A stretch of DNA of 32,000 bases, taken from contig NC_003272.1 of assembly GCF_000009705.1 (NCBI RefSeq), forward strand, positions 4,440,001 to 4,472,000, read 5' to 3'. Below are positions 1 through 32,000 of the stretch, piece by piece (position 1 is the stretch's first letter; each line of letters opens with the position of its first letter). The translations under genes were made by a program, and so were the position numbers. The notes beneath the pieces were generated by a model that made no database searches, had not been told where the DNA came from, and saw only the letters and a list, made by a program, of their open reading frames with translations. Source of the DNA: Nostoc sp. PCC 7120 = FACHB-418. Its GTDB lineage: Bacteria > Cyanobacteriota > Cyanobacteriia > Cyanobacteriales > Nostocaceae.

Positions 1-4
1 AAGC

Positions 5-1420
5 ATGAAAGTTACCCAGGAAAAACTTCCCGCCAGCCAAATTGGTCTGGAAATAGAGATTACACCAGAAATTACGCAAAAAACTTACGAACAGGTAATT
101 AAAAATTTATCCAGAACCGTTAACATTCCTGGGTTTCGTAAAGGCAAAGTACCAAGACAAGTATTATTACAGCGTCTAGGTAAAACTCACATCAAAGCCG
201 CAGCCCTGGAAGAATTGCTGCAAGATGGGATAGAGCAAGCAATCAAGCAAGAATCCATTGCCGCAATTGGTCAACCACGCCTGCGCTCATCCTTCGATGA
301 TTTAATTAATAGTTACGAACCAGGACAGCCCTTGACTTTTACTGCGGCTGTGGATGTAGAACCAGAAATCAACCTAGTGCAGTACACAGGTTTAGAAGCC
401 AAAGCCGAAGAAATCAAGTACGATCCAGCGCGGGTTGATGAAGTTTTAGAAAAAGAACGTCAAGAATTGGCGACATTAATTCCCGTAGAAGGAAGATCCG
501 CCCAAATTGGTGACGTGGCTGTAGTGGACTTTAAAGGTGTAATCGCCAAAGCTGAAGGTGATGACGAAAATGCCGAACCCGAACCCATTCCTGGCGGTGA
601 CGCTAGCGATTTTCAGGTAGAATTACAGGAAGATAGATTTATTCCTGGTTTTGTGACTGGCATCGTGGGCATGAATCCAGGGGACACCAAAGAAGTGTCA
701 GCTCAATTCCCAGACCCTTACGTTAACCAAGAATTGGCAGGGAAACCGGCAATTTTTACGGTGACTCTCAAAGAAATTAAAGAAAAAGAACTACCGGAAT
801 TAAATGACGACTTTGCCCAAGAAGTCAGCGATTTCGATACTCTAGAAGCGTTGCGCGCTTCTTTGGCAGAGCGTTATCAAAAAGAAGCGGAAGACAAAAC
901 CAAGAATAATCAGCAAGAGGCTTTGTTAGGCGAACTAGTTAAGCACATAGAAGTAGATTTGCCAGAAACCCTGATTGAGAAAGAAGTAGACGCGATGCTG
1001 ACACAAACAGCTATGCGCCTATCCCAACAGGGACTGGATGTGAAAAAATTATTCACCCAGGATATTATCCCGCAGTTACGGGAGCGATCGCGCCCTGAGG
1101 CTGTAGAACGCCTTAAACGGTCTTTGGGTTTGCAAGAAGTCGCTAAACGCGAGTCAATTACCGTCACCCCAGAAGAAATTCAAGCCAGAGTGACAGAATT
1201 GGTGCAACAATACCCAGACGAAGACATTGATGCAGAAAGATTGCAAACCATCGTAGAAAACGAGCTATTATCCGAAAAAATCATTGATTGGCTATTAGCA
1301 AATTCTACCGTTGAACTGGTACCAGAAGGCTCATTAGCTAGCCAAGAGCCAGAGATAACTGCACCTGAGACTGAGGCAGAAACCATAGAGGTTGCAGCAG
1401 AATCGACTACAGGGGAATAA
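5..1420 (+). CDS. tig: Trigger factor (ribosome-associated peptidyl-prolyl isomerase chaperone)
   Basis: 471-aa ORF. The N-terminal ribosome-binding signature GFRKGKVP, a central FKBP-like segment (GDVAVVDFKG...FIPGF) and a long acidic C-terminus are typical of trigger factor. It lies upstream of clpP-clpX, the conserved tig-clpP-clpX neighbourhood. Confidence 0.95.
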   Translation: MKVTQEKLPASQIGLEIEITPEITQKTYEQVIKNLSRTVNIPGFRKGKVPRQVLLQRLGKTHIKAAALEELLQDGIEQAIKQESIAAIGQPRLRSSFDDLINSYEPGQPLTFTAAVDVEPEINLVQYTGLEAKAEEIKYDPARVDEVLEKERQELATLIPVEGRSAQIGDVAVVDFKGVIAKAEGDDENAEPEPIPGGDASDFQVELQEDRFIPGFVTGIVGMNPGDTKEVSAQFPDPYVNQELAGKPAIFTVTLKEIKEKELPELNDDFAQEVSDFDTLEALRASLAERYQKEAEDKTKNNQQEALLGELVKHIEVDLPETLIEKEVDAMLTQTAMRLSQQGLDVKKLFTQDIIPQLRERSRPEAVERLKRSLGLQEVAKRESITVTPEEIQARVTELVQQYPDEDIDAERLQTIVENELLSEKIIDWLLANSTVELVPEGSLASQEPEITAPETEAETIEVAAESTTGE

Positions 1421-1493
1421 AAAGGCAATTTTGTAGCGACTGTCTTGAAAGTCAAGCGATCGTTAACAAAAACCGGGACTCTGAACATTGACG

Positions 1494-1618
1494 CAACTGG
1501 GGAACGCTGCGCTAGATTCTGCGGTGGCTGGTACGGGCAAAAAGACTTGTGGCTCTTGGCTAAGATGGTAGCAGCCCGCACCAGCCACTCCGCTTCGCCG
1601 CAGAATCTTCCCCAGTTG
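1494..1618. other. Long imperfect hairpin / inverted repeat of about 125 nt, function unknown
   Basis: Three perfect complementary arms: 1494-1503 CAACTGGGGA with 1609-1618 TCCCCAGTTG, 1514-1524 AGATTCTGCGG with 1598-1608 CCGCAGAATCT, and 1525-1532 TGGCTGGT with 1580-1587 ACCAGCCA. Two 10-nt bulges (1504-1513 and 1588-1597) interrupt the stem, and further GGGC/GCCC pairing lies near the apex. That gives about 29 perfect base pairs. It sits between the tig stop and the 3' end of the IS110 transposase gene. Confidence 0.6.
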
Positions 1619-1722
1619 CTGGATTTCCCGTGAAGATAAAAAAGAGCATCAAAAATTGACCCAAATGCGGCAATAGGATCATCAGGGAGAGTATTTCCAA
1701 GTATAAAAACGGTCAATTGTGA

Positions 1723-2685
1723 TTAAGCGTTGGGAATGGGTTGTAAGTTGTCAGTAACACGCCAAGGTAAATTATCCCGAACCATTGCATTTAAAATGAC
1801 TAACATTTTATGAACGCAAGCAGTGAGAGCTAATTTTTTCGATTTACCACGTTCGACAAGACGCTCATAAAAGGCCTTGATAACCGGATTATGACGCATA
1901 GCAACAACAGCACCCATATAAAGAGTGGCACGAACATGAGCGCGACCGCCATTAATCATGCGCTTACCTTTGTGTTGACCACTATCATGATTGATAGGTG
2001 CAACACCAACTAAGCGAGAAATTTGTTTGGCAGTGAGTTGACCGAGTTCTGGCAAATCAGAAACCAGAGTTGTCGAAATAACTTGGCCAATACCAGGAGT
2101 AGTTTTGAGTAAATTAACTTTTTCAATCCATTGTTGATTGTTTTGAGTTAATTGCTCAATTTCTTGATTGAGTTGTTTGAGACGTTCGTCAAGATATTCA
2201 ATGTGTGCTTCAATATCTGCCAATGCTTTACCACGGGCGCGTGAGCGTCGATTTTTTTCAGCAGTTTGCATCTCAACTAATTGTCTTCGACGACTAATTA
2301 ATTCTCCTAATTGACGAGATGCTTGTGACTCAATGTTTAACACTTGAGGTTTCATTGCTTCCCCAAAGTGTGCCAATATTTGTGCATCGATAGCATCTGT
2401 TTTGGCGAGTTTACCAGTGGCTTTGGCAAAATTTCGTCCTTGACGTGGATTGATTAATGCTACTGGTAGCATTGCTGCCTGTAGTTGAATGACCAGTTCT
2501 GTTTCTAATCCTCCGGTTGCTTCTAGTACGATGAGGTTCAAATCATAAAATTTTAATTGTTCAACTAAATTAAATATTTCTAGTTCTGTATTAGCAAACT
2601 TCAATGCTTTACCGATGGGACGGATATAAACATCGAGGGTCGCTTTGCTCACGTCAATGCCTACCCACACAGAGATGTTTTCCAT
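1723..2685 (-). CDS. IS110-family transposase (DEDD RuvC-like N-domain plus C-terminal Tnp domain)
   Basis: 320 aa. DEDD-type motifs are VGIDVSK, LEATGG and KTDAIDA. The C-terminal IS116/IS110/IS902-type region is GVAPINHDSGQHKGKRMINGGRAHVRATLYM...NPVIKAFYERL. The frame is intact. Confidence 0.9.
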   Translation of the reverse strand: MENISVWVGIDVSKATLDVYIRPIGKALKFANTELEIFNLVEQLKFYDLNLIVLEATGGLETELVIQLQAAMLPVALINPRQGRNFAKATGKLAKTDAIDAQILAHFGEAMKPQVLNIESQASRQLGELISRRRQLVEMQTAEKNRRSRARGKALADIEAHIEYLDERLKQLNQEIEQLTQNNQQWIEKVNLLKTTPGIGQVISTTLVSDLPELGQLTAKQISRLVGVAPINHDSGQHKGKRMINGGRAHVRATLYMGAVVAMRHNPVIKAFYERLVERGKSKKLALTACVHKMLVILNAMVRDNLPWRVTDNLQPIPNA

Positions 2686-2699
2686 TTTTGAATCTCAAC

Positions 2700-2975
2700 T
2701 ATTTTGTCAAGAAGTTTTTAATTCATCCCCTTGATTTCACTCATCCTTGCCCGATGCGGACTGTATACTTTAAATGTCAGTAGTTTAAAGCTTTGACCCC
2801 GGCGACTGTTCGAGTTCTGTCAAAGAGATTGTTGTGGTGACCCATGCTACAAAGCGGTCTTTAATGACCTAGGGTGCGACGGTCTACCACTTCTTTTAAT
2901 ATACAAGGGTGTGTTCCGCCATAGATTCAGCCACCAATCACATATTTTTGGTGCGTCAGACTCAAACCACAACAC
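2700..2975 (-). ncRNA. Candidate IS110 bridge RNA (non-coding left end upstream of the transposase)
   Basis: This call rests on position and structure only. It is about 290 nt with no plausible ORF, immediately 5' of the transposase ATG. On the minus strand, AGGGTGTGTT pairs with AACACACCCT around a nested CACCAA/TTGGTG stem. GTGGT-A-GACC pairs with GGTC-ACCAC around an internal loop of about 38 nt. This multi-loop layout matches IS110-group elements that encode a bridge RNA in the left end. Confidence 0.3.
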
Positions 2976-3274
2976 ACCCTACTAGCTCTTAGCAGCCATT
3001 GTCGCCAGATCACCCCTCACACAAATTCAAATTTTTAAGTTATAAATGCTGAGTCATGAGTATGAAAAATTATTACTCAAGGCTCACCGTAAATGTGGAA
3101 GATGTAGTCAATGGAATGGTTTGCACTCTCCCTCACCTAATTTGGGGTAAAACGAGAAGAATATAGATGAGGCATAATGGTTAACACATAGGTGAATCAA
3201 AATCTCATTTATTAACACAAAGGCAGCTATATGTTGCCAAAATCTCTGTCCCAACTATCTCCAATTGTCCTTGT

Positions 3275-3973
3275 ATGCTTGTATCGCAGTCGGCAAATCA
3301 CTCCATCAACAGTTTAAGTCGATTTGGAATGTCCTCACACCTCAACGGCATAGGCAACATCGTGCCAATGGTCGTAGAACAATCTGGTATGGGAGAAAGA
3401 GCCTTCGACATCTACTCCCGCCTACTGCGAGAGCGGATTATCTTTTTAGGAACTCCTATCGACGATGCTGTAGCCAACACAATTGTTGCCCAGTTGTTGT
3501 TTTTGGACGCGGAAGACTCGGAAAAAGATATCCAACTCTATATCAACTCCCCTGGTGGATCTGTCTACGCAGGCATGGCAATCTATGATACAATTCAGCA
3601 AATCCGTCCCGATGTTGTTACTATATGTTTTGGGTTAGCAGCAAGCATGGGGGCATTTTTGTTAACAGCAGGAACTAAAGGTAAACGTATGTCCCTACCT
3701 GATTCCCGCATTATGATTCACCAACCCCTGGGTGGCGCTCAAGGTCAAGCCATTGATATAGAAATCCAAGCAAGGGAAATTCTTTACATTAAGGCTCAGT
3801 TGAACCAGTTATTGGCTAATCATACTGGTCAACCCCTAGAAAGAATTGAAGCAGATACCGATCGCGACTTCTTTATGTCAGCAGAAGAAGCAAAAAATTA
3901 CGGTTTGATCGATCAAGTCATCTCCAGACAAAATCTTCCCACAGCAGGGGAAAACGTCACCATCGTGAAATAA
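3275..3973 (+). CDS. clpP: ATP-dependent Clp protease proteolytic subunit
   Basis: 232-aa ORF with the ClpP core motifs [26 protein letters not shown] (catalytic Ser) and IMIHQPLGG (catalytic His). It lies directly upstream of clpX. The start is uncertain: in-frame alternatives are at 3329 (MSSHLNG) and further downstream (MVVEQSG). Confidence 0.93.
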
Positions 3974-3982
3974 GAGGCTGGT

Positions 3983-5320
3983 ATGTCTAAGTACGACTCC
4001 CATTTAAAATGTTCTTTCTGTGGCAAGTCTCAAGAGCAGGTGCGGAAATTGATCGCAGGGCCGGGAGTCTACATCTGCGATGAATGTGTAGACTTGTGTA
4101 ATGAAATACTAGATGAGGAGTTGCTAGATACTAGCGGTGCGGCGGCGCAACCAGCACCAAAATCAGAACCCCCTCAAAAACGCCGCGCCCGTTCTTCTAA
4201 TCTCTCCCTGAGCCAAATACCCAAGCCTAGAGAGATTAAAAAGTACCTAGACGAACACGTTATCGGCCAAGATGAAGCAAAGAAAGTTTTATCTGTAGCC
4301 GTTTACAACCACTACAAACGGTTGGCAATCTTGCAGTCTAAAGGTAGCGGTAAAAATGGAGATGATGCAGTAGAACTGCAAAAATCTAATATTCTTTTAA
4401 TTGGCCCTACTGGTTGTGGCAAAACTCTCCTAGCCCAAACCCTAGCCAAAATTCTCGATGTCCCCTTTGCTGTGGCTGATGCGACAACACTCACAGAAGC
4501 AGGGTATGTAGGGGAAGACGTAGAAAATATCTTACTGCGATTATTACAAGTAGCTGATTTGGATGTAGAAGAAGCCCAGCGCGGCATCATCTACATTGAT
4601 GAAATTGACAAAATTGCCCGCAAGAGTGAAAACCCCTCCATCACTAGGGACGTTTCTGGTGAAGGTGTACAGCAAGCTTTGTTAAAAATGCTGGAAGGCA
4701 CAGTTGCCAACGTCCCACCCCAAGGAGGACGGAAACACCCTTACCAAGATTGCATCCAAATTGATACCAGCAATATTTTATTTATCTGTGGCGGAGCCTT
4801 TGTTGGTTTAGAGAAGGTTGTAGACCAGAGAGGGGGCAAAAAGTCAATAGGCTTTGTGCAACCTGGAGAAGGGCAATCTAAAGAAAAACGGGCAGCAGAT
4901 GTGTTGCGCCATCTGGAACCAGATGACTTGGTGAAATTCGGCATGATTCCCGAATTTATCGGTCGGGTACCAATGGTAGCCGTAGTAGATCCTCTAGATG
5001 AAGAAGCCTTGATGGCGATTCTGACTCAACCACGTAGCGCCCTAGTTAAGCAGTACCAAAAACTGCTGAAGATGGACAATGTCCAATTAGACTTTAAACC
5101 AGATGCACTCAAGGCGATCGCTCAAGAAGCCTACCGCCGGAAAACTGGCGCGAGGGCATTACGGGGCATTGTGGAAGAACTTATGCTAGATGTGATGTAC
5201 GAGTTACCATCCCGTAAAGATGTGACGCGATGCACAGTCACCAGGGAAATGGTAGAGAAGCGATCAACCGCAGAATTGCTAGTTCATCCGTCTTCATTGC
5301 CTAAACCGGAATCAGCTTAG
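3983..5320 (+). CDS. clpX: ATP-dependent Clp protease ATP-binding subunit ClpX
   Basis: 445 aa. N-terminal zinc-binding CSFCGK...CDEC, Walker A GPTGCGKT, Walker [10 protein letters not shown], and the IGF-type ClpP docking loop (GFV). It starts 9 nt after the clpP stop. Confidence 0.97.
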
Positions 5321-5414
5321 TAGTCATGAGTCAATGGTCATTAGTTAATAGACTGTTGACTGTTGACTGTTGACTGTTGACTGTTGACTTTGGACTATTG
5401 ACTATTGACTTTGA
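5320..5414. repeat. STRR heptamer tandem array (TTGACTG unit, a permutation of the complement of CAACAGT)
   Basis: About 13 consecutive heptamers: tagtcat gagtcaa tggtcat tagttaa tagactg ttgactg x4 ttgactt tggacta ttgacta ttgactt. The array starts at the clpX stop codon and runs into the annotated N-terminus of the next ORF. Confidence 0.9.
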
Positions 5415-5418
5415 GCAA

Positions 5419-6339
5419 ATGCCTTATATCAATGTTCGTGGCGTTGATCATTATTACGAGTGGGTGAAACAACCATCGGGCGATTTAGTTAAGCCTGTGA
5501 TGGTTTTCGTTCATGGTTGGGCTGGTTCAGCTAGATACTGGAGAAGCACTGCTAACGCTTTATCAGACCAATTTGATTGTTTACTATATGATTTGCGGGG
5601 ATTTGGACGTTCCTACGGCAAACCGACTGTTGCTCAGGCTAGTGAGTCTGTAGCTGGGGCTGATTCAACTCAGGAAAAATCTCAAGCCATTCAAGAGTTA
5701 ACTTATGAGATAGAAGAATACGCTGAGGATTTAGTTGTTCTGCTTGATGAATTAAAGCTTCAGCGTGTTTATGTGAATGCTCACTCAATGGGTGCTTCTA
5801 TCGCCACAATGTTTTTTAACCGCTATCCCCAACGAGTAGAACGGGGAATATTAACCTGTAGCGGTATTTTTGAATATGACGAAAAAGCTTTTGCTGCTTT
5901 TCATAAATTTGGTGGTTATGTAGTCAAGTTCCGTCCTAAGTGGTTAGGGAAAATACCATTTGTTGACAGAATGTTTATGGCGAGATTTTTACATCGTCCT
6001 ATACCTAAAAGTGAGCGCAAGGCTTTCTTAGAAGATTTTCTAGTAGCCGATTATGATACGGCTTTAGGGACAATCTTTACTTCTGTCAGTAAAGCTCAGG
6101 CTGAAGTCATGCCCCAGGAGTTTGCTAAGTTACAAGTACCAACTTTATTAGTGGCTGGGGAATATGACCAAATTATCCCAGCTAAGATGGGACGACAAGC
6201 CGCTTCCCTAAATGAAAACGTGGAGTTTGTCTTGATTCCCGATACAGCACATTTTCCTATGTTGGAAGATGCGCCTACTTATCTACGGCGGGTACGGGAG
6301 TTTTTACAAGTGGCGACACCAGAATTACAAACTAGTTAA
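5419..6339 (+). CDS. Alpha/beta-fold hydrolase
   Basis: HG oxyanion motif VFVHGWAGS, nucleophile elbow HSMGA (GxSxG), and a C-terminal His in PDTAHFPMLE. I moved the start to the ATG at 5419 (MPYINVRG) because residues 1-14 of the tracked ORF (5377-5418) are a translation of the STRR array. Confidence 0.85.
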   Translation: MPYINVRGVDHYYEWVKQPSGDLVKPVMVFVHGWAGSARYWRSTANALSDQFDCLLYDLRGFGRSYGKPTVAQASESVAGADSTQEKSQAIQELTYEIEEYAEDLVVLLDELKLQRVYVNAHSMGASIATMFFNRYPQRVERGILTCSGIFEYDEKAFAAFHKFGGYVVKFRPKWLGKIPFVDRMFMARFLHRPIPKSERKAFLEDFLVADYDTALGTIFTSVSKAQAEVMPQEFAKLQVPTLLVAGEYDQIIPAKMGRQAASLNENVEFVLIPDTAHFPMLEDAPTYLRRVREFLQVATPELQTS

Positions 6340-6443
6340 GTGCTGCAAAAGATTACTATAGTTGAATATTACCCCTAAATTTACCTACTTTTGAGATTTT
6401 GCTTTTACACTGAAGATGTAATTTCAACCATTAGGCTATCCTC

Positions 6444-6677
6444 ATGCAGTCTCAACAAGGCTACACCACTGTGAACCGCCCTGGCGATAATGGCTCATTT
6501 GTTGCACACATCTCAACAATCTCTGGTTATAACTCTTGGGGAAAAACACCGGATCAAGCTCGTGGTGAACTTATTGATGTTTTTGAGATGATTCAACAAG
6601 AGTACGAGGAAAATGAACGTTCTCTACAAGAAAGTGTTGAATTAACATCAGAAGAAGAGCGTCACCAACTCAGGTGA
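6444..6677 (+). CDS. Small HicB-like / UPF0150-type protein (possible orphan antitoxin)
   Basis: 77 aa. The pattern YTTVNRPGDNGSFVAHISTISGYNSWGKTPDQARGELIDVFEMI resembles the HicB N-domain consensus (Y-v-e-e-dGgy-a-P-lpG-GeT-eEA-e-i). The tail is acidic. No HicA-sized ORF is adjacent. Confidence 0.4.
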   Translation: MQSQQGYTTVNRPGDNGSFVAHISTISGYNSWGKTPDQARGELIDVFEMIQQEYEENERSLQESVELTSEEERHQLR

Positions 6678-6905
6678 TGACTTTGGTCTTTATCTTACTT
6701 CTCAGGGTGTGTAGAGTAGCTTTATGTAGAATATCATCTACTCCACAACTGCCGATATCTCAAATGTAGAATTGGCGTTTTTTACATCGGGGAATCAACA
6801 AACGCTACGAGACGCTACGCATAGCTTGCTTCTTTGCAGGAGTATGTGCGCTTCCACTAAGGCGTAGTCTATCGCATCTGCCTACATCAGCAATCATCTA
6901 ACACC

Positions 6906-6937
6906 AATTCAAAATTCAAAATTCAAAATTCAAAATT
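6906..6937. repeat. Heptamer tandem repeat (AATTCAA unit, about 4.5 copies)
   Basis: Direct reading: aattcaaaattcaaaattcaaaattcaaaatt. Confidence 0.9.
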
Positions 6938-7012
6938 AAGAAATTCAGATTTGGTCTGGGTTTTAAGGTTTGGATGTGTTACTTGATTTTGGAGAATTGG
7001 TATAACACTTGT

Positions 7013-7041
7013 GAGTAGTCAATAGTTAATAGTCCACAGTC
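7013..7041. repeat. Degenerate STRR heptamer array
   Basis: gagtagtcaa tagttaa tagtcca cagtc. It has 7-nt periodicity and is related to the array at 5320-5414. Confidence 0.6.
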
Positions 7042-7062
7042 TTAGATTTTTATTTAATCATC

Positions 7063-7102
7063 AATGACTAATGGCTACTGACTACTGACTACTGACTAAT
7101 AC
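7063..7102. repeat. STRR heptamer tandem array (TACTGAC unit)
   Basis: aatgac taatggc tactgac tactgac tactgac taatac. It abuts the stop codon of the minus-strand gene at 7103. Confidence 0.85.
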
Positions 7103-7483
7103 TTAACCAAACCAGTGAGATGGCTCGCAGCCTACTTGTACCGATTCACAAAGGTGGTGACTGATCCAGTCTGATTTTTCTTGGAATATAGAATAAATAC
7201 CTTGGTGAATCAACCGTTGTAGGTGTTGTTGCTGCTCTAAAGGACTACGAGGTAATTTGTTGTTCCACCAGCTTTCTTGCTCACAACTTGGTATGAGTAA
7301 CTGTTCGTCAGATATGGCGCTATAAAGGCATGGAATACGATTGAGAACAAAAGCGATTAGCTCTTGGCGCAAATCGGGAATTGCAAATGCTTGTTGATAA
7401 GGATGATATGGATATGTATCTAAAACATTTTCAATCTCCCCTAAGACGGATTGTTGTGTTAAATTGACTACTGTTTTAATCAT
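7103..7483 (-). CDS. Conserved hypothetical protein, possibly ComFB-like
   Basis: 126-aa ORF with an ATG start. The N-terminal pattern N-L-T-Q-x-V-L-x-E-I-E-x-V-L-D...IPDLRQELIAFVLNRIPCLY resembles the ComFB-domain layout (helix, then D-v-x-a-x-a-LN-x-l-P-x-Y). This was judged by eye only. Confidence 0.45.
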   Translation of the reverse strand: MIKTVVNLTQQSVLGEIENVLDTYPYHPYQQAFAIPDLRQELIAFVLNRIPCLYSAISDEQLLIPSCEQESWWNNKLPRSPLEQQQHLQRLIHQGIYSIFQEKSDWISHHLCESVQVGCEPSHWFG

Positions 7484-8070
7484 TTTTAACTCCTTTTTTA
7501 TCTATTTGTTAGTTCGATTTCTGCAAAGAATAAACATTCTAAATACCAATCTTTTCCGGGCAACTATTTAGAATTTATCTTTGTATCTACGTACCGACCA
7601 TAAACGAACTTTTTATTTTGGTGAGTTTCCAGAAATTTGGCTTTACACCTTTTTTGAAATAGAGTCTGATGGACAGTATAACTTTTAAAAAACAGGACTC
7701 AAGAGACTAGTAAGCCTAATTTTTTCTATTTATATTTTAATTTTTTCAAATTTATGCGTTTTTAACGAAAATCTACACAAAACGCATTAAATATGATCAG
7801 GGATCAACACAAAACATAGGTAGACTGGGTAATACCCATCACAACTATGACACGGTGGGCAATGCCCACTTTACAGATACTTAGATATTTATGTGCAAGC
7901 GCAGGCTACACCAACAATAATCAAATCGGATTCCCAGATAGTGTTCCTGATGCATAGCTTTTCTCATCATCTAGGTATTTCGTGAAACATCATTTTTGGA
8001 AAGTAATTTACTAATTCATAAAAATGAGGCTTACTACATTGCGAAACCAGTCTAACGATAGATGGAAATA

Positions 8071-9111
8071 TTAGGTAAAAACTTTGAGAAAGTTCACATC
8101 AGGTAGAATTAGCTGGTTTAAATAATTGTTAATTTCCACAGATGCGGCTAGCCCAGAGAGTGTAGCACCTTCAGCCAGATTGCCACCACACCAATCACCA
8201 CAGCAAACTAAAGGCAGTTTAGATTGAGCTACTAAAACTTGATTGTGCCAAAAAATATGAGGAAAGGCATACCGCCAACGATGTACTTGTAACCACTCTG
8301 GAACATCTAACCAAGGGAGTTCCAGAGTTTGGGCTGCATGGTGTAACATTTGCTGTCCTATGGGTTGTAAATCTGAAGACTCTAAATGAAGTTGGGCGAA
8401 ACTGGCGCTACTTTGTAAAACAAATACTGGTTGTTGGGGTTGGTGACGCTTACTGCTATCTAAACCAATCCACCCCAAAACAGCATCATCGACAAAATTG
8501 AAGGCTTTCCAGTTTGGCAGTGGATGAGATGAAGTAGGATATCCAGCGATCGCACTAATACACGGAGCAAATTCTACAGCACTCAAATTTGTCAAAAATT
8601 CTTGACCCAAAACATCCTCACCCAACGGTGTCAACAACATCGCAGCCTGGGGCGCAGGAATAGCAATAACTAAAGCCTTAGCGGTTAATTCTTCGTTACT
8701 GGATTCTAAAGTTAAACGCCAGGTGTTTTCGGGTGTTAAGTTAATTTCTGTAACACGCTGATTGAGCAAAATATTTAAATTTTGGGCGAGAAATTTAGCG
8801 ATCGCACTCATTCCCGCAGGTGCAATATAACGGGGTACGGTGTTGGGTTGGAGTTCGTAAACTTCATCTGTCCACAGTTCTAAGATATGGCGATCGCACA
8901 ATAACTCTACAAAACGGATGAATAATTCACCCTTAGGCTTTAAATAACAGGCTCCATGATCTGCCCAAGTTCCGTGCAAGCGCCTTGTCGCCAATCGTCC
9001 TCCCAAACCACGGGACTTTTCCACAACCAACACCGAATACCCAGCTTGACTTAACTGCTGGGCGCAAACCAAACCAGCGATACCTGCACCGATAATTACA
9101 ATGTCATTCAT
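8071..9111 (-). CDS. NAD(P)/FAD-dependent oxidoreductase (renalase/amine-oxidase-like)
   Basis: 346 aa. N-terminal dinucleotide-binding fold IVIIGAGIAGLVCAQQLSQAGYSVLVVEKSRGLGGRLATRR, followed by DHGACY, and a C-terminal GDWCGG typical of this flavoprotein group. Confidence 0.85.
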   Translation of the reverse strand: MNDIVIIGAGIAGLVCAQQLSQAGYSVLVVEKSRGLGGRLATRRLHGTWADHGACYLKPKGELFIRFVELLCDRHILELWTDEVYELQPNTVPRYIAPAGMSAIAKFLAQNLNILLNQRVTEINLTPENTWRLTLESSNEELTAKALVIAIPAPQAAMLLTPLGEDVLGQEFLTNLSAVEFAPCISAIAGYPTSSHPLPNWKAFNFVDDAVLGWIGLDSSKRHQPQQPVFVLQSSASFAQLHLESSDLQPIGQQMLHHAAQTLELPWLDVPEWLQVHRWRYAFPHIFWHNQVLVAQSKLPLVCCGDWCGGNLAEGATLSGLAASVEINNYLNQLILPDVNFLKVFT

Positions 9112-9185
9112 ATGTTTAGGGATTGGGAGTAGGAGGAGCCACTTGTGGCGTTAGGGAGAGAGATGCGCGCCTAAATTGCATAACT

Positions 9186-9222
9186 TGTTAACAGTTAACT
9201 GTTGACTGTCAACGGTCAACAG
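9186..9222. repeat. Palindromically arranged STRR heptamers
   Basis: ttgttaacagttaactgttgactgtcaacggtcaacag. The units switch orientation around the centre GTTGAC-T-GTCAAC. The array lies in the divergent spacer between the genes starting at 9111 (-) and 9332 (+). Confidence 0.8.
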
Positions 9223-9331
9223 CCCTCACGATAGATTGTGCAACTCAAAAGCAGAATAGCTTACCAATTTCTGCTGAAAGCTAATAGTAGAATAGGGTAC
9301 AGGAAAGCTGCATGGAAGGGAGGAAGGGAAA

Positions 9332-10174
9332 TTGGATGAACTGAGGGCGGCGCTGGAGTTGGCAACGGATGAAGAATTACAGGATTTAACAGCAATTCTG
9401 TTTAGTCGTAAGTTCAATCCCCTAGATTATGTTCAGACACCTGAACCAATCGAAATTCAAAGCCAAAATAGAGAAGCTTGGCTAGATTCGCTAGAAAATC
9501 GCTTTCGGTTTTTAGCCGCCGATGGAGTGACAGTATTACGGGGACGGACAAACCAAGTAACTTACCGTCAAGCATTAATTCAAGTCTGTAAGTATTTAAA
9601 AATTCCTTACTCTCAAGATTTAACAACAATTGATTTAGAAGCGGAAGTATTTTTACATCTGCTGGGACAAGTTTGGAAAAAATTACCAGAAAAAGAAAAA
9701 CAAAAATTGGCTATGCAGGTACAACGTCAGCTTGTGAAAACAGAGGTAAAAGAACCTTTACCTCTGTTATTGCAAAGCGACCCCTTGGGCTTGCTGTTAA
9801 AAGGTGGTAGTGCTTTAGCTGTCACATCACTGGTTAAACCGTTTGTACTCCAACAAATTGCCCGTCAATTTGCTATTCATTTTGCTACCTATCAAGTGGC
9901 TAAAGATGCTTTAGTTAAAGGTTCTCAAGCAGCGACAACACAGTTTCAAAGCTACGTTACATTGCAAATGGCGCGTCAGGGTATGACTGTGAGTGCAGCC
10001 CGTTATGGGACAGTTCGCAGTCTCTTTGCCTTTGTTGGCCCGGTAATGTGGGCTTGGTTCTTCGCCGATTTAGGCTGGAGAAGCATTGCCACCAACTATG
10101 GTCGGATCATCCCCACTATTTTTGCTTTAGCCCAAATTCGTCTGACCCGTGCTGAATGTTGGGAATTGGCTTGA
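9332..10174 (+). CDS. YaaW-like (UPF0174 family) protein
   Basis: 280 aa. The segment VTYRQALIQVCKYLKIPYSQDLTTIDLEAEVFLHLLGQVWKKLPEKEKQKL parallels, from memory, the E. coli YaaW segment YRAILLDVSKRLKLK...EIEQQLLEQFLRNTWKKMDEEHKQEF. The N-terminus has an acidic LELATDEELQDL motif. The start is TTG, with no in-frame ATG nearby. Confidence 0.6.
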   Translation: MDELRAALELATDEELQDLTAILFSRKFNPLDYVQTPEPIEIQSQNREAWLDSLENRFRFLAADGVTVLRGRTNQVTYRQALIQVCKYLKIPYSQDLTTIDLEAEVFLHLLGQVWKKLPEKEKQKLAMQVQRQLVKTEVKEPLPLLLQSDPLGLLLKGGSALAVTSLVKPFVLQQIARQFAIHFATYQVAKDALVKGSQAATTQFQSYVTLQMARQGMTVSAARYGTVRSLFAFVGPVMWAWFFADLGWRSIATNYGRIIPTIFALAQIRLTRAECWELA

Positions 10175-10177
10175 AGA

Positions 10178-10216
10178 TAGGGAGTGGGAATTGGGGATTG
10201 GGGACTAGGGACTAGG
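10178..10216. repeat. STRR1-type heptamer array (ATTGGGG, the complement of CCCCAAT)
   Basis: tagggag tgggaat tggggat tggggac tagggac tagg, immediately after the stop of the YaaW-like gene. Confidence 0.85.
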
Positions 10217-10302
10217 ATAAAATTTCTTCCCCTAGCTCCCTTGCCTTGTTTACTTCCCTTTCTCTTGTGCTGATTGTGTGATTATTAACCTGGGTTTCTA
10301 GT

Positions 10303-11625
10303 TTGAAGATAGCTTTTTATCATCCCAAACCTGACTGCCAATTTTCTTGGAATTGCTTTCAATTAGGACTATTAATCTTTCCACTCACTCCTTTCGTCGG
10401 ATTTGTGAGCATAATGCTAGCGGTGTTAGTAACCTGGGTACGCCAATACCGCAGTATTATCCGCCGTCCTATCAACTGGGGATTTGGACTGCTGAGTTTT
10501 TTGCTGTTTGTTTCCGCCTGCTTTGCCAATGACAAAACAGCCGCTTTTGTAGGGTTGTTTAATTTACTGCCATTCTTTTTGTTATTTACTGGTTTAGGTT
10601 TCCTGATTCAGACAACTGCTCAATTACGGCACATAGCTTGGATTTTAGTCCTTGGTTCTGTACCAGTCGTGATTATGGGCTTTGGGCAGTTGTTTTTGGG
10701 TTGGAACCTGCAAATACAAGTTTTGTGGATTTTATTAGATTGGACGATCGCCCCTGGAGGAAGTCCACCAGGACGCATGGCTGCTCTTTTTATGCACGCC
10801 AATATTTTTGCAGCTTATTTAGCGATCGCCTTCACGTTAGGTATAGGATTACTCCTAGAACAATGGCAAGCAAGAAGCAGTGGTAGCGGCGAGGAAAATA
10901 CCCAATTCCCAACCCCCATCATTTTCCTAACACTCTCAGTAATTGCTGACTTTGCCGCGTTGATTTTAACTAATTCCCGTAATGGGTGGGCGATCGCTAT
11001 TATTGCTTGTTTAGCTTTTGCACTTTATCAAGGTTGGCGCTTACTAGTCGGTGGCGTTGCTGCTGTAGTCACCACAGTCTTACTGTCAGCTTTTGCACCT
11101 CCCCCTATTGCTCAAGTTTTGCGCCAGATTGTCCCTGCTTTCTTTTGGGCGAGATTAAACGACCAAATGTATCCAGATAGACCACTGGCCTTGATGCGAA
11201 AAACTCAATGGCAATTTGCTTGGTCTTTGACTCAGCAACGTCCTTGGACAGGGTGGGGGCTGCGTAATTTTACAGACCTTTACAAAGCTCAGATGAACAT
11301 TGATTTGGGACATCCCCATAATTTGTTTTTGATGTTCTCGGCTGAAACTGGACTACCTAGTACTTTTTTATTTTTTGGATTGCTTAGTTGGATATTATTT
11401 GCAGGTTCGCAAATTTTATGGAAATCCAACAATATAAATCAGCAAGATAAATTGATATTTTTCAGCTATCTTGTTGTTTTTGGAGAGTGGCTATTATTCA
11501 ATACAGTGGATGTAACTCTCTTTGACTTTAGGCTGAATACTCTCTCTTGGGTAGTGATGGCTGCTATTGCTGGAAATATATATTATTACAATCAACACAA
11601 AAAGTTTGTTAAAGAGGACAATTGA
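10303..11625 (+). CDS. O-antigen ligase family (Wzy_C-type) polytopic membrane protein
   Basis: 440 aa with about 10-12 hydrophobic segments. The central motif LTNSRNGWAIAIIACLAF and the later GWGLRNF...GHPHNLFL are typical of the O-antigen ligase / IctB-like family. The start is TTG and is uncertain. Confidence 0.72.
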   Translation: MKIAFYHPKPDCQFSWNCFQLGLLIFPLTPFVGFVSIMLAVLVTWVRQYRSIIRRPINWGFGLLSFLLFVSACFANDKTAAFVGLFNLLPFFLLFTGLGFLIQTTAQLRHIAWILVLGSVPVVIMGFGQLFLGWNLQIQVLWILLDWTIAPGGSPPGRMAALFMHANIFAAYLAIAFTLGIGLLLEQWQARSSGSGEENTQFPTPIIFLTLSVIADFAALILTNSRNGWAIAIIACLAFALYQGWRLLVGGVAAVVTTVLLSAFAPPPIAQVLRQIVPAFFWARLNDQMYPDRPLALMRKTQWQFAWSLTQQRPWTGWGLRNFTDLYKAQMNIDLGHPHNLFLMFSAETGLPSTFLFFGLLSWILFAGSQILWKSNNINQQDKLIFFSYLVVFGEWLLFNTVDVTLFDFRLNTLSWVVMAAIAGNIYYYNQHKKFVKEDN

Positions 11626-11948
11626 TCTTCAGTTTCCTTGAATACTGATGGTATCTGTGAAAACTGGGAATTACTGATGGAAAAGAAATTGTACGTATTC
11701 TCTATTACCCATTACCTCCCTTGGAGTTGATAACTAGCAACTTACCTTACTAGTAGTAAATGTCATGACAACTTTATTAATAGTAGAAATAAATTTTCAG
11801 TGGTTACACTGCGGCTTTTATAATTAGTAGTGCATAAGATAATTATATTCACGTTTGTGACTGTGAGTGTGGCTAATCACTAACTAGCCACTGTTGCTGA
11901 TTGTTGGGAAGGTGTAGGGATAACTATCAAAAGTTTTCCCTGCATGAC

Positions 11949-11980
11949 GGGCATCTATTTTAGATGCCCTTTTGTATTTT
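11949..11980 (+). terminator. Rho-independent terminator-like hairpin
   Basis: Perfect 9-bp stem GGGCATCTA / TAGATGCCC (11949-11957 and 11961-11969) with a 3-nt loop, followed by TTTTGTATTTTT on the plus strand. It lies in the convergent spacer, just beyond the stop of the minus-strand kinase gene at 11988. Confidence 0.55.
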
Positions 11981-11987
11981 TATATTA

Positions 11988-14900
11988 TCAATATTTATTG
12001 GCGCTTTCTGCTGTTATAGGAAAGATAATCACAAATTCAGTGCCTTGACCTAGTTGAGAATTGACCTCTATTGCTCCGCCATGCTTTTCTACAACAATTT
12101 GACGAGCGATCGCTAGTCCTAATCCTGTACCTTTCTCTACACCTTTGGTCGTAAATAAATGCTCAAATATATGTTGTTTTAACTCTTCACTCATACCGAT
12201 ACCATTATCAGTAATAGAAATTCTGACGTGGTTATTTACTTGGGTGGTACGAATTATAATGCGGTTATTGTTCGCTGTAATTTCTGCATAACTCAAACCA
12301 TTATTTGCGTCTTCTAAAGCATCAATGGCATTTGCTAAGATATTCATAAATACCTGATTTAATTGTCCAGGAAAGCATTCAATGTGGGGTAAATTACCGT
12401 ACTCAGTTATTACCTCAATCGCTGGACGTTTGTCGTTAGCTTTCAATCGATGTTTCAAAATTAAAATGGTACTATCGATACCTTTATGAATGTTAAAAGG
12501 TATTTTGTAATCTTTATCTGCTCGTGAAAAAGTGCGAAGACTAGTGCTGATATTTTTTAGGCGATCGCACGCCATTACCATCGCCTCAATTAACTTGGGT
12601 AAGTCTTCTAAGATGTAATCTAAGTCAATTTGTGCGGCATGATGGAGGATTTTATCTCCGGGATGGGGCAGACTTTCTTGATATAGTTTCAAATGCTCCA
12701 TAATATCAGCAAAAGTGGGTTGAGTATGTTGCAAGCTGACGGCAATAAAGCCCAATGGATTATTCATTTCATGAGCTACCCCTGCAACTAAATTACCCAA
12801 TGCAGACATTTTTTCATTCTGTACTAACTGAAGTTGGGTTTGCTGGAGATGTTGCAGTGTGTGTTCTAGTTGGGTGGCTTGTTTTTGCGTTTGGATTAAT
12901 AAGTCTGTTTGCTTAAGGGCAATACCCATTTGCGCGCCGACTTGCTGGGCAAATTGCATTTCCAATGGTTCCCATTGACGAGGGCGATCGCATTGGTGAA
13001 TACAGAGTAGTCCCCACAGTTCTTCTTCCTGCATAATTGGTACTACCAATGATGCTCTAACATGGAACTGTGCCAAAATTTGCCGATGACAATCTAAAAT
13101 CTCCGATGATTGTACATCGGTTATTGCACAGATGCGTCCCTGTTTATAGAGGTTGGCATAGTTTTCACCAAAGCAGTGATCTTGAACTTTGACTGCTAGA
13201 GCAGAAGGAAACGCAGGTGATACATCTTCGGCGACAAACTCGCCATATTCATAATTTACATCTAGGTGAAACTGATAGATTCCCACCCGATCAACATCGA
13301 GAATACGACGAATATTTTGGGTAACTACGCAGAAAATAGCATTCAAGTCTAAAGACTGGCGCATCTGATTAACAACATTAAACAAGATTTTCTGTTGTTT
13401 GAGGGATTGTTTTAGCTGTTGAGCTTTTGTTTGAGATTCTTGATAAAGACGAGCTTTTTCTAGAGAGACTGCGGCTTGGGCAGATAAGAGGCGGATCACT
13501 TCCAGGCGATCGCTAGTGAAGACTCCCCTTGTTAGTCTATTTTCTAAATAGAGAATCCCCACTAAATGCCCCTGATTCATCATTGGCGTACAAAATACGC
13601 TCTGGGGTTGATGTTGCAACATATATTCCCCAATCAGTCCTGGAATATCTGTTTGTAGATTATCTATGACAACGGTTTGTTGGGTATTTTTGACATAGTA
13701 AATAATGTTTTTGGGGATATCTTCACAAGTTTCTAATGGTTGTGATTCCAGGATAGTTTGGGTAGATTCGGAAGAATTTGGTTGGAAGTTGCTCAAAGTC
13801 ATGGCTTTGATTTGCCAAATATCTTCCTGGGGAAGCAGCAGTGCAGATTTTTTTGCCCCAGAGTTTTCTAAAATAATCTCAGTGAGATTGGTGATGAGTT
13901 CGTCTAATTCTAAGGAAGTGGAAATAACTTGAGCAGCCTTTAAGATAGAGGCAAAATCTAGGGTGTCGGAGATACTAGTACTACCTAATGTGGAACTGAG
14001 GGTAGATGAAGATGTGCCAGGAACAGCTATAGTTTCTTGAAAGTTAAATTTAAACTGTCGTTCTTGCAGAATTGGTTGGAGCAGTTGGGGATAGCGTTTT
14101 TCTAAGTCGTTAGTTTTGGCTTTAGCTTCCCAACGAGCATAGCAATAATAAGCCTCCTGCATATAAACTGCGGCAACTTTTTCTTTTCCCCAATCCAGAT
14201 AAAACTTTGCGGCAAGTTCATTGGCTAGGGCTTCGTCTCGGAGGTATTTATTTTCTTTTGCACCTTTAATTGCCATCTCATAAAATTCCATGGCCTCAGT
14301 TTTCTGTTCAAGCAGACGATGTGTTTCTGCTGCCACCAATTGCCATTTATGTAGGTAATTCATTGGTGCATGGTCTGCCCATTTGTCCAGAATTGCTTGA
14401 TTTTCTCGGACTCGTTGCCATTGACTATCTCGGCCTGCTGGTGATTGGTGAAGTTCAGCCAATGCTGTTAAGGAATCGTAGAAGTAAAAAATTGGTTCGG
14501 CTACACTCCCCATACAACCAGTTAAATACTGTCTAGCTTTTTCTGCATCTTGTTTGGCGCGAGGATCTGCTAGCAGAAAATTCAGCACCAAGCGATACAG
14601 GTAAAACTGGAATAGTCGCCACAAATCGTTAGAAGCTAGTGCTTCAGTCACAATTTTCTCGGCATAGGCATCTTGGCGTAATGAAATCTCATCAGCTGAT
14701 TTTCCTAGTAAAATCAATGCTGATTCCCAATAAACGAAACAATGATTTGCACTTGTCACCAAATTAAAGTCGAGTAACTGCTGATGATAAGTACACATTT
14801 GGGATGCAAATTCGCTCAAAGATTCACCACTCCAGTAAGCGTTCATCCCAAAATTCTGCACGTTGTAGCCAAAAAATTCCAAATTACCCGTTTCTAATCC

Positions 14901-17900
14901 TGCAATACATCCTTCTTGGATAATTGGCAGTGTGTCTTGCAGATGAGATGTGCAGTGATAGAAATATCCTCCCAAAACAATGAAAGTGGCGGCGCGAATG
15001 TTTTTGGCCTCTGGCTCCGAGGCTAGCTGGTAAGCTATTTGTCCCAACTGCTGGGCCAATGCCATGTTTTGCCATGTTGTACTCAGATGAAAGGCATAAC
15101 TCACGTAACCATGAGCAGAAAACAGACTGTTACCAAATTGCAGAGAAAGTTTCACCTGTAAGGGAACAATCAACAGATACAACAGTGAACCTGTCATGTA
15201 ACAAGCAGGGATGAGACTGCTGGAAATTTGCATGATGGCAAGTTTTTCCGGGTCTGTCATCTTCGGCAGATTGATAAATTCCCCCAGGAGGCGATCGCCA
15301 ATTAATCTGTTAATTTCCTCTCTAGCCTGCTGTACATCCTCTGGAGTGGGATGATCAGGCAAGCTGACCCCTAGTTCTTGCAAGAAGGATTTACCTGTGG
15401 CGATCGCCTCTAACAACTCATTGCGGGAGGTAAGAGCTTGGATTTTGACTTGGTAAACTTGCACCCGATCCAAGGGGCATTTGGCATGGTTAACCACCGT
15501 CTCAATCAACTGGTTCATCTGCTCAACATCCCCACACAATAAGGCAATCTCCGCCGCTAATTCATGGATGGTGAGAGTCAATTGATATTGTCGCTGCCAA
15601 GCAGTTTCACCTAAAAGTGTCATGCTTGTGTCGGCGTATTCACGACTGGCTTGATAAGCTGTTGCAGCTCTGGCTTTTTGCGCCGCATTCAGGTTGAGTT
15701 GGGCGAGTTCATCTCGTTCGCTTTGTTGTGTAATCAGTGTAATGCCGTAGTTTAACTGATTGACTATTTCAAAGATATGCTCCTCTCTAGCTGCGGGTGA
15801 GATTTTTTGTAGTAGTAATTGTCCTATGTGGTGATGGGCGATCGCCCGTTCAGCTTCTGGAATCAAACAATAGGCAGCTTGTTGCACCCTGTCATGAAGG
15901 AACTTATATGTAACAATCTCCGTAGTTTGTGCATGATCTATTTCTTGTTCTTGCCCAACAAAAAACTTATAAACTTCACTTTGAGGGATGATCAAACCTT
16001 CTTGTAATGCCTTCCATAAACAAGCCGCCGTTTTCATCGGCGATGATTCCCAAACAATTGCTAAAGTTTCTAAATCAAATTGATTGCCAATACAAGCAGC
16101 TAACTGTAATACTTCTTGAGTTGCTCGCGGCAGTCTTTTTAGTTGAGATGCCATAAAGGCAAGCACATCATCTGTCAAAGCTTGATGGTTAACTTGGGCA
16201 ATATCACACTGCCAACATCCTAAATCGTAGTTAAATTGAATTAGATTATCCTGGTGTAGTGCCTTAAGAAATTGTGTAGTAAAGAAAGGATTACCCTGAG
16301 TTTTTTGGAATACTAATAAAGCCAAGGACTGGGCTGTTTCCTCTGAACATTTAAGGGTTTCCGCTACTAATGTATTCACCTTTAATTGATTTAATGGTGC
16401 TAAATCAATCTTCTTGATAGTGCCATTATTTTTGCCAATTTCATTCACCGTTAACATTAATGGATGTGCTGGATTAACTTCGTTATCCCGATATGCACCA
16501 ATTAAAAGCAAATAACCTGTATCATTCATTAACAACTGAATTAATTTCAACGAACCAGAATCAGCCCATTGCAAATCGTCAAGAAATATTACTAATGGAT
16601 GTTCAGCACTGGTAAAGACTTGAGTGAATTTTTTAAATAATAAATTAAATCTGTTTTGTAAAGACGTACCTGATAGTTTTGGTGCTGCTGGTTGCTTACC
16701 AATAATCAGTTCTAATTCTGGTATAACTTCGATAATTACTTGTCCATTTTTACCTACAGCTTCTAGAATCTTGCTTCGCCATTGCTGAATCTGAGTATCA
16801 CTTTCTGTGAGTAATTGCCCCATTAAATTACGGAAAGCTTGCACAAATGCTGAGAAGGGAATATTCCGTTGAAATTGGTCAAATTTACCCTGAATAAAAT
16901 AGCCACGTTGACGAACAATAGGTTTATGAACTTCGTTGATTACCGCCGTTTTACCAATTCCGGAAAAACCAGCTACCAGCATCAATTCTGTAGCCCCAAG
17001 ACTCACTCTATTAAAGGCTGCTAGTAAGGTTTCTATTTCTGCTTCTCGCCCATATAGTTTGTCAGGAATAATAAAGCGATCGCATACATCCCGACTGCCA
17101 ATTGTAAAGTATTCAACCTTACCAGTTTCTTGTAATTCTGCCAGACATTTTTCTAAATCATATTTCAAACCCAAGGCATTTTGATAACGGTCTTCGGCAT
17201 TTTTTGCCATTAACTTCATCACGATCTCACCAACAACTTGGGGAATGGTTTCTTCATTTGGTAATTTCGTGCTTTCTCCTCCATTGGAGAACCTGTTAGC
17301 GTAGCGTCTCTGACAGGAGAAGGGTATTGTAAATTTATCAGGTTGTTTAGCAATATGACAATGAACCAACTCCATTGGATCATCAGTAGTAAATGGTAAT
17401 TCTCCAGTGAGTAATTCAAAAAGCGAGACACCCAGAGAATAAAAATCACTACGATAGTCAATTCCTCGGTTCATTCTACCAGTCTGTTCTGGTGATAAAT
17501 AGGCAAGAGTTCCTTCTAAAATATTAGGACTAATAATATTTTGGGTTTCTCTAGGTAGTAGAGAGGCGATACTAAAATCGATTAATTTAACCTGTTTAGT
17601 TTCTGGATTAATGAGAATATTTGCAGGTTTAATATCCTTATGAATTATCCTTTGTTGGTAAATATGATGCAGAATATCTGCTAGTTGAATGGTAATAGTC
17701 AAAATTTCAGTTAAGGAAAGCGATTGCTGTTGGGCATAATCTCGTAAAGAAATGCCGCCAAAATCTTCCATCACCATTGCATAACTATTGCGGTATGGTT
17801 CCAAGCTATATAAATTGACAATGCCGGGAATCTTTAAGTTTTTAGCGATCGCATACTGGTTGCGAAACTGTAACAGTTCACTAAAGGTAGGATACTCGCG

Positions 17901-18053
17901 CTTGAGCAGTTTAATCACCACAGGTTGCTGATCTGCTTCTCTTACTGCCCGATAAACAACTGTTTTGGAGCCATGATAAATTTCTTCTAATATAAAATAA
18001 CCAGGAATTGCGATCGCCAAATCTACATACGTATTCATCTTGACTGACTCCAT
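11988..18053 (-). CDS. Multidomain sensor: Ser/Thr protein kinase - AAA/STAND ATPase - helical (TPR-like) region - 2x GAF - histidine kinase (HstK-type hybrid)
   Basis: 2021 aa. Kinase motifs are VVIKLL, HKDIKPANILI, DFS and GTLAYLSPEQ. The ATPase has Walker A GFSGIGKTAV and Walker B VIFLDDLQWAD. A long helical region precedes two GAF-like segments. The His-kinase part has the H-box VAGVAHEMNNPLGF, N-box NILANAIDA, G1 DNGIGM and G2 GTGLGLAI. Confidence 0.93.
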   Translation of the reverse strand: MESVKMNTYVDLAIAIPGYFILEEIYHGSKTVVYRAVREADQQPVVIKLLKREYPTFSELLQFRNQYAIAKNLKIPGIVNLYSLEPYRNSYAMVMEDFGGISLRDYAQQQSLSLTEILTITIQLADILHHIYQQRIIHKDIKPANILINPETKQVKLIDFSIASLLPRETQNIISPNILEGTLAYLSPEQTGRMNRGIDYRSDFYSLGVSLFELLTGELPFTTDDPMELVHCHIAKQPDKFTIPFSCQRRYANRFSNGGESTKLPNEETIPQVVGEIVMKLMAKNAEDRYQNALGLKYDLEKCLAELQETGKVEYFTIGSRDVCDRFIIPDKLYGREAEIETLLAAFNRVSLGATELMLVAGFSGIGKTAVINEVHKPIVRQRGYFIQGKFDQFQRNIPFSAFVQAFRNLMGQLLTESDTQIQQWRSKILEAVGKNGQVIIEVIPELELIIGKQPAAPKLSGTSLQNRFNLLFKKFTQVFTSAEHPLVIFLDDLQWADSGSLKLIQLLMNDTGYLLLIGAYRDNEVNPAHPLMLTVNEIGKNNGTIKKIDLAPLNQLKVNTLVAETLKCSEETAQSLALLVFQKTQGNPFFTTQFLKALHQDNLIQFNYDLGCWQCDIAQVNHQALTDDVLAFMASQLKRLPRATQEVLQLAACIGNQFDLETLAIVWESSPMKTAACLWKALQEGLIIPQSEVYKFFVGQEQEIDHAQTTEIVTYKFLHDRVQQAAYCLIPEAERAIAHHHIGQLLLQKISPAAREEHIFEIVNQLNYGITLITQQSERDELAQLNLNAAQKARAATAYQASREYADTSMTLLGETAWQRQYQLTLTIHELAAEIALLCGDVEQMNQLIETVVNHAKCPLDRVQVYQVKIQALTSRNELLEAIATGKSFLQELGVSLPDHPTPEDVQQAREEINRLIGDRLLGEFINLPKMTDPEKLAIMQISSSLIPACYMTGSLLYLLIVPLQVKLSLQFGNSLFSAHGYVSYAFHLSTTWQNMALAQQLGQIAYQLASEPEAKNIRAATFIVLGGYFYHCTSHLQDTLPIIQEGCIAGLETGNLEFFGYNVQNFGMNAYWSGESLSEFASQMCTYHQQLLDFNLVTSANHCFVYWESALILLGKSADEISLRQDAYAEKIVTEALASNDLWRLFQFYLYRLVLNFLLADPRAKQDAEKARQYLTGCMGSVAEPIFYFYDSLTALAELHQSPAGRDSQWQRVRENQAILDKWADHAPMNYLHKWQLVAAETHRLLEQKTEAMEFYEMAIKGAKENKYLRDEALANELAAKFYLDWGKEKVAAVYMQEAYYCYARWEAKAKTNDLEKRYPQLLQPILQERQFKFNFQETIAVPGTSSSTLSSTLGSTSISDTLDFASILKAAQVISTSLELDELITNLTEIILENSGAKKSALLLPQEDIWQIKAMTLSNFQPNSSESTQTILESQPLETCEDIPKNIIYYVKNTQQTVVIDNLQTDIPGLIGEYMLQHQPQSVFCTPMMNQGHLVGILYLENRLTRGVFTSDRLEVIRLLSAQAAVSLEKARLYQESQTKAQQLKQSLKQQKILFNVVNQMRQSLDLNAIFCVVTQNIRRILDVDRVGIYQFHLDVNYEYGEFVAEDVSPAFPSALAVKVQDHCFGENYANLYKQGRICAITDVQSSEILDCHRQILAQFHVRASLVVPIMQEEELWGLLCIHQCDRPRQWEPLEMQFAQQVGAQMGIALKQTDLLIQTQKQATQLEHTLQHLQQTQLQLVQNEKMSALGNLVAGVAHEMNNPLGFIAVSLQHTQPTFADIMEHLKLYQESLPHPGDKILHHAAQIDLDYILEDLPKLIEAMVMACDRLKNISTSLRTFSRADKDYKIPFNIHKGIDSTILILKHRLKANDKRPAIEVITEYGNLPHIECFPGQLNQVFMNILANAIDALEDANNGLSYAEITANNNRIIIRTTQVNNHVRISITDNGIGMSEELKQHIFEHLFTTKGVEKGTGLGLAIARQIVVEKHGGAIEVNSQLGQGTEFVIIFPITAESANKY

Positions 18054-18072
18054 GCGGATATCAATTTTTCTT

Positions 18073-18090
18073 CGGACTTACGTGTGAAAA
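18073..18090 (+). repeat. Solo copy of the MITE terminal repeat
   Basis: GGACTTACGTGTGAAAAC matches the left end of the full MITE (GGACTTACGCATGAAAAC) located 30 nt downstream. Confidence 0.6.
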
Positions 18091-18120
18091 CTAATAATTA
18101 GCCTTTGGACAAAGGAGGTA

Positions 18121-18229
18121 GGACTTACGCATGAAAACGAAAAATCCAGGGTTTAGGGAAGGGTATAGGGGTGTCAATGTTTAAAACCCTTACACCCAGT
18201 CTCAACAGGCAACTTGGATGCGTCAGTCC
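18121..18229 (+). mobile_element. MITE copy A (109 bp, TA-flanked)
   Basis: Terminal inverted repeats GGACTTACGCAT ... ATGCGTCAGTCC. The internal palindromic core is GGGTGT..AAACCCTTACACCC. TA dinucleotides flank both ends (18119-18120 and 18230-18231). It is homologous to copies B and C. Confidence 0.85.
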
Positions 18230-18603
18230 TAGTAGGATTACAAAGTTATAGAGTAGTCAACATTTCCCCCTGCCCCCTGCCTCTTCCAGTCAGCCCTCGG
18301 CTTGGCAAATTTGTAACCACCTTCACAATGCTCCCAAGCGAAGACTTTTATGGCATAAGCCCTTGTCTATGAGTCAGTATGCCCATATTTATGTACAGTT
18401 ATCCAGCTTCACATATCACCATTTTTTCTCGGCGGAGCTTATTTATATAGCTAAAGATAGATGATAAATTTTTTATTCTATGAGATGTGATGGCTGATTT
18501 CAATGACGCTTATTTATGCCAAAGATTAAAAAAAAGTATCCATAGACAGTTTTTCCAGAATTTCTAGTATGTTTTTTGATAAACACTAAAATAAGAAGAA
18601 ATT

Positions 18604-19458
18604 ATGAATTTCCCACAAATTGGACAGGTTGCTCTTGCACTGTTAACTCAATTTGGGCTGAAAGTTTTAGGGGCGATCGCACTATGGATTGTTGCTCAAA
18701 AGCTGATTGAGTTTGCCCTCAAGTTAGTGCGTCGTGGTTTACGCACCCAGAATATTGAGCCGACGCTCATTAGCTACCTACTGAATATTGTTTCTGTCAC
18801 ATTGAGAATTGTGCTGATTGTGGCAATTCTCGGTTTCTTTGGCATTGAAACTACGTCCTTTGCCGCATTGCTAGCAGCCGCAGGTGTGGCTATTGGTGCA
18901 GCTTGGGGTGGATTATTGGCGAACTTCGCCGCAGGTGCGTTTTTAATTATTTTTCGTCCGTTTAAGGTTGGTGACTTTATTACAGCCGCAGGGATAACCG
19001 GTACAGTCTCAGAAATCGGCCTGTTCACTACAGATATCACTACTCCTGACAATGTGTTGACAATAGTCGCCAATAACAAAATATTCGCTGATAATATCCA
19101 GAATTTCTCAGCTAATCCCTTCCGTCGCGTTGACTTGCTAGCGCAACTTCATCATGATGTTGATCATAATCAAGCGATCGCTCTTTTAAAGGCCAGAATT
19201 AGCCAGATTCCCAATGTGATAGAAAATCCTGCACCAGATGTAGAAATTCTTACCTTTAATCTAGCAGGCCCTGTATTAGCAGTACGTCCCTATTGCAATA
19301 ATGATCATTACTGGCAAGTTTATTTTGATACAAATAAAGCCATACGCGAAACATTTGGTGAAGCAGGTTATCCCATCCCTGAACAGCGCTATGGTTTTAG
19401 TGTCCCACCCGAAAATGGTACTAGTTCCGTCATTCCCTCATCGGCATTATCTTCTTAA
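18604..19458 (+). CDS. Small-conductance mechanosensitive channel (MscS family), paralog 1
   Basis: 284 aa with three N-terminal TM helices. The pore-helix and beta-domain signature is LLAAAGVAIGAAWGGLLANFAAGAFLIIFRPFKVGDFI...GTVSEIGLFTT..TPDN....ANNKIF..NIQNFS. Confidence 0.9.
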   Translation: MNFPQIGQVALALLTQFGLKVLGAIALWIVAQKLIEFALKLVRRGLRTQNIEPTLISYLLNIVSVTLRIVLIVAILGFFGIETTSFAALLAAAGVAIGAAWGGLLANFAAGAFLIIFRPFKVGDFITAAGITGTVSEIGLFTTDITTPDNVLTIVANNKIFADNIQNFSANPFRRVDLLAQLHHDVDHNQAIALLKARISQIPNVIENPAPDVEILTFNLAGPVLAVRPYCNNDHYWQVYFDTNKAIRETFGEAGYPIPEQRYGFSVPPENGTSSVIPSSALSS

Positions 19459-19487
19459 TATGGTAATTACTGAGTTGTAATTACTTA

Positions 19488-19620
19488 GGACTTACGGATA
19501 AAAACGAAAAATCAAGGGTTTGGAGAAGGGTGTAGGGATGTCGATGTTTAAAACCCTTACACCCCTATACCCTTACCCCCTTATACCCAGTCTCAACAGA
19601 AAACCTGGGTACGTAAGTCC
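19488..19620 (+). mobile_element. MITE copy B (133 bp, TA-flanked)
   Basis: Same family and orientation as copy A: GGACTTACGGATAAAAACGAAAAATCAAGGG ... GGGTACGTAAGTCC. It carries an internal duplication of about 24 nt (ccctataccc ttaccccc ttataccc). TA flanks are at 19486-19487 and 19621-19622. Confidence 0.85.
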
Positions 19621-19878
19621 TATTACTGTATTTTTCTTCAAGCAGAATAAGAATTAACCACAAGGTAGGTCATTCTCTGACTTACCTTTTTTGTGTTTAT
19701 ATTTCTTTCTTATTAACATTTTTTTAGGGTAAAAAATAAAACCTAACTTAGGAAAGAGGTTAAGCCATGAACTAATTCTCACTATTATGGCAAGCTGCAA
19801 AAATTAAATCAATTTCCGTCAGCACCTAGCGGTAGATTACTGTTCTTTTCAAAAAGCATAAAAAATAGAGAAATTCTT

Positions 19879-20739
19879 ATGAATGTAGCTGAGATTAGTC
19901 AAGTTGCTCTAGCTCTTTTAACACAGTTTGGACTGAGAGTTTTAGGAGCGATCGCTCTTTGGATTATTGCTCAATTGTTGATTAATTTTGGCTTAAAGTT
20001 ACTGCGCCGTGCTTTTCGTAGTAAACACGTCGAACCTACGCTGATTAACTATATTGTAAATATAGTAGATGTAATCCTCAAAATTGTTTTAATTGTTGCA
20101 ATTCTCGGCTTTTTTGGCATAGAAACTACTTCCTTTGCAGCATTACTAGCGGCGGCTGGTATAGCTATCGGTGCGGCTTGGAGTGGGCTTTTGGCAAACT
20201 TCGCGGCTGGCGCATTTTTAGTTATCTTTCGCCCATTTGCGGTTGGCGACACCATCAAAGCAGCAGGTGTTACCGGGAAAGTAGAAGAAATCGGACTGTT
20301 CACAACCACCATCAATACATCTGATAACGTCAAGACTATTATTGGTAATAATAAAATATTTGCTGATAATATCCAGAATTTTTCTGCCAACCCTTACCGC
20401 CGTGTTGACCTAGAAGCGCAACTGCATCATGAAGTTGATCATCAAGATGCAATTAGGAGATTAAAACAGAGAATTAGCCAAATACCTCATGTGTTAAATA
20501 ATCCTGCACCAGATGTAGAAATTTTGGAATTTAACTTATTAGGAACAGTATTAGCAGTACGTCCTTATTGTCATCATGAGCATTACTGGCAAGTGTATTT
20601 TGACACGAATAAAGCCATACGCGAAACTTTTGGTGAAGCCGGTTATCCAATTCCCGAACAACGTTATGCCTTTACTGGACAATCACCCGATGGAACATCA
20701 GCTAATGTTGTACAACGGACATCTTTAGGAAGAGGCTAG
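19879..20739 (+). CDS. Small-conductance mechanosensitive channel (MscS family), paralog 2
   Basis: 286 aa, collinear with paralog 1 over the full length and clearly homologous throughout. One long near-identical stretch is YWQVYFDTNKAIRETFGEAGYPIPEQRY. Confidence 0.9.
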   Translation: MNVAEISQVALALLTQFGLRVLGAIALWIIAQLLINFGLKLLRRAFRSKHVEPTLINYIVNIVDVILKIVLIVAILGFFGIETTSFAALLAAAGIAIGAAWSGLLANFAAGAFLVIFRPFAVGDTIKAAGVTGKVEEIGLFTTTINTSDNVKTIIGNNKIFADNIQNFSANPYRRVDLEAQLHHEVDHQDAIRRLKQRISQIPHVLNNPAPDVEILEFNLLGTVLAVRPYCHHEHYWQVYFDTNKAIRETFGEAGYPIPEQRYAFTGQSPDGTSANVVQRTSLGRG

Positions 20740-20757
20740 AACTTAGATATGCAATTA

Positions 20758-20866
20758 GGACTTACGCACACAGGTTATCTGTTGAGATCGGGTGTAAGGG
20801 TTTCAAACATTTATACCCCTACAACCTTTTCCAAAACCTTGATCTTTCGTTTTCATGTGTAAGTCC
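20758..20866 (-). mobile_element. MITE copy C (109 bp, TA-flanked, inverted relative to A and B)
   Basis: Its reverse complement aligns with copy A end to end: GGACTTACACATGAAAACGAAAGATCAAGG ... GTGCGTAAGTCC. TA flanks are at 20756-20757 and 20867-20868. Confidence 0.85.
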
Positions 20867-20962
20867 TAGAAATAATAAAGACCAAAAATGTTGAAGGATG
20901 ATACAAAACTTTACATGGTTAGTTACACTAACTCTATTAAGCCCAAAATATTCAAAATAACA

Positions 20963-21238
20963 TCATCTCTTCAAACCAACGAACATAACTGATTTTCTGA
21001 CCAAACCTGCACACAACAAAATAATTAATAGCGGCTGGTTAAATTGCAACAGAAACTTCAACCACCAAGGGTTACCTGTCTTTCCAGTCAGTTCATTCGC
21101 ACCGCCACTAGTTAATAGGTGTTGTGCTTGGGTGCTACTTAAACCTATCTCTGCATCAGTTTGCAAACAGGCGATCGCTTCGGATATCTCTAAGGAACGC
21201 CAAACAGTGGGGTGTGACAGAAGTGAAGAGCGATCGCG
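20963..21238 (-). pseudogene. N-terminal remnant of a cation-transporting P-type ATPase
   Basis: The minus-strand frame reads ...VWRSLEISEAIACLQTDAEIGLSSTQAQHLLTSGGANELTGKTGNPWWLKFLLQFNQPLLIILLCAGLV, then stops. This matches the Cation_ATPase_N domain plus TM1 only. There is no ATG start: the frame opens directly after a TAG at 21239-21241. The remaining roughly 800 aa of an ATPase are absent. Confidence 0.7.
21230..21237. repeat. HIP1 octamer (GCGATCGC), one example of many
   Basis: Exact GCGATCGC. Other copies read directly include 1084-1091, 8546-8553, 8798-8805 and 8890-8897, with many more inside coding regions. This one sits exactly where the ATPase remnant and the start-less plus-strand ORF abut. 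Confidence 0.9.
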
Positions 21239-21280
21239 CTAGATATTGACTGCATCCGCGCCACAGATGGAGAGCGATTT

Positions 21281-21631
21281 TTGCAGTTACTCACAGAAGC
21301 AATTAACCAAAATTGGCAAGCAGAAAAAATCCAAAGTTGGGTAGAGAAAAATACCAAGGAATTTTTTACATTTCATCCAGAAACTAAACTTAAGCTTTTA
21401 CGTTCCCTCAACCAAAAACAAATTTGGCAAGCGTTTGAACTATTGTTAGAATTGCCCCAATTTATGGCGGTAGATTTAGACAAACGTTTAGTCTTAATTT
21501 TGCAAAGTTTCCCCCACCTTCGCTCTTGGGAGCGTAACGGTTTATGGGAAGTATCATTCCGGCGAAGAATTAAAGAACATACTCATGTAAGTATGGTTGC
21601 GCCAGAGATTGAGTTAGTGATTCCCGGATGA
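21281..21631 (+). CDS. Hypothetical protein (possibly a gene fragment)
   Basis: 116-aa ORF with only a TTG start. The frame is open from 21227 with no ATG. I recognise no motif. It overlaps, tail to tail, the region next to the epimerase gene. Confidence 0.3.
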   Translation: MQLLTEAINQNWQAEKIQSWVEKNTKEFFTFHPETKLKLLRSLNQKQIWQAFELLLELPQFMAVDLDKRLVLILQSFPHLRSWERNGLWEVSFRRRIKEHTHVSMVAPEIELVIPG

Positions 21632-21640
21632 AGCAGACTG

Positions 21641-22807
21641 TTAACTCAAGGCCTCGAATTGTTGCCAACACAGATACAAAGCACGGGGTACATGAAAACA
21701 TCCCTTCCATTTACCGCCTTTGAGATTTAACAGCACTTCCCCACGGCGATTTAAGTAGCCAAACCACTCACCATATTCTGGGTCAGCAAAATGCTGCCAA
21801 GAATAATCGTGCATTTTTTGATACCATTCCCAACAGACTTCACGACCTGTCAAACGATAACCCATCGCCAAAGCCACCAAAGATTCTAAATGCACCCACC
21901 ACAATTTTTGATCCCATTCCAATTGTTGTGGGGGATGACCTGCTGCATCCATAAAGTAATACAAGCCGCCATACTCTTTATCCCAGGCGAAATTGAGGAT
22001 ATTTAACACCACATCAACTGCTTGGTTAATAGTCTTGCTGTCGTTTTTCCGTCGGGCGATGTCCATAATAAACCACATCGCCTCAATACCGTGACCAGGG
22101 TTAATCAGCCGCCCTTCAAAACAATCAATGTGGGAACCATCGGGGGCAACATTTTCATACATCAATCCTCGTTCTTTGTCGAGAAAGTCACTCATAACTT
22201 CCTGAACGGTTGCACTCAAGACATTTTCTAGAGTCTCCTGGGGAAGCAACCATTCCATTTCTAAGGTCAGGTTAGCTAAAATCATTGGCACAGCTAAGGC
22301 TTTCATGGGGCGTGTGCCGGGATAGGTTTTGGTATATTTGCCTTTGGGATTATCTTTGCGACGCAAAACATTGTTATATGCTTGCATAGCCACATCTTTT
22401 GCCCACTCTTCACCAGAGGCGAGAGCATATTGGCTAAAGGCCATCGCTGCAAAACAATCAGAAAAAATATTGTAAGGCTGTACTAATGGTTCACCTCCAC
22501 GGGTGAGGGCAAAATACCAGTTTCCCTCTGCGTCTCTGCCATGTTGGGCAAGAAATTTAGCACCGTTACTAGCAATTTTGAGCCAGTTTTCCCGTTTTTC
22601 TAGCTGGTTACACAGCATGGAAAAAGTCCAGACTTGGCGGTTTTGCAGCCAAATAAATTTATCTGTGTCATACACCTTACCCTGGCGATCAAGACAGGTA
22701 AAATAACCGCCTTCCGTATCCAGGGAGTGGTTTTCCCAAAACGGGAGTACGTCGTTGAGGAGGGCATTTTTGTAAAGTTGCGCCAGTGCTTGTAAGTTTT
22801 TCCCCAT
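21641..22807 (-). CDS. N-acylglucosamine 2-epimerase (AGE / renin-binding-protein family)
   Basis: 388 aa. The start is [62 protein letters not shown], and the repeated W-rich helix pairs of an (alpha/alpha)6 barrel follow. This strongly resembles cyanobacterial GlcNAc 2-epimerases. Confidence 0.88.
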
Positions 22808-22933
22808 AGTGCAATCCCCTGTTCAAAAACATCAGGGTCAATTATCGCCTTGTTGTGGATTGACTACAAGTATTCTGTTTGTTGGTAGCCAAAAGTTTTA
22901 GCTCCCCCTAAATCATCCTTATTTAAGAAGAAC

Positions 22934-24914
22934 TTAATGCGTAGATGCAGTAATCATTTCACGCTTACGGATGGTGTCCTTGGGAACCACAATTCGCCAA
23001 CGGAGAATACGATTATCTTTACTCCAGTTGTCAAAACAAGCGATCTCGGAACCTGGAGCTTGAGGATCTTCAGCAAAGGGTGGATTTTTTGCTGTAAAGC
23101 CGGACAAATACATGGTGTCACTTTCAGGAAAGTATTTGATTCGCCGTAAATCGGTAAAGATGAGGGGAGTTTTTTCCTGTTGTATGGAATTGTAAGTGTA
23201 GATGGGATTACCATTGGTATCTAGTCCTTGCAAAGGATAATGGCGTATACCTCTTCGATCGCCCAGAGTTGTCCACACATCGCCTTTACTATCCACCCAC
23301 CATCCTGTAACAGAGGAAGAATCTTCACTACGATCATATTCTTCTTTGTCGAAAGCGCCGTCACCGTTGCGATCGCGCCAAATCCATTTTCCTGTTTCTG
23401 GTTGCTCAGGTGGCCAAGTTCCTGAGATTGCTGATTTACCTCTGATATTTTTACCAACAAACATTCCTGCTGGAATAGCTATGTTGCCATCTTTGCTAGG
23501 ATTAAATCGATAAATCTCTAAGGCGTTGCTGTACGGATCTAAAAGAAACAAAAATCTTTCATCGTTAATCCGACGTACAAAGGTAGTATCGGGCGATATA
23601 TGCAGTCGTGAATCTTGAGGATATTTGAAGCCGTTTAAGGTGTAAGCTTTATAAATCAATTGCTGACCCTTAGGCTTGCTACTATCTATCAAAAATTGTT
23701 CATACTTGGTAAAAACTTCTCTTCCATCCGTTTTAGGGTCAGCGTCAGCATTTTCGACTAAGGATAATCCTAATAATCGCCATAGTTGTTTTCCTGATGG
23801 CGAAAATTTTCTTAAATCTGTGCCGGAATTATTGAACCCATTGTTATTGATATACAGATTCCCCTGAGCATCTGCGCCGACTCCTGTTAGTCCATAAAAC
23901 TTTAAATCTTGGACTTCACCAGGAACGCCTCCATAAATCCCCCCTGTGTGGCCAAAAGTGCCAACTTGGACTGGTTGATCCTGAATTTTATAAATCAAGA
24001 CTTGCTGGAGTGTCCCATTTTCTGCTACTAACAGTCTGCCTTGATTATCGAGTGCGATCGCTCCAGGTAACACAACATTAGTTATTTTTTTGCGGTAATT
24101 GTTTCCCTGATGAAGAATAACGCAAAATTTTAGCAGGGTTATTTGCATCTTGCTTTTGAATAATCCACAAATTCCCTTGTTTATCAATAGTTATATCCTC
24201 TGGTCTAAGAAAACTAAAGTTGCGTAATTCTTTCATTGTCTCAGTGTTATAGACGCGGATTTTATTATTCGCTGCATCACTGACATATAAATTCTTATCT
24301 TTCGTTGCTAATCCAGTCACTTCACTCTTGGTGTTGACGATTAACATACTCTTATCCCAGCCACGTCCATTTGCAAAGGGCGCTGGTTTACCAGATAAGT
24401 TATAACGTCTCACACAATACCAAGTTGTCCCTTCTGGTGGATAATCTTTGTCTATTTTGCCGACAAATCCTTGGCTCATAGCAATGTAAATATATTTACT
24501 ATTTGCTGTGACAGCTTTACCACCGCGACGACTCCAACCATCAAGATCACTGAGAACACCAATCACATTACCATCTTTATATATTGATGCTTCGGCTCCT
24601 GCTTTATCCTCATGACTATTTGTATAAACTGTGCCATTAGGCGCAACATATATTCCCTCAATATAGTTTTGTATAGATTTCTGACTATCGGCAAAAATAT
24701 CGCCCATCAAATCTTTTTTATCAGAATTTTCCGCAACTTCACTCAATGTTAAATCTGCGGTAATAATAGTGATAGCCAGAAATGAAATTATAGCAATAAT
24801 TAAAAATATCCATGATTTTAGAAGTCTATAACTTAAATATTTAAATATTTTATTAGATTGTTTTTTTGCCCTAGACTGTAACCTTTTGAATTCATCTAAT
24901 ATTTCGTGTTTCAT
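22934..24914 (-). pseudogene. Membrane-anchored beta-propeller (NHL-like repeat) protein, split by a +1 frameshift in an A7 run
   Basis: Two overlapping minus-strand ORFs, 24078..24914 (278 aa, N-terminal TM anchor) and 22934..24187 (417 aa). Both carry the same repeat type: ITIDKQGNLWII...ILRYSSSGKQL, then IALDNQGRLLVAENG and GADAQGNLYINN...LRKFSPSGKQLW. The frames join at CCGCAAAAAAATAAC (T7 on the plus strand, 24085-24091). Removing one A gives a continuous ...SSSGKQLPQKITNVVLPGAIALDNQG.... A DRNGDGAFDKEEYD calcium-binding-like loop is also present. Confidence 0.7.
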
Positions 24915-25827
24915 TACATTAACAAGTTATCTAATGGCTAATTCAGTCATTGAAAAATAATTTTTAGCGGTTATTTTTAATCTTACTCAGCGATATTAAA
25001 TTAACAGGATAAATTCCACCTGTGAGCCTTATATATTTTTAATTACCCTACTATTTTTATATAGTTTGAAATATAATTGTTTGGGCAAAAATACTCATAA
25101 AAAAACATCTCTCTCATCGGAAAGGATGTTTTCCCTAGAGGATGAAAATTGAAGAAAATCACATTTAGGATGTAGGAAGCCCTAGTATTATCTTTAATTA
25201 CGTAAGTGATATTACATAAATAACAAATTAATAGACTTAAAGAATTAGTATTTATCGAATATTCATCAAAAAAATATAACTTTCTATTTTTTTAAATCAT
25301 TTATAAAAATACGAATTTAGTATATTGGCATACTCTTTTTTAAAACTAATCAACCTATCTCTATATATATTTTCTCACCAGCAAGATTTATAACCTGTGT
25401 GATTACAGACAGATTTGTCAAACTCCAAATAATTTCGTCCTCAACTTCGTGAGTTACAAAGAATACCTTAGCTACAGAAACACTCTATATCATGAGAGAA
25501 ATGCCTTTATAAAATCTTAAATTATACTCATCATATTTATTTAAAGATTTGGTAAATAAAGAAGCTCAATCATAGGTAAATTTAAATAAAATCTATATCG
25601 AGTCAGATGCAATATTTACTGATAACTCCGAAAATCAGAGAAGATAAACAATAAGTAGTATGTCATTAACTGTATAGAGTAAAAAACATGAATAAAATCT
25701 CGCCTGTTTGTTTATATCCTCCTGTATTTTCCTGATAGTCTTGACAATCTTGCTAAATATATAAACGGAGTGATACTTCATATCGAAGCCAATATCCTCA
25801 AGCTCCATACAGTACTAGGAGATAAGA

Positions 25828-26997
25828 GTGGAATATAAAAAAGAAAAATTAAATTTAGTATCCGCGTCTATTCTGACCTTAGGTTCTGGTTGGTTTCCTA
25901 CAAATCCAGGAGGTTTGGAAAGATATATTTATGAGTTGACTTATCAATTATCAGCTAATCAAGATAGAGTAGAGCTATGTGGAGTTGGTTTACCAGATAA
26001 TCAATTTCATTTGCCAATTAAACTAACTAACTTAGCATCTCCAGATAGTAAAATTTGGCAAAGGTTTTGGTCTATTCGGAATAATTTTCAGAAAACAAGA
26101 ATAGGCAAACCAGACGCAATAAATTTACATTTTGCTTTATATAGCTTTCCTATTTTAGATATTTTGCCTCAAGGTATACCCATTACTTTTAATTTTCATG
26201 GGCCTTGGGCATCAGAAAGTAAACAGGAATTAGTAAAGAATAAAATCAGTATTTTTTTAAAGCGTCGGCTGATAGAACAAACCACATATAATCATTGCGA
26301 TCGCTTTATTGTTCTCAGTAAAGCATTTGGTAATATATTACACCAGCAATATCAAATTCCCTGGCACAAAATACATATTATTCCTGGCGGTGTGAATATT
26401 GATAAGTTTCAGCCAAATTTATCGCGCCAACAAGCTCGCCAGCAGTTAAATTGGCCTGAAAGCCGTCCTATTTTATTTACATCCAGACGTTTAGTGCATC
26501 GTGTCGGAGTAGACAAACTATTACAGGCATTAGCAATAATTAAACCAAAGCTACCTGATATTTGGCTAGCGATCGCCGGTCGGGGACATCTCCAAACGAC
26601 ATTGGAAAAACAAGCTCAAGAATTGGGTTTAGAGAACAACGTAAAATTTTTAGGTTTTCTCCCAGATGAGCAGTTACCTATCGCTTACCAAGCTGCTAAT
26701 TTAACTGTTATGCCCAGTCAATCTTTTGAAGGTTTTGGGTTAGCAATTACTGAATCTTTAGCTTGTGGTACTCCTGTTCTATGCACTCCCATTGGAGGAA
26801 TGCCAGAAATTTTAACACCATTTTCACCACAGTTAATTACAGCCTCTCCTGAAGCTACTGCTATTGCTGAGAAAATAGCACAGATATTGTTAGAACAAAT
26901 ACCAAAACCTTCAAGAGAAGAATGTCGCCAGTATGCTGTGACTAATTTTGATTGGCAGAAAATTGCTCAACAAGTACGACAGGTAATTTTGGCTTAA
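25828..26997 (+). CDS. Glycosyltransferase family 4 (GT-B, Glycos_transf_1)
   Basis: 389 aa. N-terminal GGLERY motif. The C-terminal donor-binding region is FTSRRLVHRVGVDKLL...FLGFLPDEQLPIAYQAANLTVMPSQSFEGFGLAITESLACGTPV, the E-x7-E type. The start is GTG. Confidence 0.87.
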   Translation: MEYKKEKLNLVSASILTLGSGWFPTNPGGLERYIYELTYQLSANQDRVELCGVGLPDNQFHLPIKLTNLASPDSKIWQRFWSIRNNFQKTRIGKPDAINLHFALYSFPILDILPQGIPITFNFHGPWASESKQELVKNKISIFLKRRLIEQTTYNHCDRFIVLSKAFGNILHQQYQIPWHKIHIIPGGVNIDKFQPNLSRQQARQQLNWPESRPILFTSRRLVHRVGVDKLLQALAIIKPKLPDIWLAIAGRGHLQTTLEKQAQELGLENNVKFLGFLPDEQLPIAYQAANLTVMPSQSFEGFGLAITESLACGTPVLCTPIGGMPEILTPFSPQLITASPEATAIAEKIAQILLEQIPKPSREECRQYAVTNFDWQKIAQQVRQVILA

Positions 26998-27058
26998 CTG
27001 TTGATTGTATACGCAAATAAAAGGGCTACGCAAACAGGAATCAAACTGGATTACTTAT

Positions 27059-28207
27059 ATGAAAATATTATTTTTAGACCAGAGTGGGAAACCAGGTGGT
27101 GCAGAATTGTGTTTAATTGATATTGCTAAACCTTACCGCGATCGCGCTTTGGTGGGATTATTTGCAGATGGCGCATTTAAAACTTTACTAGAGCAACATC
27201 ACATCCCTGTTGAAGTATTCACCAATCAGCCAATTCAAGTCCGTAAGCAAAGTAATTTATTGCAAGCATTTGGCAGTTTGGGACAGCTTGCGCCTCTGGT
27301 GGCTAAAGTCGTGCAGACAGCGCATGAATATGATTTAATATACGCCAATACGCAAAAAGCGTTAGTTGTGGGTGCGATCGCTAGCTTTATCGCTCGTCGT
27401 CCTTTGGTTTATCATTTACATGATATTCTTTCCCCGGAACACTTTAGCCAAACCAACCTGCGGGTTGCAGTTAACTTAGCTAATCGTTTCGCCTCATTGG
27501 TAATCGCCAATTCCCAAGCCAGTCAAACAGCGTTTATCCAAGCTGGAGGACGCGCAGAGCTAACAAAAGTCATCTACAACGGTTTTGACATAAATCTATA
27601 TAAAACTTCTCCATCAGATATTAGTAAATTACGACAACAGTTAGGCGTAGCAAATAATTTTGTAGTTGGACATTTCAGCCGTCTTTCACCTTGGAAGGGA
27701 CAACATATTCTGATTGATGCACTAGCTCAATGTCCGCCACAAGTGACAGCAATTTTGGTAGGTGATGCCCTATTTGGTGAGCAAGACTATGTTAAAGAGC
27801 TACATCAACAAATTACCAGATTAGGGTTAGAAAACCGCGTTAAATTTTTAGGTTTTCGGGCTGATATTCCCCAATTAATGGCGGCTTGTGATTTAGTTGC
27901 TCACACATCCACCGCCCCAGAACCCTTTGGTAGAGTGATTGTTGAAGCCATGCTTTGTGGTAAACCTGTAGTCGCCGCCAAAGCCGGTGGTGCAATGGAA
28001 TTAGTCGAACATGGGGTTAATGGGTTCTTAACTACCCCAGGAGAATCCCAGGAACTAGCCAATATTATTAATACTTGTATTGAAGACACCCAAAAGACTG
28101 CAACTATAGCGAGTAATGCCCAGGCTATTGCTAGTCAACGTTTTGATGTGGTAACAATCAATCAACAAATTGCCGAAACTTTATCATCTTTAGGATTTAC
28201 GCGCTGA
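27059..28207 (+). CDS. Glycosyltransferase family 4 (GT-B, Glycos_transf_1)
   Basis: MKILFLDQSGKPGGAE N-terminus. The C-terminal region is GHFSRLSPWKGQHILIDAL...FLGFRADIPQLMAACDLVAHTSTAPEPFGRVIVEAMLCGKPVV. I moved the start from the tracked 27005 to the ATG at 27059, which gives the canonical GT4 N-terminus. Confidence 0.87.
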   Translation: MKILFLDQSGKPGGAELCLIDIAKPYRDRALVGLFADGAFKTLLEQHHIPVEVFTNQPIQVRKQSNLLQAFGSLGQLAPLVAKVVQTAHEYDLIYANTQKALVVGAIASFIARRPLVYHLHDILSPEHFSQTNLRVAVNLANRFASLVIANSQASQTAFIQAGGRAELTKVIYNGFDINLYKTSPSDISKLRQQLGVANNFVVGHFSRLSPWKGQHILIDALAQCPPQVTAILVGDALFGEQDYVKELHQQITRLGLENRVKFLGFRADIPQLMAACDLVAHTSTAPEPFGRVIVEAMLCGKPVVAAKAGGAMELVEHGVNGFLTTPGESQELANIINTCIEDTQKTATIASNAQAIASQRFDVVTINQQIAETLSSLGFTR

Positions 28208-28307
28208 TAGAATGATAAGTCCTAATTGCGAGCATATTTTGTACTACTGTGTATATACTAGGTCGCAAGCCGGACAACTATGGCATCTTTGAGACTCAAT
28301 TGATTGC

Positions 28308-29814
28308 ATGACAACCTTCCTGACAGACTCCACTGACATCAATAGAATTAATTTCTCCTCAAGACTGAATTTGCATCGTCGCAGAGAACTAGGACAGTTT
28401 TTAACTCCTGCACCACTAGCCCGTTTTATGGTGGGACAATTTAATAGTCTATTGGGTCATATTAGTCTTATAGATCCTGGTGCTGGGGTTGGATCATTAA
28501 CTGCTGCCTTTGTGGAGCGACTGTTGGCAAATTCTCATGAGGTTAAGAGTTGCTTTATTACAGTATATGAAGTTGAACCCATATTTATATTACCTCTAAA
28601 GCAATGCCTTATAGATTGTTGCACCGCTTTAGAAAATAAAGGAATTGCCGCTAATTATTGTTTGTATGAAAAAAACTTCATTGATGCTAATAGTGAAATA
28701 AATTTACCCCTATTATCAACATCTGCCATCAATTTTACCCATGCAATTATCAATCCGCTATACAAGAAGATAAATAACAAATCAATTGAAAAGAAAATAA
28801 TTTCTCAAATGGGAATTGAGACTGTAAATCTATATAGTGCATTTGTTTGGCTGACTATTTTACGACTAGTTGAGGATGGAGAGATAGTTGCAATTACTCC
28901 CAGAAGTTTCTGTAATGGGAGTTATTTTAGACATTTCCGTAAATCTTTTTTAGAACAGATGAAGCTGGAAAAAAATCCAAATTTTCACAAGTCGTTCAGA
29001 AGCTTTTCCGGAATATGAAATTTTACAAGAGAATATTATTTTTCATGCTATTAAAACTACAGAAGATCGTAGTTACGTAGAGATTACTAATAATTTGGAA
29101 GCCCAATCAGATGGGATTTTAGAATTAAGAAATATTCCCTACAACGAAGTTGTGAATGAGAATGATTCAGACAGTTATATTCATATTATTACAAACTCTC
29201 TAGAAGATTCATTGCGAGTGCAAATGGATCAATTCTCATCTACCTTAGATGAACTTGGGTTAGCAGTGTCAACGGGGCCAGTTGTAGATTTTCGCCTCAA
29301 ATCAGCTTTGAGAAATTATGTGAATGAGGAAACTGTTCCATTACTTTACCCAGAAGCAATAAAAACAGGGAAAGTTTTATTTCCGCCAAAAAAGCCGCGT
29401 AAGTCCATCGCCATTGTACAAAATCAAGAAACAGACAAATGGCTAATTCCATCAGGTTGGTATGTTTTGACGAAGCGATTTTCTGCTAAAGAAGAAAAAC
29501 GGCGGGTTGTTGCTGCTGTATGTTCTCCTGTAGATGCACCAGTGTTGGGCATAGAAAATCACCTCAACTACTACCATTCTCAAGGTGAGGGAATGAATCC
29601 CGACCTGGCACGAGGTTTAGCAGCATTTCTCAGTTCAACTTTATTGGATAGTTACTTCCGCCTATTCAGTGGACATACACAAGTAAATGCAACGGATTTG
29701 CGTAGAATTAAGTATCCTTGCAAAGATGATTTAATCAAGCTAGGTAGTCAAATTGGTGATTCTTGCCTTGATCAGGCTCAACTTGATACGGTTGTACATA
29801 AAACTCTATCGATT
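28308..29814 (+). pseudogene. N6-adenine DNA methyltransferase, PstI/BsuBI (Eco57I-like gamma-class) type, interrupted by a +1 frameshift in an A7 run
   Basis: Motif X is GQFLTPAPLARFMV, motif I is LIDPGAGVGSLTAAF, and motif IV reads INPLYKK (NPLY instead of NPPY). The frame stops at 29018. The continuation KIQIFTSRSEAFPEYEILQENIIFHAIK... and the TRD part (...VNATDLRRIKYP) are in the +1 frame, which is open from 28963. The A7 run at 28969-28975 is the only homopolymer in the overlap, and A6 would restore one frame. Confidence 0.75.
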
Positions 29815-30792
29815 ATGAGCGAGGCAATAAAGGCAGTTCTGGCTGCTAAACGAATTGAGGAGGCGTTGGCAATTCTTAAAGATATTTCTGCTCCCAAAGA
29901 GCAACAGAACGAGCGTTCAGCACTTTTCTTACTTGCATTGGCAGATATTCGTCCGGAAATTCCTTGGACTCAAGCTACATCACCAAGACGCAGAATTACA
30001 GAAATGATGGATTGGTTTCGTGATCACTATGGTAAACAATACGCACCGAATACACGCGAAACAGTCAGACGGCAGACGATGCACCAGTTTGTGCAGATGG
30101 GGATAGTTGTTGAGAATCCAGATCAACCAGATCGACCGATTAACAGTCCCAAATGGTGTTATCAACTTCATCAACAATTTGTGACACTGCTTAAATCATA
30201 CGGTTCCGAGCAGTGGGAAGAGACTCGTCGTAATTATGTTATTTCAGTTAAAAACTTATTGCAGGACAGAAATCGAAATATCCCGATGATTCCCGTAAGT
30301 TTGCCTAACGGTCAAGCAATTCAACTATCATCAGGTGGACAAAATATATTGATTAAAGAAATTCTGGAAAACTTTTGTCCCAGATTTACACCTGAAGGTT
30401 TAGTTCTGTTTGTAGGTGATGCTGGAAATAAGTTTATTGTTAATGAGACTCAGAAGTTTCGAGAAATTGGGATCGAGTTAGATCCTCACGGTAAGATGCC
30501 AGACATTGTGGTTTACTACGAACGGCAAGAGTGGCTTGTCTTGATAGAAGCGGTGACTAGTCATGGTCCGGTCAATCTAAAACGTCGCAACGAATTAAAG
30601 CGGCTCTTTCAATCTAGCCGTCAGGGGTTAGTTTTCGTTACTGCTTTCCCCAGTCGCAAGGAAATGACTCGCTATCTTGCTGAAATCTCTTGGGAGACAG
30701 AAGTTTGGGTAGCAGCTCAACCTGATCACATGATTCATTTCAATGGAGAAAGATTTCTGGGACCCTATGAAGACCGAGAAAATAGGTTTTGA
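29815..30792 (+). CDS. BsuBI/PstI-family restriction endonuclease module, in frame with the upstream methyltransferase part (no intervening stop)
   Basis: 325 aa counted from the internal ATG at 29815 (MSEAIKAV...). It has family-typical blocks over its full length: ERSALFLLALADIRP, YAPNTRETVRRQTMHQF, ENPDQPDRPINSPKWCY, and the C-terminal PDIVVYYERQEWLVLIEAVTSHGPV...VFVTAFPSRKEM...ISWETEVWVAAQPDHMIHFNGERFLGPY. The tracked ORF 29095..30792 contains both the methyltransferase C-terminal half and this module. Confidence 0.75.
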   Translation: MSEAIKAVLAAKRIEEALAILKDISAPKEQQNERSALFLLALADIRPEIPWTQATSPRRRITEMMDWFRDHYGKQYAPNTRETVRRQTMHQFVQMGIVVENPDQPDRPINSPKWCYQLHQQFVTLLKSYGSEQWEETRRNYVISVKNLLQDRNRNIPMIPVSLPNGQAIQLSSGGQNILIKEILENFCPRFTPEGLVLFVGDAGNKFIVNETQKFREIGIELDPHGKMPDIVVYYERQEWLVLIEAVTSHGPVNLKRRNELKRLFQSSRQGLVFVTAFPSRKEMTRYLAEISWETEVWVAAQPDHMIHFNGERFLGPYEDRENRF

Positions 30793-30846
30793 GCAATAAT
30801 GTTAGAAGCCCCTAGATTGATTCTGTTCTCGGACTTTTACCCTATA

Positions 30847-31656
30847 TTATTGTGGTGTTTTAACAGGTTTTAAATTTCTCGCTTTATAAAACGTTTCTAG
30901 GCTATCGCGATCGCCTACAAAACGCCAGTGCCAAGGTTCATAACTCACTCCTTGAGAATTATCCATGGGGAAAGACATCTCAAAACCAAAGCGAGCTGCA
31001 TTCGCCTCTAGCCATTTAAAAGCTCTGGTATTTTCAAAAATAGCTTGCAAATTAGTTGTCGGTGCTGCGCCATCCCCAATATCCACCGCGTAACCTGTGT
31101 GGTGTTCACTATGACCAGGGGGAGCGCTGAGGGCTGCTCTTTGGGCTGGGGTTTGATTACGTTGAGCGCCAATAGCAAAAAATAATTGCTCTTGCTCTTT
31201 TACAGAACGAAAGCCGGAAATAGGCATTAAGATGACACCCGCAGTCCGCGCCGCCTGTGCCATTTCTTGGAACCGTTGAGCCGCATTTCTACGCATTCGG
31301 ATGCGTCCATCCCTACTGATTGGCACTAATTCTGACTCTGGAGCCTCTGGGTAAGCCAAATGACCTAGTATAGCTTGCAGATCAGCCGGGTTGCTGGCTG
31401 TAGGCATTGGTGTAGCATCAGCAATAGCTGGTGAAGGCTGGGACTCAGTAGTTTTTTTAGGCGTGGTGATAAAAAAAACAAACCCACTAACAATCGCCAG
31501 TATCACAAACGCACCTACTCCACCCGTCACGAAAATCAGGCGTTGTAAGCGTTGTTTAGGTGTGATACCAGGAGTGTCGCGTAAGGCTACTGGGATATCA
31601 TCACTAAGTTCATCAAATGGATCGCGTGGCTCTCCAGAAAACCCAGCTTTATTCAC
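30847..31656 (-). CDS. D-alanyl-D-alanine carboxypeptidase, peptidase M15B (VanY-like), membrane-anchored
   Basis: 269 aa with an N-terminal TM helix (VGAFVILAIVSGFVFFI). Motifs are SGFRSVKEQEQLF, HSEHHTGYAVDIGD (Zn ligands) and EPWHWRF. Confidence 0.88.
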   Translation of the reverse strand: MNKAGFSGEPRDPFDELSDDIPVALRDTPGITPKQRLQRLIFVTGGVGAFVILAIVSGFVFFITTPKKTTESQPSPAIADATPMPTASNPADLQAILGHLAYPEAPESELVPISRDGRIRMRRNAAQRFQEMAQAARTAGVILMPISGFRSVKEQEQLFFAIGAQRNQTPAQRAALSAPPGHSEHHTGYAVDIGDGAAPTTNLQAIFENTRAFKWLEANAARFGFEMSFPMDNSQGVSYEPWHWRFVGDRDSLETFYKARNLKPVKTPQ

Positions 31657-31757
31657 AGGTCAACTCCTGGTTTTGTGGAACTCTCATAAAAATTGTAGAC
31701 TTGATAAGAATAAGCTTGTTGGGTAGCATTTTACATCTATAATTCTTAGGCGCAACA

Positions 31758-32000
31758 TTGATAAATCTCCTAGAACTATACGTCAAACTTGTCAGCTTAG
31801 TCTTAGTAGGTTTTATTCTGGGACGCAAGCTACCTAGTACAGTTCCTACCCGTCTGGGTCAGTTTCTTTTCTGTGTGGGAGTACCGATAAGTATAGTATC
31901 TTTTCTCCGACAAACTGACTTATCTGGACAAATCTGGATTGCTCCTGCGATCGCATACTTGGCTATTCTACTAGGCGCGTTCTTTGCTTGGCTAGGAATC
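31758..32000 (+). CDS. AEC (auxin efflux carrier) family transporter, 5' partial
   Basis: The frame is open from 31743 to the window end and reads (TTG)INLLELYVKLVSLVLVGFILGRKLPSTVPTRLGQFLFCVGVPISIVSFLRQTDLSGQIW..., typical of the Mem_trans/AEC N-terminus. The start codon is uncertain (TTG at 31758) and the gene is truncated by the window. Confidence 0.6.
   Translation, partial: MINLLELYVKLVSLVLVGFILGRKLPSTVPTRLGQFLFCVGVPISIVSFLRQTDLSGQIWIAPAIAYLAILLGAFFAWLGI

Follow-up and report, generated by a model that had tools for sequence, protein, structure and literature searches.

The genes of the PstI restriction-modification system are separate and divergently transcribed, and in enzymes such as Eco57I, BpuSI and MmeI the nuclease is N-terminal, a single target-recognition domain serves both activities and cleavage takes place at a distance. 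BsuBI is listed among the systems with head-to-tail genes (PMC3039593), and Orlowski and Bujnicki (2008, PMC2441816) report that one member or a few of the R.SdaI subfamily contain methyltransferase domains, which they interpret as translational fusions of operon partners that arose independently. In this study, we have analyzed a methylase-nuclease (M-R) locus on the forward strand of a 32-kb stretch of the Nostoc sp. PCC 7120 chromosome, hereafter the window. This locus is very probably the PCC 7120 copy of a widespread single-gene M-R element, now turned into a fixed and evolutionarily young pseudogene.

Two reading frames cover the locus. The first (ORF A, 28308-29018; BAB75399.1, 236 aa) encodes an N-terminal methylase fragment (Pfam Eco57I, E 1.4e-7), in which residues 1-221 are authentic and the last 15 are read out of frame, up to a TGA stop at 29016-29018. 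The second, in the +1 frame (ORF B), is open from 28963 to 30792, with its stop at 30790-30792, and contains the C-terminal, target-recognition part of the methylase, an HTH domain and a nuclease domain; as called, it starts either at a TTG at 29095, giving 565 aa (WP_231865479), or at a GTG at 29152, giving 546 aa (BAB75400). Comparison with intact relatives places a one-base insertion with respect to the functional frame in an A7 homopolymer (28969-28975), where the codons GAA AAA ATC become GAA AAA AAT C and the frame is lost at codon 222. The first-pass annotation had proposed that this run breaks a fusion of about 828 aa, and indeed the in-silico removal of one A joins the frame of ORF A to that ending at 30792, yielding an uninterrupted protein of 827 aa. 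The corrected protein is gap-free and colinear with intact relatives over the junction (window LEQMKLEKIQIFTSRS, relatives LEKMGLKKIHIFESRS), and its full-length homolog matches, of up to 1545 bits, are far beyond chance. At the same spot the intact relatives carry in-frame runs of A4 to A8, several of them A7 or A8. The M/R junction itself holds no stop codon, as had also been noted, and the family is a true fusion; since the frameshift breaks the ORF upstream of this junction, the present sequence does not encode a single-chain protein. The window genes are BAB75399 and BAB75400 of PCC 7120, which probably correspond to alr3700 and alr3701; these are the halves of one frameshifted gene, rather than a methylase fragment and a stand-alone restriction enzyme. 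A promoter and terminator scan returned fewer promoter-like sites than shuffled controls, none of them informative.

Pfam searches with the A6-corrected protein recover Eco57I, BsuBI_PstI_RE_N and BsuBI_PstI_RE, which bears out the families initially suggested for both halves. The Eco57I methylase domain (PF07669) lies at corrected residues 123-232 (E 1e-7; 32.5 bits against a gathering cut-off of 25.3), and motifs X, I and IV of the gamma-class N6-adenine methylases (FLTP, DPGAGVG and NP.Y) occur in that order. In the alignment with relatives, the motif X region LGQFLTPAP (residues 28-36; 28389-28415) and the AdoMet-binding loop of motif I, DPGAGVGSL (residues 56-64; 28473-28499), are intact. 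Motif IV (N149-P150-L151-Y152; 28752-28763) is degenerate: the NPLY reported from the first reading of the DNA is real, with Leu151 encoded by CTA (28758-28760), and it replaces the NPPY found in 63 of 63 locus-derived relatives and in all 114 of the best 120 homologs in which motif IV could be located, none of which has NPLY. The window copy therefore deviates from the (D/N/S)PP(Y/F/W) pattern of gamma-class methylases, and its catalytic and target-recognition parts do not form an unbroken polypeptide, being separated by the frameshift at codon 222 and the stop that follows it. The C-terminal half of the methylase, including the target-recognition region (corrected residues 223-502; 28976-29814), aligns with a stand-alone 502-aa methylase that is 41% identical overall. 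Searches of PDB sequences with the methylase half gave no significant match, and an AlphaFold2 model of the intact fusion of Fischerella thermalis (P0002), built on a 24-sequence alignment, was poor (mean pLDDT 61, pTM 0.39, target-recognition region below 50).

The nuclease half contains no stop, frameshift or active-site change. It can be read as a 325-aa module from an internal ATG (Met503; 29815-29817), as originally predicted, and this methionine does not vary within the cyanobacterial clade and marks the point at which the R genes begin in stand-alone family members. The N-terminal HTH DNA-binding domain (residues 514-651; 29848-30261) matches PF17728 (BsuBI_PstI_RE_N; E 8e-58, 194.7 bits against a cut-off of 27) over profile positions 2-139 of 140, and the PD-(D/E)XK nuclease domain (residues 661-814; 30289-30750) matches PF06616 (BsuBI_PstI_RE; E 2e-66, 222.6 bits against a cut-off of 27) over all of its positions, 1-154 of 154; both align with SdaI (PDB 2IXS), and the second assignment is also supported by family conservation. 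Asp732 (30502-30504) and Glu747 (30547-30549), the equivalents of SdaI Asp233 and Glu248, are present, and nearly all of the 64 fused sequences in the alignment retain this acidic core, one having Asp in place of Glu. The position of SdaI Lys251 is occupied by Thr (EAVTSHG) in the fused clade. We have dropped the idea that the nuclease is catalytically dead across the fused family, because EAVTSHG is common in stand-alone members and migration of the catalytic Lys has been documented in the SdaI subfamily (PMC2441816).

An uninterrupted R half, with Asp732, Glu747 and the invariant core preserved and Met503 placed at the start point of stand-alone R genes, could mean that ORF B or the 325-aa module acts as a solitary nuclease, the host being spared by the near absence of sites or by another methylase. 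To judge from the sequence, residual expression from TTG 29095, GTG 29152 or ATG 29815 is possible, CTGCAG is absent from the window, and alr3701 was among the genes picked for deletion in the making of a restriction-deficient host strain (PMC12002296). Nevertheless, we regard a surviving solitary nuclease as very unlikely. Before residue 44, ORF B offers no ATG start, and a recognizable ribosome-binding site is missing too; intact relatives carry the same internal Met, which is therefore not a lineage-specific adaptation. An active nuclease without protection is normally lethal if any site remains; the PCC 7120 chromosome was reportedly cut with PstI for physical mapping by Bancroft et al. 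in 1989, which implies that unmethylated sites exist, and only AvaI, AvaII and AvaIII activities are said to have been reported for this strain by Elhai et al. in 1997. Furthermore, the private substitutions C540F and Y701F, at invariant positions of the R half, may already disable the nuclease.

The target sites themselves say little about specificity. CTGCAG is missing from the window, with 7.2 occurrences expected, and the 820 kb that surround intact cyanobacterial copies contain 4 sites where about 188 would be expected; this depletion is real but, as GCATGC, GTCGAC and other palindromes are depleted as much, it was rejected as proof of specificity. In the intact relatives, methylation and cleavage by the single polypeptide are presumably directed at one and the same site, which we infer to be CTGCAG or a close variant. 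As for the enzymes described in PCC 7120, AvaIII (ATGCAT) is one of the three known active ones, and an 'inactive AvaIV' was reportedly mentioned by Matveyev et al. in 2001; alr3701 has been listed among the three type II R genes of the strain. The locus corresponds to neither of them: ORF B belongs unambiguously to the SdaI/BsuBI/PstI family, while AvaIII is placed in a family whose fold is unknown and which is distinct from that of SdaI (PMC2441816), and M.AvaIVP is an m5C enzyme with a predicted specificity for GCTNAGC (PMC8112702).

The sequence at the A7 run allows for a leakier gene, in which small amounts of full-length M-R protein would arise when tRNA-Lys slips by +1 on A AAA AAA U or RNA polymerase slips on A7, or in which the 236-aa and 565-aa products would re-associate as a split M-R enzyme. 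Traces of the full-length protein are conceivable because tRNA-Lys would re-pair perfectly after the slip and because transcription may slip as well; the slip would restore the exact family sequence ...LEKIQIF..., and the 1.8 kb downstream form a clean open frame in which all conserved nuclease residues are kept. If so, PCC 7120 would keep a weak fourth type II activity, of the PstI type, which would explain the inclusion of alr3701 among the deletions of the restriction-deficient host strain. Yet nothing that would stimulate recoding is apparent: the codon that follows in the 0 frame (AAU) is neither a stop nor obviously rare, and a Shine-Dalgarno-like sequence was not found upstream. Moreover, the runs of the relatives are in frame and the out-of-frame A7 is confined to this lineage, so the recoding site is not conserved, and whatever product was made would still carry the NPLY catalytic motif. 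An attenuated system, by any of these routes, strikes us as very improbable.

The records of the lineage bear on whether the tract varies at all. All 10 lineage records examined, which come from different sources, have A7, and the region is 99.96-100% identical among them; the 236-aa frameshift product appears in 151 indexed blocks, and an A6 version is encountered neither among 15 billion proteins nor among the 12 members of the 90% cluster. One of these members, of 827 aa (P0129), looked like a natural revertant and was rejected as such: it keeps A7, its frame is opened by a further T deletion at 29004, and it lies on a contig with gaps and runs of N, on which a neighboring gene has also lost 11 bp. 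A switch in which A6 (ON) and A7 (OFF) would control M and R together had been contemplated from the start, the frameshift being located in a homopolymer, and the in-frame A7 or A8 of several intact relatives indicates that the tract is mutable in principle. However, the tract-length polymorphism that characterizes a phase-variable gene is missing here, A7 is short for high-rate slippage, and NPLY argues for an end of selection on the methylase. Variation of the A-tract would have been seen, since PCC 7120 and NIES-23 do differ at another homopolymer of the window, the T7 at about 24085, which serves as an internal control. With no tract-length variant, and with an 827-aa member that still has A7, phase variation is unsupported and in our opinion hardly credible. 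A sequencing or assembly artefact, with a true A6 tract and an intact gene, had also been envisaged, homopolymers being error-prone on some platforms, and is excluded by the identical A7 in the Sanger-era PCC 7120 genome (BAB75399), NIES-23 (AP018216), CP183817, DOPZ01000001 and several independent metagenome/Logan assemblies.

Among the alternatives contemplated initially, the evidence thus supports a decaying R-M system, and the pseudogene reading can be extended into a model of how it was inactivated. In the ancestral element, a gamma-type N6-adenine methylase at the N-terminus would have formed one chain with a complete nuclease of the BsuBI/PstI/SdaI type, an M-first order in which the nuclease would be translated only after the methylase. 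A one-base insertion, turning A6 into A7, shifted the frame at codon 222 and ended translation at 29018; this one event would have silenced the methylase and, through polarity, the nuclease fused to it, with P151L in the catalytic NPPY motif as an additional methylase lesion. The loss of activity and the order of the mutations are what we infer. The window copy is the only one of 14 damaged cyanobacterial copies to be broken in the methylase, the other 13 being hit at or after residue 481, with 11 of them within residues 633-686, where the nuclease domain begins. This fits with a methylase-side frameshift being survivable in an M-first fusion, since translation of the nuclease is stopped too. 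At columns that are invariant elsewhere, the window copy also has 5 private substitutions (L55I, P151L, N442S, C540F and Y701F), whereas 46 intact relatives have a median of 2 such changes and at most 5; this excess is small, tied with three intact relatives, so that relaxed selection is not statistically demonstrated. N442S is polymorphic inside the lineage, as would be expected of drift after inactivation.

The architecture itself is already known. The fusion had been thought unfamiliar at first; it was noted for the R.SdaI subfamily in 2008 (PMC2441816), and hundreds of intact proteins already annotated by NCBI have it as their usual form. More than 120 intact cyanobacterial proteins of 820-830 aa share it at 70-81% identity. 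Relatives were found in species-representative genomes in 206 cases, with intact ORFs of at least 800 aa in 64 of the 80 loci fetched, among them loci of Chloroflexota, Acidobacteriota, Planctomycetota, Deltaproteobacteria and Clostridia. Full-length fusions at 45-49% identity are present in five phyla besides the cyanobacteria. None of the window neighbors recurs in any of the 80 related loci, and no neighbor family is present in more than 8 of them; with no conserved neighbor or synteny, the element is a self-contained single gene without a partner. Our literature search found no biochemical characterization of the fused family. As a broken copy of a common, already annotated gene type, the window gene is an ordinary decaying defense gene, of little significance beyond annotation, and the deletion of alr3701 in strain engineering probably takes out a pseudogene. 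The intact relatives, on their side, form a large, highly conserved and apparently uncharacterized family of single-chain M-R enzymes of the PstI/SdaI type with two distinct DNA readers.

Split relatives suggest how such a chain may have arisen. In a metagenomic pair (L092), two stand-alone genes overlap by 11 bp, one for a 502-aa M (41% identical) and one for a 322-aa R (54% identical). Split M-then-R pairs are also common on plasmids: one such pair is matched in 130 plasmid records, and in the single plasmid that we inspected its overlap is 4 bp. The head-to-tail listing of BsuBI (PMC3039593) is at odds with the initial assumption that BsuBI is divergently transcribed. The fusion originated from M-then-R operons, a small indel being enough to join genes that overlap by 4-11 bp.

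Compared with the intact cyanobacterial fusions, such as those of Fischerella thermalis (P0002), multispecies Cyanophyceae (P0005) and Nodularia NIES-3585 (P0008), the corrected window protein has the same three domains, a length within their 820-830 aa, the same start and the same Met503, with 70-81% identity over 100% of its length; they are uninterrupted and have NPPY, whereas the window copy has the +1 insertion at codon 222 and NPLY. NCBI labels these fusions either 'BsuBI/PstI family type II restriction endonuclease' or 'Eco57I restriction-modification methylase domain-containing protein'. The two-gene M-then-R systems (BsuBI of Bacillus subtilis, the plasmid pairs and L092) share gene order and orientation with the fusion and are homologous to it in both halves, with about 47% identity over 96-99% of the fusion for plasmid pairs such as WP_275881163/WP_275881162 of Komagataeibacter pKNA10, but they make two polypeptides instead of one. 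SdaI, which recognizes CCTGCAGG, aligns end to end with the nuclease half (query 11-319, chain 11-322; E 3e-72) and, like it, combines an N-terminal winged-HTH reader with a C-terminal PD-(D/E)XK domain and a conserved PD...E core; it differs in being stand-alone and in Lys251, which is Thr in the fused clade and in many stand-alone members. The PstI system (CTGCAG) is alike at the family level, with a PF06616/PF17728 nuclease and an Eco57I-type N6-adenine methylase partner. Type IIG/IIC enzymes (Eco57I, BpuSI, MmeI) also carry a gamma-type N6-adenine methylase and a PD-(D/E)XK nuclease on one chain; unlike them, the fused clade has a C-terminal nuclease with its own HTH reader, and hence two independent DNA-recognition modules. 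Exactly the same kind of protein is represented by the methyltransferase fusions of the R.SdaI subfamily described in 2008 (PMC2441816): few at that time, M-R fusions now account for 22 of 86 full-length module representatives (50% clustering), about a quarter.

The locus comprises two co-directional reading frames on the plus strand, offset by +1: ORF A (28308-29018, 236 aa) and a second frame, ORF B, which runs uninterrupted from 28963 as far as the stop codon at 30790-30792 and is listed from the TTG at 29095 as 565 aa. The changeover lies at the A7 run 28969-28975, and deletion of one A yields an 827-aa protein, to which residue numbers refer. This corrected translation matches three Pfam domains: Eco57I-type N6-adenine methylase (residues 123-232, E 1e-7), BsuBI/PstI HTH (514-651, E 8e-58) and BsuBI/PstI nuclease (661-814, E 2e-66). 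In NCBIfam the sole match, to the adenine methylases of the Alw26I/Eco31I/Esp3I family, falls below threshold. The domain assignment of the first-pass annotation is thereby upheld, as are its factual observations: the frames, the A7 run, NPLY at methylase motif IV (28752-28763, plus strand), and the ATG at 29815 (plus strand), which is Met503, the first residue of a 325-aa nuclease module.

The 236-aa product exactly matches BAB75399.1 and the 565-aa product WP_231865479.1, BAB75400.1 being a 546-aa call of the latter's frame; the organism is thereby identified as Nostoc (Anabaena) sp. PCC 7120, and identical products are shared by Trichormus variabilis NIES-23 and by Anabaena sp. FACHB-709. 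By accession arithmetic, BAB75399/BAB75400 are probably alr3700/alr3701. Identity of alr3701 with R.AvaIII was ruled out, AvaIII being a separate family of unknown fold (PMC2441816), and so was identity of the locus with AvaIV, whose system is of m5C type (PMC8112702). The methods of PMC12002296 describe the choice of alr3701 for deletion in a restriction-deficient host strain; if it is the pseudogene that we infer here, this deletion was probably without effect.

The first-pass annotation took the fusion for a new architecture, which it is not. Queried with the corrected sequence, a set of 5.8 billion clustered proteins gave more than 120 uninterrupted homologs, 820-830 aa long (up to 901 in a few cases). 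They match 99-100% of the query at 70-81% identity, and each has all three Pfam domains. Their sources are Fischerella, Nodularia, Anabaena, Nostoc, Dolichospermum, Microcoleus, Leptolyngbya, Phormidesmis, Pseudanabaena and numerous metagenomes; in NCBI annotation they appear as 'BsuBI/PstI family type II restriction endonuclease' or as 'Eco57I restriction-modification methylase domain-containing protein'. A one-genome-per-species scan gave 206 relatives, and in 64 of the 80 loci fetched from these the ORF is intact and 800 aa or longer. Among them are full-length fusions from Chloroflexota, Acidobacteriota, Planctomycetota, Deltaproteobacteria and Clostridia, at 45-49% identity. The nuclease module has 2643 relatives in a 50%-identity representative library; among the 86 full-length-module representatives, 22 are fused and 58 stand-alone, intermixed in a rough neighbour-joining tree. 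MTase domains in some R.SdaI subfamily members were already described in 2008 by Orlowski and Bujnicki, who interpreted them as operon partners that had become translationally fused on independent occasions (PMC2441816). The locus belongs, as a frameshifted copy, to a large family that already has annotation, and its genome is well studied; in that sense it is already known. A second, divergent type of fused gene was seen in Cylindrospermum NIES-4074, Anabaena catenula and Anabaena azotica (L067, L075 and L080); at 46-47% identity to the main cyanobacterial clade, it groups by identity with the non-cyanobacterial fusions, and the two types in Nostocales suggest separate acquisitions.

The frameshift is real and fixed in this lineage. 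A7 is present in all ten records of the lineage, which comprise finished chromosomes, a draft genome, metagenomes and Logan assemblies and are 99.96-100% identical over the 2.6-kb region. Index entries for the frameshifted 236-aa product occur in 151 blocks of the assembly collection. The 90% protein cluster has 12 members, and the sole 827-aa member still has A7, its frame being open due to a second one-base deletion, of the T equivalent to window position 29004. As an internal control, the length of another homopolymer of the window, T7 near 24085, is not the same in PCC 7120 and NIES-23. At the position homologous to 28969-28975, several intact relatives have, over Lys-Lys-Ile codons, an in-frame A8 (L040, L002, L052, L014) or A7 (L001, L004), and the tract is therefore an ancestral, slippage-prone mutational hot spot common to relatives rather than a designed switch. 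The latter T deletion lies 29 bases past A7 in L094 (JGI 3300014713 contig, 6928 bp), and the 827-aa ORF that it opens includes 11 out-of-frame residues; since this contig is gappy, with runs of N, and lacks 11 bp of a neighbouring glycosyltransferase gene, the restored ORF is probably an assembly artefact.

Among the explanations offered in the first-pass annotation, decay of a PstI/BsuBI/SdaI-type system is the one supported, by the fixed frameshift together with the unique NPLY and other private changes. Motif IV reads NPPY in 63/63 locus-derived relatives and in all 114 of the top 120 homologs where it was located, NPLY being confined to the window copy. At columns invariant in 46 intact clade members, this copy carries five private changes (L55I, P151L, N442S, C540F and Y701F), compared with a median of 2 and a maximum of 5 among those members. 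N442S is missing from NIES-23 and is therefore later than the frameshift. Judged from these substitutions, inactivation would be recent, since the private-change excess is modest and the rest of the gene clean.

Residual nuclease production from ORF B or from Met503 is very unlikely: PCC 7120 is not known to show activities other than AvaI, AvaII and AvaIII, and its DNA was reportedly mapped with PstI. On chemical grounds some full-length protein could arise by leaky +1 recoding, or by slippage of transcription on A7, as tRNA-Lys re-pairs perfectly after the slip, but this is highly improbable given the lack of stimulatory context and of conservation. Phase variation at A7, also raised initially, is hardly credible when the tract is constant in all ten records while the T7 homopolymer of the same window does vary. 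Sequencing error, the third of the earlier proposals, is practically excluded by the agreement of all classes of record.

Thirteen other cyanobacterial copies are damaged (L041, L043, L045, L046, L048-L051, L054, L055, L057, L074, L078), every one at or beyond residue 481, whereas the PCC 7120 copy is the sole one broken in the methylase. In 11 of the 13, truncations, deletions, an insertion, stops and one frameshift fall at residues 633-686, the HTH/nuclease-domain boundary and start of the nuclease domain, leaving the methylase (and HTH) open, a pattern suggestive of recurrent conversion into orphan methylases or of a structural hot spot. In a two-gene restriction-modification system, loss of the methylase first is normally lethal. 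In a methylase-first fusion, a frameshift in the methylase would also end translation ahead of the nuclease and could thus make such a break survivable.

Upstream of the gene lie two GT4 glycosyltransferases and downstream a convergent VanY peptidase; none of the window neighbours was found near related copies in the 80 related loci examined, and each neighbour family is present in eight of them at most. The element is thus a self-contained single gene that moved between cyanobacteria, not a syntenic core gene. Elsewhere in the window, the T7 run (24081-24087) is T6 in NIES-23 (L082), constituting a second homopolymer frameshift, polymorphic within the lineage: the two minus-strand ORFs at it (22934-24187 and 24078-24914) are called in NIES-23 as one 659-aa NHL-repeat protein, which PCC 7120-type sequences have in 379/417-aa and 278-aa pieces. 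A 2021-aa minus-strand ORF (11988-18053) with Ser/Thr protein kinase, AAA_16/STAND ATPase, at least two GAF and histidine-kinase ATPase domains encodes a signalling protein of the large multidomain type that is common in Nostocales.

The 32-kb window contains no CTGCAG (7.2 expected, maximal-order Markov model), and across 820 kb flanking intact cyanobacterial copies (L001-L061) it occurs 4 times against ~188 expected, which places it third of the 64 palindromic hexamers. Such depletion is consistent with a CTGCAG-type specificity, as in PstI and BsuBI and in AplI from cyanobacteria (PMC5741684), but is not proof, because GCATGC (0 against 58), GTCGAC (0 against 77) and others are equally depleted. 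Many palindromic hexamers are extremely scarce in the same 820 kb, TTCGAA (5 against 129) being a further example. The AvaIII site ATGCAT occurs once in the window (5.7 expected).

Among stand-alone nucleases, the closest (322 aa; 54% identity to the window nuclease half) lies directly 3' of a 502-aa Eco57I-domain methylase, 41% identical to the window methylase half over residues 10-498, and the two genes overlap by 11 bp. Methylase-then-nuclease pairs were matched in 130 plasmid records (Pseudomonas, Aeromonas, Xanthomonas, Vibrio and others), spanning 94-99% of the fused protein at ~47% identity; in the one plasmid inspected, Komagataeibacter pKNA10, the overlap is 4 bp. BsuBI, which the first-pass annotation took as divergently transcribed, is placed among head-to-tail systems, which are predicted to yield fused type IIC derivatives (PMC3039593). 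In the light of these pairs and of BsuBI, the fusion is what a small indel where the two genes meet is expected to produce. The alignment of the nuclease half with SdaI (PDB 2IXS; E 3e-72 with the single sequence, 1e-83 with the family profile) extends from end to end, and the PD...E core is kept as Asp732 and Glu747. The position of SdaI Lys251 is Thr in the fused clade (EAVTSHG), which we do not accept as inactivation, because this motif is frequent in stand-alone members too and migration of the catalytic Lys has been described for the R.SdaI subfamily (PMC2441816).
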